Part shown: positions 1 to 64,000 of the stretch, one piece after another
Layout of the letters: each line of letters opens with the position of its first letter
How positions within the stretch are numbered: the first letter of the stretch is position 1
Origin: an uncultured Deferribacteres bacterium
Lineage (GTDB): Bacteria > Zhuqueibacterota > Zhuqueibacteria > Zhuqueibacterales > Geothermadaptataceae
Assembly (NCBI GenBank): GCA_964014485.1
Contig: CAXHAT010000009.1
Span: forward strand, 1 to 64,000
Direction: 5' to 3'
Length of the DNA: 64,000 nucleotides
Made by a program: the position numbers and the translations under genes
The notes under the pieces: generated by a model
What the model was told of the DNA's origin: nothing
Databases searched by the model: none
The model's input: the letters and a program-made list of their open reading frames with translations, nothing else

Positions 1-55
1 GAGCAATGAGCAATGAGCAATGAGCAATGAGCAATGAGCAATGAGCAATGAGCAA
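1..55. repeat. Heptamer tandem repeat (GAGCAAT)x7 plus GAGCAA, cut by the window edge
   Basis: Read directly: perfect 7-bp period from base 1 to 55. Confidence 0.97.
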
Positions 56-68
56 ATTGGGGATTCTA

Positions 69-431
69 ATGAAAAAAGAAAATGCAGTTTTTGAAAAAGC
101 GTATTTGTTCGCGAAGAGGATTGTGAAAGCTTATCAATTTTTGACGAAGGAAAAGAAAGAGTTCATTTTGTCGAAGCAGCTGATTCGTTCAGGCACTTCG
201 ATCGGGGCCAATTTGGCGGAAGCGAACGGGGCTATATCGAAAGCTGATTTTTCAAACAAAGTCTCGATTGCTTACAAAGAGAGTTTAGAGACTAAATACT
301 GGCTGTCACTACTCAAAGACACTGGCTATTTGGGTCAACGTACTTATGATAGTATTTTCGAGGAAGCTGACGAGCTCGCAAGAATTCTATTCTCAATTCT
401 TAAAACAACGCGAATTAATAAAACCGAATAA
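69..431 (+). CDS. Four-helix-bundle protein (23S rRNA IVS / Avd-like family)
   Basis: Motifs LSKQLIRSGTSIGANLAEA, DFSNKVSIAYKESLETKYWL, ELARILFS; ATG at 69 preferred over the ATG inside the repeat. Confidence 0.9.
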   Translation: MKKENAVFEKAYLFAKRIVKAYQFLTKEKKEFILSKQLIRSGTSIGANLAEANGAISKADFSNKVSIAYKESLETKYWLSLLKDTGYLGQRTYDSIFEEADELARILFSILKTTRINKTE

Positions 432-455
432 CGATTGAATGATAATTGTTCATTT

Positions 456-863
456 CTACGAGGCGTGCAGCCAGTTTTCAGTTTTTAACCCTGGTACGCG
501 CGAAAATTCTTTTTCATTATTCGTCACGAGCGTCGCGTCCAAAGACCGCGCGTGAGCCGCAATAAGCGTATCAAGCGCCCCGATTGGTTGGCCGGCTTTT
601 TCAAGCAGACTTCGGATTTCGCCGTAATGATTTGCCGCTGAAGCATCATAAGGTGAAATTTCGAGCGGCGAGAGAAACTGTAACAAGGCGATTCGATTTT
701 GTTCGGCGTTCCGGCTTTTTTCAACGCCGTACGTCATTTCACTGACTGTAATTGACGATACGCCGATATCCATAATAGCTTGTTTATAAAAATGTTTCGC
801 AACTTCTTGAGGTCGCTTTTTGATGATGTAAATGCAGATGTTCGTGTCCAGCATATACTTCAT
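456..863 (-). CDS. vapC: VapC PIN-domain toxin
   Basis: YMLDTNICIY, E..YG, PIGALDTLIAAHA, LVTNNEKEFSRV; overlaps the upstream antitoxin by 4 bp. Confidence 0.95.
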   Translation of the reverse strand: MKYMLDTNICIYIIKKRPQEVAKHFYKQAIMDIGVSSITVSEMTYGVEKSRNAEQNRIALLQFLSPLEISPYDASAANHYGEIRSLLEKAGQPIGALDTLIAAHARSLDATLVTNNEKEFSRVPGLKTENWLHAS

Positions 864-1090
864 GCTATCGGCTCTCTGGCTTGTTGCGGCGGCTGCGCTC
901 TGTCGTTCATAAAGTCGTCGGAAAATTTATCCAGGCTGGAAAAAAGCTGCGTCCAGGGATCGGCTTTGGGAATCAGGATGATCATGTTTTGAAATTTTTT
1001 GATATAAACTTCCGAATCGGTGAATCGATAGTCCTTAGGCAATCGCACAGCTTGGCTCGCACCGCTCATAAAAACTTTTGCCGTTTTCAT
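860..1090 (-). CDS. vapB: VapB antitoxin (AbrB/MazE fold)
   Basis: MKTAKVFMSGASQAVRLPKDYRF...FSDDFM; GGAG upstream of the ATG at 1090. Confidence 0.93.
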   Translation of the reverse strand: MKTAKVFMSGASQAVRLPKDYRFTDSEVYIKKFQNMIILIPKADPWTQLFSSLDKFSDDFMNDRAQPPQQAREPIA

Positions 1091-1117
1091 ACTAACATCT
1101 CCGGTTAACGTTTTTAG

Positions 1118-1155
1118 ATATATTGCAATATATACTTTCCAAAATGAGGAATCAA
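1118..1155 (-). promoter_or_regulatory. vapBC promoter with palindromic operator
   Basis: Perfect palindrome ATATATTGCAATATAT (1118-1133) overlapping the minus-strand TTGATT-N17-TATATT. Confidence 0.6.
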
Positions 1156-1181
1156 CAATTTCAATCATTGCAGGAAACGAC

Positions 1182-3593
1182 ATGCTGAAAAATTATTTTA
1201 AAATCACCTTCCGTAATCTGATCAAAAACAAGACGCATTCCTTGATCAACATTTTGGGTCTTTCATTGGGTATTACCTGCGCGCTGATTATTTTTTTAAT
1301 CGTCAGTTTCGAGCGGAGTTTTGACAATTATCATGACGGCGGCGAAAACATCTATCGCATTGTTAAGGAAGACACGCAGTACGGCGAATCGTCGTTTGAT
1401 CCCGGCGTGCAGACGCCTTTACCGGAAGCCGTCAGAACAGATTTTCCGGAAATCGAACATGTGACCATTGTCGACGCCAACTTTGGCGATCCGGTTTTTT
1501 CGGTTGTTCGCGGGGACGGTGAAATCGACCGTTTCAAGGAGAAAAATGCCGTCGCTTTCGTCAACCCGGACTATTTCAGGATTTTTAAGTATGACTGGCT
1601 GCTTGGAGACTCCGAGACTGCGCTCAACACTCCAAACTCGATTGTTATTTCTGAAAGCATCGCGCAAAAATATTTTCCTTCACCAGGGCTCGCCAACGGC
1701 TATGAAAACCCGCTCGGCAAACGTCTCACCTACAACAACCGTCTGGAATTTCAGGTCACGGGACTCGTCAAAGACCCGCCGGAAAACGCCAACGTGCCAA
1801 TGAAAATCCTGCTCGCCTGGAGCGAAAAAGAACGGGGCGGCGATAATTGGGGCAGTACTTCAACACGAGTTCAATGCTACCTGAAATTGCCTGCGAATAT
1901 GCCGCCGGAACAGATTGAGAGCCGCTTCGAGGCTTTCCTCACCAAACATCACAACGAACAGGCCGCCAAACATACGACCCTGACCTTGCAGCCATTGACG
2001 GAAATGCATTATGACGTGCGCTTTGACACTTTTGGTCCCCGGACGATTTCGGAAAGGACATTGCTCGCATTGGCGCTCATCGGCGTTTTTCTGCTGGTCA
2101 CGGCATGCATCAACTTCATCAACCTGAACACAGCCGCGGCGGTGAGCCGCTCGAAGGAAGTCGGCGTACGCAAGGTTTTGGGCAGTACCCGCCGTCAACT
2201 AACCTTCCATTTTCTTGGCGAAACGGCTGTAATCACGTTCTTGGCCATCGGCATATCCGTTGCCGCCGCTGAGATGATTTTGCCGAGGTTGACGACGTTT
2301 TTGGGTTATGAGTTGAGCACTAACCTTTTTAACAATCCGCAACTGCTCATCTTTCTCGCAATCTTATTTGCCGCCACATCGCTGGTCGCCGGGTTTTACC
2401 CCGCCATACACCTCTCAGGCTTTAGCCCGATTCAGGCAATCCGCAACAAAATGACCGGGAATTACGGCGAAGGCTTAAAATTGCGCAAAGGTCTCGTTGT
2501 CTTGCAATTCGCGATTTCACAAGTATTGATTATCAGCACAGTCGTGATCAGCAGCCAAATGGCGCATTTCGGAAGCGTGGACATGGGGTTCAATCAGGAA
2601 GCCGTCGTCGAGTTCGATTTGCCGCTAAGAGACGCTGATAAATTGCAGCGACTGAAAACGCTGCTTTTGCAAAACCCCGCGATCAAAAACGCCGCGTTTT
2701 CAAATACGGGCTCGGCTTCGAACAATTCCTGGGGCGGCAATTACACCTGGTATACTGACGACGGCAAGGAAGAAGGTCACGCTCACATCAAATTCGTCGA
2801 TCAAGATTTTTTGCAAACTTACCAAGTGAAGCTTTTAGCGGGCGAAGATTTTGTGCAGTCCGATACGCTGGATAGATTTTTGGTCAATGAGGCCTTCGCC
2901 AAAGAAGTCGGTTATGGCGAGCGTTACGCTGAAATTCTTGGCAACCGGACGAAAATCTGGGGCCGGGAAGCGGCGATCTCCGGCGTTGTACACGACTTCC
3001 ACGTCACTTCGCTTCACCATGACGTCTTTCCGGTGATCATGGTCGTGGAAAATCGCTACTGGCTCACCGGCGTAAAAATCGACATGCAAAACGTCGACGG
3101 CGCAATAGCGGCTATCGAAAATGCCTGGGCCGCTGTCTTTCCCGAATTTGTGCTCGAATATCAATTTCTGGACGAAAGCATCGAGCAATTTTACGAGACA
3201 GAAAAACAGATGGCGACGATGATCAATACATTCACCATTGTCGCGGTTTTGATCGGTTGCTTGGGATTGTTTGGGTTGGTTTCTTACATGGCCGCGCGAC
3301 GCACTAAGGAAATTGGCGTTCGCAAGGTGCTCGGCGCGACTTTTTCGAACATCGTGACGCTGCTCTCGAAAGAGTTCGCCGCACTTCTTACGCTCGCGTT
3401 TCTCGTCGCCGCCCCTGTCGCTTGGTATTTCATGCAAGCCTGGCTCGCGGACTTTGCCTACCGCATCGATCTTGGCGCGGGATTATTTTTTCTCGCACTG
3501 GTCGCTTCAGGCTTTATTGCTTTTCTCACTGTAGGCTACAAATCCATGCGCACCGCGTCGGCAAATCCGGTGGAGAGTTTGAGGAATGAATGA
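1182..3593 (+). CDS. ABC transporter permease, MacB/FtsX duplicated-domain type (paralog 1)
   Basis: MLKNYFKI..R, ACINFINL..A..RSKEVGVRKVLG, RTKEIGVRKVLGA, ANPVESLRNE. Confidence 0.95.
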   Translation: MLKNYFKITFRNLIKNKTHSLINILGLSLGITCALIIFLIVSFERSFDNYHDGGENIYRIVKEDTQYGESSFDPGVQTPLPEAVRTDFPEIEHVTIVDANFGDPVFSVVRGDGEIDRFKEKNAVAFVNPDYFRIFKYDWLLGDSETALNTPNSIVISESIAQKYFPSPGLANGYENPLGKRLTYNNRLEFQVTGLVKDPPENANVPMKILLAWSEKERGGDNWGSTSTRVQCYLKLPANMPPEQIESRFEAFLTKHHNEQAAKHTTLTLQPLTEMHYDVRFDTFGPRTISERTLLALALIGVFLLVTACINFINLNTAAAVSRSKEVGVRKVLGSTRRQLTFHFLGETAVITFLAIGISVAAAEMILPRLTTFLGYELSTNLFNNPQLLIFLAILFAATSLVAGFYPAIHLSGFSPIQAIRNKMTGNYGEGLKLRKGLVVLQFAISQVLIISTVVISSQMAHFGSVDMGFNQEAVVEFDLPLRDADKLQRLKTLLLQNPAIKNAAFSNTGSASNNSWGGNYTWYTDDGKEEGHAHIKFVDQDFLQTYQVKLLAGEDFVQSDTLDRFLVNEAFAKEVGYGERYAEILGNRTKIWGREAAISGVVHDFHVTSLHHDVFPVIMVVENRYWLTGVKIDMQNVDGAIAAIENAWAAVFPEFVLEYQFLDESIEQFYETEKQMATMINTFTIVAVLIGCLGLFGLVSYMAARRTKEIGVRKVLGATFSNIVTLLSKEFAALLTLAFLVAAPVAWYFMQAWLADFAYRIDLGAGLFFLALVASGFIAFLTVGYKSMRTASANPVESLRNE

Positions 3594-3671
3594 ATGCATT
3601 TAACCTGCGGCTGCATTTGTCGTCTTTAGAATTGACAAACTATCCGATGGAAAAACATCTGGGAGCATAAA

Positions 3672-4289
3672 ATGGGAAAAATAGATTTTAAGAAGAAGCT
3701 CAAAGATTTATACAAAGCGTCCGCGATCAAAATAGAGATCGTAGACGCGCCGCGAATGAACTTTCTGATGGCGGACGGCAAGGGCGATCCAAACACGTCA
3801 CAGGATTTTCAGGAAGCGGTCGAAGCGCTGTTCGGGCTGGCGTATGCGTTGAAATTTATGATCAAAAAAGGCGATCTGCAAATCGACTACGGCGTTCTGC
3901 CGCTGGAAGGCTTGTGGTGGACAGAAGACATGGCGCAGTTCAGCGTGGAGCGTAAAGAAGATTGGCTTTGGACGGCGATGATTATGCAGTCTGAACTTGT
4001 CACCTCGGAGTTGGTCGCCGAAGCGGTTGAGCAAGTTCGAAAGAAAAAGAATCCGGCGGCGCTCTCGAAGATTCGTTTCGAAGCTTTTGAGGAAGGAATG
4101 GCGGCGCAGATCATGCACATCGGGCCGTTCTCCGAAGAAGGCCCGACCATTGCCAAGTTACACGATTTCATCACTGGAAACGGCTACTCGCTTTCCGGCA
4201 AGCATCATGAAATTTATCTCAGCGACATTCGCAGAGCCGCTCCCGAGAAGTGGAAAACGATTATCCGACAGCCTGTCCTTAGCGTTTGA
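3672..4289 (+). CDS. GyrI-like small-molecule-binding domain protein
   Basis: KIDFKK..LY, DGKGDPN, PLEGLWW, HIGPFSEE, HHEIYLSD.RR.APEKWKTIIRQP. Confidence 0.9.
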   Translation: MGKIDFKKKLKDLYKASAIKIEIVDAPRMNFLMADGKGDPNTSQDFQEAVEALFGLAYALKFMIKKGDLQIDYGVLPLEGLWWTEDMAQFSVERKEDWLWTAMIMQSELVTSELVAEAVEQVRKKKNPAALSKIRFEAFEEGMAAQIMHIGPFSEEGPTIAKLHDFITGNGYSLSGKHHEIYLSDIRRAAPEKWKTIIRQPVLSV

Positions 4290-4347
4290 AAAAACAGCGC
4301 TGGGTTCAATGGCTAGATCGATGCATCTGGCAGACTCAAAAGTTGCT

Positions 4348-4641
4348 TCAGGATAGCGCCTGCAACACTGTCTCCGGAGCGTGAGCAGCGACTTTGAGCA
4401 GAGATTTTGCAGCACCGCTCGGCTTGCGACGACCTTGCTCCCAATCTTGCAATGTTCTCACTGAAACCCCCAACATCATTGCAAATTGATCCTGACTCAA
4501 ATGTAGTTTTTCATTTCGAATAGTCTTCACATCTATAGCGGCTTCGAATGTGAATGTGCGGCTTGCGGTGGATTTTCCTTCTGAAATATCCACCGCCTGT
4601 TTAGCGCTTTCCATCAAACGGTTAAATAGTTGCTCATCCAT
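4348..4641 (-). CDS. higA: HigA-type HTH (XRE) antitoxin
   Basis: LSQDQFAMMLGVSVRTLQDWEQGRRKPSGAAKSLL; lies downstream of a RelE-type toxin. Confidence 0.88.
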   Translation of the reverse strand: MDEQLFNRLMESAKQAVDISEGKSTASRTFTFEAAIDVKTIRNEKLHLSQDQFAMMLGVSVRTLQDWEQGRRKPSGAAKSLLKVAAHAPETVLQALS

Positions 4642-4961
4642 TATTTTATCCTCTCGATCAGTGATTTCAAGCTTTTCTTTTGTTGCATTGTTAATTCTTC
4701 TTGCTTGGCCTTTTTGTAGGCGAGCAACAGATAGATCCGCTCCGCATGTTTGTAGTAATAAATAATGCGAATCCCGCCGCTTTTGCCTTTCCCGCTGACG
4801 CCAAATCTCAATTTTCTCGCGCCGCCAGCGCCTTTAATTAAATTCCCTTTCTCCGGCAAAAAAACCAATTCTAATTGGAGTTTCCGGAATTCCTCAACTG
4901 AAAGAAGTTTGTCAATATCATTCGTAAAAATCGGAGTTTCTATGATCTGGATCTTCTTCAT
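4641..4961 (-). CDS. higB: HigB/RelE-family toxin
   Basis: IETPIF, PEKGNLIKGAGGARKLRF, GKGKSGGIRIIYY, YLLLAYKK; toxin-first order. Confidence 0.9.
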   Translation of the reverse strand: MKKIQIIETPIFTNDIDKLLSVEEFRKLQLELVFLPEKGNLIKGAGGARKLRFGVSGKGKSGGIRIIYYYKHAERIYLLLAYKKAKQEELTMQQKKSLKSLIERIK

Positions 4962-5022
4962 TTTTGGTACGGCCTTCACAGACGCCGCTTGAACTCGCTG
5001 AATAAAGTCTGCTTTGTCACCT

Positions 5023-5051
5023 AAAATATACGGCCTTGCCGTACAAGTCAA
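5023..5051 (-). promoter_or_regulatory. higBA promoter with inverted-repeat operator in the spacer
   Basis: Minus strand TTGACT-N17-TATTTT; the spacer contains TACGGC-AAG-GCCGTA. Confidence 0.65.
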
Positions 5052-5139
5052 TTATTATTTTGAGGATACTGGTAACGCCTTCAAACCGTAAACCGATAAG
5101 CTGACGTGAACGCGATCTTCCCTTCCCGGACAGGCCAAC

Positions 5140-5245
5140 TGTTCATTTACGAACGCAGGTTGTCCTGTCGGCGGATACGCTGTGTCCTGCGAACTCATCC
5201 TTCCGCGTTACATTTCCCGGAAATCCATCATGGTATGAAAGTTGG
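5140..5245 (+). promoter_or_regulatory. Tandem enhancer-like sites plus sigma54-like -24/-12 promoter (copy 1)
   Basis: TGTTC..CGAAC at 5140, TGTCC..CGGATAC at 5161, TGGTATGAAAGTTG at 5231; same spacing as 48839-48943. Confidence 0.65.
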
Positions 5246-5284
5246 TTTTAGCGGCTTGATTAACTATTGATTTTCGGAGTTCTC

Positions 5285-7693
5285 ATGTTCAAAAGCTACT
5301 TCAAAATCGCCTTTCGCACTTTGTGGAAGCACAAGACCTTTTCAGCGATCAATCTTGTCGGGCTGGCCGTCAGCATTGCTGTTTGCTTGCTGCTGATCGC
5401 CTTCATTCGTCACCAGCAGCGTTTTGATCAGTTTCATAGCAAAGCCGACCGCATCTATCGTGTGATTACCGAAATGCACGACCCGCAAATCGGCGTGCTC
5501 GGCTTGGCGACAACGCCCGCGCCGCTGGCTAAGACGATGCGCGAAAATAATTCGCAAATCGCCGCAACAACGCAGTTGCGCCGCATGGGCATGAACGCGA
5601 GTTTCGAAAATACGGTTCACTCCGTCTCAGGCGCTTACGCCGAGCCAAGTTTTTTCGAGCTATTCGATTTTCCTCTTGTCTCCGGGGACGTTGCAACTGC
5701 GTTGCATGAGCCTTTTTCCGTTGTTCTTTCGCAAAAACTGGCGCAGCAGATTTTCGGCGCCGCGAACCCTGTCGGCAAAGTTCTGGTTCGCGACAGCGGC
5801 GATCCATATCGCGTGACAGGCGTTATGCACGATTTTCCAAGCGCTTCGCATCTGCAGTTTGAAGCGCTGGTTTCCTACGCCACATTGAACGTCTTTGATA
5901 CGCGCTCTCCCGGCGCTTTGGCGCTAAACGACTGGCAGTATTTTACCACGACATACACCTATCTTCTGCTCGATGAAAACGCCAGGTTGTCCGAAGTGCG
6001 CAAAGGCTTGGAGCTACAACAAAACCGGTACGATCGCGACAAGCCGAACGAATTCGGCCAAACCGTCGAGCGCTTCGACGTTCAAAAACTCTCCGAGATC
6101 AATTTGGGTCGCGAACTCTCGAATGAAATCGCGCAAATCACGCCCGGGATCGTCGTTTACGTTCTGTCTGTTCTGGCCGCAATTATCATGTTAATCGCGT
6201 GTTTCAATTATATCAGTCTGAGCATTGCACGTTCGCTAAAGCGGGCGCGGGAAGTCGGCGTGCGAAAGGTGGCTGGAGCATGGCGCAGGCAACTGGTCAC
6301 ACAATTTTTGAGCGAATCCGTCATCATTGCGCTGCTGGCCATGGCGCTCGGCTCGATTCTGCTTGTTGAACTCATCCCCGCGTTCAACAAACTCGGATTT
6401 ATTCAGGATATGAAAGCGCGAATCACGTTTGAAGTTTTGAGCGATCCATGGCTTTATCTCAGTTTTTTCGGGTTCAGCCTGTTGACCGGGGTTCTGGCCG
6501 GACTTTTCCCGGCGTTCGCGCTCTCCGCGTATCGTCCGGTGAACGTGCTCAAAGGGCTTTCGCGCATCAGCGGCTTTTCCGGCTTGACTCTGCGCCGTAC
6601 TTTGATCGTCATTCAATTTTCGCTTGCGTTAATTTTCATCATCATTACTGGATTCATTCACCGACAAATCGGCTTCATGCTCGCCGCGGATTATGGCTTC
6701 AATCGCGACCACCTTGTTTTTGTCGAATTGCAGAGCGCGCCCTACGAACGTTTCCGTCAGGAAATGCTGAAAAGCCCGACGGTCGCCAGCGTCTCGGCTT
6801 CATCGGCGGTGCTGGTCGGCGGGCAAACGTGGCAGCGCGGCAAAACCGCTGGCATGGAATCGAACCTTTTGGTTGGAATCATCGCAATCGATGAGCATTT
6901 CATTGATGATTTTGGACTGACGATACTGGCGGGACGCAATTTCGACCCGGCGTTTTCTACGGATCAGCAAGGCGTTATTCTAAGCGAAAAAGCGGTGCAG
7001 GAATTCGGCTTTCAATCACCGCAAGAAGCCGTCGGCGAAACCGTTATTTTGGAAGAAACGAATCCGCACACTGTTTTGGGCGTGGTCAAAGAATTTTATT
7101 TTCGCCCGCTTTCCAGCTCCAGCCGCCCGCTGGCTCTCAAATACGATCCAAGCTGGTTTCAATACGCGGCAATTCGTTTTCACGGCGAGCAACTGCCGCA
7201 AATGCTCGATCATCTGCGCGCAACCTGGGGAGCTTTCGATCAAGCGCCTCCACTGCAATACGTCTTTTTTGATGACCATCTCGAAACGGAATACGCCGCC
7301 ATGCGCGACGCAACACGAATTTTGAGTCTCGCGGCAGGATTCGCCGTTCTCATCGCCTGTCTCGGCTTGCTGGGGATGGTGATTTACGCAGTTGAAACGC
7401 GCACGCAAGAAATTGGCGTTCGCAAAGTTTTAGGAGCCGATGTTCCCGGCCTTATCGTTTTGTTGTCACAAAGCTTTCTGCGTCTATTAATCGTTGCGAT
7501 CACGATTGCAGCGCCGTTGTGTTTTTTATTAATCAGGGTACTATCACAAAACTTCGCGCAGGGTCCGGGTTTCGAGCTCGGGCTGTTTGTATGGCCGATT
7601 CTTGGTTTGCTGTCTTTGGCGATCCTGACGATTGGTTCTCAGACCATCAAGGCGGCCCTGGCAAATCCGGTTAAGTCATTGCGCTATGAATAA
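5285..7693 (+). CDS. ABC transporter permease, MacB/FtsX type (paralog 2)
   Basis: MFKSYFKIAFR, RAREVGVRKV, RTQEIGVRKVLGA, ANPVKSLRYE; GGAG RBS. Confidence 0.95.
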   Translation: MFKSYFKIAFRTLWKHKTFSAINLVGLAVSIAVCLLLIAFIRHQQRFDQFHSKADRIYRVITEMHDPQIGVLGLATTPAPLAKTMRENNSQIAATTQLRRMGMNASFENTVHSVSGAYAEPSFFELFDFPLVSGDVATALHEPFSVVLSQKLAQQIFGAANPVGKVLVRDSGDPYRVTGVMHDFPSASHLQFEALVSYATLNVFDTRSPGALALNDWQYFTTTYTYLLLDENARLSEVRKGLELQQNRYDRDKPNEFGQTVERFDVQKLSEINLGRELSNEIAQITPGIVVYVLSVLAAIIMLIACFNYISLSIARSLKRAREVGVRKVAGAWRRQLVTQFLSESVIIALLAMALGSILLVELIPAFNKLGFIQDMKARITFEVLSDPWLYLSFFGFSLLTGVLAGLFPAFALSAYRPVNVLKGLSRISGFSGLTLRRTLIVIQFSLALIFIIITGFIHRQIGFMLAADYGFNRDHLVFVELQSAPYERFRQEMLKSPTVASVSASSAVLVGGQTWQRGKTAGMESNLLVGIIAIDEHFIDDFGLTILAGRNFDPAFSTDQQGVILSEKAVQEFGFQSPQEAVGETVILEETNPHTVLGVVKEFYFRPLSSSSRPLALKYDPSWFQYAAIRFHGEQLPQMLDHLRATWGAFDQAPPLQYVFFDDHLETEYAAMRDATRILSLAAGFAVLIACLGLLGMVIYAVETRTQEIGVRKVLGADVPGLIVLLSQSFLRLLIVAITIAAPLCFLLIRVLSQNFAQGPGFELGLFVWPILGLLSLAILTIGSQTIKAALANPVKSLRYE

Positions 7694-7724
7694 CTCTTCA
7701 ACTTAAACTTTGCAGGACTTTTAA

Positions 7725-8669
7725 ATGCAGCGTTGTAAAAAGCTTTCAATCTTTTCAATATTAAGTATTTGCATGCTTCAATTTTTCACGGCGTGCGCAC
7801 AGGATTCCGAAATTGTACTGACCAGCGAGGTTCAGAGAGCAGTCATTAGCGAATTGAGGAAAAACGTCAGCAAGAACTACATCATTCGGGATATGGCGGC
7901 AGAGATCGACAAAAAGCTTCAGCAAAAACTCGATGCGCAGGCTTACGACGATATTGACTCTTTTGAAGCATTCTCCGAAGCGCTGACTTCTGATCTACGC
8001 GCCTGGAGCGGCGATTTACATTTTTTGGTTTTTTATACTGGAGTCCCGCCTAAACCCGGCGATATTATTGCGCGACAACCCAAGACGCCGATGACAACCA
8101 TGCTCGAAGGCAAAATCGCCCATTTTCAGAATATCACCAAGCTTTCAAATCGCCAACGCGATGCGTTTGTGGATGCTATGAAAACTGTTGAAAACGCCGA
8201 CGGCCTCATCATCGATCTCAGAGAATGCAGCGGCGGAGATCGGAAGGCGGTCAATCTGCTAACGAGCTATTTTTTTGAAAAACCGATCTATCTGCATACA
8301 TTTGAAGAAATTGGGAAAAAACCGCAGGAAGTTTGGACAAGTAAGAAAATACCCGGAAAACGTTTGCCCGATATCCCAATCTATGTGCTAACCAGCAAAG
8401 CAACGGCTTCCGGCGGCGAATCGCTCGCTTATCTTTTAAAACATCACAATCGCGCAAAGATCGTGGGAGAAGTCACAAAGGGGGCGGCGCACGGCGTTAG
8501 AACTTACGATCTCGCTTACAAATATCGAGCGTTCATTCCTTATTTTCGAACTATTCATCCAGCCACAAACGCCAATTGGGAAGCAAAAGGCGTGATCCCT
8601 GATATTCTCGTTCCCGCGGAGGCGGCTTTGGACGAAGCGCACCAGCATTTGCTGAAAGCCAAGGAATAG
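7725..8669 (+). CDS. S41-family peptidase, probable lipoprotein
   Basis: FFTAC lipobox-like signal, DLHF, LIIDLR..SGG, TASGGESLAY, VGEVTKG, WEAKGVIPD. Confidence 0.85.
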   Translation: MQRCKKLSIFSILSICMLQFFTACAQDSEIVLTSEVQRAVISELRKNVSKNYIIRDMAAEIDKKLQQKLDAQAYDDIDSFEAFSEALTSDLRAWSGDLHFLVFYTGVPPKPGDIIARQPKTPMTTMLEGKIAHFQNITKLSNRQRDAFVDAMKTVENADGLIIDLRECSGGDRKAVNLLTSYFFEKPIYLHTFEEIGKKPQEVWTSKKIPGKRLPDIPIYVLTSKATASGGESLAYLLKHHNRAKIVGEVTKGAAHGVRTYDLAYKYRAFIPYFRTIHPATNANWEAKGVIPDILVPAEAALDEAHQHLLKAKE

Positions 8670-8755
8670 CTTTTCTAAACTTGAGTGAGGGTTTATCCGT
8701 CAGAAACGCAACGTGTTGATTTAAGATTTGGCAATCAAAAAACGGAGGCCGGGAC

Positions 8756-11146
8756 ATGCTAAAGAACATTTTCAAAACGGCGATTCGGAATTTTTCGCGC
8801 AATAAAGCTTATTCGTTGATCAATATTTCCGGTTTGGCAATCGGTTTAAGTTGCTGCATATTGATCATTCTCTACATTCAGCGCGAAGTGAGCTATGACA
8901 AGTTCCACGAAAAGGCCGACAGAATAGGCCGCGTAATCGTGGAGTATGAATTTCAAGGCGAAGGGTCGAAACAACTATCCACGCCTTCAATCGTAGCGCC
9001 GTTGTTCCAGCGCGAATTCCCCGAGATTGAGCGGACTGTGCGCTTCTATCCGCCCTGGCGTTCAGCAGTCGTTCGATATAACCAAAAAGTTTTTCAGGAA
9101 GATCGCTTTTACTTTGCCGATTCCGCCGTATTTGAAATCTTTACCTTTCCGTTTGTCGCCGGCGACCCCGCGACAGCGCTGAATCGTCCTAACACTATCG
9201 TGATTACTGAATCGACGGCGCGCAAATATTTCGGCGATGAAAACCCGATTGGAAAAACGCTGCAGCGAGAAAACGACTGGCCGTTCGAAGTCACCGGCGT
9301 TTTGCAAGACTTGCCGGATAATTCCCACATAAAACTCGACTTTTTGGCTTCATACGCCAGCCTGCCCTTTAATTGGGCCAAAAACGAAACCTGGAACTCC
9401 GCTAATTTCCGAACTTATCTCTTGTTCAAAACCCCGCAATCACGGGCTTCCCTCGAATCAAAGCTGCCGGATTTAATTCAACGTGAACGGGGCGAGCAAT
9501 TAGCCGCAAGCGGGACAACGGTCAAACTGCATATCCAACCTCTCACACGCATACATTTGCATTCGCAATTGCGCGGGGAAACCAACGGCGATATCGCCAA
9601 CGTCTACGCCTTTTCCGCTATCGCCGTTTTGATCTTATTGATCGCCTGCATCAACTACATGAATTTCGCCACTGCTCGTTCGGCGCAACGCGGACGGGAG
9701 GTTGGAATGAGAAAAGTACTGGGCGCTTTTCGCAGCCACATCTCTTGGCAATTCTTCGCGGAATCGGCGATCACCACGACAATCGCCTTCGTCCTGGCCG
9801 TCATACTCGCCGAAATTTTATTGCCGTTTTTCAATGAAATGTTCGGTGAGACGCTTCGACTGGAGCTTCTTAATAATAACTTTTTGTTGATTGCACTTTT
9901 TGCGGTCGGGATCATTGTGAGCCTGATTTCCGGCAGTTACCCGGCGCTCATCTTATCTCGTTTCCAACCAGTGAACGTCCTGCGCGGCTCTGGCTCAAAG
10001 CAAGCGTCACGCACTTCATTTCGCGATAAGCTTGTGGTTTTTCAATTCCTGGTTTCAATCGCGCTGATCGCTGCTGCCTTCGTCGTTCACGATCAATTGC
10101 AATTTGTCCGGCAGAAAAAGCTCGGCTTCGATAAAGAACACGTTTTGGCGCTGCCCATGAGCGATTCCGTCCTCCGACAGAAGAAAGAAACGCTGATTTC
10201 TGAATTGACGCGCCACGAAAACGTTCTCTCCGCCTCAGCCGTAGATGGTTATCCATCCCGACTAAGCGCCGGTTATCGGCTTGCAGCGGAAGGGCTCAAT
10301 GAAGATCAATATCCGCTGGCCGGGGGCATGGCGGCAGATAAAAACGTGCTAAAAACGTTAGGAATCGAATTGATTGCCGGCCAGGGATTTCCGGAAAACT
10401 ATGTGCCCGAGCAAGGCTATTTTTACGTCATCAACGAAGCCTTGCTCAAACAAATTGGCTGGAATGCTGATGATGCGATCGGCAAGTGGGTCAATTTGCT
10501 CGGCAATAGGCAAGGGATTCTTGTCGGTGTTGCACGTGATTTTCATTTTACCTCGCTGCACCAGGAAATACAGCCGCTCGCGATGTTTCTCTCTCCAAAA
10601 CAAAACGATTATACCTACTTGCTTGTCAAAATCGCACCGGGAAATCCCCAGGAAACGCTGACGTTTATCGAGCAAAAATGGCGGGAAGCGGCCCCGCATC
10701 GTCCATTCGCTTTTTCATTTCTGGATGATCAGTTTGACGCCTTGTACCGCGCTGACGCGCGCATTGGTCAACTCCTGGTGAGTTTCTCCGGCTTGGCTAT
10801 TTTCGTCGCTTGCCTCGGCTTGTTTGGTCTCGCTGCCTTTGCCGCCGAGAAGCGCACCAAAGAAATCGGGGTGCGCAAAGTGTTGGGCGCCACGACCGCA
10901 AACGTCGTCGCGCTGCTTTCGAAAGACTTCGTCAAACTTGTCCTGATCGCTAATATCATTGCGGTCCCGCTCACGTGGTACGCAATGAACAACTGGCTGC
11001 AAGAATTCGCTTACCGAATTGAGCTTGGCTGGGGCGTGTTCGCCTTGGCAGGCGGGCTGACCCTTTTTATCGCGCTTTTTACCGTCAGCTTCCAGGCGAT
11101 CCGCGCCGCGCTGGCGAACCCGATCCAAAGCTTGCATTATGAATAA
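8756..11146 (+). CDS. ABC transporter permease, MacB/FtsX type (paralog 3)
   Basis: Same family motifs; ends ANPIQSLHYE. Confidence 0.95.
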   Translation: MLKNIFKTAIRNFSRNKAYSLINISGLAIGLSCCILIILYIQREVSYDKFHEKADRIGRVIVEYEFQGEGSKQLSTPSIVAPLFQREFPEIERTVRFYPPWRSAVVRYNQKVFQEDRFYFADSAVFEIFTFPFVAGDPATALNRPNTIVITESTARKYFGDENPIGKTLQRENDWPFEVTGVLQDLPDNSHIKLDFLASYASLPFNWAKNETWNSANFRTYLLFKTPQSRASLESKLPDLIQRERGEQLAASGTTVKLHIQPLTRIHLHSQLRGETNGDIANVYAFSAIAVLILLIACINYMNFATARSAQRGREVGMRKVLGAFRSHISWQFFAESAITTTIAFVLAVILAEILLPFFNEMFGETLRLELLNNNFLLIALFAVGIIVSLISGSYPALILSRFQPVNVLRGSGSKQASRTSFRDKLVVFQFLVSIALIAAAFVVHDQLQFVRQKKLGFDKEHVLALPMSDSVLRQKKETLISELTRHENVLSASAVDGYPSRLSAGYRLAAEGLNEDQYPLAGGMAADKNVLKTLGIELIAGQGFPENYVPEQGYFYVINEALLKQIGWNADDAIGKWVNLLGNRQGILVGVARDFHFTSLHQEIQPLAMFLSPKQNDYTYLLVKIAPGNPQETLTFIEQKWREAAPHRPFAFSFLDDQFDALYRADARIGQLLVSFSGLAIFVACLGLFGLAAFAAEKRTKEIGVRKVLGATTANVVALLSKDFVKLVLIANIIAVPLTWYAMNNWLQEFAYRIELGWGVFALAGGLTLFIALFTVSFQAIRAALANPIQSLHYE

Positions 11147-11149
11147 TCT

Positions 11150-11348
11150 AACCGAAGTTGTGACCTTCCGGTAAAAGCGCCGTTTTAAAAACGGAAAATG
11201 CTTGGAGTGCGAAGCTTGCTTTGCCTTTTATTCCGCTCAAATGGATAACACGGCAAATATCAGTCAAAAGCAGAGGTTCCGAGAAAGTCTGCAACGGAAT
11301 AGCAAGGCAAGCCTTGCACTCCTTTTTAGATAGGTCACAACTTGGGTT
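11150..11348. mobile_element. MITE-like element with 17-bp TIR, 5-bp TSD and an internal GGAGTGC...GCACTCC inverted pair
   Basis: AACCGAAGTTGTGACCT / AGGTCACAACTTGGGTT ends; AATCT at 11145-11149 and 11349-11353. Confidence 0.75.
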
Positions 11349-11371
11349 AATCTAACTTTATTGGAGACGGC

Positions 11372-13825
11372 ATGTTTAAAAACCATCTCAAAATCGCGCT
11401 TCGCAATATTTTGAAAAACAAGCTCTACTCAGGCATAAACATTGGCGGTCTCGCCGTCGGACTGGCCTGCGCCGTGCTCATTTCCATGTGGGTGCGCGAT
11501 GAATTGAGCTTTGACCAATTTCATCAAGCGAAAAATGAAATTTATCGCATCAATTGGGATTTTAAATGGAACAACAATGAAGGCATGGGCTCAGGCACGC
11601 CGCCGCCCCTCGCCGCTGCGCTGATGAATGATGTTCCAGATATTGCGGCAGCCACGCGCATCTACCCGGTTCCCAAGCAAGTAGTGCGGTACGGCGAAAA
11701 CTTTTTCTCCGAAGCCCATATTTTCGGCGTCGATCAAAATTTCTTTGAGATTTTCGATTTTGGTTTGACTGACGGCGACGCAAAAACGGCGCTCTCACAA
11801 CCCAACGCCGTTATTCTGACGGAAGAAGCCGCACACAAATATTTCGGCGGCGAATCGCCAATCGGGCGAATCATCACCATCGGCGAAGACCAGACGCAGC
11901 TTGGAAAATCTTACCAAAGCGCCTTCAAAGTCAGCGGCGTTATGAAAAACCCGCCGCACAATTCTCATTTCCAATTTGACATGCTAACCTCAATTTCTTC
12001 GCACCCTCTCGTCGAATATTTTGACTGGAGCTGGATTTGGATGCGTGTGACGACTTACGCCAAACTGGCCGAAGGCGCTTCCGCCCAAAGCGTTGAAGCC
12101 GCAATCCCCGCCTTGGTCGAAAAATACGCCCCGCCCGCCTTTAAACGTATCGGTTTTTCTTATGATGAACTGCTCGCAAACGGCGGACGCTGGGACTTTC
12201 TTTTACAGCCGCTCACCGACGTTTACCTCGGTTCGTCCGACATCGGCAATCGCCTTGGGCCGCTCGGGAATCGGCTCTACGTCTACATTTTTTCGATTAT
12301 TGCCGTTTTCGTCGTCATTATGGCTTGCATCAATTTCATGAATCTGGCGACGGCGCGCGCATCCAAACGCGCAGTTGAAATCGGCGTTCGCAAAGTGCTG
12401 GGGTCAAAAAAATCGCTTTTTATACGGCAATTCCTCTCCGAATCGACGCTTTTTGCCCTGCTTTCTCTGCCCGCCGCCTTGTTGATCGTTGAATTATTTG
12501 CGCCGTATTTCAACCAGCTCTCCGGGAAAAACTTGCAACTGGACTTGCTCAACCCACTCTGGTTTGGCCCTCTGCTTCTGTTGATAACGGTCGGCGTCGG
12601 CGTGGTGGCCGGAAGCTACCCCGGATTTTATCTGTCTTCCCTTAATCCGGCGCATGTTTTCAAGGGGCCTGGGGGCGGTTCCCAAGTAGGAAGGCGGCGA
12701 TTACGCAATTTCCTGGTCATTTTCCAGTTTGCCATCACAATCGGTCTGATCGCCGGAACGTTCCTGGTTCAAGATCAACTTCGTTTTGTACAACAAGCTG
12801 ATTTGGGCTTTGATCGCGGGGGACTCGTCGCAGTTTCAAACGAGAATAATCGCCTTGGAGAACAAGCGGAAGCCTTTAAGGAAAAAATCAAAACCAACGC
12901 AAACTTTTTGGATGCATCCATCTCGACCGGCGCGCCGCCGTCCTGGGGCTTTCAGGATTATTACAAAGTGGAAGGCAAAGGCAATGAACAGTTCGACCTG
13001 AGTTCATTCATGACGGACGAAAATTTCATCTCCACACTTGGCGTCGAAATTGTGCAAGGGCGCGGCTTTTCAAAAGAATTTGGCTCTGACGCTCGAAGCA
13101 TCATACTGAACGAAGCCGCCGTGCAGGCCTTTGGGTTGGAGAACCCGATCGGCAAAATAATTCACTACCCAAGCACCGGAGATTTTGAAGTGATTGGCGT
13201 GATGAAAGATTTCAATTTTATGTCGCTCTATTCGCCGATTGCGCCGTTTGCTTTGTTTCACCATTCTTCCAAAACTTATCAGATTCCAAATTCCTACGTT
13301 ATTGTGCGAGTCGGCTCCGGAGACATTGAAAACAGCTTGCAAACGCTCCGCTCCGAGTGGCAGTCTTTTGCGCCAAGCGCACCGTTTGAGTTCACCTTCC
13401 TGGACGAACGATTCGACGCTCAATATCGCAGCGACCAACGTCTCGGACAGATATTTTTGATATTTTCCATTTTGACGGTTTTCATCGCCTGCCTCGGCCT
13501 TTTGGGACTCGCCGCTTTCGCCGCTGAACAGCGCACAAACGAAATCGGCGTGCGCAAAGTGCTTGGCGCAACGACAACCAATGTCACGGCGCTGCTTTCA
13601 AAAGATTTTGTCAAGCTCGTGCTTTTGGCGAATATTATCGCGTGGCCGATCACGTGGTACGCCATGGAGCAGTGGCTGCAAGAATTTGCTTATCGGGTTG
13701 AAATTGGGGTCGGCGTGTTCTTGATGGCGGGCGGCTTGGCGCTGTTGATTGCCTTCTTCACCGTCAGCTTCCAGGCGGTTCGCGCCGCGACGGCAAATCC
13801 AGTTGATTCTTTACGATACGAATAA
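11372..13825 (+). CDS. ABC transporter permease, MacB/FtsX type (paralog 4)
   Basis: Same family motifs; ends ANPVDSLRYE. Confidence 0.95.
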   Translation: MFKNHLKIALRNILKNKLYSGINIGGLAVGLACAVLISMWVRDELSFDQFHQAKNEIYRINWDFKWNNNEGMGSGTPPPLAAALMNDVPDIAAATRIYPVPKQVVRYGENFFSEAHIFGVDQNFFEIFDFGLTDGDAKTALSQPNAVILTEEAAHKYFGGESPIGRIITIGEDQTQLGKSYQSAFKVSGVMKNPPHNSHFQFDMLTSISSHPLVEYFDWSWIWMRVTTYAKLAEGASAQSVEAAIPALVEKYAPPAFKRIGFSYDELLANGGRWDFLLQPLTDVYLGSSDIGNRLGPLGNRLYVYIFSIIAVFVVIMACINFMNLATARASKRAVEIGVRKVLGSKKSLFIRQFLSESTLFALLSLPAALLIVELFAPYFNQLSGKNLQLDLLNPLWFGPLLLLITVGVGVVAGSYPGFYLSSLNPAHVFKGPGGGSQVGRRRLRNFLVIFQFAITIGLIAGTFLVQDQLRFVQQADLGFDRGGLVAVSNENNRLGEQAEAFKEKIKTNANFLDASISTGAPPSWGFQDYYKVEGKGNEQFDLSSFMTDENFISTLGVEIVQGRGFSKEFGSDARSIILNEAAVQAFGLENPIGKIIHYPSTGDFEVIGVMKDFNFMSLYSPIAPFALFHHSSKTYQIPNSYVIVRVGSGDIENSLQTLRSEWQSFAPSAPFEFTFLDERFDAQYRSDQRLGQIFLIFSILTVFIACLGLLGLAAFAAEQRTNEIGVRKVLGATTTNVTALLSKDFVKLVLLANIIAWPITWYAMEQWLQEFAYRVEIGVGVFLMAGGLALLIAFFTVSFQAVRAATANPVDSLRYE

Positions 13826-13872
13826 CAGCAAGCTATTAAACTGAAAATTCCGAAGCAAAAGCGGAGGACGGG

Positions 13873-16236
13873 ATGTTTCAAAGCTATCTCAAAATCGCCT
13901 TCAGAAATTTTCGCCGATTTAAGGCGTATTCATTTATCAACATCATTGGTTTAGCCGTCGGACTGGCCAGCGCATTGGTCATTGGCTTATGGGTGCATCA
14001 GGAATGGAGCTATGATCGCCACTTTCACAATGCCGAACGCATTTACCGCATCGGCGTGAATTTCATGAATATCGGCGACATGGCGCCCGGCCCGCCGCAA
14101 TTCAGCCAGTTCGCACAAAACTTTCCCGAAGTTGAAAAAACCGCGCAACTGGACGGTCCTTCGCGACTTGACCTTTACGTCAACAATCAGCGGTTTACGG
14201 AATCTCTCACCTTTACCGCCGACTCCGCTTTCTTCAATTTGTTTTCATACGATTTCGTTGAAGGCGATCTCAACTCGGCCTTGAACCAACCCGACGCAGT
14301 TGTCTTGACTTCAAAGTTGGCTCAAAAATATTTCGGCGACGCACCGGCTCTTGGCAAGGTCATTTCCATCGGCGAAGAAAAAACGCCGCACATCGTCACT
14401 GGAATTGTCAATCCCGGGAACGGCAATTCGCACATCAACGCGGATTTGTGGCTTCGAAGGGAGGCGACGAAAAACGAAAATTGGCAGTCCGCCAACGGTT
14501 ATAATTACGTGCTCCTGAAAGAAGGCCTCACTTTGACCGCGCTTCAGGACCGGCTGCGAGCATTTGTCCAAACGCATGTCCACCCCGCCCTTTCGCCCGG
14601 CGTTCCTTATGATGAATGGATCAAAAGCGACCGCGCTTATCGATTCATCCCCATCGCGATCACTGATATTTACCTCACTTCTAACTTGCGCTTCGAGCCG
14701 TCGCCGGTCGGCGACAAAAACAACGTCGTCACGTTCGGCGCCATCGCCATACTCATCATTCTCATCGCCAGCGTGAACTACGTCAATATCACAACGGCGC
14801 GGGCTTCCGTGCGCGCGAAAGAAGTCGGCGTGCGTAAAAGCCTGGGAAGCGGGAAAAGCGCATTAGCAGCACAATTTCTATCCGAATCATTCATTTCATG
14901 CGGTCTGGCTTTGCTCATTGCGCTCGGTTTGGGTGAATTGTTCCTGAAAGTATTCGAATGGGCGACCGGTCTGAGCTTAATGGAAAGCCTGTTCGCAACT
15001 CCGGAAAAAATCATCGTCGCCGCCGTTGCCGCTTTGGTCATTGGTTTGTTAGCGGGCCTTTACCCGGCGTTTTATTTGACGACGTTCAAGCCGATCAGCG
15101 CTTTAAAAGGCAAGTTTCATTCTCCGAAAGGCGGCAGGACAAAATTTCGCAACGCATTGGTTTTATTGCAGTTCACTATTTCTACATGCCTGCTCATCAG
15201 CGCCGGAGTCGTCTTCAGCCAGCTTGAATTTATGCGCGACAAAGATCAAGGCCTGCAAACGGACAATGTTTTGATCGTGAGTAACGCCAGACTTTTAGGG
15301 GATCAAAAAGAAGCGTTCAAGCAAGCGCTGCTCTCACATTCCGGCGTAGAAAATGCGAGCTACAATCACCGAATTCCTGCGGGAACCGCGCTTTTGGTCA
15401 AGTCCTTCAGAACCTCGGAAATGGAGCAAGGGCTGCCGATGCAGTCGTTTTTCGGCGACTACAAGACAATCCCGACCATCGGCTTCAAAATCATCGAAGG
15501 CCGCAACTTTTCTCGGGACTTGGCTTCGGACAGCGCCGCCGTTATTTTGAATGAGTCCGCCGTTAAGGCGTTGAGTTTGCAGAATCCCGTTGGGGCAATT
15601 CTAAATAACGACCTCCGAGTGATCGGCGTTGTGACCGATTTTAATTTTGAAAGCATGCGCAATACCGTCGAACCCGCCGCTCTAACGCTGAACCCCAACG
15701 GCGGTAGATTGGCTATCAAATTGCGCAATGAAAACGCCCGTGAAACGTTGACGTACGCGCAATCGCTCTGGGCAAGTTTTGGCCCCGTTGACCCCATGTC
15801 GTTTTACTTTCTCGATGAAAACTTTGAGCGGTTGATGGAAAAAGAGCGCGTTCTCTCCAAGGCTGTGCTCATTTTTACCATTCTCGCTATTTTTATCACT
15901 TGCCTCGGACTTTACGGTTTATCAGCCTACATGGCCGAGCAGCGCACGAAGGAGATCGGCGTTCGCAAAGTGCTCGGCGCAACTGTCGCAGGTATCTCCG
16001 CGCTATTGTCAAAGAATTTTGTCTATCTCGTTTTGTTAGCCAATCTGATCGCCTGGCCTGTCGCCTGGTTCATGATGAATTCCTGGCTGCAAAACTTTGC
16101 CTACCGCACAGAGATCAGTTGGTTGACCTTCGCATTGTCAGGCGGATTAACGTTGGCAGTCGCCTTGTTAACCGTCAGTTCGCAGGCCATTCGCGCCGCA
16201 CTGGCGAATCCGGCAAAAGCGTTACGGTATGAATGA
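13873..16236 (+). CDS. ABC transporter permease, MacB/FtsX type (paralog 5)
   Basis: Same family motifs; ends ANPAKALRYE. Confidence 0.95.
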   Translation: MFQSYLKIAFRNFRRFKAYSFINIIGLAVGLASALVIGLWVHQEWSYDRHFHNAERIYRIGVNFMNIGDMAPGPPQFSQFAQNFPEVEKTAQLDGPSRLDLYVNNQRFTESLTFTADSAFFNLFSYDFVEGDLNSALNQPDAVVLTSKLAQKYFGDAPALGKVISIGEEKTPHIVTGIVNPGNGNSHINADLWLRREATKNENWQSANGYNYVLLKEGLTLTALQDRLRAFVQTHVHPALSPGVPYDEWIKSDRAYRFIPIAITDIYLTSNLRFEPSPVGDKNNVVTFGAIAILIILIASVNYVNITTARASVRAKEVGVRKSLGSGKSALAAQFLSESFISCGLALLIALGLGELFLKVFEWATGLSLMESLFATPEKIIVAAVAALVIGLLAGLYPAFYLTTFKPISALKGKFHSPKGGRTKFRNALVLLQFTISTCLLISAGVVFSQLEFMRDKDQGLQTDNVLIVSNARLLGDQKEAFKQALLSHSGVENASYNHRIPAGTALLVKSFRTSEMEQGLPMQSFFGDYKTIPTIGFKIIEGRNFSRDLASDSAAVILNESAVKALSLQNPVGAILNNDLRVIGVVTDFNFESMRNTVEPAALTLNPNGGRLAIKLRNENARETLTYAQSLWASFGPVDPMSFYFLDENFERLMEKERVLSKAVLIFTILAIFITCLGLYGLSAYMAEQRTKEIGVRKVLGATVAGISALLSKNFVYLVLLANLIAWPVAWFMMNSWLQNFAYRTEISWLTFALSGGLTLAVALLTVSSQAIRAALANPAKALRYE

Positions 16237-16248
16237 ATCAGGCAAGCG

Positions 16249-16365
16249 ATGAATAAGAAGATTCGCTCGACCACTCGTCGGAACTTTCTGCAGAGCGCCC
16301 CGGCGTTCGTTTTGGCCATACACGAAAATTTGGCTTTGAGTTCCGTCAAGCACAACGAAGAGTAA
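16249..16365 (+). pseudogene. Remnant of a Tat-signal-bearing gene (38 codons)
   Basis: MNKKIRSTTRRNFLQSAPAFVLA.. runs into the repeat starting at about 16332 and stops. Confidence 0.45.
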
Positions 16366-16459
16366 TTCGCCCCGGAGCCAAACCTTCAGCGTTTGATTGT
16401 GATTTCCCGTCATTGGCGACGATGAATCGTCGCACTCCGAAAAGAGCTACTCAAAAGCC
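16332..16459 (+). repeat. Dispersed palindromic repeat family X (CCGGAG.CAAAC..TCAGCG.TTG ... GCGACGATGAATCGTCGCACTCCG)
   Basis: Homologous to 32604-32751 (reverse), 16635-16684 and 22895-23096; ends GGCTTTGAGT / ACTCAAAAGCC. Confidence 0.8.
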
Positions 16460-16503
16460 AACCAACCTCGCTTGCGGTCTTGACCAGGAAGTAACTTCGG
16501 AGT

Positions 16504-16622
16504 AGGGTTGTCCAAAAACAAGACGTCTGAATAGCGGGTATACCAGATGTAGGGGTTCAAAATCTTGAACCCCAACGACATGCTGTATATCGCTCTGCAA
16601 GTTTTATGTTTTGGAAAGTTCC
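16504..16622 (+). mobile_element. MITE-like family Y with a GTAG-REP core
   Basis: GGGTTGTCCAAAAACA...ATGTTTTGGAAAGTTCC around GTAGGGGTTCAAAATCTTGAACCCCAAC (16549-16576). Confidence 0.75.
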
Positions 16623-16634
16623 GGGGTGGCTTCT

Positions 16635-16684
16635 CGTCATTGGCGATGATGAATCGTCGCATTCCGAAAAGAGTCACTCAGAAA
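16635..16684 (+). repeat. Partial second copy of family X
   Basis: CGTCATTGGCGATGATGAATCGTCGCATTCCGAAAAGAG nearly identical to 16408-16446. Confidence 0.8.
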
Positions 16685-16725
16685 CGAATTTTCACTCAAG
16701 AATTGACTTTCGTACAGGGAAAGGC

Positions 16726-19122
16726 ATGTTTAAAAACCACTTCAAAATCGCCCTACGCGCACTGATGCGCGCCAAAAGCTATACAGCGCTGAATGTTTTT
16801 GGCTTAGCCGTTGGCCTAACTTGCGTCAGCCTGATCGCAGCCTGGAGTTTTGATGAATTGAGCTTCGACCGTTTTCATCAAAAGCACGAGCGCATCTACC
16901 GTGTCGTTGGTCAAGTCAAAACGGATTCGGAGACGTTCGATCAAGCCGTCACCTCGCCGCCGATGGCCCAAGCGTTGGTGCAGGATTTCCCCGAAATTGA
17001 AAACGCCGTGCGTCTGGATATGAACGATTGCATCGTGCGCAACGGCGACGTTCAATTTGAAGAAGACGGCGTGCTCATGGCCGATCAAAGCTTCTTCGAA
17101 ATCTTTGACTATCCGCTTGTTCAGGGCGAAATTGCAACAGCGTTAAGCGCTCCCTACTCCGTCGTTCTGACCGAATCAATCGCGAAAAAATATTTTGGCG
17201 ATGAAAACCCAGTCGGCCAAAACATCACGCTTTTCCAATATGACCCGGAAGGTCGCGGTGCACCGTACCAAATAACCGGCATTGTTGCCGATCCGCCGGA
17301 AAACGCTCACTTCTCTTTCACGATGCTCGGCTCCTTCAAAACGATTGAAACGGCGTCTCCGCGTATGGCGCAAAGCTGGTTTGACAACGGATTCTTTACC
17401 TACTTGCTGCTCAAGGACGGCGCTAATGCCAGCGCGCTCGAGCAAAAATTGCCGCAATTCGCCGAGCGTTACATGGGCGAAAAGATGCGCGAGTACAAAA
17501 TGTTTTACACTTACTCGTTGCAATCGCTCGCGGACGTCTACCTTCATTCAAACCTTCGCTACGAGATTGGCGCGACAGGCAGCATGAACACGGTCTATAT
17601 TTTCGTCACCGTCGGCGTCTTTATTTTGCTCATCGCTTGCATCAATTACATGAATTTGGCAACGGCGCGTTCGCTTGGTCGGGCGCGGGAGGTCGGCGTA
17701 AAAAAAGTGCTGGGCGCCGAGCGATCACAATTAGTGCGGCAGTTTTTGGTCGAATCCACCCTTGTGGCGATGGTCTCATTTGTACTGGCTTTATTCTTTA
17801 CCGAGCTTTTGCAGTCGCCGTTTTTTGAGCTGACCGGCAAGCAATTGGATCGCGTATTTTCAATGGAGCTGCTTCTATTAATTTCAGGAATCACTCTGTT
17901 CATCGGTGTGCTTTCCGGACTTTACCCGGCGTTTTTCATCTCTCGATTCGCTGCAGCGGCTGTTCTGAAAGGCAGCTTTAAAACGTCAAAAGCCGGCGTT
18001 TTTATGCGTGAAAGTCTTGTCATTGTTCAATTCGCGATTGCCATTGTTTTGCTTTCCGGCGTTGCAGTCGTCAAATCGCAGATGGATTTTATTAAAAGCA
18101 AAGATCTAGGGTTCGATAAAGACGCACTGCTTCTGCTCAAGGTCAACGGCTTCGCTGAAGTGCAGAACGAATTCCAGCCTTTTAAAAACGCCTTGCTGGC
18201 CGACCCCGCCATTTCGGGCGTCACCAGATCACGCGGACTCATCGCCGGCGGACTGGGCAACGTGCTCATCGAAACGGTGGACGGTGAGGGCAGACCCGTT
18301 TCTTCCAGCATTTACCGGCTGCAGGTCGATCCCGACTTTTTAGACGTTTATAAAATTGAACTGCTCGCCGGAAGGGACTTGACTGAAGCGGATTCCATGG
18401 GCGCATACATCGTCAACGAATCCGCTGTACAAGCGTTTGGCTGGGGCGAGCCGCAGAATGCGCCGGGCAAACCTTTTGCGCGCGACAGGCCGGGAGCAGT
18501 CATCGGAGTCGTCCAGGATTTTCACTTCAATTCGCTGCAGCAATCTATCGCGCCGATGGAATTCCACCTCACCAGACCCAACGCTTTTTCACGCATTTCC
18601 ATACGCTTAGAAACCGCGAATTTGGCCGAAACCGTCGCCTTTGTGGAACAGACGTGGCGCGAGCATTTTCCGGCAGCGTTGTTCCAACATTCCTTTTTCG
18701 ACCAGCGTTTGGAAAACCAATATCGCCAGGAAAAACTCTTCGGCGATATTTTCTCAGCTTTTGTAATAATCTCTCTGACCATTGCCTGCTTAGGTCTGCT
18801 TGGTCTTTCCGCATTCGCAGCGGAGCAGCGCACAAAAGAAATCGGCGTCCGAAAAACGCTCGGCGCAACCGTTCCTAATGTCATTGCGCTGCTTTCGAAA
18901 GATTTCGCCAAGCTCGTGCTTTTGGCGAATATTATCGCTTTGCCGGTCGCCTGGTTTGCAATGAACGGCTGGTTGGAAAATTTTGCTTATCGCGTGGAAA
19001 TGAGTTGGTGGGTTTTCGCTGCAGCGGGCGGTGCGGCTTTGTTTATTGCGCTTTTAACGGTCAGCACGCAAGCCGTTCGAGCAGCGCTTGTTAATCCTGT
19101 TGAAAGCCTGCATTATGAATGA
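16726..19122 (+). CDS. ABC transporter permease, MacB/FtsX type (paralog 6)
   Basis: Start reassigned to MFKNHFKIALR to match the paralogs; ends NPVESLHYE. Confidence 0.95.
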   Translation: MFKNHFKIALRALMRAKSYTALNVFGLAVGLTCVSLIAAWSFDELSFDRFHQKHERIYRVVGQVKTDSETFDQAVTSPPMAQALVQDFPEIENAVRLDMNDCIVRNGDVQFEEDGVLMADQSFFEIFDYPLVQGEIATALSAPYSVVLTESIAKKYFGDENPVGQNITLFQYDPEGRGAPYQITGIVADPPENAHFSFTMLGSFKTIETASPRMAQSWFDNGFFTYLLLKDGANASALEQKLPQFAERYMGEKMREYKMFYTYSLQSLADVYLHSNLRYEIGATGSMNTVYIFVTVGVFILLIACINYMNLATARSLGRAREVGVKKVLGAERSQLVRQFLVESTLVAMVSFVLALFFTELLQSPFFELTGKQLDRVFSMELLLLISGITLFIGVLSGLYPAFFISRFAAAAVLKGSFKTSKAGVFMRESLVIVQFAIAIVLLSGVAVVKSQMDFIKSKDLGFDKDALLLLKVNGFAEVQNEFQPFKNALLADPAISGVTRSRGLIAGGLGNVLIETVDGEGRPVSSSIYRLQVDPDFLDVYKIELLAGRDLTEADSMGAYIVNESAVQAFGWGEPQNAPGKPFARDRPGAVIGVVQDFHFNSLQQSIAPMEFHLTRPNAFSRISIRLETANLAETVAFVEQTWREHFPAALFQHSFFDQRLENQYRQEKLFGDIFSAFVIISLTIACLGLLGLSAFAAEQRTKEIGVRKTLGATVPNVIALLSKDFAKLVLLANIIALPVAWFAMNGWLENFAYRVEMSWWVFAAAGGAALFIALLTVSTQAVRAALVNPVESLHYE

Positions 19123-19220
19123 TTGTACGTTTTCGTTGAAAAACCCGGTCGGAATTGACGATTTTCCAGCAGTTTATCGTTATATTCCGCTCCGATTTTG
19201 CAACCCAACGGAGGCGTTAC

Positions 19221-20150
19221 ATGAAGAAATTCAAATACCAAGCGGCGCTTATTTTTATTTGCATCTCAACACTGTCGTTGAAAGCAAGCGTCAACGAAAT
19301 CCTGACGCAAGTCGAACATGGCGTTGTCGATAACAATGGCGTCAAAATTCATTACGCCGCACTTGGGGAAGGGCCGCTTGTGGTCATGGTTCACGGCTAC
19401 CCGGATTTTTGGTACACTTGGCGCGATCAAATGGCAGCGCTCTCAAAACAATTTCACGTCGTTGCGATTGACCTGCGCGGCTACAACAAAAGCGACAAGC
19501 CGAAAGGCGTTGAGAATTACACGATGCGCGCGCTCATCGGCGACGTCGCCGCCGTTATTCAGCATTTTGAGCAAGAGAAGGCCGTCCTGGTCGGACATGA
19601 CTGGGGCGGCGCGATTGCCTGGCAAGTTGCGATGTGGCGGCCGGACTTGGTTGAAAAGCTTGTCGTCTTGAGCACGCCGCACCCCAACGGTCTGTTTCGC
19701 GAAATGGCCAACAATCCCGACCAGCAGAAAAACAGCCAGTACGCGCGCGATTTCCAAAAAGTGGATGCGCACAAGAGTCTGACGGCGGAAGGATTGGCGG
19801 GATGGGTTCAGGACGAAAACGCCAAAGAACATTACATCGAAGCGTTTCGGCGCTCGGACTTCGAAGCTATGCTCAATTACTATAAAGCGAATTTTCCTAG
19901 CTCAAGTAGCAGCAACCAGTCAGCGTCAGGAACGCCCACGGCGCCCGCAACCCTCCGCAAGGTCAAGTGTCCAACGCTCGTCATATTCGGATTACAAGAC
20001 AAGGCTTTGCTTCCTGCGGGATTCAATGAAACCTGGCAATGGATAGAAAAAGACCTGACAATGGTCGCGCTTCCCGAAGCCGGGCATTTCATTCAAAAGG
20101 AAGCGTCGGAAATGGTCACCCGCTCGATGACGATGTGGTTGAACAGGTAG
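19221..20150 (+). CDS. Alpha/beta hydrolase, epoxide-hydrolase-like, with signal peptide
   Basis: [19 protein letters not shown] nucleophile Asp, GHF; GGAGG RBS. Confidence 0.9.
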
Positions 20151-20195
20151 GAAAGATCGGAGTGCAGAAAGCATCGAAAGTAGGGACTCAGCGCA

Positions 20196-21251
20196 TCAAT
20201 CCGAAGCTATCGTCAAAACCGCCTTGGTGCAATTGTCCAATTTATTGGCGAAAAGGCGATAAGCGTCCGGGCCTTGCCGAAGCTGAAGAGAATGGGAAAT
20301 CAGTTCAGCAATATTTCTTTCATTTTTCCGGGCGAGTTCAACAAGTTCCGGCATAAATTTTCTTGCCGGACATCTCCCGCTGCGGTAGGTGATATTCTTG
20401 TCGTACGCCTGCCCCGGCGTAAAGGCGAATTGCGCTTCGGTATGCACGCCAACCGCTGAGATCGTCCCGCCGGGCTGGACAATTTCGTAAGCTGTTTTGG
20501 TCGCCGCCGCGCTGCCAACCACTTCCATAACGGCCTCAACGCCGCGCCCATCCGAGATTTCGTGGATCGTTTCAACAATATTTTGCTGCTCAAAATTCAA
20601 TGGGATTGCGCCCAACTTTTGCGCTTGCGCCAATCGCTCCGGAACGCAATCCACAGCGAAAACTTGCTCGGCTCCGAGCTCCAGAGCAGACAAAATCGTC
20701 ATCATGCCGACCGGGCCGCAGCCGAGGACGCCGTAAACGCCGCCGGGACGCACGTCCGCCATCGAAACGCAAAAATATCCCGTAGAAAGTACGTCGCCGA
20801 GAAAAAGCGCCGCTTCATCGGACAAGTCTTTCGGCGTTTTGTAAAGCGTTGAATCAGCCAAGGGTACGCGCACGAATTCCGCTTGCCCGCCGTGCAAGCC
20901 GCCGCCCTTTTCCACCCAGCCGAAAAGCTGACCTCTTTCACAGCGCGCGGTAAGCCCGATGCGGCAAAAATAACATTCGCCGCAATTTGTCGTGAACGGC
21001 GAGGCGACAAAATCGCCTTTTTTGAGTTTTGAAACGCCGCGACCAACTTCGACAATTTCCCCGACAAACTCGTGCCCCATCACCGTGCCCAAATCAAGCC
21101 CGGTTTCCCTGCCGTGATAAACATGCAGATCAGAGCCGCAAATCGCCGTTTTGCGCACCGCCACGATGACGTCGGTCGGTTCCAAAATCTTCGGATCGTC
21201 GACGGTTGTGCAGCGGACGTCTTCAACATCATTAAAAACAAGCGCTTTCAT
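20196..21251 (-). CDS. Zn-dependent alcohol dehydrogenase (MDR family)
   Basis: CGSDLH, GHEFVG, CGECYFC..G..ARC, GCGPVG. Confidence 0.92.
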   Translation of the reverse strand: MKALVFNDVEDVRCTTVDDPKILEPTDVIVAVRKTAICGSDLHVYHGRETGLDLGTVMGHEFVGEIVEVGRGVSKLKKGDFVASPFTTNCGECYFCRIGLTARCERGQLFGWVEKGGGLHGGQAEFVRVPLADSTLYKTPKDLSDEAALFLGDVLSTGYFCVSMADVRPGGVYGVLGCGPVGMMTILSALELGAEQVFAVDCVPERLAQAQKLGAIPLNFEQQNIVETIHEISDGRGVEAVMEVVGSAAATKTAYEIVQPGGTISAVGVHTEAQFAFTPGQAYDKNITYRSGRCPARKFMPELVELARKNERNIAELISHSLQLRQGPDAYRLFANKLDNCTKAVLTIASD

Positions 21252-21261
21252 AGATTCAGCC

Positions 21262-22209
21262 TCAATCTACTTTTATCGTTGGCCTGCCTTCAAGATATCC
21301 CAGACTGGTGAAAAACTCGTCGGTTTTGTAGAGCGTTTCAGCATAAGGCTTGTTGTCGTTGCGGCCATAAAGCGCGAAGGCGTGCGGCATATCTTCGTAG
21401 GCGACCAATTCACAGCGATTTCCGGCTTCCTTCATTTTATCCGCGAAAAGCTTGATGGTCATAAACGGCACGCGCGAATCAGCGGTGCCGTGAAAAATGA
21501 TGGTTGGCGGTGCGTCAGATTTAATGAAATGATAGGGGGAAACGTTGGCGGGATCCGTGCCCATCGCCCGCTCCAATCGCTGCAAAAGATTTTCGGGGGC
21601 GGGAAAGACGCCTTCAATTGAGGAAAGAACGCAAGGCGCATTGAATAATACCATCGCGTCAGGAACGGAAGAAATCGTCTTGTCTTCAGATTCGGCGTCA
21701 TAGTCAGAAATCAACGCGGCACTGGCGGCGATATGCCCGCCCGCCGACTCCCCAACGGCGGCGACTCGCTTAGTGTCAACCCCTAGCCTTCCCGCGTTTT
21801 GACGTACCCAGCGAATGGCGGATTTGGCGTCTTCCACGCAAGCCGTGGCGCGCGTCTTATGCCGAGAAGCGACGCGATAATCGGCCAACATTGCAATCAT
21901 GCCGCGCCCCGCCAAGTACTTTGCATGCTCCTCAAATTGTTTCGGCGACCCGCGCCACCAACCGCCGCCAAAGAAAAAAACCGCGGCCGGGCGTTTTTCG
22001 TTCACGTCATGCTCTTCAGGATTAAAAACCCACATTTTGAGCTCGACGTCGCCAATCTTTTTATAAACTTCGACTTGTGCGCTTTCGTCAATTTCCGGCG
22101 GATACGCCCAACGATTCTCGCCTTCTTGTGCAAACGCACTTGTCCAACAAACAACGAACAGGCCGGTAAAAATTAGGCGCCGTAGTTTTTTCAGCATCTC
22201 ACGCTCCAT
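21262..22209 (-). CDS. Secreted alpha/beta hydrolase (esterase-like)
   Basis: FFGGGW, GESAGGH, HGTAD, PHAF; N-terminal signal peptide. Confidence 0.88.
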   Translation of the reverse strand: MEREMLKKLRRLIFTGLFVVCWTSAFAQEGENRWAYPPEIDESAQVEVYKKIGDVELKMWVFNPEEHDVNEKRPAAVFFFGGGWWRGSPKQFEEHAKYLAGRGMIAMLADYRVASRHKTRATACVEDAKSAIRWVRQNAGRLGVDTKRVAAVGESAGGHIAASAALISDYDAESEDKTISSVPDAMVLFNAPCVLSSIEGVFPAPENLLQRLERAMGTDPANVSPYHFIKSDAPPTIIFHGTADSRVPFMTIKLFADKMKEAGNRCELVAYEDMPHAFALYGRNDNKPYAETLYKTDEFFTSLGYLEGRPTIKVD

Positions 22210-22262
22210 TAACTTTGTCGTAAAATTACTCTCGAACGTTCTTGGTCGCTTTGCTTCAAGTC

Positions 22263-22464
22263 TTGATTACCTGACACTTTTTACAAATTGCCGTTTAGAC
22301 TTGGAGAAGTGGCCTCGAATTGTCATGCTGTAAGAATCTTTGTTAACGTCCGGCACAGATTTCCCCAAGAGTTCAAGGGTTGGATCAAAAAAGATGCTTA
22401 CAGCATGACAATTCCGGCCTTTTTCGCCAGCTTTAGAAGCTTATAAAAAGTGTCAGGCAGTGAA
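22263..22464. mobile_element. MITE-like element with an 8-9 bp direct flank and a family-Z hairpin core
   Basis: CCTGACACTTTTTA / TAAAAAGTGTCAGG; TTCAAGTC(T) at 22255 and 22465; core AATTGTCATGCTGTAAG...CTTACAGCATGACAATT at 22318-22413. Confidence 0.75.
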
Positions 22465-22500
22465 TTCAAGTCTACAAAACTTGAGCAATCCAAGCGGGTT

Positions 22501-22821
22501 TTAGTGCGAACAGCCCAAGTCTTTCTCAACCAGGACTTTGAACGTCCGCCCGCCTTCTAAATCAATTTGCCGATCAAATCCAACCATTTCGCTCTCAAGC
22601 CATTCGCTTGCAAGCTTTTGCGGCACTTTAACAACAATCTGCTCGTCGGCAAATTTCACCGTCACTTCAGTCGCGCTTTGAGAAATTTTCAGCGCATATT
22701 TCAATGCGTTGTTTGCCGGAAAATAGGCTGTCTCATCAACTGCTCCCGTGGCGGCAAATTGCGACAAATCCGCTTCGCTTAAACGCAAGCGCAAGGACTT
22801 GCCGTCGAGTCGTAATTTCAT
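22501..22821 (-). CDS. Conserved hypothetical protein (DUF7009-like)
   Basis: MKLRL.G.SLRLRLS...LVEKD..C pattern recognised from memory. Confidence 0.7.
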   Translation of the reverse strand: MKLRLDGKSLRLRLSEADLSQFAATGAVDETAYFPANNALKYALKISQSATEVTVKFADEQIVVKVPQKLASEWLESEMVGFDRQIDLEGGRTFKVLVEKDLGCSH

Positions 22822-22894
22822 TGAATTGCAATGATTTATAGTTTAAGCGCAGGGACAATTCAGTTTCCCAACCACGCTTGCGCTCTTGATCTGA

Positions 22895-23096
22895 AAGTCA
22901 TTCCGGAGTCAAACGCTTCAGCGGTTGAGTACAATTTGTCAACTCTGGGAGCTGTCCCAAAACATGGTCTCTGACTGAAAACATACCAAATGTAGGGGTT
23001 CAAAATCTTGAACTCCTACGACGACATATTGTGTCGCGCTCTAAAAATATCATGTTTTGAGACAGTCCCACTCCGAAAAAGAATGACTCAAAAGCC
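22895..23096 (+). mobile_element. Family X repeat interrupted by a family Y element (22948-23069)
   Basis: CCGGAGTCAAACGCTTCAGCG | GGAGCTGTCCCAAAACATG..GTAG-REP (22992-23019)..CATGTTTTGAGACAGTCC | ACTCCGAAAAAGAATGACTCAAAAGCC. Confidence 0.75.
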
Positions 23097-23423
23097 CGCT
23101 TTTTTGCCATAAGCCAAAACGCCGCTCTGTGCCAAAGATTGAAAGTTCGAACCTAAGCATTCGCCCCTAAAGGCGCAAGAGAAACGACTTGATGGAACGC
23201 CCCGACGCAAACCAGCTCACGCGCTCAACGATAGAAATTCCCGAACTTTTTCAAGGTTAAACCGCGACGATTCGATCAAGGGCTCACAGTGCGTCTCGCT
23301 GGTTACTGAATCGAGCAAACGATCAGACTTCGCGCTTCAGCGCTTTTGGCAACAAGCTCAAAACACTTACAACCTTCCGGCGATCTTCTTCGGGCTCTTG
23401 CGGTTCGCGTTTGAAGCCAATTT

Positions 23424-25310
23424 TCATGATGACGCCATTTTTCGCAGCCAAACCAGCATCTCGCCCGGTTCGCGATTGCCCCAGGAGAAATACGGCACGG
23501 CGGTGATTCCCTTTTCGACAAACTTCGTCCGCACGTCCGGCACGTACAAATCTTCGTTTTCGTGCGTTTCAAAAAATGCCAAACCTTTGATAACGGGAAA
23601 GGGCTGTTTTTTCGTCACGTTAGAATCGACCGCCCACTTTTGAACTGCCGGAAGGACAAGTCGATGCAGCCCCTCACCGTTGTCCGCTTGCTCCAGACAA
23701 TAAACGACCGGCCCGCGCTGCAACGCGACGCGCCCGGCGCAAGCGCTGACTTTTGGATGCGCTTTCATTTCCAAAACCGGCGTCGGCAGAATCAATTCAA
23801 CGCAGTCGCCGTCGCGCCAAACGCGGCGGATTTTAGCATAACCTTTTTCAATTTTCCCTGACGCAACTTCCTGATTATTGAGCATAAAACGTGCATTTTT
23901 GCACCAGCCCGGAATTCGCAACGCAAGCGTAAATTCACACTCATTTTCGAGATCAATTTGTATCAAAATCTTCTCATCGAAAGGATAATCTGTTCCAATA
24001 TTCAACCCGACTCGCGCGTCGTCAAAACCGATCACACTTTGACAAGCGGCGTATTGGTGCACAAAAATTTCCCGCTCGCCGACGCCAAAAAGATACTCGC
24101 CAAATGACGCGAGCAGTCTCGCAATATTTGGCGGACAGCAAGCGCAGGAGAACCAGGGCTGACGTTGATGATCGCCCGTACTTTCCAGCGGATTGGTGTA
24201 AAAAAAACGATCTCCGGCAAGCGAAACGCCGCTCAAAATGCCGTTATAAATCGCCCGTTCAATCACGTCGCCGTACTTGCCGTCACGGGTGATCTGCAGC
24301 ATGCGTTGCGCGAAAAAAACCAGACTAATGGCCGCGCATGTTTCGGCGTAGGCGGCGGCGTTCGGCAAATCATAATCAGCGGTGTGACCTTCGTTCTTGC
24401 TCGAAGCGCCGATTCCGCCGGTGACGTACATGCGCTTTTCAATCGCATGATCCAGCAATTTTCGACAGATCTGCAGCAATTCATCATCGTCGAATTCTAC
24501 CGCTAAATCAGCCATCGCAGCGTACAGGTACATTCCGCGCACTGCATGGCCGACAGGCTCAACTTGTTCGCGCACGGGAATGTGCGATTGCGTGTATTCG
24601 TGAGTCTTGGCCCAGTAATCCTCCGGCTGTTCGCCTCGCGCAACGGCTTCACGATCAAAATAATGCGGCGTTCTCCCTCGCTCTTCCACAAAGTATTTCG
24701 CCAAATTCAAGTAGCGTTTTTTCCCGGTTTCCCGCCACAATTTCACTAGCGCCAATTCGATTTCTTCATGTCCCGGAACCCCGCGTACTTGCCCTTCGCT
24801 TGTTCCGAACTTTTCGGCGATCAAAGCGGCGTATTTTTCCACGGCGTCAAGCAACCGGCGGTCGCCCGTCGCCTGGAAAACGGCGATTGCCGCTTCAATC
24901 AGATGCCCGGCGCAATAAAGCTCGTGCTTGTCGCGCAAATTTTTCCAGCGATTTTCAGGCTCGATGAAAATAAAAAACGAGTTGAGGTAGCCGTCAGATT
25001 GTTGAGCGTTGCAGATCAGCGTGACGACTTCGTCGATGATCTTGCGAAGTTTTGGGGAGTCGTGGCCATGCAGCGAATATGCGGCGGCTTCCAGCCATTT
25101 TGCCAAGTCGGAATCCCAAAAAACGTGCGGCGACTCCTCGCCCTTGTAGGTTTTGGGATCATAGCTCCAAACATCAATGCGGCCGGTGCGGCGACACTGT
25201 TTTTCGATATGCGGGATTGAAATTTCCGCGTTCGCGCGCTGGCGTTTCGCCCAGAAACCGTCTGTAATTTTGACGTTTGTATAGGTGACGTTTTGAAGCG
25301 GACGGATCAT
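23424..25310 (-). CDS. Glycoside hydrolase family 127 (beta-L-arabinofuranosidase-like)
   Basis: FWDSD..KWLEA, HELYCAGH, GHAVR, YAETCA, CACCPPN. Confidence 0.93.
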   Translation of the reverse strand: MIRPLQNVTYTNVKITDGFWAKRQRANAEISIPHIEKQCRRTGRIDVWSYDPKTYKGEESPHVFWDSDLAKWLEAAAYSLHGHDSPKLRKIIDEVVTLICNAQQSDGYLNSFFIFIEPENRWKNLRDKHELYCAGHLIEAAIAVFQATGDRRLLDAVEKYAALIAEKFGTSEGQVRGVPGHEEIELALVKLWRETGKKRYLNLAKYFVEERGRTPHYFDREAVARGEQPEDYWAKTHEYTQSHIPVREQVEPVGHAVRGMYLYAAMADLAVEFDDDELLQICRKLLDHAIEKRMYVTGGIGASSKNEGHTADYDLPNAAAYAETCAAISLVFFAQRMLQITRDGKYGDVIERAIYNGILSGVSLAGDRFFYTNPLESTGDHQRQPWFSCACCPPNIARLLASFGEYLFGVGEREIFVHQYAACQSVIGFDDARVGLNIGTDYPFDEKILIQIDLENECEFTLALRIPGWCKNARFMLNNQEVASGKIEKGYAKIRRVWRDGDCVELILPTPVLEMKAHPKVSACAGRVALQRGPVVYCLEQADNGEGLHRLVLPAVQKWAVDSNVTKKQPFPVIKGLAFFETHENEDLYVPDVRTKFVEKGITAVPYFSWGNREPGEMLVWLRKMASS

Positions 25311-26122
25311 CCGGCGGCTCGACTTTTTGACCAGATGAGCGGCAAGAGTTTTTCGTTGACAAGCGGATCGCCGATTTTCAGAGAATCGATAAATTCTTTA
25401 GGCAGGATGTTTTGCTGACCGTTAAATTTCGCACCTTGCGGCATGTAAGCGCAAGTCATCGCACGTCGCGGGCGGGGGGTCATGTTGGGGCCGGCGCCAT
25501 GTGCGGTTGGACCGTTGTGTACGCCCGCCCAACCGCGCTTCATTTCCGCCATTACAGGCTCAATCTCGCACCACTCCAGATAAACGTCAAAAAGCGTCCC
25601 AACATTCTCGTCGATGTCCACGTTGTCAAAATTTGCGGTTTTGTGCGTGCCGGGCAAATAGTACATGCAGCCGTTTTGGATCGTCGCGCCGTCGAGCGCA
25701 ACCCAAATTGACAGTGCGTCTCGCGAATGGAAGGACGAGTACGGATTGTCCAAGCGCCACGCGGTTGGATTGGCCCAAGGCGCTTTTTGCAATGTTTGAT
25801 CATCCCAGACGTGAATGCCTTCAACGCCGGCGAGTTTGGCCAACATCTTGCCGAGATTCGGGTTCAAAAAATAGCGTTTGATCGTGTCGTTGATGCGCCA
25901 GAGATTGAGCCGTTGCAGAAAAACCCGGTCATAAAAACTGTCGCCTTCCGCCAAGTCTTCGTTGCCGTCCCCGGCCACTTTTTGTTTGCCCATCTGCGCG
26001 ACGCTTTCTTCGACGGCCGCCAAAATTTCTTCAACTTCCGCTTCAGAAATAAAATCTTCAATAATCAAAAAACCGTCGCGTTGGTATGCATCGATTTGTT
26101 GTTGCGTGACTTCAGTTTTCAT
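25307..26122 (-). CDS. Phytanoyl-CoA dioxygenase (PhyH) family protein, possibly degenerate
   Basis: SIWVALD.AT..NGCMYYLPGTH and HGAGPN.T..PRRA are present; the HxD site reads WRLD. Confidence 0.85.
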   Translation of the reverse strand: MKTEVTQQQIDAYQRDGFLIIEDFISEAEVEEILAAVEESVAQMGKQKVAGDGNEDLAEGDSFYDRVFLQRLNLWRINDTIKRYFLNPNLGKMLAKLAGVEGIHVWDDQTLQKAPWANPTAWRLDNPYSSFHSRDALSIWVALDGATIQNGCMYYLPGTHKTANFDNVDIDENVGTLFDVYLEWCEIEPVMAEMKRGWAGVHNGPTAHGAGPNMTPRPRRAMTCAYMPQGAKFNGQQNILPKEFIDSLKIGDPLVNEKLLPLIWSKSRAAG

Positions 26123-26143
26123 AACCCAAATCCGTTTTTCGGA

Positions 26144-27388
26144 TTAATTTTCATCGAATAGATCGTCTGGCAACGTTACGCCGCCGTTGGCCCAGTCGAG
26201 CGGCGGGGACTGTAATTCGCCGGACTCGCAAACGTAGGAAAAACCGCCTTCGGCTGCAAGCAATTGCAGCGTTTCGAAACGGCTCTTGTCCGCACAACCA
26301 ATCGCGAGGCCTTGCAACATCTCGCGAAAAGGCTTCAGTTGGGCAAATATCTCGTCGACGTTTTTCACCGGGATAATTTGGAGCGCGCCTTCACCATGCA
26401 AAAGCTCCGGAGCAAAACGGTCTGTTTGAATTGCCAAGCCGAAATTGGGGACGATTCGACGATATTCAATTCCTTGTAAATCGAGAATTTCCTGAATTTG
26501 TCTCAATCTTTTGCTGGGCTTGACATCGCCTTCTCCGCCATGCAGTTTTTGGACGGTTTGGCCGTAAACCTGAGCAAAAGCGTCTACCCAATTCGCCAAA
26601 TTATCCGCCGGGGTTTTCACAAAAAGCGCTTGCAGTGAAAGACAGCCGCGCTGAAAATAAAGCGCGGCGTCTCGGGCGAATCCTTCCATAAATATATTGT
26701 CAGCGGACGCGGTTTCGCAATAGCCGACGCTGAATTTGTGACCAAAACCAACCGTTTTTTCGGGATAATTTTGCTGAAAAAAACCAACGGTTTGATTCGA
26801 ACCGAAGACAAAGATTTTGTCAGCGAATTTAAAAAGCTCTTGAAGCTCTGGCGCATCGGAAGGCCAGTGATGCGCGTAAATTCCGGCGTGAAGACGCTTG
26901 TTTCTTCGCTCGATTTCATGAAGCAACCAGGGAAAGAGCGCTGCGTCGGCTCGTGAAAGTTTAACGATAACCGGAATTTGCGCTGAAGCCAACATGACGG
27001 CAGGCGCAAGCGCAACCAAAGGAATATTTCCCGATGAAACGATTGCGGTGCGCGCGAAAGAAGGGTGTTGCTCCGTCCTTGTTTCCCCGGCTCTGCGTTT
27101 AACTCTGACAGGACTTGGAACCTTGTCAGAGTTTTCGGGCAAGCCGTTAATCAATCCTTCAAAAGAAGTCCGCAGGCTTTCGCGGAGCAAATGTGGCGAA
27201 AGATCGCAATCTTGCGCTGTTTTTTTCAGGATTGAGTCAGGAATTCTTTGCCAAACGTCGCTCAAAAAGTCTTGCCAGCATCGAATATATTCGTCGCCAA
27301 GCTTGGGGCTGTTTGAAATGTCGCTCGCTAATTTGTCAAAAATTGACTCAAACATTTTCAATGTTAGAAAAGATAAATCCGTCCCCAA
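26144..27388 (-). CDS. Acyl-CoA reductase (LuxC-like, ALDH superfamily)
   Basis: SGNIP, VKLS, VFGSNQT, GFGHKFS, DAALYFQRGCLS, GELQSPPLDW..GG; start uncertain. Confidence 0.78.
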   Translation of the reverse strand: MGTDLSFLTLKMFESIFDKLASDISNSPKLGDEYIRCWQDFLSDVWQRIPDSILKKTAQDCDLSPHLLRESLRTSFEGLINGLPENSDKVPSPVRVKRRAGETRTEQHPSFARTAIVSSGNIPLVALAPAVMLASAQIPVIVKLSRADAALFPWLLHEIERRNKRLHAGIYAHHWPSDAPELQELFKFADKIFVFGSNQTVGFFQQNYPEKTVGFGHKFSVGYCETASADNIFMEGFARDAALYFQRGCLSLQALFVKTPADNLANWVDAFAQVYGQTVQKLHGGEGDVKPSKRLRQIQEILDLQGIEYRRIVPNFGLAIQTDRFAPELLHGEGALQIIPVKNVDEIFAQLKPFREMLQGLAIGCADKSRFETLQLLAAEGGFSYVCESGELQSPPLDWANGGVTLPDDLFDEN

Positions 27389-27402
27389 ATAAATCTCAAT
27401 TT

Positions 27403-30400
27403 CTACTGCATTCCTACGACTATTTCTTTAGCGTCGTTTGCAATGGGCGTTTCCTGTATTTTGCCGTTCGGCCAACGAATCCAAAGCGTTTTTGGCTGAG
27501 AACGCAAGCCAAGTAGCTGCACAAATGCACCCCGCGACAAACGACCCGCAGCAGCCTGAATCTCTCTCGCAGGCCCCATGTCGCCGTTTTGATAAATGAT
27601 GCGAATCACCGCTCCAACAGCTTCAGGATTTCCAGCGATGCCGTTGAGTTTGACACGAATTCCTTGCTTGGCAAGAGTATTTCGATATAAAACGGCAGGC
27701 GCGTTTTTTTGCGCCACGATCAAATCAACACGTCCGTCGGCGTTGAAATCGCCCAGTGCGGCGCCGTTTTGCTCGCCATAAATTTTGATCCCGGAAGTTT
27801 GCCCCGATACAGCTTCAAGACCGCCCGTTCCGTCGCCGCGCAGCCACAGGCCGCGCCCGCCGTCTTGGCGATCCGATTCTCGGCGCGTTGACAACAAGTT
27901 CTGGCTCAGGAAAACATCGTCGTGACCGTCACCGTCAAAATCGGCAACATTGGCGGCGTTGGCGACGGTAAATTGCGCCTCAGGCGGCATAGCGACGGCT
28001 TCGAAATGATCGCCGCGATTGAGAAAAACCATACTCGCGGCTGTATTGACGGACAACCGTTTGGCCCGCTTGTAGACGCTTCCCAAAATTTCTTCCACGC
28101 TCGATGCGGCGTAGTTTTGATTGTTTCGCATCCGCGAACCGACAATCGGAATGGCGCGCGTCAATTCGGTAAAGCTGCCATCAGGTACAACTTTTCCCGT
28201 CGCTGAATCCGTGTGCGCTTCAATCAAATCAAAAACGCCGTTGCTGTCAAAATCGCCGTAAAACAGGTAGCGCGGATGTTCCGGGTTGGCTTTGTAGGCG
28301 GTGTTCACGCCCCAATTCGCCGCGATAATGTCAGGCTTGCCGTCCGCGTTTAAATCGCCGGTTGTAACTCCCTGCCACATTCCGGTGTAGTTTTCCATCC
28401 CCCATTTTTCGGTCGTCTCGATGAATTTCCCGTCTTGGTTTTGCAAAATTCTTATCGCGCCCCACTCAACGGCCAAAATCAAATCGGGGTCGCCGTCGTC
28501 GTCCATGTCGCTAAAAACGGCGCTCGTCACGAGACCAAAATTTTCACCGGCCCCGAGGTTTTCCTCGTCAGTTTTGAGCACGCCGTTTGCGTTTTTCAGG
28601 AAAAATGAAGGCTCCGATTCAGGATAACGCCCAGAAACGGCGCCGCCGCCGACAAAAACGTCGAGATCGCCATCGCCGTCATAGTCCGCAAAAACGACGA
28701 CGCGAGCTTGTTCTTCCCCTTTGAAAAATTTGTGCGTTTGAGCAGCCAGATTGTGGTAGAAATCTTTTGACGAAGCGGTTTTTGACGGCGCGCTAAAAAC
28801 GCTCTGTCCTCGATTGCGAAAAACTATCGGCGCCCCCCTTCCTCCTCGCCCGAAAATCAAATCAACGTTTGAATCGCCGTCAAGATCGAGCCACGCGGCG
28901 CTCGTGCCAGGGTTGCTGATTTGTTTTGGCAACAGCGGCTGTTTTCTAAATTCATTCTCGTCATTTTCGTCGGGAGCATCAAGATCAAAACGCCGTTCTT
29001 CGACAAAAAATGGCGTGGTCGTCGCGGCATCTCCAGAATGTTTTGCCTCAACCGCGCCGGAATCGAAAATTTCGTAAATCCGATTCGGTTGGGCCCTCGG
29101 AACCAAGCTTGTTTTGCCGTTCCGCCAGGTCACTTCAATCGTCAAGCTGTCGCTTTCGCCTGCCGCAAAAACGAGCAATGGATCGGAGCCGGAGAGATAT
29201 GTTCCGCCGACAATCACTTCTTTTTGCTGCACAACCGGTCCGCCGACAACACGCACTTTTGCGCCGACGCCTTGCGTATTTCCGTCCGCGCCGCGTAAGC
29301 GAACGGCAATTCTCGAAGCCGGACTCTCATTGCGATAGATTCCCGCAGACATGTCCAGACGATTGGTTGCCAGATCGAGATCGCCGTCATTGTCAAAATC
29401 CGCCAACGCCAAACCCCAGGCAACGTCCGGTTCCGTGAAACCCCATTCCGCGCTGACGTCTTCAAAAGTCAAATCGCGCTTATTGCGAAAAGCGACGTTC
29501 GGAGTGAGATAGTCCGGGTAGAGCGTGGTGAGACGGCGATAATCATAGCCGAACGCCGAAAGTTGCTGCACGCGATTGTTCGTGTCCACGTCTTCAAAAT
29601 CGTGCAATTGCCCGTTGGTGGTGAGAATATCTTCGTAGCCGTCGAGATCAACGTCGAGGAAGCGCGCCGTCCAGGTCCATTCGGAAGCCTCGACGCCGCT
29701 ATACTGGCCAATTTCAGCGTAGGTCTGATCGCCGCGATTGAGAAAGAGCGTGTTGCGTTTTAATTGCGGCCTGCCGCCGGAATTGGGCGTGTTTTCAGCC
29801 GGGCTCATCTGCTGCATTCGGCGTTCGTGGTTTCGCGCCAGCATGTCGATCAGATAAAAATCTTCATGGCCGTCGCGGTTAATGTCCGAAAAATCGACCG
29901 CCATCGTAAAACGGCTGGTATGGCGAATTGCATTTTTCGGAATCGCGTGAAAGCGCCCGTCGCCGTCGTTGATCCAGATGCGGTCGGGACTCCAGTAGTC
30001 GTTGCAAACGAAAATATCGGGGTCTCCGTCATTGTCCATGTCGCGAAAGGTCGGTTGCAAGCCCCAATCTTTGGGCGGCGTCATCTGCTCAAACGCTTCG
30101 TTTTTGAACCTGCCTTCTTCAAAAGAGACCTCTTCGAAAACGCCGTCGCCATTGTTGAGGTAGAGAAAATCCGTGTCCGGGTTTTCAAACAGCGTGGGCT
30201 GTCCGTCAACCATTTCGACGCGATAATGTCCTTCAAACTTTGGCGCGATCTGGTATTCCTTGCCGATTTTTTGCGCCACGAGATGCGGCGCGCGCTCGGC
30301 AGGCGGGAAAAGACTTTCGACAGAGCGCTTTTTGAAATTGGTCACGTAAATATCAAGATCGCCGTCGCCTTCAATGTCCGCCAGCGCCATCGACGTGCTT

Positions 30401-30951
30401 CCTTTGTCAGCCGTCAGCCCGACTTGTTCGGTGACTTCCGTAAAAACGCCCTTGCCGTCATTGAAAAAACAGGCGTTCGGGCCGCCCAATGCGTTGACGA
30501 GCAAATCGAGATCGCCGTCGCCGTCCAGATCAGCGAAAGTCGTGCCGGTGGAAAAGCGATCCGGGCAGGCGACGCCGGCTTTTTCCGTGACGTCTTCAAA
30601 TCGCCAGTCGCCGAGGTTTTTGTAGAGTGCGTTTGGGCCGTCCATCCGGCAAAAATAGAGATCGATCAGACCGTCGCCGTCAATATCGCCGGCAGCGACG
30701 CCGGAGCCGCCGAGCAGAAACCGATTTCCGGCAAGCTGCTCTTTTTGAATGCGGTTTTCAAACGCAACGCCGGTTTCGGCTGCCGGGAGAGTCGCGAATC
30801 CTGGTTTGCCGGATTCAGGAACACTCAGTTCCGCCCAGCGAAATCCGTTTTCTTCTTGCCACTTTAGCGCATGGTTGTTTGGAGATAGAAAAAAGCACCC
30901 TCCCCCTAGAACGAAAAAACCAAAGATAACTTTGAGTGTCAGATTTTTCAT
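27403..30951 (-). CDS. FG-GAP/VCBS repeat protein with ASPIC/UnbV domains (CRTAC1-like)
   Basis: Many DxDGDGxxD repeats and two ASPIC-like segments (NTQGVGAKVRV..., NPEAVGAVIRI...IRWP). Confidence 0.9.
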   Translation of the reverse strand: MKNLTLKVIFGFFVLGGGCFFLSPNNHALKWQEENGFRWAELSVPESGKPGFATLPAAETGVAFENRIQKEQLAGNRFLLGGSGVAAGDIDGDGLIDLYFCRMDGPNALYKNLGDWRFEDVTEKAGVACPDRFSTGTTFADLDGDGDLDLLVNALGGPNACFFNDGKGVFTEVTEQVGLTADKGSTSMALADIEGDGDLDIYVTNFKKRSVESLFPPAERAPHLVAQKIGKEYQIAPKFEGHYRVEMVDGQPTLFENPDTDFLYLNNGDGVFEEVSFEEGRFKNEAFEQMTPPKDWGLQPTFRDMDNDGDPDIFVCNDYWSPDRIWINDGDGRFHAIPKNAIRHTSRFTMAVDFSDINRDGHEDFYLIDMLARNHERRMQQMSPAENTPNSGGRPQLKRNTLFLNRGDQTYAEIGQYSGVEASEWTWTARFLDVDLDGYEDILTTNGQLHDFEDVDTNNRVQQLSAFGYDYRRLTTLYPDYLTPNVAFRNKRDLTFEDVSAEWGFTEPDVAWGLALADFDNDGDLDLATNRLDMSAGIYRNESPASRIAVRLRGADGNTQGVGAKVRVVGGPVVQQKEVIVGGTYLSGSDPLLVFAAGESDSLTIEVTWRNGKTSLVPRAQPNRIYEIFDSGAVEAKHSGDAATTTPFFVEERRFDLDAPDENDENEFRKQPLLPKQISNPGTSAAWLDLDGDSNVDLIFGRGGRGAPIVFRNRGQSVFSAPSKTASSKDFYHNLAAQTHKFFKGEEQARVVVFADYDGDGDLDVFVGGGAVSGRYPESEPSFFLKNANGVLKTDEENLGAGENFGLVTSAVFSDMDDDGDPDLILAVEWGAIRILQNQDGKFIETTEKWGMENYTGMWQGVTTGDLNADGKPDIIAANWGVNTAYKANPEHPRYLFYGDFDSNGVFDLIEAHTDSATGKVVPDGSFTELTRAIPIVGSRMRNNQNYAASSVEEILGSVYKRAKRLSVNTAASMVFLNRGDHFEAVAMPPEAQFTVANAANVADFDGDGHDDVFLSQNLLSTRRESDRQDGGRGLWLRGDGTGGLEAVSGQTSGIKIYGEQNGAALGDFNADGRVDLIVAQKNAPAVLYRNTLAKQGIRVKLNGIAGNPEAVGAVIRIIYQNGDMGPAREIQAAAGRLSRGAFVQLLGLRSQPKTLWIRWPNGKIQETPIANDAKEIVVGMQ

Positions 30952-30997
30952 TAAAATACAAGTACGTCTTATCGATGCTGTCAAAAAACTTTGAGAC

Positions 30998-31088
30998 TGT
31001 CATACTGTAAGCATCTTTTTTGATCTAACCCTTGAACTTTTGAGCGTATTCCGTGGCGGGCGATAACAAAGATTCCTTCAGAATGACA
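30998..31088. repeat. Family-Z hairpin core with no obvious outer TIR
   Basis: TGTCATACTGTAAGCATCTTTTTTGATCTAACCCTTGAAC...AACAAAGATTC...GAATGACA matches the reverse complement of 22321-22410. Confidence 0.8.
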
Positions 31089-31111
31089 TGCCATGAGAAT
31101 TTAAGCTCTTG

Positions 31112-32488
31112 TTATTTATACCGCTTACCATGCTTGATCACAATATCGACGTCTTGCAATAAGCTTATCCAACGCAGGACGTCGCCGCGAACGGCGATAA
31201 TGTCGGCGTATTTACCCTCGCTGATCGTGCCGACTTCGTTTTCCACGCCCATCATTTTGGCGGGCCAGTAGGTTGCGGCGCGAATGGCGTACATAGGATC
31301 GAGACCGAACTCATTGACCCAAACGTCCAATTCGTTCCAGGTTGATTGGCTGTGAAATTTCATTGGAATGCCGCTGTCCGTGCCGATCAAAACGGTGACG
31401 CCGGACTCGATGAGTTGTTTGACCTTACGCTCCAGCGTCGGGCGGCGGCTGGGCGTGAGCTGAAAATAAGGCAGGCGGTCGGGATGTTGGAATGACTGGT
31501 AAATATCATCGATGACTGAATCGGGCAGACCAACTTTCCAGGACGGATCGTCGAGTTTTTCCGCATTGTCGCGTACATATTCATAGTTGTAGAGTCCTTC
31601 AACCGTCGGCGTCCAGAAAAGCGGGCCTTTGTTCATTTGCGCGGTGCGCTCGCGGATCATCTCAATCACGTCCGGCGGATATTCCGGGGCGGTGGAAAGT
31701 CCTGTGTGCTCGAAACAATCCACGCCTGCGATGAGCCCGCGCCGAATTTCTTCGGGACGATGTGAATGCGCGACCACGGTCAAATTGTGCTTGTGCGCTT
31801 CGTCAACCACGGCGATGACTTCTTCCATCGTCATCTGATCCTGATCGATCAATTTAATGCAATCGACTCCGGCTTCGGCCAATTTACGCACTTTTTCGCG
31901 CGCGTCCTTTTCGCCGCTCACGCCCCAGCGGAATTGCTCAGTTCCAGGATAAGGTTTGTGTTGAATAAACGGGCCGGAAACGTAGATCGTCGGGCCGGGG
32001 ATTTCGCCGGAATTGATCGCGTCACGTACGGCGACGCTTTCTTCCAACGGGCCGCCCAGATCGCGCGCACTGGTGACGCCCGCCAGCAAAAGTTGCTTCG
32101 CGGAAGCGGGCATGATGACGTCTTTAAAAAGCGGCGGATATTTTTCGTCCCAATGGCCATAGTCTGCATGGCCGTTGATCATGAGATGGACGTGCATGTC
32201 CCAAAGACCGGGCAAGACGCTCATGCCCTCGGTCGAAATAATCTCGGCATTTTCGGGAATTTCAATATCGCCGATTTCCCCTACTGCTTGAATCCGTTCG
32301 CCTTCGATAATAATCACGCTATTCCGAATCGGATCGCTGCCAAAACCGTCGATGAGCGTTCCGCCGACCAGCGCTTTTGTTTGTCCGGAAAGCTCAGCGT
32401 TTGAAAGGACGACGGTAAAAATCAAAAAAAAGGCCGGGGCGGAGAAAAACGTTTTCAGGCGGGTTAAAGGTTGCGATAACATTATCAT
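31112..32488 (-). CDS. Metal-dependent amidohydrolase family protein
   Basis: PGLWDMHVH, AGVTSARD, VAH, EH, GTDSG, GTISEGKYAD. Confidence 0.9.
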   Translation of the reverse strand: MIMLSQPLTRLKTFFSAPAFFLIFTVVLSNAELSGQTKALVGGTLIDGFGSDPIRNSVIIIEGERIQAVGEIGDIEIPENAEIISTEGMSVLPGLWDMHVHLMINGHADYGHWDEKYPPLFKDVIMPASAKQLLLAGVTSARDLGGPLEESVAVRDAINSGEIPGPTIYVSGPFIQHKPYPGTEQFRWGVSGEKDAREKVRKLAEAGVDCIKLIDQDQMTMEEVIAVVDEAHKHNLTVVAHSHRPEEIRRGLIAGVDCFEHTGLSTAPEYPPDVIEMIRERTAQMNKGPLFWTPTVEGLYNYEYVRDNAEKLDDPSWKVGLPDSVIDDIYQSFQHPDRLPYFQLTPSRRPTLERKVKQLIESGVTVLIGTDSGIPMKFHSQSTWNELDVWVNEFGLDPMYAIRAATYWPAKMMGVENEVGTISEGKYADIIAVRGDVLRWISLLQDVDIVIKHGKRYK

Positions 32489-32603
32489 TCAGACTTCCAC
32501 AAGTGTTGAGTTTCGTTTGAAAACACGCGAACATTTGCTTGGCAAGAAACGCCGTTTGCAGTTTAACGAAGAATGCAAGCCGTTATCAAACAAAAAACAA
32601 CTA

Positions 32604-32751
32604 GCCTTCTGAGACGCCCTTTTCGAAGTGCGACGATTCATCGTCGCCAGTGACGGCAAGTCACACTCAAACGCTTCAGCGTTTGACTCCGGGGCAACTC
32701 TCTTCGCAAGACCGCGAGTGCAGTTGGCGAGCTGAATAACTCAGAATGTCC
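32604..32751 (-). repeat. Family X repeat, reverse orientation
   Basis: Reverse complement contains CCCCGGAGTCAAACGCTGAAGCGTTTG...GCGACGATGAATCGTCGCACTTCGAAAAG. Confidence 0.8.
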
Positions 32752-32772
32752 CGAACGACTTTCCGGGAAATT

Positions 32773-34578
32773 CTAATCTGATTTTACAGGACTTTCAACT
32801 ATGGCGGGCGTGATGACGGGCAGCATTATGACTGACGGATTCTCAGGCGAGTAGTGCAATTTAACCGTTGTCGGCGCCGGCTTCGAAGAGCTGGCACTGC
32901 TTTCGACCAATTTACAGAGAATTGTAGCGCGGATTCTGGTTCCCGCTTGAAAAACCGCTGAAAACGGATAGAGCGCGAACTCCAATCGAGTCGGCTCGTC
33001 GGTGACAAGCGGCGCAGTATCTTCTTCAAAGCTTCTGCGCCAGGGCGCGCCGAGGACGTTGTGGCGCGGTTTGGATTGTTTTCGGTGGGAAGCGACAAGT
33101 TTCCCTGAGCTCAGGCTGCGAACCGCGCCAGACGCTTCAACTTCTTCCAGTTTGACGCAAAAAGCCAAATCCGGCGAGTCCGCGCTAATCTCGAAGGAAA
33201 CAACGGGGTGACCGGTTACTTTTATTTCATCAGCGAAAGGCTCGGACGTGTGGACGAACGCTGTTTGCCATTTTTCACGGCTGGTGACAGCAAAAGAAGC
33301 CGGGGCTTGTTCTGGAAGATTACTCAATTGCGGCGAGAGTAATTCGTCTGCATGAAAAACAAATTCGACCGGTTCCGAATTTTCAGGCGGCCAGGTTGCT
33401 GATCTCTCCCAGGCCCATTCTTTCGATGAAAGCCGGGTTGCGTAGACAATTTCAGAAAAAGGCTGATCGCTTGTCTTTTCGTCCTGCATCCAACGGCCAA
33501 ACCATTGAACTTGTTCTTCCTGTAAAATTTGCTTCCGCTCATTTCGCGCCTTTCCTCCGAAAATCGCCGGGAAGATAAGTGCGCGTCCTAGCGTATCTAA
33601 ATTGGCGAACCAGAGCAGCGCATTGTTTGCAGACGCCGTTCCCCATCGGGCGCACAAGAATACCGGCGTCCCGGCGTCAACAATATCATCCGCCTGCCGC
33701 ATCGGGTTATTTCTATGGTAGATCACCTGTTTTTCAGAGCTGTCTCGGAATGGCAGCAACGGCAGAATCGAGTCTGCGCGCCAATTTCCGGTGCGCATCT
33801 TCAGCGCCTGATCCAACAAATTCCTCTCGGGGTCTTCATCCACCGGCGTGAAAATCTCCGGCGCAGATACGCCGCCGGTCAACCTGATCATTTTTTTCGC
33901 GGCAATCGGATCATAATCGCCGCCGGGATAAAAATTTTCATAGCTGTCAAAAATCGGCGCGATTGAAAATACGGTTTTCAAAGCGGGCGGCGCTTCACCC
34001 GCGGCCATGAGTGAGGCGGTTGCTTCGTAATTCCGCCCAATCATCGCCACCTTGCCGTTGCACCAGGACTGCGAAGCCAGCCATTCGGTAATTTCATATG
34101 CGTCGCGCGTTTCGTCTTTTGAAAACGGCGCGTCGAAAACGCCGAATGAAGCGCCCGAGCCGCGCGCTTCAACGAGAACAACAATGTATCCTTCCAAAAC
34201 CAGGGCGCGCAAATCGGAACGAAATTCGATCATCGAACGCACGGCGTCGTCCTCTTTTAGAGCGCGCGGCATTCGCGTATGCACCCACAGAACCGGAAAT
34301 TTACCGGCTGCGACCGTTCCGCTTTGGGCCGGACGGATCACGTCCATTGCGAGCTTAACCCCGTCGCGCATACTCAAATAACGGGACGAGCGCGTCCACG
34401 AATCAAAACGATTGCTTTTCGTGCTGTCGCCGGATTCCGCAAAGATAATTTCGCGCTCAACCGTGAGCGACGCGCTGTCTTCCAAAACGCGCTTGCAAGT
34501 TGCGGTCGTACAAAAAATGATGAAAATAAAAATTGCCTGGCTGCGGAACGTCCACTTTCCGCTTCTTCCCTTAACCAC
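32773..34578 (-). CDS. CocE/NonD-family protein lacking catalytic residues
   Basis: MRDGVKLA.D, RGSGASFG, DAYEITEWLASQSWCNGKV and a PepX_C-like C-terminus; nucleophile elbow reads GRNYE. Confidence 0.85.
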   Translation of the reverse strand: MVKGRSGKWTFRSQAIFIFIIFCTTATCKRVLEDSASLTVEREIIFAESGDSTKSNRFDSWTRSSRYLSMRDGVKLAMDVIRPAQSGTVAAGKFPVLWVHTRMPRALKEDDAVRSMIEFRSDLRALVLEGYIVVLVEARGSGASFGVFDAPFSKDETRDAYEITEWLASQSWCNGKVAMIGRNYEATASLMAAGEAPPALKTVFSIAPIFDSYENFYPGGDYDPIAAKKMIRLTGGVSAPEIFTPVDEDPERNLLDQALKMRTGNWRADSILPLLPFRDSSEKQVIYHRNNPMRQADDIVDAGTPVFLCARWGTASANNALLWFANLDTLGRALIFPAIFGGKARNERKQILQEEQVQWFGRWMQDEKTSDQPFSEIVYATRLSSKEWAWERSATWPPENSEPVEFVFHADELLSPQLSNLPEQAPASFAVTSREKWQTAFVHTSEPFADEIKVTGHPVVSFEISADSPDLAFCVKLEEVEASGAVRSLSSGKLVASHRKQSKPRHNVLGAPWRRSFEEDTAPLVTDEPTRLEFALYPFSAVFQAGTRIRATILCKLVESSASSSKPAPTTVKLHYSPENPSVIMLPVITPAIVESPVKSD

Positions 34579-34743
34579 AATGCGCCACTCCTTCTAACCC
34601 TCTCAAAAAGCGATCTCTACCGCAAGATTTCTCGAAATATTTGTCGGTTTCATTTTGTTGCTTTTCATTCAATACCTGCCAACGGCGGCAGGTGGCAACG
34701 AATTGCTTGCTAAACGACCGTTCTTTCGCCAAATATAGTTTAA

Positions 34744-34985
34744 CTGATGTTACGTGCGACAACGCACATCCTGAGTCTTGGGGCAAACATCGTCTCATTA
34801 GCGCCGGGCTTCAGCCCGGTGAAGCGCAAAACGCCCATTTTCTCTCTTCCGCCGCGCAAGCGCGGCGGAAGAGAGAAAGAAAAAATTCTTTAAAACCCTC
34901 CGCTCTGAAGAGCGGAGCTAATGAGAATCAAAAATCGCCCGCAGGCTTTGATGGCGCGTGCTAAACGATACGAGCGTAACATCAG
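34744..34985. mobile_element. Nested palindromic element, family W copy 1
   Basis: CTGATGTTACG / CGTAACATCAG ends; inner TCTCATTAGC...GCTAATGAGA; three internal hairpins. Confidence 0.85.
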
Positions 34986-35023
34986 GTTTTAAGTGTGATT
35001 CAAAATGGAGCGATAAGCAGAAA

Positions 35024-35338
35024 ATGGCGAAAATGAAAAAGTTCAAAGTGCTTTCATTTGCAAAATTCCAAGCCGTTGTCTTGGCGATAGTCGGTTTGTT
35101 CGCCGGGATTTTGTATTCATTTGGCGGCGCGATCTACGACCTGCTCGTGAGCGCGGGGGTTTTAAGCAGCACCTCAACGTCGGGACTAAGCTATGGTACG
35201 GCGCTCGCATTTTTGGCGCTTTTCGGAATGCCAGTCATATTTGCCGCCTTTGGATTCATGGCAGGGCTCGTGGAAGCCGTTCTGTACAACATTTTTGCAA
35301 AATGGTTTGGATGGTTGAAAACAGATTTTATTCAATAA
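35024..35338 (+). CDS. Small membrane protein (about two TM segments) between two W elements
   Basis: Hydrophobic ORF; its TAA stop overlaps the start of W copy 2. Confidence 0.7.
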   Translation: MAKMKKFKVLSFAKFQAVVLAIVGLFAGILYSFGGAIYDLLVSAGVLSSTSTSGLSYGTALAFLALFGMPVIFAAFGFMAGLVEAVLYNIFAKWFGWLKTDFIQ

Positions 35339-35581
35339 CTCATGTTACGCGCGTCAACGCACATCCTGAATCTTGAGGCAAATCTCGTCTCATTAGCGCC
35401 GGGCTTCAGCCCGGTGACGCACAAAACGCCCATTTTCTTCTCCTCCGCCGCGCCGGCGCGGCGAAAGAGAAGGGGCGGTCGCTTTCAAAAGTCTCCGCTC
35501 TGAAGAGCGGAGCTAATGAGAACCAAAAGTTTCCCGCAGGCTTTGATTGCTCGCGCCAAAAAACGCGTACGCAACATCAGT
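35338..35581. mobile_element. Nested palindromic element, family W copy 2 (direct repeat of copy 1)
   Basis: Colinear with 34744-34985 over the whole length, e.g. GTCTCATTAGCGCCGGGCTTCAGCCCGGTGA and CTCCGCTCTGAAGAGCGGAGCTAATGAGAA. Confidence 0.85.
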
Positions 35582-35625
35582 CAATAAACCCGCTTTCATA
35601 GAGAACAGAGTTGGAAGGAGAAAAA

Positions 35626-36282
35626 ATGATAAAAAGGCATTTTCAGATCGCGCTGTGCGGCGTCTTATTGCTCGCATCAGTTTTACAGGCTCAAAACGAG
35701 AATGACAACATGCGCAAACAACGACAACCTGCGGATTCTCCCGAAGAAATTCGCCCGCTCCTCGTGGGACAAATCATTCCTGATCTTGAAGTTAAAAACC
35801 TCGAAAACCAGGCTGTGGCGCTCAGAAAAGCCATCGCGGAGAAACCGACGATTCTGATTTTTTATCGCGGCGGCTGGTGCCCCTATTGCAATCGTCATCT
35901 GGGACAAGTTGCTGAAGTTGAGGAAGAACTTTTGAAAATGGGGTATCAAATCATTGCGCTCAGCCCCGACCGCCCGGAAAAGTTGGCCAAGACCGTTGAC
36001 AAAAACAGCCTGAGCTACCAACTGCTTTCAGACAGCAAAATGACCGTTTCAACGGCCTTTGGGCTCAGCTTTAAAATGCCGGACAAAGCCGTTGCGCGCT
36101 ACAAAAAAATAGGCATCGATCTCGAAGCGTCTTCAGGCGAAGACCATCATTTATTGCCTGTTCCCGCCGCGTTTGTCCTCGGAACTGACGGCATGATTCA
36201 TTTTTCGTACGTCAACCCAAACTACAAAGTGCGCATTAACGGCGACGTATTGCTTGCCGCGGCGAAAGCGGCGTTGGAATAA
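35626..36282 (+). CDS. Peroxiredoxin-like AhpC/TSA family protein, exported
   Basis: FYRGGWCPYC, LPVPAAFV, signal peptide, AGGAG RBS. Confidence 0.9.
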   Translation: MIKRHFQIALCGVLLLASVLQAQNENDNMRKQRQPADSPEEIRPLLVGQIIPDLEVKNLENQAVALRKAIAEKPTILIFYRGGWCPYCNRHLGQVAEVEEELLKMGYQIIALSPDRPEKLAKTVDKNSLSYQLLSDSKMTVSTAFGLSFKMPDKAVARYKKIGIDLEASSGEDHHLLPVPAAFVLGTDGMIHFSYVNPNYKVRINGDVLLAAAKAALE

Positions 36283-36971
36283 TGCCCGGCGCCAGCCAGC
36301 CAGTCTATTCGCAGCAAACGGAAGTGCATGAAAAGCTGGCGGCCATTGTCCAGCGCCACATTAGGCACGATTTTCAAAAGGTCATCGCCCGCCATACATT
36401 GGCTGCTTTTGAAGAGGTCGCCAAAATCGTCGCGAATCAAAATTTGCCCCTGATTTTGGACTCAGGGTGCGGTACGGGTTTAAGCACTTTTCAAATTGCA
36501 AAATCACACCCGGATCATTTTGTCCTGGGCATTGACAAGTCCGGCCACAGATTAGCAAAAACTCCCGACGACGACCGCGAACCTGCCAATTGTTCTTTTG
36601 TCCGCGCAGACCTGATCGATTTTTGGCGACTGGCCGTGCGTGCAAATTGGCGAGTCGCGAAACACTTCCTGCTTTATCCAAATCCCTGGCCGAAAAAAAA
36701 CCACCTTCAACGCAGATTTCACGCTCATCCCGTCTTTCCGGATTTAGTCCGCCTCGGGGAAAAATTTATTCTGCGCAGCAATTGGAATATCTATTTACAA
36801 GAATTTTCAGCGGCGTTTGAGTTGGCGACCAGCTTCAAATCTCAAGTGCGCCAAATTCAGGTTCAAACGCCAATGACGCTTTTTGAAAAAAAATACCACG
36901 ACAGCGGCCACGCGATTTATGAGCTCTTGATTGAGAAAGATGGATCGCTGGAGAAGTTCGGGCTTGCCTGA
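36282..36971 (+). CDS. TrmB-like SAM-dependent methyltransferase
   Basis: LDSGCGTG, GIDKS, LYPNPWPKK.H.QRR, TLFEKKY. Confidence 0.82.
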   Translation: MPGASQPVYSQQTEVHEKLAAIVQRHIRHDFQKVIARHTLAAFEEVAKIVANQNLPLILDSGCGTGLSTFQIAKSHPDHFVLGIDKSGHRLAKTPDDDREPANCSFVRADLIDFWRLAVRANWRVAKHFLLYPNPWPKKNHLQRRFHAHPVFPDLVRLGEKFILRSNWNIYLQEFSAAFELATSFKSQVRQIQVQTPMTLFEKKYHDSGHAIYELLIEKDGSLEKFGLA

Positions 36972-37089
36972 CGCTGCAAAATCCAACCGGCGCCATTTGT
37001 TATTTCCAACTTTGAATCCGTCGTCGCTTTGTTAGTTTTTCGTGATAGTTTTGTGCTTATTCAAGCGTTTACAAAAGAAATCACGATAA

Positions 37090-37230
37090 GTGCGTGTTTG
37101 GAAAGTCTCAAATTGTCATGCTGGAAGCATCTTTTTTATCCTTTTCCGCAAAAGTTGTGGGAACGTTCATACCTGGCGACTTAAAAAGATTCCTACGGAA
37201 TGACAAAACAGGGGCTTTCCAAATACGCTC
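37090..37230. mobile_element. MITE-like element with IS5-like ends, TAA TSD and a family-Z core
   Basis: TAA|GTGCGTGTTTGGAAAG...CTTTCCAAATACGCTC|TAA; core TGTCATGCTGGAAGCATCTTTTT...AAAAAGATTCCTACGGAATGACA. Confidence 0.75.
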
Positions 37231-37259
37231 TAATTTTTAAAACTGGAAAAACTTGAACA

Positions 37260-37505
37260 ATGGCGGATTTTTTTGCTTATGCTTTTTTGGTTTATTTAGG
37301 AATCGGCTTTCTCTTTTCGCTGGCTTTTGTCTTCGCGGGGGCCGGGAAAATCGATCCCGACGCCCAAAAGGGAACAATCGGCTTTCGGCTGCTCATTATT
37401 CCGGGATCAATGGCCCTCTGGCCGGTTTTAGCCAAGCGCTGGTTCTCCGGCCAAAACGTCCCGCCAGTAGAAAAAAACGCACACGACAAAGCGGCAATCA
37501 ATTAA
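37260..37505 (+). CDS. Small membrane protein
   Basis: Two hydrophobic segments, IDPDA..GT.GFRLLIIPG...WP; first gene of a four-gene run. Confidence 0.75.
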   Translation: MADFFAYAFLVYLGIGFLFSLAFVFAGAGKIDPDAQKGTIGFRLLIIPGSMALWPVLAKRWFSGQNVPPVEKNAHDKAAIN

Positions 37506-37520
37506 TTCAAAGGATAAAGC

Positions 37521-38015
37521 GTGGTTCACAACCTCAGAAATCGCCACAGAATGACGTTTATTGTTTTGGCGATCGTTATTCCGGCAGGCTTCGTTGCCTC
37601 AATCGCCGGGCGCAAACCTATTCCCACGGACGACAGGGTTTCACAAATCACTCAGCCCGAGACGACACAGCCATCGCAATTTATCTTCAGCGAAGATGAT
37701 TTGTGGCAAAATCATCCAATTCAAACAAAAGCGTTTTTCACGGACTCCGTTCTGACGCTTGAATTGACGCCGCAAACGTATCTTGCGTATCCCGATCTTC
37801 TGGTTTATTGGCACAGCGGCGCAACGAATTCGGAAGCGTTGCCGCAAAATGCTTACTTACTCGGCGCGCAGAACAACAACGCCGCCAGCCTGTTCACACT
37901 GCCTGCCAACGCCGCAGGCTCGCCGGGAACGCTCGTTCTTTACAGCCTGGCGCAACAACAAGTGATCGACCAAGCCGCGCTGGCGCTCAAACTGAATTCC
38001 GAAGGAGGGTTTTAA
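37521..38015 (+). CDS. Hypothetical membrane-anchored protein
   Basis: N-terminal TM, PDLLVYW, YLLG, LYSLA; stop abuts the next ATG. Confidence 0.7.
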   Translation: MVHNLRNRHRMTFIVLAIVIPAGFVASIAGRKPIPTDDRVSQITQPETTQPSQFIFSEDDLWQNHPIQTKAFFTDSVLTLELTPQTYLAYPDLLVYWHSGATNSEALPQNAYLLGAQNNNAASLFTLPANAAGSPGTLVLYSLAQQQVIDQAALALKLNSEGGF

Positions 38016-39059
38016 ATGGCGCATTCTTATCAAGCCGTCACCTGGACGCGCCAGAAGCGGATTTATGATCTTTCACTGCTTTCGGGTGTGGTTCTTTTTA
38101 TGGCCGTTTTCTTTGTCGTCGGTCTCATTTTTCACCCGGCGATCACGGCTGAAACGCTGATGATTCGCAGCATGGCGGGGGCGTCGTTCGCGCTTCTGCA
38201 CGTCATTCTTTCCATCGGCCCGCTCTGCCGCTTGAATGACCGATTTTTGCCCTTGCTCTATAACCGCCGACATTTGGGCGTGACCATGTTCATTCTCGCT
38301 TTCGGCCATGGCTTTTTATCGATTTTTCAGTTCCACGCGTTGGGAAATGTTAATCCGTTGGTGAGCTTGTTTACCAGCAACGGCGCTTACGGCAGTTTGA
38401 GCGCCTTCCCTTTTCAACCGCTCGGTTTTTTTGCGCTGATCATTTTGTTTTTAATGGCTGCGACGAGTCATGATTTCTGGCTCGTCAACCTCACGCCGCT
38501 GGTCTGGAAGGCGTTGCACATGCTGGTTTACATTGCGTACGGCCTGATCGTCTTGCACGTCGCGTTCGGCGTTTTGCAGTCCGAAACCAGCCCGGTTTAC
38601 ACGATTCTGGTTGGCGCGGGATTTTTGTGGATAGTCGGCTTGCATCTCGTCGCCGGGTTTAAGGAAAAGCCCAAAGATCAAAAACAGGCGCTGTCGCAAA
38701 CTTCCGAATTCGTCGAAGTTTGCAGCGTGGACGAAATTCCCGAAAAGCGGGCTTTTATTGCAACGCTCTCCGGCGAACGCGTTGCGGTTTTCAAGTACGA
38801 CGGCAAAATTTCGGCGGTCTCCAACGTCTGCCGTCACCAGAACGGCCCTTTAGGCGAAGGCCAAATCATTGACGGCCTGATTACCTGTCCCTGGCACGGC
38901 TACCAGTACAAGCCTGACTGCGGCAAGTCGCCGGAACCGTTTACCGAACAAGTCACGACGTTTAACGTCAAAATTCAGAATGGGCGCGTATTGGTTGATC
39001 CAAAGCCGAATCCTGCTGGGACGCAGGTGGAACCGGCAAAAGTGACTGATAAAATGTAG
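38016..39059 (+). CDS. Ferric-reductase-like (MsrQ-type) heme TM domain fused to a Rieske [2Fe-2S] domain
   Basis: YNRRHLGV, WKALHMLVY, LHV histidines; C-terminal CRHQNG...CPWHG. Confidence 0.9.
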   Translation: MAHSYQAVTWTRQKRIYDLSLLSGVVLFMAVFFVVGLIFHPAITAETLMIRSMAGASFALLHVILSIGPLCRLNDRFLPLLYNRRHLGVTMFILAFGHGFLSIFQFHALGNVNPLVSLFTSNGAYGSLSAFPFQPLGFFALIILFLMAATSHDFWLVNLTPLVWKALHMLVYIAYGLIVLHVAFGVLQSETSPVYTILVGAGFLWIVGLHLVAGFKEKPKDQKQALSQTSEFVEVCSVDEIPEKRAFIATLSGERVAVFKYDGKISAVSNVCRHQNGPLGEGQIIDGLITCPWHGYQYKPDCGKSPEPFTEQVTTFNVKIQNGRVLVDPKPNPAGTQVEPAKVTDKM

Positions 39060-39082
39060 CGACGCGATGCATCGCGTCTCTA
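39057..39082. repeat. Stand-alone GTAG-type REP hairpin
   Basis: GTAGCGACGCGATGCATCGCGTCTCTAC overlapping the TAG stop. Confidence 0.65.
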
Positions 39083-39102
39083 CCAAGATGGAGATATTTT
39101 AA

Positions 39103-39873
39103 TTGAATTCAAAAAACGAAGAACTCTACGTCGGCTACATTGACAAAGCGCCTGTTGGAATCGGTCGATTTATTAAGAAATTCACGCTTCTGTTGATCGT
39201 TGCTGCGCCGATTCTCTCTTTTATTCTCGTTTTTGCGCAAAACCAATTTTACCCCGTCGTTTTTGAATTTTTGAATTATCGCACTTTCGAAGGAACGGTC
39301 ATAGAAAAACCGTTTCCGATGCTGTTGGTTCAGCGTCCAGGCGAAAACGGCAATGCAACTGACGCCTCGCAATATTTCCTGGTCGCCGAAGGCAAGATTG
39401 GAGCGCAGGAAATGACCGCCGGACTTTCGGGCAAAAGAGTCTCGCTCGAAGGCGCGCTGATTTACCGCGATAATCAGACGATAATCGAAGTCAAGCCCAA
39501 CACGTTGAAGGAAGTTTCGAGCGCTGGCGCCGCGTCCAGCACCGGCGAATCGATGCAGTTGGGAACCGTGACGCTGGTTGGCGAAATTGTTGACAGCAAA
39601 TGTTTTTTCGGCGTGATGAATCCCGGCAATTTGAAAGTCCATCGATCTTGCGCCGTGCGCTGCATCAGCGGCGGCATACCTCCGGTTTTCGCGGTAAAAT
39701 CAACGCAAGGCGAAACGCATTATTTTTTGCTGACCGGAACGCAGGGCGAGGCAATCAACGACAAAATTCTCGACCGCATCGCCGAACCGCTTGAAATTAG
39801 CGGCGAACTTGTCTCGAACGGCGATAAGTTTGTATTCAAAGCCGCGCCAGAAAACTACCGTCGATTGGACTAA
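39103..39873 (+). CDS. Hypothetical membrane-anchored protein with Cys cluster
   Basis: N-terminal TM; GEIVDSKCFFGVMNPG..KVHRSCAVRCISGGIPP; TTG start with GGAG RBS. Confidence 0.8.
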   Translation: MNSKNEELYVGYIDKAPVGIGRFIKKFTLLLIVAAPILSFILVFAQNQFYPVVFEFLNYRTFEGTVIEKPFPMLLVQRPGENGNATDASQYFLVAEGKIGAQEMTAGLSGKRVSLEGALIYRDNQTIIEVKPNTLKEVSSAGAASSTGESMQLGTVTLVGEIVDSKCFFGVMNPGNLKVHRSCAVRCISGGIPPVFAVKSTQGETHYFLLTGTQGEAINDKILDRIAEPLEISGELVSNGDKFVFKAAPENYRRLD

Positions 39874-39921
39874 TCGCCCAAAAATGTTACGAGCGCGGTC
39901 TCGTCCCACATTCCCAAAACC

Positions 39922-40812
39922 ATGTCTGACGCGAAAACAGAAAAAATTTCCTTGCGCAACATCTTCGCTCGATTTCGCGCAAAGATTATTCTAACTTGGT
40001 TTTTGGTCATTTGTGAAGCCGGGCTTTTATTGCTGTTTCCGCTATTCATCGGAATCGCCATCGATGATTTTTTGGCGGATTCCTATCTTGGCTTGGTGCA
40101 GTTGGCTGGAATCGGCTTGCTTTCGCTCATCGTCGGCGCAGGGCGCAGATTCTATGACACGCGCGCCTACGCCAACATCTACACGACCATCGCGCCGGAG
40201 TTGGTTGAAAAAGAGAAAAAACGCGATGCATCGGTTTCCGTGGTTTCCGCCAGGGCTGGGCTGGCAACGGAATTTGTTGAGTTCTTTGAAAATTCTTTTC
40301 CGGAAATTATCAACAGCATCATCGCCCTCGGCGGCGCTTTGCTTATCATTCTGTTTCTCAATTTTAAAATTTTCATCGCTTGTTTGATCGTTACGGCGGT
40401 CATAGGTTTGATTTATTCGCTGACAAGCACCAAGACTTACCGTTTAAACAGGGGCTACAATGCGGAATTGGAAAAGCGCGTTAAAGTGTTGGAACAAGGC
40501 GATAAAAACGGCGTCGTCGGTCATTTCAAGAATGTGATGCGCTGGAACATCCGTCTTTCCGATTTGGAAACAACAAATTTTTCTTTGAGCTGGGTCTTTC
40601 TGATCGGCGTTTTGCTGTACGCTATTGTCGCGATTATCGAAAGCGGCGTGACGGCACACGGCAAAGTTTTTTCTATCTTAATGTATGTTTTTAATTATAT
40701 TGAGAGCGTTATTACTATGCCGCTCTTCTATCAACAGTTTGTCCGGCTAAAGGAAATTTCGCATCGTCTGGAAGGCTTGGATGAGCGGCAAACACCTCAA
40801 CAAGACATTTAA
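39922..40812 (+). CDS. Stand-alone ABC six-transmembrane domain protein
   Basis: LLFPLFIG.AID, RRFYDTR.Y, EFVEFFE, IRLSD.E; no nucleotide-binding domain. Confidence 0.78.
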   Translation: MSDAKTEKISLRNIFARFRAKIILTWFLVICEAGLLLLFPLFIGIAIDDFLADSYLGLVQLAGIGLLSLIVGAGRRFYDTRAYANIYTTIAPELVEKEKKRDASVSVVSARAGLATEFVEFFENSFPEIINSIIALGGALLIILFLNFKIFIACLIVTAVIGLIYSLTSTKTYRLNRGYNAELEKRVKVLEQGDKNGVVGHFKNVMRWNIRLSDLETTNFSLSWVFLIGVLLYAIVAIIESGVTAHGKVFSILMYVFNYIESVITMPLFYQQFVRLKEISHRLEGLDERQTPQQDI

Positions 40813-40842
40813 TCTGGCCTTCGAACAACAACCGGCATCACC

Positions 40843-41625
40843 ATGACAAAGCACGATTTTCCACAGATTGTTCAAGCCCCGGAAAACACGCTTGAAGAAA
40901 AAAAATACCTGGTTCGCTTCGCGCAGAACTCTGAGGATGTGGACGCAGTGCTCAGGTTACGCTTCGAGGTTTTCAATCTTGAACTTGGCGAAGGGTTGGA
41001 TGAATCCTTCGAAACGGAGCGCGATCAGGATCGCTTCGATTTTAGCTGTCATCACCTCATGGTGATTGAGCGCAAAACCGGAAACGTCATCGGCACTTAT
41101 CGGATGCAGACGCAAGAAATGGCGGCGACGGGGAACGGTTTTTATACTGCGACCGAGTATGATTTGACGCAAATGCCGGATGCAATTCTGAATGGCGTCG
41201 TCGAAGTTGGACGTGCATGCATCGCCAAGGCCCACCGCAACGGACGCGTGCTGTTTCTGCTATGGCGAGGTTTGGCGGCGTACATGTCCTTGTTTAAAAA
41301 ACAGTTTCTTTTTGGCTGCTGTTCTCTGACCAGTCAAGACCCGCATGAAGGCAAGCAAGTGATGGATTATTTGCAAAATCGCGGGCATGTACGAGATGAT
41401 TTCGCGGTTCCGGCGCTGCCCGGCTACGCTTGTTATGAAGAAAGTTTTATAAGCGAAAAGCAGATCAGAATTAAGATTCCAAAACTCTTCAAACTTTACC
41501 TGAACCTGGGGGCCAAAGTCTGCGGCCCTCCTGTCATTGACCGGCAGTTCAAAACAATCGATTATCTTGTCATCCTTGATATAAAAACAATGGACAATCG
41601 AACCCGGACGATGTATTTTGGGTAA
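40843..41625 (+). CDS. GNAT N-acyltransferase, OlsB-like
   Basis: LRFEVF..ELG, D.DRFD..CHHL, GTYR, VEVGRACI, LLWRGL, LFGCCS, PKLFKLY..LGAKVCG.P..D..F. Confidence 0.88.
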   Translation: MTKHDFPQIVQAPENTLEEKKYLVRFAQNSEDVDAVLRLRFEVFNLELGEGLDESFETERDQDRFDFSCHHLMVIERKTGNVIGTYRMQTQEMAATGNGFYTATEYDLTQMPDAILNGVVEVGRACIAKAHRNGRVLFLLWRGLAAYMSLFKKQFLFGCCSLTSQDPHEGKQVMDYLQNRGHVRDDFAVPALPGYACYEESFISEKQIRIKIPKLFKLYLNLGAKVCGPPVIDRQFKTIDYLVILDIKTMDNRTRTMYFG

Positions 41626-41859
41626 CTGATGTTACGCGTCTGCCAATAATCCATGCCGTAGCCTGGTTCTTGGCTGCGTCGAATAGTGCAATTGAGATTA
41701 AAGCTGTTTGACCCAAAAAACGTTTTTCAAGGTCATTCCTACAGAGGCAAAAATCCAGTGGTCATGCACCATTTTCTGGATTCCTGCCTCCGCAGAATGA
41801 CAGGTACAGCAAAGTTCTTAGTCAAATGCCATATCCTTGGCCAGCTGCGTAACATCAGT
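41625..41859. mobile_element. Element with family-W TIRs but a different GTCATTCC...GAATGAC core
   Basis: ACTGATGTTACGC / GCGTAACATCAGT perfect 13-bp IR; core at 41732-41801. Confidence 0.8.
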
Positions 41860-41899
41860 GGGTAACTTTAAAATCCTGTTTCAATAACCCGCGCACTTC

Positions 41900-42673
41900 A
41901 TGCGAACGCTTCGAGCCCTTTGGCGCATTCTTGCCTTTGTCGTTGTAAATCTCACACTCCTGCTCATTTTCCTGCTTGTGAAATTGTTCATTTTCAACAA
42001 TCCTGATCGCTATACGCGCTGGCGCAAATTCATGGTCAGAATTTGGGCGCAAAGCATCGCCTGGATTTTTAACGCCACTGTCGTTGTTGAAGGAAAACGG
42101 CCCAAAGCGCCTTATTTTCTCGTCTCAAATCATTTAAGTTACTTCGACATAATCGCCTATTATACGCAATTGCAGTGTATTTTCGTGGCCAGAGCGGATG
42201 TAAGAAACTGGCCTTTTTTTGGCGTGCTGACACGGTCCGTCAATACGCTCTTTATCGATCGCACGCTCAAGAAAGACGTGGTGCGCGTCAATAAACTGAT
42301 CGACGAGGCGATGGACAAATTTGGCGGCGTGATGTTTTTTCCGGAGGGAACAAGCACCAAAGGCGAAGAATTAGCTCCTTTCAAGGCGCCGCTGTTCGAA
42401 ATGGCGGCGAAGCGAGAAGCCCCCGTCTCTTGTGCATATTTACGGTACGACGGCAGTTCAAAAGATGCGCCGCCGCATCGCACAATCTGCTGGTGGGACG
42501 ACACGTCGTTTCCGCTTCACGTCTGGCGCTTACTCAAGACCACAAAAATCGTCGCGACCATTTCTTTTATACCTGGAACCATCAAATCGAACGACCGTAA
42601 AGTGCTGGCGCGCGAGACGTTCGAAAAAATTCAACAAAATTTTAAGCCGACATTCATCACGGAGTCTTCATGA
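41900..42673 (+). CDS. Lysophospholipid acyltransferase (PlsC/OlsA family)
   Basis: SNHLSYFD (HX4D), FIDR, FFPEGTS. Confidence 0.9.
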   Translation: MRTLRALWRILAFVVVNLTLLLIFLLVKLFIFNNPDRYTRWRKFMVRIWAQSIAWIFNATVVVEGKRPKAPYFLVSNHLSYFDIIAYYTQLQCIFVARADVRNWPFFGVLTRSVNTLFIDRTLKKDVVRVNKLIDEAMDKFGGVMFFPEGTSTKGEELAPFKAPLFEMAAKREAPVSCAYLRYDGSSKDAPPHRTICWWDDTSFPLHVWRLLKTTKIVATISFIPGTIKSNDRKVLARETFEKIQQNFKPTFITESS

Positions 42674-43200
42674 ACTGCGAAAAACTGATTCACGAAAATA
42701 TCGTCTTTTTGCAGCAAGGCGCCGACTTGCTGAATTCGATAGACGACCGCATTTACAACAAAACCGATTCAACTTGTTATGCCAGCGGAATCGGCAAGCA
42801 TATTCGGCACAATCTCGATCATTTCGACAATTTCCTCACGGGATTGCCGAAAAGCGCGATTGACTATGACGCGCGTTTGCGCGATAAAAACACGGAAAAC
42901 AGCCGGGGCGTCGCCGCTTCGAGAATAAAAAAAATCATCTCCCGCCTTGAAAAACTCACGGCCGCCGACCCAAGCCTAAAATTGCGCGTTGACATGAATC
43001 GAGAAGGCGACCGAATGAACTGGACTGAATCGACGCTGGCGCGCGAGCTGCAATTTCTCATCAGCCACACCGTTCATCACTACGCCATCATCGCAATGAT
43101 CCTCAAGATTCAAGGCGTCGATCTTCAGATTTCAGGATTCGGCGTAGCGCCATCAACGCTGAAATATGAGCGCGGCACACCCAGCGCCGAAGCTGCTTAA
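42670..43200 (+). CDS. DinB-family protein
   Basis: IGKHIRH, IDYDAR.R, RELQFLISHTVHHYA, FGVAPST; ATGA overlap with the upstream gene. Confidence 0.85.
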   Translation: MNCEKLIHENIVFLQQGADLLNSIDDRIYNKTDSTCYASGIGKHIRHNLDHFDNFLTGLPKSAIDYDARLRDKNTENSRGVAASRIKKIISRLEKLTAADPSLKLRVDMNREGDRMNWTESTLARELQFLISHTVHHYAIIAMILKIQGVDLQISGFGVAPSTLKYERGTPSAEAA

Positions 43201-43215
43201 GGTCACTGATAGTTC

Positions 43216-45822
43216 ATGATCCCAAAAATCCTCCGGTTTGCACGGCGACATTGGTTTCTCACTGGCTATAGCCTTTTGTTATTGTTTTCACACGTTTACC
43301 GAACATTTCAGCAAGCGCCGGTTTCCTATCCCGCAGAAAAGAAAATCACGGAAGTGCGCGTCGTTGATCAGGGCAAGCGTTTGGAAAGAACGGCTTTTTT
43401 TGCCTGGCGCGAATATTCACCCGCCGCCGTTGACAGCCTACCAATTGTCATTTTGCTTCACGGCAGCCCGATGGGGTCGGAAACATTCGACAACCTCGGG
43501 CCGGAATTAGGGAAAAATTTTCGCACCTTTTCCCTCGACCTTCCCGGATTTGGCCACTCGACGCGCAACCTCCCCGACTACTCAATTTCCGCCCACGGCG
43601 ATTACGTTTTGCAATTTATGCAGCAAAACGACTTGCCCGCCGCACACATTGTCGGCTATAGCATGGGCGGCGGCGTAGCGCTTCATCTCGGCGAGTCAGC
43701 GCCGGATCGTGTACGTTCTCTCACCATGCTCTCCGCCATCGGCGTGCAAGAAATGGAGTTGCTTGGCAATTTCCACATGAACCGCAGCGTCCATGCCGCA
43801 CAATACGCCGCGCTCTGGCTCTTACTGGAAGTCACGCCGCATTTCGGGCTGTTTGATGGCAGCATGTTGAACCTGCAATATGCTCGAAACTTCTACGACA
43901 CCGATCAACGGCCATTGCGTCGGCTGCTCCAGAATTGGCAGGGCCCGATGCTTATCCAGCACGGCGAAACAGATCGTTTTGTATCATTCGCGGTTGCAAA
44001 GGAACACCATCGAATTGTGCCGCAGAGCGAATTAGCCGTCTACCAAATCGGACACAATCTGGCATTTTCAAGCCGCGGCTGGCCCCAAGTCGCGCGTGAT
44101 TTGGTTCAATTTATTCGAAAAGTTGAACAAGGCGAAGCGCAATCGCGAGCGACAGCCGATCCTGCTCGAATAAGCGCAGCGGCGGAACCGTTTGATCCGG
44201 CGGTCATCCCCCCGGCTCAAGGAATTACCTGGCTGGTCATCGTATTGCTCATTGCCGTCGCGACGCTTATCAGCGAAGACCTGGCCTGCATTGGCGCCGG
44301 CCTGCTTGTCACCCAGGGCGTGCTCAGCTTTTTCAGCGGGTCGGCGGCGGCCTTCATGGGCATTTTCTGGGGCGATCTCCTGCTTTATTGGGCGGGAAAA
44401 TATTTTGGCGGGCCAATGCTCAACAAGGCGCCACTAAAATGGATGGTCAAGAAAAGCGACATTGAAAAAAGCGCCCGCTGGTTTGAAATGCGCGGCCCGG
44501 CCATTATCATCGCCAGTCGCTTTTTGCCCGGGAGCCGCCTGCCGACCTATGTCGCCGCCGGAATTTTGCAAATGGGATTTTGGCAGTTCGCCTTTTATCT
44601 CTTTGTCGCTGGCGTCGTCTGGACGCCCATTCTCGTTTGGCTGGCCATGGCGCTGGGCCAGCAGCTTTTTGAACTCTTCGACGTCTACCAAAAATACGCC
44701 CTGCCGACGCTCATCGGCGTGATCATTCTCATCTATCTTGTTTTTAAACTTATCGTTCCGATGCTGACGCACAAGGGTCGCCGTTTGCTTCTCTCCAAGT
44801 GGCACAGAACAACGCGCTGGGAATTTTGGCCGCCCTGGATTTTCTACGTCCCCGTGGTTTTCTACATCATCTACTTGAGCATAAAACATCGCAGCCTCAC
44901 GCTTTTTACTGCTGCAAATCCAGGCATTCCGGAAAGCGGGTTTGTTGGAGAATCAAAATCCAAAATCCTGCGCAAACTCGAAAACGCCGGGGAATTCGTC
45001 GCACGTTTTTTCCTAATACCAAACAATTTGCATCCCAACGAACGCATCGAATACGCCGAACGATTTATGGGCGACCACAGCTACGATTTTCCCATCGTGC
45101 TCAAACCCGACTCGGGCGAACGCGGCGAAGGCGTGGCGGTTGTTCGTTCAAAATACGAGCTGTCGAAATATTTGAGAGCGATTGAGCAGGACACGATCAT
45201 TCAAGAATATGCACCCGGCGAAGAATTCGGCGTGTTTTATATTCGCCGCCCCGGCGAGGAAAAGGGGATGATTTTTTCAATTACCGACAAACGTTTTCCA
45301 ACTGTCGTCGGCGACGGGCGGACGGAACTGGAAAGGCTGATTATCGATCACAAGCGCGCCGTTTCAATGGCGAGTTTCTATTTGGAAAAGCACCGCGAAA
45401 ACTTGCACATGATTCTTCCCGAAGGCGAGCGATTGCAGTTGGTGGAGTTAGGCACACATTGCCGCGGCGCGCTCTTTTTGGACGGCGCACAGCTCATTAC
45501 GCCTGCGTTAGAAATCAAAATCGACAAAATAAGCCGGCAATTCGAAGGTTTCTATTTTGGACGTTACGACATCCGTACGCCCTCACTGGAAGATTTTAAA
45601 AATGGTCGGAATTTCAAAATCGTTGAATTGAACGGCGTGACCTCCGAAGCGACGAATATTTACGACCCCAAGAATTCTCTCACATCGGCGTATCGCACGC
45701 TCATGATGCAATGGAGAGCCGCGTTTGAAATTGGAGAACTCAACCGGCAAAACGGCCATCATCCAGCAACAATCTCTCGAATTGTCATACTGCTCAAGGC
45801 GCGCTTTTTCTCCGACGCTTGA
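43216..45822 (+). CDS. Three-domain fusion: alpha/beta hydrolase + DedA/VTT + ATP-grasp
   Basis: HGSP / GYSMGG / HGETD / GH; SEDLAC..GD...RFLPGSR; WEFWP, ANP, KPDSGERGEGV, QEY, GRYD, ELNG. Confidence 0.88.
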   Translation: MIPKILRFARRHWFLTGYSLLLLFSHVYRTFQQAPVSYPAEKKITEVRVVDQGKRLERTAFFAWREYSPAAVDSLPIVILLHGSPMGSETFDNLGPELGKNFRTFSLDLPGFGHSTRNLPDYSISAHGDYVLQFMQQNDLPAAHIVGYSMGGGVALHLGESAPDRVRSLTMLSAIGVQEMELLGNFHMNRSVHAAQYAALWLLLEVTPHFGLFDGSMLNLQYARNFYDTDQRPLRRLLQNWQGPMLIQHGETDRFVSFAVAKEHHRIVPQSELAVYQIGHNLAFSSRGWPQVARDLVQFIRKVEQGEAQSRATADPARISAAAEPFDPAVIPPAQGITWLVIVLLIAVATLISEDLACIGAGLLVTQGVLSFFSGSAAAFMGIFWGDLLLYWAGKYFGGPMLNKAPLKWMVKKSDIEKSARWFEMRGPAIIIASRFLPGSRLPTYVAAGILQMGFWQFAFYLFVAGVVWTPILVWLAMALGQQLFELFDVYQKYALPTLIGVIILIYLVFKLIVPMLTHKGRRLLLSKWHRTTRWEFWPPWIFYVPVVFYIIYLSIKHRSLTLFTAANPGIPESGFVGESKSKILRKLENAGEFVARFFLIPNNLHPNERIEYAERFMGDHSYDFPIVLKPDSGERGEGVAVVRSKYELSKYLRAIEQDTIIQEYAPGEEFGVFYIRRPGEEKGMIFSITDKRFPTVVGDGRTELERLIIDHKRAVSMASFYLEKHRENLHMILPEGERLQLVELGTHCRGALFLDGAQLITPALEIKIDKISRQFEGFYFGRYDIRTPSLEDFKNGRNFKIVELNGVTSEATNIYDPKNSLTSAYRTLMMQWRAAFEIGELNRQNGHHPATISRIVILLKARFFSDA

Positions 45823-46068
45823 TCTCAGCCTCATCAAACACAGGAAACACTTGTTTTTTAGCTATATTTTCCGCTTTTTCTCACGCCTTAATTCTCGCCG
45901 TTCTCTCGACGAGCAAATCGAATGCTGAATTCGTCCTTTCGGCCCAACCCCGCCCAAAGCACGCGACTTGAGCAACTTATTCAAATAAAAATTCAGGTAA
46001 AGTCAGAGCGCGAAACGCACAATCTTGCTCAAAGCGCTTTTTAGAAATTGATGCCTGAAGGAGTTTTT

Positions 46069-47805
46069 ATGTCCGAATCTTCTTCAACGCCCCTTGATTT
46101 TCAAGGATTTGACCTCCTGCCCCCAATCCTAAAAGCATTGGACGACGTTGGCTATGAAACGCCGTCGCCGATTCAAGCGCAGACCATCCCGATCATTTTA
46201 TCCGGCAAGGACGTGATCGGCCAGGCGCAAACCGGGACGGGAAAAACGGCGGCGTTTGCGCTGCCTTTGCTCTCGCGAATCCAGCTAAAGGAAAAACTGC
46301 CGCAGGTTTTGGTGCTCGCGCCAACGCGAGAATTGGCCATTCAGGTTGCGGAGGCGTTTCAACGCTATGCTGCACGACTAAAAAACTTTCATGTATTGCC
46401 GGTTTACGGCGGTCAAGATTACAGCCTGCAACTACGGCAATTAAAGCGAGGCGTTCATGTTGTCGTCGGCACGCCCGGGCGGGTTATGGACCACATTCGA
46501 CGGGGTTCGCTTGAGCTTGAAGGCCTCGATTGTCTCGTGCTCGATGAAGCCGATGAAATGCTACGCATGGGATTTCTGGACGATGTTGAGTGGATTCTCG
46601 AGCAAACGCCTCCGGAACGACAAATCGCGCTTTTTTCCGCAACGATGCCGCAAGCAATTCGGCGCATCGCGCAAAAACACCTGCAATCGCCGGAAGAAAT
46701 TACGATTGAAGCGCAAACGGCCACTGTTGAAACGACCCGGCAACGTTACCTGATCGTCAGCGGGCGGCACAAGCTGGACGCACTCACACGCTTACTCGAG
46801 TCCGAAATCTCTGACGGCATGATCGTTTTTGTGCGAACCAAAACCGCCACAATTGAACTCGCGGAAAAATTGCAGGCGCGCGGCTATAATTCCGCGGCGC
46901 TCAACGGAGACATTAAGCAGAGCCAGCGCGAACGCACGATCGGTCGTTTCAAAAAAGGCGATCTCGACATTTTGGTCGCGACGGATGTTGCAGCGCGCGG
47001 CCTGGACGTGGATCGTGTTAGTCATGTCATCAATTACGACGTGCCGTACGACACCGAATCATACGTGCATCGCATTGGCCGCACGGGCAGAGCAGGGCGC
47101 TCAGGCGAAGCAGTCTTGTTCATCGCGCCGCGCGAGCAACGGTTGCTCCGTTCCATTGAAAAGGCGACGAATCAGAAGATTGAGGTGATGCAGCGCCCGT
47201 CGACGAGCGCGATTAACGAAATGCGCGTGGCCAATTTTAAGCAGAAAATCACGGACACGCTGGCCAACGGCGATCTTGATTTTTTCCGACGCCTGGTGGA
47301 GCAGTACCAGCAGGAATATGACGTTCCCATGCAGGAAATCGCCGCCGGGCTTGCGCAACTGGTACAGGGCGACCAGCCATTGCTGCTATCCAATAAACCA
47401 GAGGCCGACACAAGTTTTCGCGAGGAATCGTCCAAAAAGGGACGTGCGGAATTCAAGCAAAGAGATTCGCTTTATCAGCCAGACCAAGGCATGGCGCGTT
47501 TTCGCGTTGACGTTGGGCATAAGAACAAGGTAAAGCCCGGCAATATTGTCGGCGCCGTCGCCAACGAAATCGGTTTAGACCCGGAATTTATTGGTCGAAT
47601 CAATATTTACAGCCATTTCAGCACGGTTGATTTGCCGGAAGATTTGCCTCGGAATCTGCTGCATATTTTGAAAAAGGCAAGGGTCGTTGGCAAACCGCTC
47701 AACATCGCGCGCATGGACGCCAATGACAAAAAAGCGCAGGAGAAAAAACGCAAGAAATTCAAGAAAAAGAGGAAAAAGCGTAAAGCAGCGGCGCCGCACA
47801 GTTAG
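46069..47805 (+). CDS. deaD: DEAD-box RNA helicase DeaD/CsdA
   Basis: Q motif, AQTGTGKT, PTRELA, DEAD, SAT, HRIGRTGR, DbpA-type RNA-binding C-domain. Confidence 0.93.
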   Translation: MSESSSTPLDFQGFDLLPPILKALDDVGYETPSPIQAQTIPIILSGKDVIGQAQTGTGKTAAFALPLLSRIQLKEKLPQVLVLAPTRELAIQVAEAFQRYAARLKNFHVLPVYGGQDYSLQLRQLKRGVHVVVGTPGRVMDHIRRGSLELEGLDCLVLDEADEMLRMGFLDDVEWILEQTPPERQIALFSATMPQAIRRIAQKHLQSPEEITIEAQTATVETTRQRYLIVSGRHKLDALTRLLESEISDGMIVFVRTKTATIELAEKLQARGYNSAALNGDIKQSQRERTIGRFKKGDLDILVATDVAARGLDVDRVSHVINYDVPYDTESYVHRIGRTGRAGRSGEAVLFIAPREQRLLRSIEKATNQKIEVMQRPSTSAINEMRVANFKQKITDTLANGDLDFFRRLVEQYQQEYDVPMQEIAAGLAQLVQGDQPLLLSNKPEADTSFREESSKKGRAEFKQRDSLYQPDQGMARFRVDVGHKNKVKPGNIVGAVANEIGLDPEFIGRINIYSHFSTVDLPEDLPRNLLHILKKARVVGKPLNIARMDANDKKAQEKKRKKFKKKRKKRKAAAPHS

Positions 47806-47816
47806 AAAGGTGAGAT

Positions 47817-47969
47817 GGAGTGCATGGCTTGCTATTCCGTCGAGTTAAAGGGGGCTGTCCAAAAACATAATATTTTATGGCGTCACACAACATATCGTAG
47901 GAGTTCAAGATTTTGCACCCCTACATATAGTATGTCTCTCATTCGCAAACCATGCTTTGAGACAGCCCC
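47817..47969. mobile_element. Family Y element (47851-47969, reverse) next to a GGAGTGC half-repeat (47817-47840)
   Basis: GGGGCTGTCCAAAAACAT...ATGCTTTGAGACAGCCCC around GTAGGAGTTCAAGATTTTGCACCCCTAC. Confidence 0.78.
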
Positions 47970-47989
47970 ACTCTTTGTTCCGCGACGAC

Positions 47990-48793
47990 TCAACTCCCTG
48001 TTGACCGATAATGCCGCACGCCGACTTTCCAGAATTGAAGCGCGATTGTGAGAAAAATGAGCCCAACGACAGGTGAGCCGTACAGGACAAAATCCGGTAC
48101 GGCCATGTCTGTTGTTTTTCCTGTAATCGCCGTCGCCGGGTAGTAGTTCACGAACGCCAGCGGCAGAACATAAGTAAAAAACTTTCGAAACCAGGGCTTG
48201 TAGATTTTCATTGGGTAAGAAGCCGTTTCCACCCCGCCGTAGGTCGTGATGTTCGCCAACTCCAGACTTTCCGTCGTCCAGAAAGCGGCGGTTGCTTGCA
48301 AAACCAAGAGACCGTAGAAAAAACAACTCCCGCCCAAAATGCTGCACGCTAAAAAAAACGTTTTCCCCACAGTCCACTCGATTCCCAGCGTCTGACTTGC
48401 CCAGATCAGGACGACAAATCCCTGCATAAACCTGCCGACCCTCTTGAGCGTGAGTTCCTGCCCCGCCAATTGCAGCGCCGTGCTGCGCGGCCTCAGGAGC
48501 AAGCGGTCAAAATCGCCAGACTTGACCATATTGCCGAATAAATCAAAACCGCGAGAAGTTGCGTCGGTCAACGCGAAGGCGCTGTTGACCATGCCGTAAA
48601 GAAGCGCGACTTCGGCCAGGCTCCAGCCCGCCAAATTTTCGAAACGATTGAACAGCGCCCAAATGCCAAAGAACTCGATTCCGTTAATCAAAAACTGCCC
48701 GAGTGTTTGCATGATAAATGAAGCGCGATATTGCATCTGGCTTCGTATCGACACGCTGATATAAGCAAGGTAAACTTTGAAGGCGTTTATCAT
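47990..48793 (-). CDS. ABC-2 family (DUF990-type) permease
   Basis: SQMQYRASF, GW...E, GDFDRLLLRP, YPMKIY, LPLAFVNYYP, YRSTGS. Confidence 0.88.
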   Translation of the reverse strand: MINAFKVYLAYISVSIRSQMQYRASFIMQTLGQFLINGIEFFGIWALFNRFENLAGWSLAEVALLYGMVNSAFALTDATSRGFDLFGNMVKSGDFDRLLLRPRSTALQLAGQELTLKRVGRFMQGFVVLIWASQTLGIEWTVGKTFFLACSILGGSCFFYGLLVLQATAAFWTTESLELANITTYGGVETASYPMKIYKPWFRKFFTYVLPLAFVNYYPATAITGKTTDMAVPDFVLYGSPVVGLIFLTIALQFWKVGVRHYRSTGS

Positions 48794-48838
48794 GGCGTTT
48801 TCTGGCGCAAATCAGCTCATTTTGAACCGGAACGCCCC

Positions 48839-48943
48839 TGTTCGCATTCGTACAGGGGCTGTAATACAAACGTATACTCAATTTTTGAGAGCGTCAGGCT
48901 TAAGAGCCTGGTTAGAATCAAAACGGCGTTGGTATATTTCTTG
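48839..48943 (+). promoter_or_regulatory. Tandem enhancer-like sites plus sigma54-like promoter (copy 2)
   Basis: TGTTC..CGTAC at 48839, TGT..CGTATAC at 48860, TGGTATATTTCTTG at 48930. Confidence 0.65.
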
Positions 48944-49002
48944 ATTAAATTGGGGAGTCATGCAAAAGCTCGTAAACCCGATTTAATCTTCAAGAGTAAA
49001 TC

Positions 49003-50268
49003 ATGGATCGCAAAATAGAAAAGAAAAAGTGGCCGCCAAAGAAAATAGCCGGTTTGGCCGCAATCCTTTTGTTCGTTTCGTTTGTCACTTACTCCATCCT
49101 TTGGGGCGACAGCAGTACCAAGCTCAATGTTGACGCTGAAAGGATGACGATTTCCGACGTCTCGCGAGGCCCGTTTCAGGAGTTCATTCCGGTGACCGGC
49201 GCAATCATGCCAATCAAAACATTTTACATTGACGCCGTCGAAGGCGGTCGCGTCGATACCATCTACCGTGAAGCCGGGAGTTTTCTCAAGAACGGCGACA
49301 AAATTCTGCGCCTTGAGAACACCAGCTTGCTCATCCAGATTTCACAGCAAGACGCGCGTGTAACTGAGCAAAGAAACCAGTTGATTAACACGCGATTTAC
49401 GCTGGAACGGAACAACATTCAGAACCGCCAGCGCTTGCTCGATCAGGAATACAACATTCTTCGTTTGCAACGGCTTTATGAACGCAACAAGGAATTGCGT
49501 CAGCAAAAGCTCATCTCTGATGCGGAATTCGAAGCGAATGAAGATGAGTTTAATTATCAGCAACGCTTGTATCAATTGAACGCCGAAGCTTTTAGCCGCG
49601 ATTCTATTTTTCAGGAAGTGCAATTAAAACAACTGGAGTCATCCGTTGGCCGCCTGCAGGACAATCTTGAAATCGCACGCCGCCGCCTGGAAGAATTGGT
49701 GGTTCGCTCACCTGCGAATGGTCAACTCACTTCTCTCGTCGCGGAAATCGGAGAAACGAAGGCTCAGGGCACGCGGCTTGGTCAAGTCGACGTTCTCGAC
49801 GGCTTTAAGGTGCGCGCCGGAATCGACGAGCACTACCTGCCGCGCATCGCACTTGGCCAACGCGGCGAGTTTGATTTCGCAGGCTCGACTTACAAACTTA
49901 TGACCAAAAAGCTTTACCCCGAAATCAATCAGGGACGTTTCGAGGTTGATCTTGAATTTGAAGGCGAAGAACCTAACGGTATTCGGCGCGGCCAAACTGT
50001 GCATATTCGCCTGGAATTGAGCGATTTGACCGAAGCCGTCATGCTGGCGAAGGGCGGATTTTACCAAAAGACCGGCGGTCAGTGGGTTTATGTCATCGAT
50101 CCTTCCGGCGATTTTGCCATCAAGCGCCAAATCCGGCTGGGACGACAAAACACACAGGTTTTTGAAGTGCTCGAAGGGCTTGAACCCGGTGAACGCGTCA
50201 TTACCTCGAGCTACGACAATTTCGGCGATATCGATAAACTCATTTTAAAAAACCAGCCCGACAGCTAA
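49003..50268 (+). CDS. Periplasmic adaptor / membrane fusion protein (HlyD/MacA-like)
   Basis: MDRKIEKKKW, DAVEGGRV, coiled-coil hairpin, GRQN...EVLEGL.PGERVITSSY. Confidence 0.92.
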   Translation: MDRKIEKKKWPPKKIAGLAAILLFVSFVTYSILWGDSSTKLNVDAERMTISDVSRGPFQEFIPVTGAIMPIKTFYIDAVEGGRVDTIYREAGSFLKNGDKILRLENTSLLIQISQQDARVTEQRNQLINTRFTLERNNIQNRQRLLDQEYNILRLQRLYERNKELRQQKLISDAEFEANEDEFNYQQRLYQLNAEAFSRDSIFQEVQLKQLESSVGRLQDNLEIARRRLEELVVRSPANGQLTSLVAEIGETKAQGTRLGQVDVLDGFKVRAGIDEHYLPRIALGQRGEFDFAGSTYKLMTKKLYPEINQGRFEVDLEFEGEEPNGIRRGQTVHIRLELSDLTEAVMLAKGGFYQKTGGQWVYVIDPSGDFAIKRQIRLGRQNTQVFEVLEGLEPGERVITSSYDNFGDIDKLILKNQPDS

Positions 50269-50311
50269 GAATAAATATTCGAACCATAGCAATAGAACAG
50301 GAGAGTGCAGA

Positions 50312-51022
50312 ATGGAAAACAATAACGGCGCAGTCATCAAAACAGTGGATTTGCTCAAAAAATACACCACTGAAGAAGTCGAAACAACGGCGCTAAACAA
50401 GGTCAACATTTCAATAAAGCAAGGTGAGTTCGTCGCGATCATGGGGCCTTCCGGTTGCGGAAAATCAACCCTTTTGAACGTGCTTGGTCTACTGGACAAC
50501 CCCTCGGACGGCGAGTACCATTTCGTTGGTCACGAGGTCTCGCAATACAAAGAACGCCAGCGCGCCAACCTCAGAAAAGAGAACATCGGCTTTGTTTTTC
50601 AGAGCTTTAACCTGATCGATGAGTTAACGGTGGGTGAAAATGTTGAACTGCCGTTGCTCTATCTCGGCGTGTCCTCGGCAGACAGAAAAGCTCGGGTGGA
50701 TGAAGCGCTGGAAGGCATGCAAATCAGCCATAGAAAAAACCATTTCCCACAGCAGCTCTCAGGCGGTCAGCAGCAGCGCGTCGCCGTTGCGCGGGCGGTT
50801 ATTTCAAAGCCAAAAGTTATTCTCGCGGATGAGCCGACCGGTAACCTTGATTCAGCCCACGGCGATGAAGTGATGAACATTTTGAATGAACTGAACGAGA
50901 GCGGCACCACCATCGTTATGGTGACGCACTCGCCGACCTACGCGGAATATGCGCATCGCATCATCCACCTTTTTGACGGCCATGTGGTCACTGAAAATAT
51001 CAAAGAAAACTTCCGCGTTTGA
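50312..51022 (+). CDS. ABC transporter ATP-binding protein (MacB/LolD-like)
   Basis: GPSGCGKST, LSGGQQQR, LADEPTGNLD, VTH. Confidence 0.95.
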   Translation: MENNNGAVIKTVDLLKKYTTEEVETTALNKVNISIKQGEFVAIMGPSGCGKSTLLNVLGLLDNPSDGEYHFVGHEVSQYKERQRANLRKENIGFVFQSFNLIDELTVGENVELPLLYLGVSSADRKARVDEALEGMQISHRKNHFPQQLSGGQQQRVAVARAVISKPKVILADEPTGNLDSAHGDEVMNILNELNESGTTIVMVTHSPTYAEYAHRIIHLFDGHVVTENIKENFRV

Positions 51023-51089
51023 TCCTGAACTTGCTTGAAACGCATGAGAGAAGGGTGCGGGTCTGGAGCAAACTCGCGCTCTTCTTCTT

Positions 51090-51791
51090 TTAGTCTTTCC
51101 TCTTAATTTCCCGCCTGAATTCTTCCCTAAAACGAGTCGCGCCGCCGTTCGCTGGATGACGCACGCGTTTGCATTCCAATCCCATTTCCAGCAACAAGCT
51201 CTCCGCCTTGGCCCCGGCAGCAATCACTTTTTCGATGTTGGTCATTTTCAGCAAAAGTTGGGTCGCCGTTTTTCCTGTCAGCGCCTCCAACGCGCCGGGC
51301 GTGCGGTTGGACAGCCGTCCTTTTGCAGGTTTAAAAGGATGCCACGGGTAGGCGTTCCAAAGAATAATTTCGCGAGGATCGAGGCCGGAATTGACAATTT
51401 CGCCCCAGACAATCGTCGCCGTCGGTTCCGTAAAGCCATTCGGTCGCAGCGTTTCCTGGCTCGTTCGCTGAAATTCAACCCCGGTTGCGACCATCTCCGG
51501 CGAAATGTTTTTTTCTTTCAGCGCTCCTAACAAAATCCTTTCCGAGGTCATTGGCACGCCGCTGAAGTGCGCGCCCTGGTAGCCGACAGCCTCGGCGAGT
51601 AACAAGAATTTGGCGGATTCAAGCCGCTCCAACAAGTAGTGTCGCAAATGCCTGCGCCGTATGGCCGGAGCTTGCTGAGTCCGGTCATGCGCCTCGTCTT
51701 TTTCCCACCACGGGTTAAAAACGTCATCCCGTTGCGGCGATTCTTTAAGCTCACGGATGAACCGCTCGATGTTTCTTTTTTTCAGGTTCAA
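51090..51791 (-). CDS. Uracil-DNA glycosylase superfamily protein
   Basis: AEAVGYQG..FSGVPMTSE, EPTATIVW, WNAYPWHP, SNRTP, RHPANGG. Confidence 0.85.
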   Translation of the reverse strand: MNLKKRNIERFIRELKESPQRDDVFNPWWEKDEAHDRTQQAPAIRRRHLRHYLLERLESAKFLLLAEAVGYQGAHFSGVPMTSERILLGALKEKNISPEMVATGVEFQRTSQETLRPNGFTEPTATIVWGEIVNSGLDPREIILWNAYPWHPFKPAKGRLSNRTPGALEALTGKTATQLLLKMTNIEKVIAAGAKAESLLLEMGLECKRVRHPANGGATRFREEFRREIKRKD

Positions 51792-51800
51792 AGCGATATG

Positions 51801-52217
51801 TCAAACATATTTTAATTCACCATTTTCAGATATTTCTAGCGAAACTCCGCCCTCAAGTTTTGCAAACTCCGATTCATTCAGAACTATGATCGGGATCGGC
51901 TTTTTGTACATTTCGTCAGCGACGATTGAAGCGAGCGCCAGAAAATGATCGGTTTGCATCGTCAGCAGGGCCGCCGGAGCCACGCCGCGACGGACGGATT
52001 CCAGCAAGATCGCAGTCGTTGTGCTGGAGCCGCGCGTGAAGGGCACGCCGAGAATTTTCCCGGCAGCGTTTTGCCCGGAGAGCGGGTGGCGACGGTCGAT
52101 AATTTCGCCGGAAAACTGATCATACCCGCCCCAAAAACTGAGCGGCTCACTCGCGATTAAGAGTATGCCCCGAGCAGCGCCAGGTATCGTCGGCTTTCCC
52201 TGAATTACTCGCTCCAT
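51801..52217 (-). CDS. Aconitase X swivel subunit (DUF126)
   Basis: PLSFWGG, IIDRRHPL.G, RGSST. Confidence 0.88.
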   Translation of the reverse strand: MERVIQGKPTIPGAARGILLIASEPLSFWGGYDQFSGEIIDRRHPLSGQNAAGKILGVPFTRGSSTTTAILLESVRRGVAPAALLTMQTDHFLALASIVADEMYKKPIPIIVLNESEFAKLEGGVSLEISENGELKYV

Positions 52218-53467
52218 AACGAATCGTCCCTGATTATTCGCCCTTTGACTGCTGACTCGACGCAATCTTCAAGGCTGCCAAAAACGACCTGAGCGTTCAA
52301 CAGCCCGGGCGTGTAGTAGGCGTACTTGGCGGAGTTGGTCATGATCGTCTTAATTTCAGGCGGCAGCATCGGCGTGGTCAAAATACACGTATCGACGGTT
52401 ACTTCCCCGCCGAATTTTTCAAGTTCAGTGAGAAATCCCGCTTTTCCGGCCAATTCACGCATGATGCGGCTGGTCGTGACCAAAAATCGTACATTTTCGT
52501 GACGCTTTGCATTTTTTATTTTTGGGATGAGTTGTTGGAACTCGGCGAAAGAAAAGTGCGGGCTGCCAAGCACAACCATGTCCAGGGCGCCGTCAGTGCC
52601 GGTTGTCAATTCATCGCGAGCTTCGCGCAGCATTTTCATCGTTACGACAATGGTTTGTCGCGGCGCCTTATCTTGAAAAGCGGTCGCTGAGTCAGGCGCT
52701 TCCGGAGTCACGCCGACGATATGAAAAAGCGCCACGGCGCCTGAGCAAGCGGTTGCGGCGCCAAACGCTTTTAGTTGATCATCTGATGGTTTGACGTTCA
52801 GCCCTTCAATAACCGGAACGCTGTCTGGCGCGAACTTGCCGACGAGGTGGCCGAAAACAGGATAAAACGTGTCGTCGTCCAAAATTTTCTCTGGAATATT
52901 TTGAAGACGAAAGAGAATTTCCCCCACGCGATTTTCTTTCAAGTGCAGGCCGACGGCAGGCGCGCGACCGGTCACCGCCGCGCAAATGTCGAGCAGGTCG
53001 GGATAGCGTTCTGTGCGCGCGCCAAGCACGGAATTGGCAAAAACGATGGCGTTCGATTCCCCCCAGGCGATTTGTTGGCCAAATGCTGGTCGAAACTCCG
53101 TCTGGTACGGCGCGCACGTCCATGTTGGCGTGCAGCCCATTTTTTGGTAGGCGAGCATTTGCCGGCGCGCCTTCTCCGCCCATTCCGGCGGGGTGGCCCA
53201 CTCGCGCCAGCCGTGTTCATCCACTCCGCTGACGTTGAGCGAGGTCGGCACAACGACTTCAGCGCCGAGACCGGCTAATTTTTCAGCGTATTCCAGCGTG
53301 GCGTCGCCCATAAATAAAGCGCTGTCAATATGTGCAGCTTCGATGTCCAACAATCTTTCGGCGTTCATAACTTTCGCCATGCGCACGAGAATCGACATCG
53401 CCATTTGAACCCCGGGGCCGTGCTCGCCTGTCAGTTTTTCCTGATCTTCAGCGGATAATTGCAACAC
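52205..53467 (-). CDS. Aconitase X catalytic subunit (DUF521)
   Basis: AHID, TCAPY, AWGESNA..FANSVLGART, HIVGVTPEA, DTC, TNSAKYAYY. Confidence 0.9.
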   Translation of the reverse strand: MLQLSAEDQEKLTGEHGPGVQMAMSILVRMAKVMNAERLLDIEAAHIDSALFMGDATLEYAEKLAGLGAEVVVPTSLNVSGVDEHGWREWATPPEWAEKARRQMLAYQKMGCTPTWTCAPYQTEFRPAFGQQIAWGESNAIVFANSVLGARTERYPDLLDICAAVTGRAPAVGLHLKENRVGEILFRLQNIPEKILDDDTFYPVFGHLVGKFAPDSVPVIEGLNVKPSDDQLKAFGAATACSGAVALFHIVGVTPEAPDSATAFQDKAPRQTIVVTMKMLREARDELTTGTDGALDMVVLGSPHFSFAEFQQLIPKIKNAKRHENVRFLVTTSRIMRELAGKAGFLTELEKFGGEVTVDTCILTTPMLPPEIKTIMTNSAKYAYYTPGLLNAQVVFGSLEDCVESAVKGRIIRDDSLWSE

Positions 53468-53636
53468 GATTTAGAGCGTTCCTTTATACCTGATTCTGAA
53501 ATTCGGTAAAAATAGCATGGCTTTTTAAAGTGGCAATGAGTATTTGCCGATTTCAATTTTGCGAGCCAAATTCAATTGTCGTTTTTGGCGAATTCTTCCG
53601 ACCCACTCGAAAATCACGCAAAGGACTTTCTATACA

Positions 53637-54899
53637 ATGCAGCAATTGAACTATCGTAGAAAAGAGCTTTTTTTTGAAGACGTTTCATTGCAATCGCTGG
53701 CGGATGAGTTTGATACGCCGCTCTACGTTTACAGCGAAACGGCGCTTGTCGAAAATTTTAAGCGCATCGACGGCGCATTTGGTCAAACGCCGCATCTTAT
53801 TTGTTATGCTTTGAAGGCCAACAGCAACCCCGCTGTTTTGAACCGACTGAAAAATCTCGGCGCAGGAGCGGACGTGGTTTCGGGAGGCGAGTTGAAATTG
53901 GCTTTGCAGGCTGGGATTTCACCGAACAAAATTGTTTTCGCCGGCGTCGGGAAAAGAGACGAAGAAATTATCGCCGCTATCGAAACCGGGGTGCTCGGGT
54001 TAAACGTCGAGTCGGAGATGGAATTACAAATAATTGCTGAATTGGCCAAAAAACTGAACAAGACAGCGCCGATTTCTTTGCGATTGAACCCGGACATCGA
54101 TATTCACGGACATCCTTATATTTCCACGGGCAGAAACCAGGATAAATTCGGCATTTCCCTAAAGCATGCCGCACAACTTTTAGAGTCGATAAGAAGTGAC
54201 AACGCTTTGCAATTGGTAGGCATTCACAGTCATATCGGTTCTCAGATTTCCGAGCTCAACACCTATCGCAAGATTGCAAAAGCGCTGGGAGAATTCGCCA
54301 AAACAGCTTCTTCCGCTTGCGGGCCCTTGCGGTATATTGACGTAGGCGGCGGGCTTGGCGTCAATTACGAAAATCCGATTGCCATCGAAGAAAATGTGCG
54401 CGGCGTCGATCACTTTGCCCTGCCGCCGGAAGAGATCGTTCGCGTTCTCGTTGACGGGCTTTCGTGTCCCGAAACGACCATCGTTTTTGAACCGGGGCGT
54501 TCACTGATCGCCGCGGCAGGTCTGCTTTTGACGCGCGTTTTATTCACTAAAGACCTGGGCGACAAACGCTTTGTCGTGGTTGACGCCGGCATGAACGATT
54601 TGCTGCGACCGAGCTTGTATAGCGCTTATCATGAAATCGTTCCGGTCAAAATCGGTTCGAATGAAAGAGCTGTTGCGGATATTGTCGGCCCTATTTGTGA
54701 AAGCGGGGATTTTTTGGCGCAAAATCGGTCAATGCCAATAGTTCAACGCAACGATTTGCTCGCGGTTCTGACCGCCGGAGCTTACGGTTTTACACTCGCT
54801 TCCAATTATAACGCACGTCCGCTGCCTGCTGAAATTATGGTTTCCGGAAAGGAAGCATCACTCGTTCGCAGCCGACAAAAAAGCGTTTGGGCGGGATAG
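53637..54899 (+). CDS. lysA: Diaminopimelate decarboxylase
   Basis: YALKAN, KFG, HSHIGSQ, EPGR, RPSLY, GPICESGD, GAYG..ASNYN. Confidence 0.93.
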   Translation: MQQLNYRRKELFFEDVSLQSLADEFDTPLYVYSETALVENFKRIDGAFGQTPHLICYALKANSNPAVLNRLKNLGAGADVVSGGELKLALQAGISPNKIVFAGVGKRDEEIIAAIETGVLGLNVESEMELQIIAELAKKLNKTAPISLRLNPDIDIHGHPYISTGRNQDKFGISLKHAAQLLESIRSDNALQLVGIHSHIGSQISELNTYRKIAKALGEFAKTASSACGPLRYIDVGGGLGVNYENPIAIEENVRGVDHFALPPEEIVRVLVDGLSCPETTIVFEPGRSLIAAAGLLLTRVLFTKDLGDKRFVVVDAGMNDLLRPSLYSAYHEIVPVKIGSNERAVADIVGPICESGDFLAQNRSMPIVQRNDLLAVLTAGAYGFTLASNYNARPLPAEIMVSGKEASLVRSRQKSVWAG

Positions 54900-55064
54900 C
54901 GGAGTGTGGAAATTATGGATTTTTGATTTCCATAACACCGACTTTGCATCACAAAATAGCCGGGCCGCCTTCTCGTCCGGCACAACGATTGCATAACGAA
55001 ACCGGAAACCGTTTATACACCGCAGCGTCGCGGGCGCACGTTCCGCCGACCTGAGAGACGACAA

Positions 55065-55829
55065 ATGCACTGCATCAAAACAACTATGATTTGCACACGG
55101 ATTCGCTTTCTCAACCTCTGCGTACTGGCATTTTTGCTCGCGCCGGTCGCGGCGTCATCTCAATCTCTTTTCAAAAAAGAAACCCGCTATTTCGCCCCAG
55201 GCGATTCCGCAACTTTCATGCTTACCAATAAATTCTCTTCTTTTTTTTACGGAGAAATCGGTCAGTTTGCCAGCCGCAGATTTCAAGGCTTCAACATTAA
55301 AACTGAAGAATTTCTGGAAGATTATATCCTGCTCAGGAACGGCCAAACGATGCTCAGAAGTCAGGCAAGCGTTGAAGTTCGCGCCGACAAATTGATTCGC
55401 ATTTACCCCGATTCAACGGTGACGGAAGAAGTTGTCTTGCTGGACACGGCAAACGTCTTACAAATAAGCCTTCGCGTCTCAGAACCGTGTGAAATCTCAT
55501 TTTTGCCGGCATTGGGAGGCTCAAACAAAGCAAGCGATTTCACATTTGATATTGCGAAAGGTCTGGATCGGTTTTCGGGAACGCTTAAGCAACGACTGGA
55601 AACCGACGCCAAAAATGATTTACAACAATGGGTGAGCGTGTCCTCCAGGCCGGAAGGCGTGATTGAGCAAATTTCCTCCGAGACGCAGCAAACGTTCTCC
55701 AAGCGATTCAAATACCCCGCCGCCGTACCGGTGCAATTAAAAATAAGCGTCAGCGATTCCGCTGTTATCAGGATCGAAATTGGCGACAAAAACGCGCAGA
55801 TCATGGCCAACTCCGGCGAGCAAAAATAG
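55065..55829 (+). CDS. Hypothetical exported protein
   Basis: Signal peptide and 254-aa ORF; the start may be 55086. Confidence 0.65.
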   Translation: MHCIKTTMICTRIRFLNLCVLAFLLAPVAASSQSLFKKETRYFAPGDSATFMLTNKFSSFFYGEIGQFASRRFQGFNIKTEEFLEDYILLRNGQTMLRSQASVEVRADKLIRIYPDSTVTEEVVLLDTANVLQISLRVSEPCEISFLPALGGSNKASDFTFDIAKGLDRFSGTLKQRLETDAKNDLQQWVSVSSRPEGVIEQISSETQQTFSKRFKYPAAVPVQLKISVSDSAVIRIEIGDKNAQIMANSGEQK

Positions 55830-55861
55830 AAGCGCCTTTAAGTGCACGATTGTGACGCCAT

Positions 55862-57079
55862 CTATTCGACCCAGTCGAGTATTTCGAAGCGTTGTGCGGT
55901 AACCAAAACGATGGCTTGGCGATCTTCAGAAATAGCGAAGAATGGTTTTCGCAGGCGTTCGCCTTTTGGCCGATAGTTGCCGACCAACGCACCGCCGCTT
56001 TCAAAAAAACGCAATACCGGACTTTCATAGCGCAGCCCGCCGTCCTTAAAAACTTCTTTGGCAAACAAGATGGCCGAGGCTGATTTATTTGCTGAAAAAG
56101 AAGCCGCAAGAATTAATTCGTCTTTCTCACCCTCACCTTGGGCAATAATTTCTCCTGAATCCAAGTCGAGCGCATAGAATTTTCCTTTTTCATAAAGCAA
56201 TGCAGCCCCGTTCGTTTCATCAAACACAGCATCGCGGAACAAAAAATCGTGCTCTTTCACGACGGCGCCGTTCTCATCGAGAATACGCGTTTTTTTGATC
56301 ATGCCGTTTTCGCGGTAGGCATCGTAAGTTGCGGTCAGCAGGCGGGTTCCATTGGGGAAAAATTTCAACGCATACACCGATGGTTCCTTTAGCGTTGTTT
56401 CCCAAAGTGACGCACCTGCACTGTTGAATAAAAAGAGCTTTGAATTACTCTCGGGTTCTAGCATTCCAGGGCTGGCAGGCGTTCGTATCGCCGCCACGGC
56501 GAACAAGCCGCTCCTCGCATCCGCTTCGATGTGCAAGGTGCGTTCGGTTGAATATTCGTTGTTTTCGAAAAGTCGCACATGACGCTTCAGTGCGCCGTCG
56601 GCTGTGAAAAAACGGACTTCATTCACGGCGGATTTGCCAAGCGCAATCGCTCCGTCTTTGCCGGAAACCGCAATCGTTGGAAAAGGTTCGTCATTCGCCC
56701 AAGGAATCTTCATTTCAAAACGTTTTTCGCCGATTCCGTCTAAGGCCGTCAATTTCAAATCATCGCTTTTTCTCGATGTGTTTCCTTTTGTGACCAAGGC
56801 CAAAAACCGACTCGTAACGTCCTTCTCAAATCCCACAACCAGACCAGACAAAGCGTCTGTGCTGACGCGCCCGGCTTTAGCGGTGCGAATAACGTCAGCG
56901 TCCGTTGAGAGTGAGCGAATTTCATCGTTTTCTATCCCGACGAAAAGCAGGCGCTCATCGGAAGGCGGCGCCGGGATCGTTTTTTTCAGATTTATCTGAA
57001 CATTTTGCTGCGCCAGGCTATGAGCGGCAAAAGCAAGAAGCGCGATCAAGCTCAATGTTACGAGTGGTTTGTCGCTCAT
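55862..57079 (-). CDS. Hypothetical exported protein, probably beta-propeller
   Basis: Signal peptide; repeated F...G..LW / beta-strand patterns; GGAG RBS. Confidence 0.7.
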   Translation of the reverse strand: MSDKPLVTLSLIALLAFAAHSLAQQNVQINLKKTIPAPPSDERLLFVGIENDEIRSLSTDADVIRTAKAGRVSTDALSGLVVGFEKDVTSRFLALVTKGNTSRKSDDLKLTALDGIGEKRFEMKIPWANDEPFPTIAVSGKDGAIALGKSAVNEVRFFTADGALKRHVRLFENNEYSTERTLHIEADARSGLFAVAAIRTPASPGMLEPESNSKLFLFNSAGASLWETTLKEPSVYALKFFPNGTRLLTATYDAYRENGMIKKTRILDENGAVVKEHDFLFRDAVFDETNGAALLYEKGKFYALDLDSGEIIAQGEGEKDELILAASFSANKSASAILFAKEVFKDGGLRYESPVLRFFESGGALVGNYRPKGERLRKPFFAISEDRQAIVLVTAQRFEILDWVE

Positions 57080-57142
57080 CTTTTCTCCAATGTGCTTTTC
57101 ATTGTTCAAGCAATTCTTTTAGGCAATCTCAGGCCGTTGTTA

Positions 57143-57371
57143 GAAGCTGTTTTAATCCCGCAGGGACGGTCGAAAGTAGCCCGGAAGTTCACTTCCGGGG
57201 AAGATGACGTTTTGTTTTTTGTCGAGTCCCGTCAGGGACGGTTGAAATTTTATCGCGTTTCCAGCCTCAATCGTCCCTGGCGGGACTTGAGATCATAAAA
57301 AATCATCGGTTCCAGGCGATAAATCGTCTGGCTATTATCAAGCATCCCTACGGGACTTTTAAAACAGCCTC
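57143..57371. mobile_element. MITE-like element with IS5-like ends, TTA TSD and nested TCCCG.AGGGAC REP-like hairpins
   Basis: TTA|GAAGCTGTTTTAA...TTAAAACAGCCTC|TTA; internal AGTCCCGTCAGGGACG / CGTCCCTGGCGGGACT. Confidence 0.8.
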
Positions 57372-57883
57372 TTAGACTTTCAAACGCCTTCTACTTCAAA
57401 ATAAGCCCAAAACGTCAGTAATTGCAGCGCCAAATGACAAATCGTTTTCCGCCCTTTGCCAACGACTGAAGCACGGCGGCGTTTACGCACGGTTTCCCTA
57501 TGAGAGTACGTTATACATCTAAAAGAACTCAGCGATTTCTCGTCAAACCAAACGCTTTTTCCTTTCATGCAACAGTGTCTCACAATGGAGCGGTTGTTAA
57601 ATCGAAACCTGCGAAAGCCACCCAAAACGAGAACATCGCTAAACAATGGTTTTCTTTTAATTTGCGCCTGAAGCCGGAAACGAGGTTTTGACAAAAAATA
57701 TATTTTCCGGCGCCGGGCACGCCATTTGCGTTTAGAGCAAAGAACATTTTGATATTTTCGTAAGAGAATATCGAGCAGGGTTGTCAAGCAGGACGGCCCA
57801 ATGCGTCAATTTTTTGCGACGGACTCAGGACGAGTGCTAGCACGTATTGATTTCAGAATTGAAGCCGAGACAAAGGTGACGCA

Positions 57884-58864
57884 ATGACGCAACAATCAGC
57901 GACTGCCATAGCACCTGTCGATACCGCGAAAAACGGCAAGACAAACTTGCTGACGGATGACGTCTATCAGCGCTATCGCAAACTTCTGGTGAAAGACAGC
58001 GCCAACGGACGAATCTACAGCGAGGAACGGGAAAAGAAAGTTTTGAAAGACAGCGATATCCGAATCAGAAAAATAGCGGGAAAGCTTTTCATCTCGCCGT
58101 TTTTTCTTATGACGAGTCTGTCGGCCATGTTTTGGCTGCCGGAAGAACTGCTGCAAAAAATGAACAGCACTTTGGCCAACAAGCAATTCTGGCAGTCGGT
58201 CGCCAAACGCATTTTCGATATCGTCTGCGCCGTCATGGGCTTCATTTTTTGCTCTATCTTCTTTTTCATCATTCCGTTCATCATCAAATTTGACAGCCGC
58301 GGCCCCGCTTTTTACAAACAAGTGCGGGCGGGAAAGAATAATCGCGAAAAAGACAGACGCGTGGTAAACCTTGCCGTCGCTCACGACCGCCGCAAGGGAG
58401 ACCGCAGAAAGGAAGACTTGTTCGGGCGACCTTTCTGGGTATACAAATTTCGCACGATGACGACGGACGCTGAAAAGCACGGCGCACAGTGGGCGAAAAA
58501 AAACGACCCGCGAATTACAGCGCTGGGGCGTATCCTTCGTTTTACACATGTCGACGAGATTCCACAGTTTTATAACGTGCTGCTCGGCGAAATGTCCATG
58601 GTCGGCCCGAGACCGGAAAGACCGGAGCTTATGCCTCCGATTATCGAAAAGGTCGCCGATTTTCCTGACAGACTGATGGTTAAGCCCGGCATGACAGGCA
58701 TCGCACAAATCGTTTGCGGCTACGACACGACGATTGAAGCGACGCGAGAAAAACTGCGTTACGACATGGTTTATGTCCGAAATCAGGGCATTAAAGCGGA
58801 TATTATGATTCTACTGCAAACATTATGGGTTATCATCCGAGGCAAGGAAGTCCTCGATTCATAG
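57884..58864 (+). CDS. Priming sugar transferase (bacterial polyprenyl-phosphate sugar-phosphotransferase)
   Basis: KRIFDI, YKFRTM, DPRIT..GR.LR...DEIPQ..NVL.GEMS.VGPRPE, KPGMTG.AQ. Confidence 0.93.
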   Translation: MTQQSATAIAPVDTAKNGKTNLLTDDVYQRYRKLLVKDSANGRIYSEEREKKVLKDSDIRIRKIAGKLFISPFFLMTSLSAMFWLPEELLQKMNSTLANKQFWQSVAKRIFDIVCAVMGFIFCSIFFFIIPFIIKFDSRGPAFYKQVRAGKNNREKDRRVVNLAVAHDRRKGDRRKEDLFGRPFWVYKFRTMTTDAEKHGAQWAKKNDPRITALGRILRFTHVDEIPQFYNVLLGEMSMVGPRPERPELMPPIIEKVADFPDRLMVKPGMTGIAQIVCGYDTTIEATREKLRYDMVYVRNQGIKADIMILLQTLWVIIRGKEVLDS

Positions 58865-58893
58865 GCATTAACAGACACGGAGGTTTCGGTTCG

Positions 58894-59625
58894 ATGAGAC
58901 GTTTTGCCAAATTGTTTGGCGTTGCGGGAATTGTGATCTGCGTTGGCGCTTCCGTTCTGCCGGCGCAAGAACAGGCCCCGATAAACACACAAGTCGTTGC
59001 TAACCCGGCCGGCGCGATTATTTACCTTGAAGGCGAGTATGGATTGGCCGGTCGAACGCCGTATACAATTCTAAAAAACCTCAAAGGCACGTATCGCATA
59101 CGCGCTAAAAAATGGGGCTACGAAACCTACACGGGTTTGTATGAGTTTCGTCCCGGGGTTAGCCAGCGCATTTCCGTAAACTTGACGAAAAAAACGCGTT
59201 CGCGCGCTGCATTCCGATCCTTGATTCTCCCCGGTTGGGGGCAGCGTTACTCGGATCAGCCGGCGAAGGGTTGGATTATTACGACATTGTCCTTAACCTC
59301 AGGCAGCTATTTAATTTATCGAGATCGACGCTACCAAAGCTCGGTGGATAATTACGAAGCGGCGCTGACAAATTTCCAGAACAATGAGAACAACAGTGAA
59401 TTGCGTGAAGCCCTGCTTCTCGAAGTTCAGCGCACCGAAACGATTCTTGACAATCGATTTGAAAAACGCAAAACCGCGTTTATTATTGCCGGCAGTATTT
59501 ATTTGTACAACTTGTTAGATGCTCTCCTTTTCTTCCCCAATTATCGTGAAAAGGGCGTCGGTTTTTCGATGAACGCCGATTTTCGCAACCAAGCCCTGGC
59601 GTTGGGAGTGCAAAAGAAGTTTTAG
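58894..59625 (+). CDS. PEGA-domain protein with a RSLILPGWGQ (DUF5683-like) region
   Basis: NPAGAIIYL.G..AGRTP, K.GYE; RSLILPGWGQ.Y; YNLLDA; C-terminal Phe. Confidence 0.75.
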   Translation: MRRFAKLFGVAGIVICVGASVLPAQEQAPINTQVVANPAGAIIYLEGEYGLAGRTPYTILKNLKGTYRIRAKKWGYETYTGLYEFRPGVSQRISVNLTKKTRSRAAFRSLILPGWGQRYSDQPAKGWIITTLSLTSGSYLIYRDRRYQSSVDNYEAALTNFQNNENNSELREALLLEVQRTETILDNRFEKRKTAFIIAGSIYLYNLLDALLFFPNYREKGVGFSMNADFRNQALALGVQKKF

Positions 59626-59700
59626 GCGCAGCGCCGCATCTGGCTCTTATACATTTTTACAATCGACATCTTTGAATCAGCAGCTTTGGAGCATGTAAAT

Positions 59701-61569
59701 ATGAAGACGCCGCAATCGGTTTTCTTCGGGCTGATCGTCAGCCTTTTTGCGGGTGTTGTATTTCTCGGTTGCGAGGGCAAGCCAACCGGGATCGATCCAA
59801 CCGAAAAGGGTGTTTTTCCCGCCGCCCCAACCAATATCCAGGCTCTCGTCGGCGACCGTAAGGTGATTTTGACGTGGGAGTTTAGCGACACTACCATTAT
59901 CCGCGAATTCAAGATTTATCGCAGCACGACCCAGACCTCCGGGTTCTCCGCCATCGGTTCCACGGAAGATAAGACTTTCACGGATCAGACAGTGCAGAAC
60001 AGCGTGCAGTATTTTTACAAAATCACTGCGGTCAGCGAAGAAGATTTGGAAGGCCTGCCAACATCCGTTATTTCCGCCACAGCGAACGTCTTTAGCATCT
60101 CCATTGAGAGCGGAGCGGTTTTTACCGGAACGACTGACGTAAAAGTCACCATTTCCGCAGCAGCGTCCACGGCGTTTATGCAGTTGAGCAACGACTCGAC
60201 TTTCACCAGTTCCACGCTCGAACCTTTCGTGAGCGTAACGAATTGGATTTTGCCTGCCGGAGACGGTGAAAAAACTGTTTTCGCAAAATTCCGCGACACT
60301 TCCGGCAACGAAAGCTCAGCCCCGGTGCACGATTCGATTATTCTCGATACTCAGGCGACGATTCAATCCATCACAGAAAATACAAACGGTGTGCAAAAGC
60401 AGGCCGGCGACGAAGTGCATTTTACGCTGAACGCCGGAGAAGCGGCTGGACAAGCCTGGGCTTCAATTGAGGACGGCCCGCAAAACATCGCACTGTTCGA
60501 CAACGGCACAAACGGCGATCAATTGCCGAACGACGGAGTTTATGAAGTCGATTATATTGTCCCGGGAGATGCGGACGTGTTCGAAAAGCGCGTTATCGGA
60601 ACTTTTATCGACCGCGTCAACAACGAAGCCGCCGCTGAATTTTCCACAACGCGTCTAACGATCAGGCGCGCGCCCGCCGCAATCAGCCTCTTCCCTCCGG
60701 TTTTGGAAGGCGACGGCAAGTCAATGTTCAAAATAACCTGGACGCCGAGTCAAGACCTCGCAGATTTCGCTTCTTACGTCATTTATCGCTCGACCTCTCC
60801 CAATATCACGCGTGATAACGCGACTTCGGTCACCAGCATTACTTCGCGAAGCACGACCAATTTTATCGACTCCGGCCTTGATCCGAACACGACCTATTTT
60901 TACCGAATTTTTGTCGTCGATTTTACCAACCTGGCCACGGGCAGCAACGAAGTTTCGGGCACAACGCTGCCGGAAGACGCGCCAACGGCGGTGACGATCT
61001 TCACGCCGTTTGTTCAGGACAACGGATCGGTTCAAGTGACCTGGACGCGCAACGACGACTCTGATTTTGCCAGTTACCGCCTGTTCAGAGCGGAGCAAGC
61101 TAACGTCGATTTGAGTTCAACTTTGCGCGCCATTTTTTCTGATCGTCGCGACCTTGAATTTATCGATACGGAAGTGACCGACGGCGTCACGTATTTTTAC
61201 AAGATATTTTCTTTTGATCAATCGGGTCTCAGCACGCCAAGTAATGAAGTTTCGGTGACGCTGCCGGCCAATACGGCGCCTGTACCTGTTACGCTTGCAG
61301 TGCCTTCGGCTTTAAGTCAGGAGACTTTGAAACTGACCTGGTCCAGAAGCAATGAAACAGATTTTTCTCATTACAGCGTTTATCGCTCGCTGGTCAGCCC
61401 TGTCGATACGACGCAAACGCCGATCGCGGTGCTCAACAGCAGCCCTGCGGATACTGAATTTACGGATAACGGCTTAACGACTCTGACGACTTATTTTTAT
61501 CGCGTTTTCGTCGTCGATCAAAAAGGCCTTCAGGCTGGAAGCAATGAAGTTTCGGGAACAACCAAGTAA
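59701..61569 (+). CDS. Fibronectin type III repeat lipoprotein
   Basis: Lipobox VFLGC; four repeats of L.W...DF..Y..YR...F.D.....TYFY.....D...SNEVS. Confidence 0.85.
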   Translation: MKTPQSVFFGLIVSLFAGVVFLGCEGKPTGIDPTEKGVFPAAPTNIQALVGDRKVILTWEFSDTTIIREFKIYRSTTQTSGFSAIGSTEDKTFTDQTVQNSVQYFYKITAVSEEDLEGLPTSVISATANVFSISIESGAVFTGTTDVKVTISAAASTAFMQLSNDSTFTSSTLEPFVSVTNWILPAGDGEKTVFAKFRDTSGNESSAPVHDSIILDTQATIQSITENTNGVQKQAGDEVHFTLNAGEAAGQAWASIEDGPQNIALFDNGTNGDQLPNDGVYEVDYIVPGDADVFEKRVIGTFIDRVNNEAAAEFSTTRLTIRRAPAAISLFPPVLEGDGKSMFKITWTPSQDLADFASYVIYRSTSPNITRDNATSVTSITSRSTTNFIDSGLDPNTTYFYRIFVVDFTNLATGSNEVSGTTLPEDAPTAVTIFTPFVQDNGSVQVTWTRNDDSDFASYRLFRAEQANVDLSSTLRAIFSDRRDLEFIDTEVTDGVTYFYKIFSFDQSGLSTPSNEVSVTLPANTAPVPVTLAVPSALSQETLKLTWSRSNETDFSHYSVYRSLVSPVDTTQTPIAVLNSSPADTEFTDNGLTTLTTYFYRVFVVDQKGLQAGSNEVSGTTK

Positions 61570-61621
61570 AACCGGGATTCACCGGGACAGTGAATCGAAA
61601 ACGGATTTAATGTAGGGATAC

Positions 61622-62674
61622 ATGATGCGACTTAACTTTTTCCGCGCAATTTTTCTGCTGATTCTTGGACTGGTCGCAACTGCGCCGGCGCAAGCGCAGG
61701 AATATGTCATCGAAGCAGGCGACAAAGTGCTTGTCTCCATTTGGCAAGCGCCCGAGGTGCCGGACCAGGAAGCCGTTGTTGACGGCGACGGGCGAATTGA
61801 TTTGCCCATCCTTGGAAGGGTGCTGGCGGCAGGTTTAACGATTTCGCAACTTGAGAGCAAGATTGTCGAAAATTTTCGCAACTACAACCGCAATATAACT
61901 CAAGCGCAGGTAAAAGTAGTTGAATACGGCAGTAAGAAAATCTTTGTAACGGGCGCTGTTCGATTGCCCGGAGCCGTTAGTTTTCCGCAAATGCCGAACG
62001 TTTGGGAAGCCATTCTTGAAGCAGGCGGCCCGCTCGATGAAGCTGAGCTGGAAAAAGTTACGATTGTCCGCAAAAGCGGAACGCAAGGGCAAGTTATTGC
62101 CGCAAATCTGGTCTCCTATTTCGATGCGCAAGACATCAGTAATCTTCCTGAACTCCGCCCCGGCGACACTATTCACGTGCCCGGCGGAACCGGGAACGGC
62201 GTCAACGGCCCGAACAGCGGCGCGGGCGGCGGCTTGTTTACGAAATCACAAGCGATATATATTTACGGCGAAGTGCTGCAGCCGGGACGCTACGAATTGC
62301 AGGAAAGCCTGGACGTTTTGCAAGCCATTGTTCTTGCGGGCGGCCCCGCGGCGGTGGAAGACGGCAACACGCGCGGCCCTTCCATTAGACCGGATCTCAA
62401 ACGCGTTCGCATCATTACCCGCACGCCGGAAGGTGCGGTTGTGTACAAGGTCAACTTGCACCAATACGCCAAGATTGGCGTTCCGATTCCGATCACGCTT
62501 AAGCCTGGAGACACGATTTACGTTCCGAGAAAAGAATCCTACTTGAAGTTTTTTACGACGAATACGCTAAGAACGGTTGTCACAAGCACGGCTTCCTTGT
62601 TTGTCTCATTCATCGTTTTCGATCAGATTTTTAACGCGAACGGCAACAACAATAATAATAACAATAATCAATAG
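61622..62674 (+). CDS. Polysaccharide export protein (Wza-like, Poly_export + SLBB)
   Basis: YVIEAGD, VDGDGRI.LP..G, GAVRLPG, LRPGDTI.VP, GEVLQPG. Confidence 0.88.
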   Translation: MMRLNFFRAIFLLILGLVATAPAQAQEYVIEAGDKVLVSIWQAPEVPDQEAVVDGDGRIDLPILGRVLAAGLTISQLESKIVENFRNYNRNITQAQVKVVEYGSKKIFVTGAVRLPGAVSFPQMPNVWEAILEAGGPLDEAELEKVTIVRKSGTQGQVIAANLVSYFDAQDISNLPELRPGDTIHVPGGTGNGVNGPNSGAGGGLFTKSQAIYIYGEVLQPGRYELQESLDVLQAIVLAGGPAAVEDGNTRGPSIRPDLKRVRIITRTPEGAVVYKVNLHQYAKIGVPIPITLKPGDTIYVPRKESYLKFFTTNTLRTVVTSTASLFVSFIVFDQIFNANGNNNNNNNNQ

Positions 62675-62714
62675 AAACCTGTCGACTTTCAAGTCCTACG
62701 CCTGGAGACGGTAA

Positions 62715-64000
62715 ATGCAAGATTCTAAAATCGATGTACAAGCGATACTTCATCTGTTGAAGCGTCGCAAATGGTTTCTGATTATCCCGCTGATTTTGGC
62801 ATGTATTGGCGGATACATTCGTATTATCACGCTCGTTTCCGAGTATAAGGCGACCGTAACGATCATGCTCGGCAAGAAGTCGTTTATGACAAGCGATTTA
62901 AAAAACCAGCTTCCCGGCGTTACCGAGCGTGAAAAAATGAAGTTGCGCGATGAGAAGGAAACGATCACCAAGCATATCAAAAGCAATGTTCTTCTCACTC
63001 AGGTGGTAGAAAAGCTCGGGCTGGATCCAAGTGCGGTTCAGGAAGAAAAAGCGAAAAAGTTGGTGGCCGCCCAGGAAGACATAAGCATAGAACAGGCCCG
63101 AAATACGGTGCTTGCGGCGTCAATACGCGGCAGCGTGGAAGTTGAATTTCCGCGCCGAGGCGACTATATCGAAGTCTCCTGCACTTCCAAAGACCCGGAA
63201 AAAGCCTACCTGGTCGCCAAAACGCTGGCTGATGTTTTTATTGAAGACAATCTGGTCACCGAGCAATACGGCGTGCGCAGCGTTGAAGATTTTTCCAACG
63301 AGCAACTTGAGATTTATCGAGACAAGCTCGAATACGCTGAAGAGCGGCTGCGCGCTTACCAAAGAAGCATCAACGCGAACGCTCCCAGCAAGCAACTGAC
63401 GGTCAGCCCGACAAGCGTTGGCCAAATTAAAGGCGTCATCTCTTCTTACAATGTGGACATTTCCGAGAAAGTTCAAGAGATGAGCGAGCTTGAAGCGCTT
63501 TTGGGGCGAGACGCATCCGAGATTCGCGTCAAACTGAGCGACCGAGCCAGCAGCATGCGAAACTCGCTGATTGAAAAAGTCACGGATTTGAGCGAATTGG
63601 CCGTTTCCCACAAATGGGATCAGGGCGACGTTCTGCGTCTTAACGGTGAAATCAAGGATTTGAAGGAAAGTCTGGAAAACGAGATCCGGCGCAGCGGCGT
63701 CAGACACCTTCAGGGCGTTTTTCAATCTTCGGCTATCAACGCGGCGGCGCGGCGTGAGATTCTGGGTTTCGAAATTGATCTTTTACAGCGGCAAGTATCG
63801 ACGCTGAATCGTTTTGTCAACGCCTACAATGCGACGACCAACCAAATGCCGGTGCATGAAGTCACGCTGCAAAAGTATCAGATGGAAGTCGACAAGAACC
63901 GCCAGATGTACCAAACTTTTCTCGATCAGGTTCGCAGCGCCCAAATTAGAACCGCCATGCAGGCCCTGGACAAGGACTTGCGCTTCCGAATCATCGACCC
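62715..64000 (+). CDS. Polysaccharide co-polymerase (Wzc/GumC family), truncated by the window end
   Basis: Absent from the ORF track; my translation MQDSKIDVQAILHLLKRRKWFLIIP..YKATVTIML, DPEKAYLVAKTLA, coiled coils, ends FRIID; GGAG RBS. Confidence 0.88.
   Translation, partial: MQDSKIDVQAILHLLKRRKWFLIIPLILACIGGYIRIITLVSEYKATVTIMLGKKSFMTSDLKNQLPGVTEREKMKLRDEKETITKHIKSNVLLTQVVEKLGLDPSAVQEEKAKKLVAAQEDISIEQARNTVLAASIRGSVEVEFPRRGDYIEVSCTSKDPEKAYLVAKTLADVFIEDNLVTEQYGVRSVEDFSNEQLEIYRDKLEYAEERLRAYQRSINANAPSKQLTVSPTSVGQIKGVISSYNVDISEKVQEMSELEALLGRDASEIRVKLSDRASSMRNSLIEKVTDLSELAVSHKWDQGDVLRLNGEIKDLKESLENEIRRSGVRHLQGVFQSSAINAAARREILGFEIDLLQRQVSTLNRFVNAYNATTNQMPVHEVTLQKYQMEVDKNRQMYQTFLDQVRSAQIRTAMQALDKDLRFRIID

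Follow-up and report, generated by a model that had tools for sequence, protein, structure and literature searches.

The locus described here is, in our judgement and by a modest balance of probability, an instance of a widespread but uncharacterised aminolipid-tailoring module, working by ATP-grasp ligation, DedA flipping and hydrolysis outside the cytoplasm. At its centre is a three-part membrane protein that probably uses ATP on the cytoplasmic side to lengthen a lipid head group, translocates the lipid and trims it outside. The stretch of DNA analysed (the window) comprises positions 1-64,000 of contig CAXHAT010000009.1, forward strand, from an uncultured Deferribacteres bacterium (GCA_964014485.1), and contains the following features.

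37521-38015, + strand: u164, a small membrane protein and the first gene of an upstream trio; position conserved among loci.
38016-39059, + strand: fusion of a ferric-reductase-like heme transmembrane domain (PF01794, 43.6 bits) and a Rieske [2Fe-2S] domain (PF00355, 60.4 bits).
39103-39873, + strand: u256, an N-terminally anchored partner of the heme-Rieske protein, with the motif GEIVDxKC...GVMNPG..K.H..CAVRC invariant in the alignment.
39922-40812, + strand: orphan ABC-transporter membrane domain (ABC_membrane_3, no ATPase domain; PF13748, 173 bits).
40843-41625, + strand: OlsB-like N-acyltransferase (GNAT, 260 aa; PF13444, 104.5 bits).
41626-41859, no strand assigned: MITE between the two acyltransferase genes (~234 bp, terminal inverted repeats).
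41900-42673, + strand: PlsC/OlsA-like O-acyltransferase (257 aa; PF01553, 65.9 bits).
42670-43200, + strand: DinB-superfamily metalloprotein (176 aa; DinB_2, 25.7 bits against a cut-off of 24.8).
43216-45822, + strand: hydrolase-DedA-ATP-grasp fusion (868 aa).

A first-pass annotation had recognised the last four genes as co-oriented, with one 4-bp overlap and nothing between them but a MITE and a 15-bp gap; this layout stands, and all four reading frames are intact. The PlsC-like and DinB genes share ATGA at 42670-42673, and the DinB stop codon (TAA, 43198-43200) is followed by the ATG of the fusion at 43216. The MITE lies within a 274-bp spacer and ends in inverted repeats of 18 nt that are 89% complementary; its own genome holds 70 matching places, and the ~30 near-full-length copies among them, at 74-87% identity and on other contigs, identify it as a genuine MITE family. 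What the annotation drew too narrowly was the extent of the conserved unit, which in the window includes the redox trio at 37521-39873. Homologues of the heme-Rieske protein (58-65% identity) lie immediately upstream of the module at six other loci (L019, L021, L026, L028, L042 and L044), and those of u164, for which Pfam and NCBIfam give no match, occupy the equivalent position at the last four of these. u256 has no Pfam match and yields only hypothetical/DUF5666 clusters in the Atlas; it forms a single reading frame with the heme-Rieske protein in L021 (2905-5025) and L019 (3504-5654), and is present in 14 of the 41 genomes of relatives, 13 of which also carry the fusion. The ABC_membrane_3 gene, for which tblastn found no match in the 37 other loci examined, is a window-specific insert outside the conserved module. 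A TANGO2-like gene is absent from the module in the window, though common at other loci.

The fusion protein itself, encoded on the + strand, divides into the following segments.

43216-43308, + strand, residues 1-31: positively charged N-terminus and hydrophobic helix, signal-anchor-like by charge profile and AF2.
43333-44145, + strand, residues 40-310: alpha/beta-hydrolase of esterase/lipase type, with the triad Ser149-Asp253-His280.
44221-44763, + strand, residues 336-516: DedA/VTT membrane domain (PF09335, 63.3 bits over 361-475; hydropathy/charge profile).
44818-44886, + strand, residues 535-557: invariant WEFWPPW aromatic/proline membrane helix directly before the ATP-grasp domain.
44893-45819, + strand, residues 560-868: ATP-grasp carboxylate-amine ligase domain, by AF2, Foldseek and profile search.

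The three-domain architecture proposed earlier is thus supported, with Abhydrolase_1 (PF00561, 89.7 bits, residues 76-177) and VTT/DedA recognised by Pfam and ATP-grasp by fold; the motifs then singled out, GYSMGG with Ser149 and ELNG with Glu804/Asn806, are present and conserved. Modelling confirms the ATP-grasp identity despite a RimK ATP-grasp Pfam match of only 16.7 bits, under the cut-off of 21. The AF2 model of this domain (pLDDT 91.9) is matched in Foldseek by GshAB (3ln6) and the cyanophycin synthetases CphA1 (7wae) and CphA2 (7ta5), with E values of 1.9e-12 to 1e-11 against the GshAB and cyanophycin synthetase structures, and also by Ddl, and a profile search against the PDB returns 7ta5 at E 6.2e-8. 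The modelled domain thus folds like the peptide-carboxylate ligases, i.e. the cyanophycin synthetase G domain (7lg5, 7wae), CphA2, the ATP-grasp half of GshAB and Ddl, with which it shares the ATP/Mg residues K630, E804 and N806; E670, R783 and D785 are likewise invariant within the family. It differs from these enzymes in sequence (14-21% identity; 25.8 bits for the fusion against the NCBIfam cyanophycin synthetase cut-off of 850) and in being fused to DedA and tethered via the WEFWPPW helix, of which W535, E536, F537, W538, Y544 and P546 show no variation across 40 sequences and which also starts stand-alone ATP-grasp forms, e.g. at L035. The AF2 model has one short strand before the ATP-binding strand; soluble ATP-grasp relatives carry a full N-terminal domain there.

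Cyanophycin synthetase G domains and GshAB add a free amino acid to the C-terminal carboxylate of a peptide. We favour a reaction in which the ATP-grasp domain, much as these nearest structural relatives do on peptide C-termini, would phosphorylate the free alpha-carboxylate of a lipid-bound amino acid and then couple an amine, which might be taurine, a polyamine or another amino acid. Fold similarity does not in itself tell which partner supplies the carboxylate, and the opposite polarity, which we regard as unlikely, would have the domain activate a free amino acid at its carboxylate and pass it on to a nucleophilic group of a membrane lipid (e.g. the side-chain amine in ornithine or lysine lipids, the phosphatidylethanolamine amine or a phosphatidylglycerol hydroxyl), after which DedA would flip the product and the hydrolase remove the residue outside. 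The fold search does return D-Ala-D-Ala ligases from rank 13 on, with the D-alanyl-D-lactate ligase 1e4e at rank 21, and the Ddl/VanA group activates free amino-acid carboxylates and can form esters. Moreover, MprF joins an aminoacyl-phosphatidylglycerol synthase to a flippase and has partner hydrolases (e.g. AcvB/PA0919), and the synthase-flippase-hydrolase layout of the fusion mirrors that working logic; linkage to aminolipid genes is just as compatible with a lipid that acts as the nucleophile. In sequence and fold, however, the best matches are the peptide C-terminus extenders, and the likeness to MprF would be one of analogy, since the two systems share neither folds nor chemistry: Pfam shows no MprF domain in the fusion protein, an ATP-grasp domain takes the place of the aminoacyl-tRNA-dependent transferase and DedA that of the MprF flippase, and the hydrolase is carried on the same chain.

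The two acyltransferase genes would provide the lipid substrate for ligation at the carboxylate. By family membership, N-acylation of an amino acid would fall to the OlsB-like enzyme, and attachment of a second, ester-linked fatty acid to the PlsC/OlsA-like one, giving an acyloxyacyl aminolipid. The pair resembles the two-step OlsB/OlsA ornithine-lipid pathway of the Sinorhizobium type, and the GluB/OlsA and GlsB/GlsA systems, in the adjacency of PF13444 and PF01553, in the retention of the HX4D (H78-x4-D83) and PEGT (residue 148) motifs, and in that, of the NCBIfam models, those for OlsB and OlsA match it best. The scores are, however, half or less of the cut-offs (OlsB models, 156 and 151.6 bits against 320 and 350; OlsA models, 110.7 and 106.4 bits against 300), so far under the curated ornithine-lipid thresholds that the amino acid of the lipid is not assignable from them. 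The known pathways, as described in the parts of PMC12971839 and PMC11631085 that deal with them, also differ in lacking the DinB protein, the three-domain membrane protein and the redox trio found here.

The first-pass annotation had placed the hydrolase outside and the ATP-grasp domain inside, which fits both the positive-inside pattern and the N-termini of relatives. The charge/hydropathy profile is K/R-rich at the N-terminus (family mean K+R of 4.5 over residues 1-12) and in loops 395-425 and 517-536, the AF2 model has a helix at residues 2-31, and 45 of 57 three-domain representatives have a signal-anchor-like segment, preceded by a mean K+R of 3.7 versus D+E of 0.8. Among two-domain relatives with an N-terminal extension (n=20), 17 begin like signal peptides and 4 have a lipobox-like motif; the short N-tails that reach 8 aa or more (n=15) are acidic (K+R 0.47 versus D+E 2.1). 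On these features the hydrolase domain is predicted to lie outside the cytoplasm; the internal topology of the DedA domain we infer from charge and hydropathy. Across 40 sequences the hydrolase triad residues are conserved at 90% or more, and Foldseek matches include esterases, PhaZ, ABHD6 (7ots) and the P. aeruginosa membrane phospholipase A 6i8w. As in ABHD6 and 6i8w (E ~1e-10), one N-terminal helix precedes an alpha/beta-hydrolase with a Ser-Asp-His triad, but these are generic fold matches at 18-21% identity amid hundreds of esterases, from which a substrate is not inferable. The DedA domain shares PF09335, the acidic motif SED and a GD motif in its first membrane segments with UptA, PopT and YqjA, yet falls under every curated equivalog cut-off (best model UptA, an undecaprenyl-phosphate transporter, 81.2 bits against 250), and the segment before its first helix appears to lie outside the cytoplasm. 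Substrates are established for few DedA members only.

The fusion belongs to a large, conserved, unnamed family. An ATP-grasp profile search returned 1702 clusters at E<=1e-30 and, with the threshold relaxed to E<=1e-3, 4944 representatives; among the matches listed the other full-length ones (119) are all 50-58% identical. Fusion of the ATP-grasp domain to DedA is the usual state, whereas the hydrolase domain is optional: the best 150 representatives comprise 64 hydrolase-DedA-ATP-grasp, 61 DedA-ATP-grasp, 20 ATP-grasp-only and 5 hydrolase-ATP-grasp proteins. Carriers include Acidobacteriota, Gemmatimonadota, Planctomycetota, Verrucomicrobiota, Acidimicrobiia, a Turneriella and KSB1-named MAGs.

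It had been a concern that the fusion might not co-occur with acyltransferases elsewhere; it does so across phyla, and OlsB-like homologues (42-63% identity) adjoin it in phyla other than that of the window. In the 22 informative public loci, i.e. those with at least 3 kb upstream, an OlsB-like gene is found in 16 (17 with the OlsF-type synthase of L032), a PlsC-like gene in 16, DinB in 19 and a TANGO2-like gene in 13; adjacent acyltransferases are missing in 5 of these 22 and in 5 of 7 informative loci from relatives. DinB, immediately upstream of the ATP-grasp gene in 19/22, is its steadiest neighbour, and R46, H47, R69, R71, E76, E126, H133, H136 and H137 are invariant across 21 cluster homologues. 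Two class-level samples of 61 genomes each, independent of one another, uphold the link to aminolipid synthases (6/6 and 22/22), although genomes that are related to each other do not count as independent samples. In the Gemmatimonas-class sample, that of the L021 genome, the 6 genomes with ATP-grasp are also the 6 with PF13444 (E<=1e-15), the two never lying more than 4.4 kb apart, and the other 55 have neither; in the class of the L020 genome, ATP-grasp occurs in 22, all with PF13444 (within 7 kb in 19), PF13444 alone in 3 and neither in 36. Among the 41 relatives of the window genome, 14 have the fusion, 11 an OlsB-like gene and 10 both; one (G012) has the OlsB-like gene and u256, and no fusion.

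These distributions bear on whether the module might instead degrade or recycle aminolipids under envelope stress, a reading that we consider improbable. Here the periplasmic hydrolase, elsewhere joined by a TANGO2-like Cys-N-terminal hydrolase, would cut ester or amide bonds, the ATP-grasp domain would re-ligate or detoxify the freed lyso-lipid or N-acyl amino acid, and DedA would return it to the inner leaflet. Consistent with this, two hydrolase types accompany the module (Ser-Asp-His, and TANGO2-like proteins of other loci that begin MCT and keep an NRDE motif), ECF sigma and zf-HC2 anti-sigma genes are present at some loci, and the hydrolase resembles the membrane-lipid lipases ABHD6 and 6i8w. 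The window, however, has no TANGO2-like gene, and the confinement of PF13444 to the module in the Gemmatimonas-class sample (6/6; 0/55 elsewhere) fits one biosynthetic unit better than an added salvage system. That DedA is a C55-P-type transporter and the ATP-grasp domain a Ddl/D-aspartate-ligase-like modifier of peptidoglycan stem peptides, adjoining aminolipid genes through shared envelope regulation only, is very improbable: UptA is the best DedA match, Ddl enzymes are among the fold neighbours and the fusion stands alone at several loci, but the UptA score is far under its cut-off, ATP-grasp is restricted to PF13444 genomes in both class samples (28/28, usually within 7 kb) and the recurrent neighbours included no cell-wall genes.

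In the biosynthetic reading that we prefer, the fold, conserved residues and gene linkage suggest that the ATP-grasp domain, anchored at the cytoplasmic face by its invariant helix, would use ATP to make an amide bond on the aminolipid head group. Its fusion to DedA suggests that the latter may shift the lipid between leaflets; topology signals and triad are consistent with a periplasmic hydrolase that would remove or transfer part of the flipped lipid and so set its level. DinB is a putative metal-dependent partner, and in the lineage of the window the transmembrane heme-Rieske protein and anchored u256 are also part of the unit. Since many members do without the hydrolase domain, and many without the TANGO2-like gene, the full three-step scheme cannot be universal. 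The earlier remark that no characterised pathway has this gene set agrees with the searchable literature, in which no paper describing the module was found. The expected chemistry, amidation of an aminolipid carboxylate, has parallels in cerilipin of Gluconobacter cerinus and in the serine-glycine (flavolipin) head group; a bond of this kind, made with ATP, is just what one would expect of an ATP-grasp ligase with Ols-type genes as its neighbours. The cerilipin comparison is one of chemistry: as far as a 2026 review treats it, transfer of taurine onto the ornithine lipid carboxyl is ATP-dependent, with enzyme and gene unidentified (PMC12971839). Our best guess is that the product of the module is an aminolipid whose carboxylate is amidated by a second residue, through ATP-dependent chemistry of the cerilipin type.

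The locus holds a real and intact copy of a module that is widespread and undescribed, is made of known enzyme families and probably tailors aminolipids. Reading of the open reading frames in the window bears out the four genes that the first-pass annotation had named, with their coordinates and shared + strand, as well as the mobile element that lies among them:

40843-41625, + strand: OlsB-like GNAT N-acyltransferase (PF13444)
41626-41859: MITE, about 234 bp long; terminal inverted repeats of 18 nt
41900-42673, + strand: PlsC/OlsA-like acyltransferase (PF01553)
42670-43200, + strand: DinB protein, 176 aa (DinB_2, PF12867)
43216-45822, + strand: fusion protein, 868 aa (Abhydrolase_1, VTT/DedA, ATP-grasp)

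The junctions, read directly, are as tight as had been proposed: the sequence ATGA joins the PlsC-like stop codon with the DinB start codon in a 4-bp overlap, and the DinB TAA (43198-43200) is followed, after a 15-bp gap, by the ATG of the fusion. The sole long spacer (41626-41899) contains the MITE, the assignment of which is correct given its terminal inverted repeats and the 70 places in its own genome that match it, some 30 being nearly complete copies on other contigs with 74-87% identity. Several copies lie at contig ends, and a 20-nt palindrome is present inside the element (41739-41795). A scan of 37000-46200 gave 12 promoter-like sites, where shuffled sequence has 6.9 +/- 2.8, and 17 terminator-like sites, where it has 15.4 +/- 4.7; these signals are too weak for transcription units to be drawn from them. 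The sequencing runs listed for the stretch comprise three of DNA, all from one study, and none of RNA. Further upstream, genes for a peroxiredoxin (AhpC/TSA) and a TrmB-like methyltransferase (35611-36971), which have base 36282 in common, are separated from the module by a 549-bp gap; neither is kept beside the module in the other loci.

The genes and their catalytic motifs are intact. The hydrolase part of the fusion belongs to the alpha/beta-hydrolase fold (PF00561, 89.7 bits vs 25.8), and its motifs, which had looked intact at first reading, hold up in an alignment of 40 fusion-family members (A1, with residue numbering checked), where Ser149 (in GYSMGG), Asp253 and His280 are each at least 90% conserved. 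The full-length fusion was modelled with a pLDDT of 90.3. The middle part is a DedA/VTT member (PF09335, 63.3 bits vs 33.9), opening in A1 with an acidic SED motif, and a WEFWPPW segment (residues 535-541) is invariant in the 40 members. The ATP-grasp part falls below the gathering scores of the Pfam ATP-grasp models (RimK, 16.7-18.5 vs 21 bits; ATP-grasp_3 and ATP-grasp_4 also below), its membership being established by fold. The C-terminal 344 residues, modelled with a pLDDT of 91.9, match GshAB, CphA1, CphA2 and Ddl with a Foldseek probability of 1.00, in the order of the ATP-grasp half of GshAB (3ln6, E 1.9e-12), the cyanophycin synthetases 7wae/7ta5/7lg5 and then D-Ala-D-Ala ligases, and a profile made from 32 ATP-grasp domain sequences matches, in the PDB, CphA2 (7ta5, E 6.2e-8) and CphA1 (1.4e-7). 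The modelled ATP-grasp fold is thus of the peptide-ligase type. K630, E670, R783, D785, E804 and N806 are invariant in A1; K630 would be the ATP-binding lysine of the fold and E804/N806 its Mg-binding Glu and Asn. The fusion is not itself a cyanophycin synthetase as defined by TIGR02068 (25.8 vs 850 bits, over residues 622-711 only), and a Pfam scan found no Mur-ligase domain in it. The same scan of the 868-aa protein (E<=0.01) returned six families, none of them a synthase or flippase domain of MprF; any likeness to MprF is functional only.

Both acyltransferases are members of their broad families. The OlsB-like protein scores 104.5 bits with PF13444 (gathering score 22.4) over profile positions 1-102 of 102, and the PlsC-like protein scores 65.9 bits with PF01553 (vs 23) and has the HX4D (H78-LSYF-D83) and PEGT (residue 148) motifs, by which PlsC-type acyltransferases are known. 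Neither reaches the cut-offs of the corresponding curated NCBIfam equivalogs, i.e. those for OlsB, the L-ornithine N-alpha-acyltransferase (NF052555/NF052554, 156 vs 320 and 151.6 vs 350 bits), or for OlsA, the lyso-ornithine lipid O-acyltransferase (NF052553/NF052552, 110.7 and 106.4 vs 300 bits). The DinB assignment is marginal (PF12867, 25.7 bits vs 24.8), with H47, H133, H136 and H137 invariant and H44 at least 90% conserved among 21 cluster homologues. Conserved histidines in the DinB superfamily, which includes thiol transferases, bind metal. Prediction of a complex between the ATP-grasp domain and DinB scored 0.00 and is given no weight. Thiohistidine-dipeptide clusters, which combine ATP-grasp enzymes with DinB-containing sulfoxide synthases, were considered as a match and rejected: at 176 aa, DinB in the window is a protein that shows no additional Pfam domain, and the ATP-grasps of those clusters are described as RimK-like and tested in solution, with membranes and lipids unmentioned in the available part of the report (PMC13674229).

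The neighbourhood of the fusion was compared by tblastn, using the window proteins and the TANGO2-like protein of locus L021, across 28 public loci and nine longer stretches from relatives. TANGO2-like here denotes a weakly scoring NRDE-type gene found beside the fusion in other genomes. Only loci in which 3 kb or more of sequence precedes the fusion gene were counted (22 public, seven from relatives); the public set is not fully independent, since it includes the near-duplicates L013 and L015.

Table. Genes neighbouring the fusion gene, in public loci and in relatives' loci.
OlsB-like: 16/22 public; 2/7 relatives'
PlsC-like: 16/22 public; 2/7 relatives'
DinB: 19/22 public; 1/7 relatives'
TANGO2-like: 13/22 public; 2/7 relatives'
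Heme-Rieske protein and u256: 4/22 public; 2/7 relatives'

At a further public locus, L032, an OlsF-type bifunctional synthase (PF19576 + PF13444) lies 4.6 kb from the fusion, bringing synthase linkage to 17 of the 22 public loci. Relatives without adjacent acyltransferases (G025, G015 and G011) carry an OlsB-like gene elsewhere in the genome, DinB also occurs away from the fusion locus in G025 and G011, and the genomes from which L027 and L034 derive (Turneriella and Verrucomicrobiota) likewise encode PF13444 proteins outside the locus. Two relatives have the fusion and no close OlsB-like gene; in these, matches of 30% identity (G019:C26:18422-18889 and G010:C4:115235-115699) lie inside ORFs of 627-645 aa, the size of an OlsF-type bifunctional synthase. 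Gene order differs among groups: Acidobacteriota, Gemmatimonadota and Acidimicrobiia have OlsB-PlsC-DinB-(TANGO2-like)-fusion, and Planctomycetota have PlsC-DinB-TANGO2-like-fusion-OlsB. Other genes recur beside the module, including a DoxX-like protein of about 135 aa (nine of 29 sequence sets, 51-72% identity across phyla; e.g. L011:9817-10230, L040:7531-7944, L027:6914-7315 and six further loci), which in the window's own genome has only a weak 24.6-bit match, a YHS-domain protein (five of 29 sets) and, at some loci, ECF sigma or zf-HC2 anti-sigma genes, ZAS/ECF genes being found beside the module in other genomes.

Phyletic patterns agree with this linkage; the counts are descriptive and carry no statistical claim, since kin are not independent. 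Among 41 genomes of relatives, with the window genome (G000) counted in, the fusion occurs in 14 (G000, G010, G011, G014-G016, G018-G020, G021 in part, G023-G025 and G027), the OlsB-like gene (E<=1e-20) in 11, ten of them with the fusion and G012 being the exception, DinB in eight, all with both the fusion and OlsB-like, and u256 in 14, of which 13 have the fusion. Without the unpublished G016 and G023 the counts are 12, 10, 8 and 12, respectively, of 39. The exception, G012, is listed as 100% complete and has u256 adjoining an OlsB-like gene (C21:31393-33222), with neither fusion nor DinB found; it offers a natural control for the product of the acyltransferases alone. All four genes are absent from the nine sampled genomes of the window's own family (G001-G009), and many sister-family genomes (in the G010-G028 range) do carry module genes, a pattern that could reflect either transfer into the window lineage or loss in its relatives. 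The window genome measures 8.4 Mb, compared with 4.0-5.9 Mb in own-family relatives.

Two class samples of 61 genomes each were scored with the ATP-grasp profile (E<=1e-30) and with PF13444 (E<=1e-15, a threshold of our choosing). In the class of L021 (recorded as Gemmatimonas), both were matched in the identical six genomes, always on one contig and within 4.4 kb, and neither was matched in the remaining 55. In the class of L020 (recorded as Planctomycetota), the ATP-grasp profile matched 22 genomes and PF13444 25; all 22 of the former had PF13444, which lay within 7 kb in 19 of them, three genomes had PF13444 only and 36 had neither. The co-occurrence of fusion and acyltransferases, the lack of which would have refuted the first-pass proposal, is therefore clear in both class samples and in the gene neighbourhoods; gene position and phyletic distribution alike tie the ATP-grasp strongly to synthases of the OlsB/OlsF type.

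Upstream of the OlsB-like gene lie a trio of genes, in which a heme-Rieske protein is flanked by the Pfam-less proteins u164 and u256, and an orphan transporter-type gene:

37521-38015: u164, first of the trio
38016-39059: protein with ferric-reductase-like heme domain and Rieske domain
39103-39873: u256, with N-terminal anchor and invariant Cys/His motif
39922-40812: orphan ABC_membrane_3 gene (PF13748, 173 bits), without ATPase domain, between u256 and the OlsB-like gene

At L019, L021, L026, L028, L042 and L044 the trio keeps this order and lies immediately before either the OlsB-like gene or the fusion. At two of these loci the heme-Rieske protein and u256 form a single ORF (L021:2905-5025, 706 aa, Gemmatimonas MAG; L019:3504-5654, 716 aa, Acidobacteriota MAG), which argues that both work together. 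In relatives carrying the OlsB-like gene, the u256 match lies about 0.5 kb or less upstream of it; in the Atlas, u256 matches hypothetical and DUF5666-named clusters only. Nothing corresponding to the ABC_membrane_3 gene turned up at the 37 other loci; this gene and the MITE are inserts particular to the window's module. The 15-bp gap between DinB and the fusion leaves no TANGO2-like gene beside the fusion here, and a query with the L021 protein found no cluster-type TANGO2-like gene in the window's genome (97% complete). That genome has a canonical TANGO2/NRDE (PF05742) gene on another contig (G000:C234:9027-9755, 249.6 bits), which is distinct from the TANGO2-like genes of the module elsewhere (26-34 bits), the products of which begin MCT and retain the NRDE motif.

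The family is large. A word-based search gave, among the matches listed, at least 119 other full-length relatives of the fusion at 50-58% identity; those that are named at source, in KSB1, Blastocatellia and Acidobacteriota MAGs, are called only 'alpha/beta fold hydrolase'. An exhaustive search with the ATP-grasp profile gave 4944 representatives at E<=1e-3, of which 1702 reach E<=1e-30. The best 150 representatives, classed with HMMs built from A1, comprise 64 with hydrolase-DedA-ATP-grasp, 61 with DedA-ATP-grasp, five with hydrolase-ATP-grasp and 20 with ATP-grasp alone, some of the last being fragments. From these counts the constant core is the ATP-grasp domain with the WEFW helix, usually joined to DedA, the hydrolase being frequent yet optional.

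The variation in architecture also bears on topology. The ATP-grasp domain must be cytoplasmic, because it requires ATP. In the family average the N-terminus of the fusion is K/R-rich (4.5 in 12 residues) and followed by a hydrophobic helix, loops 395-425 (K+R 7.1) and 517-536 (6.6) are K/R-rich and loop 482-496 is K/R-poor; the WEFW helix is probably monotopic, since positive residues flank both its sides. A signal-anchor-like start is present in 45 of 57 three-domain forms (K+R 3.7 vs D+E 0.8). Among 56 two-domain relatives with a Met start, 36 start no more than 30 residues ahead of the first DedA helix, and the N-tails of at least eight residues among these (n=15) are acidic (mean K+R 0.47, D+E 2.1); the other 20 have an N-terminal extension, with a signal-peptide-like start in 17 and a lipobox-like motif in four. 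These acidic tails and signal-peptide-like starts place the DedA domain start of the two-domain relatives outside the cytoplasm. DedA proteins are usually pictured with a cytoplasmic N-terminus, which conflicts with a periplasmic hydrolase; a cytoplasmic DedA start, with the hydrolase inside, was set aside on the evidence of the two-domain N-termini and is retained as a caveat. The predicted topology, from the charge profile and these N-termini, fits the earlier proposal of ATP-grasp inside and hydrolase outside, the periplasmic placement of the hydrolase being likely.

These features are best joined in a pathway in which the two acyltransferases would make an acyloxyacyl aminolipid, the ATP-grasp domain would amidate the lipid head group on the inner side of the membrane, with the free alpha-carboxylate as the likeliest site, the DedA domain would translocate the lipid, and the hydrolase, outside, would trim it or transfer part of it. 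In enzymes of the GshAB/cyanophycin synthetase type, a peptide or amino acid is phosphorylated at its C-terminal carboxylate, to which an amino acid is then joined; the converse arrangement, with the lipid as nucleophile for the ATP-grasp, seems unlikely. The fold matches of the hydrolase domain are to generic esterases, PHB depolymerase, ABHD6 and the membrane phospholipase A 6i8w. A turnover or repair role for the module is accorded a low probability. A polyprenyl-linked substrate for the fusion appears very improbable, the DedA part not reaching UptA, the undecaprenyl-phosphate transporter (NF052604, 81.2 vs 250 bits).

An extension of the head-group amidation scheme, which we consider a long shot, is that the module builds and services a redox-active membrane lipid, which would play the part of glutathione or mycothiol while anchored in the membrane. 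The residue that the ATP-grasp joins to the aminolipid carboxylate would carry a thiol or be oxidisable in some other way, DedA would present it on the outer side, the transmembrane heme-Rieske protein and cysteine-rich u256 would keep the lipid reduced, hydrolases would clear damaged head groups, and DinB would act on or with the lipid, alongside the DoxX, YHS and ZAS/ECF genes of other genomes. The idea derives from the presence of glutathione synthetase among the nearest ATP-grasp folds, and from accessory genes that are suggestive of redox chemistry (DinB and heme-Rieske/u256 here; DoxX, YHS and ZAS elsewhere).

No paper describing the fusion or the module was found in the searchable literature, the coverage of which leaves out most subscription journals, in line with the earlier statement that no characterised pathway was known with this gene set. 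Literature pairing ATP-grasp with OlsB yielded a review treating ATP-grasp enzymes generally, with the fusion unmentioned; that pairing DedA with ATP-grasp was unrelated, as judged by titles and abstracts; that on cerilipin named no gene; and two aminolipid reviews (PMC11631085, PMC12971839) do not mention the fusion or module in sections 5-6 and in sections 6 and 10, respectively. According to the latter (Moyano-Palazuelo et al. 2026, PMC12971839), only five ornithine-lipid modifications are described, and transfer of taurine onto the ornithine-lipid carboxyl is ATP-dependent, its enzyme and gene being yet to be identified; this transfer is a precedent for the head-group chemistry proposed here. 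According to the OlsH/OlsI study, an alpha/beta-hydrolase can serve as O-acyltransferase in an aminolipid pathway, so the hydrolase domain of the fusion could be a transferase (PMC12493201). The present analysis contributes the 2x2 tables for the two classes, the count of domain architectures, the topology reasoning based on two-domain relatives and an account of the window variant.

The module supplies candidate genes for a decades-old gap, namely the type of enzyme responsible for ATP-dependent amidation of an aminolipid carboxylate, as in cerilipin-type lipids. We know of no ATP-grasp ligase acting on a membrane lipid, and the fusion, if the proposal is true, would be the first; its DedA domain would likewise gain a defined lipid cargo, and the TANGO2-like proteins that accompany the module in other genomes a bacterial context. 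Aminolipids stand in for phospholipids in many environmental bacteria. The module, carried by about one in three genomes sampled from one planctomycete class and by many MAGs of Acidobacteriota or named KSB1, points to undescribed head-group chemistry in phyla with poorly known membranes.
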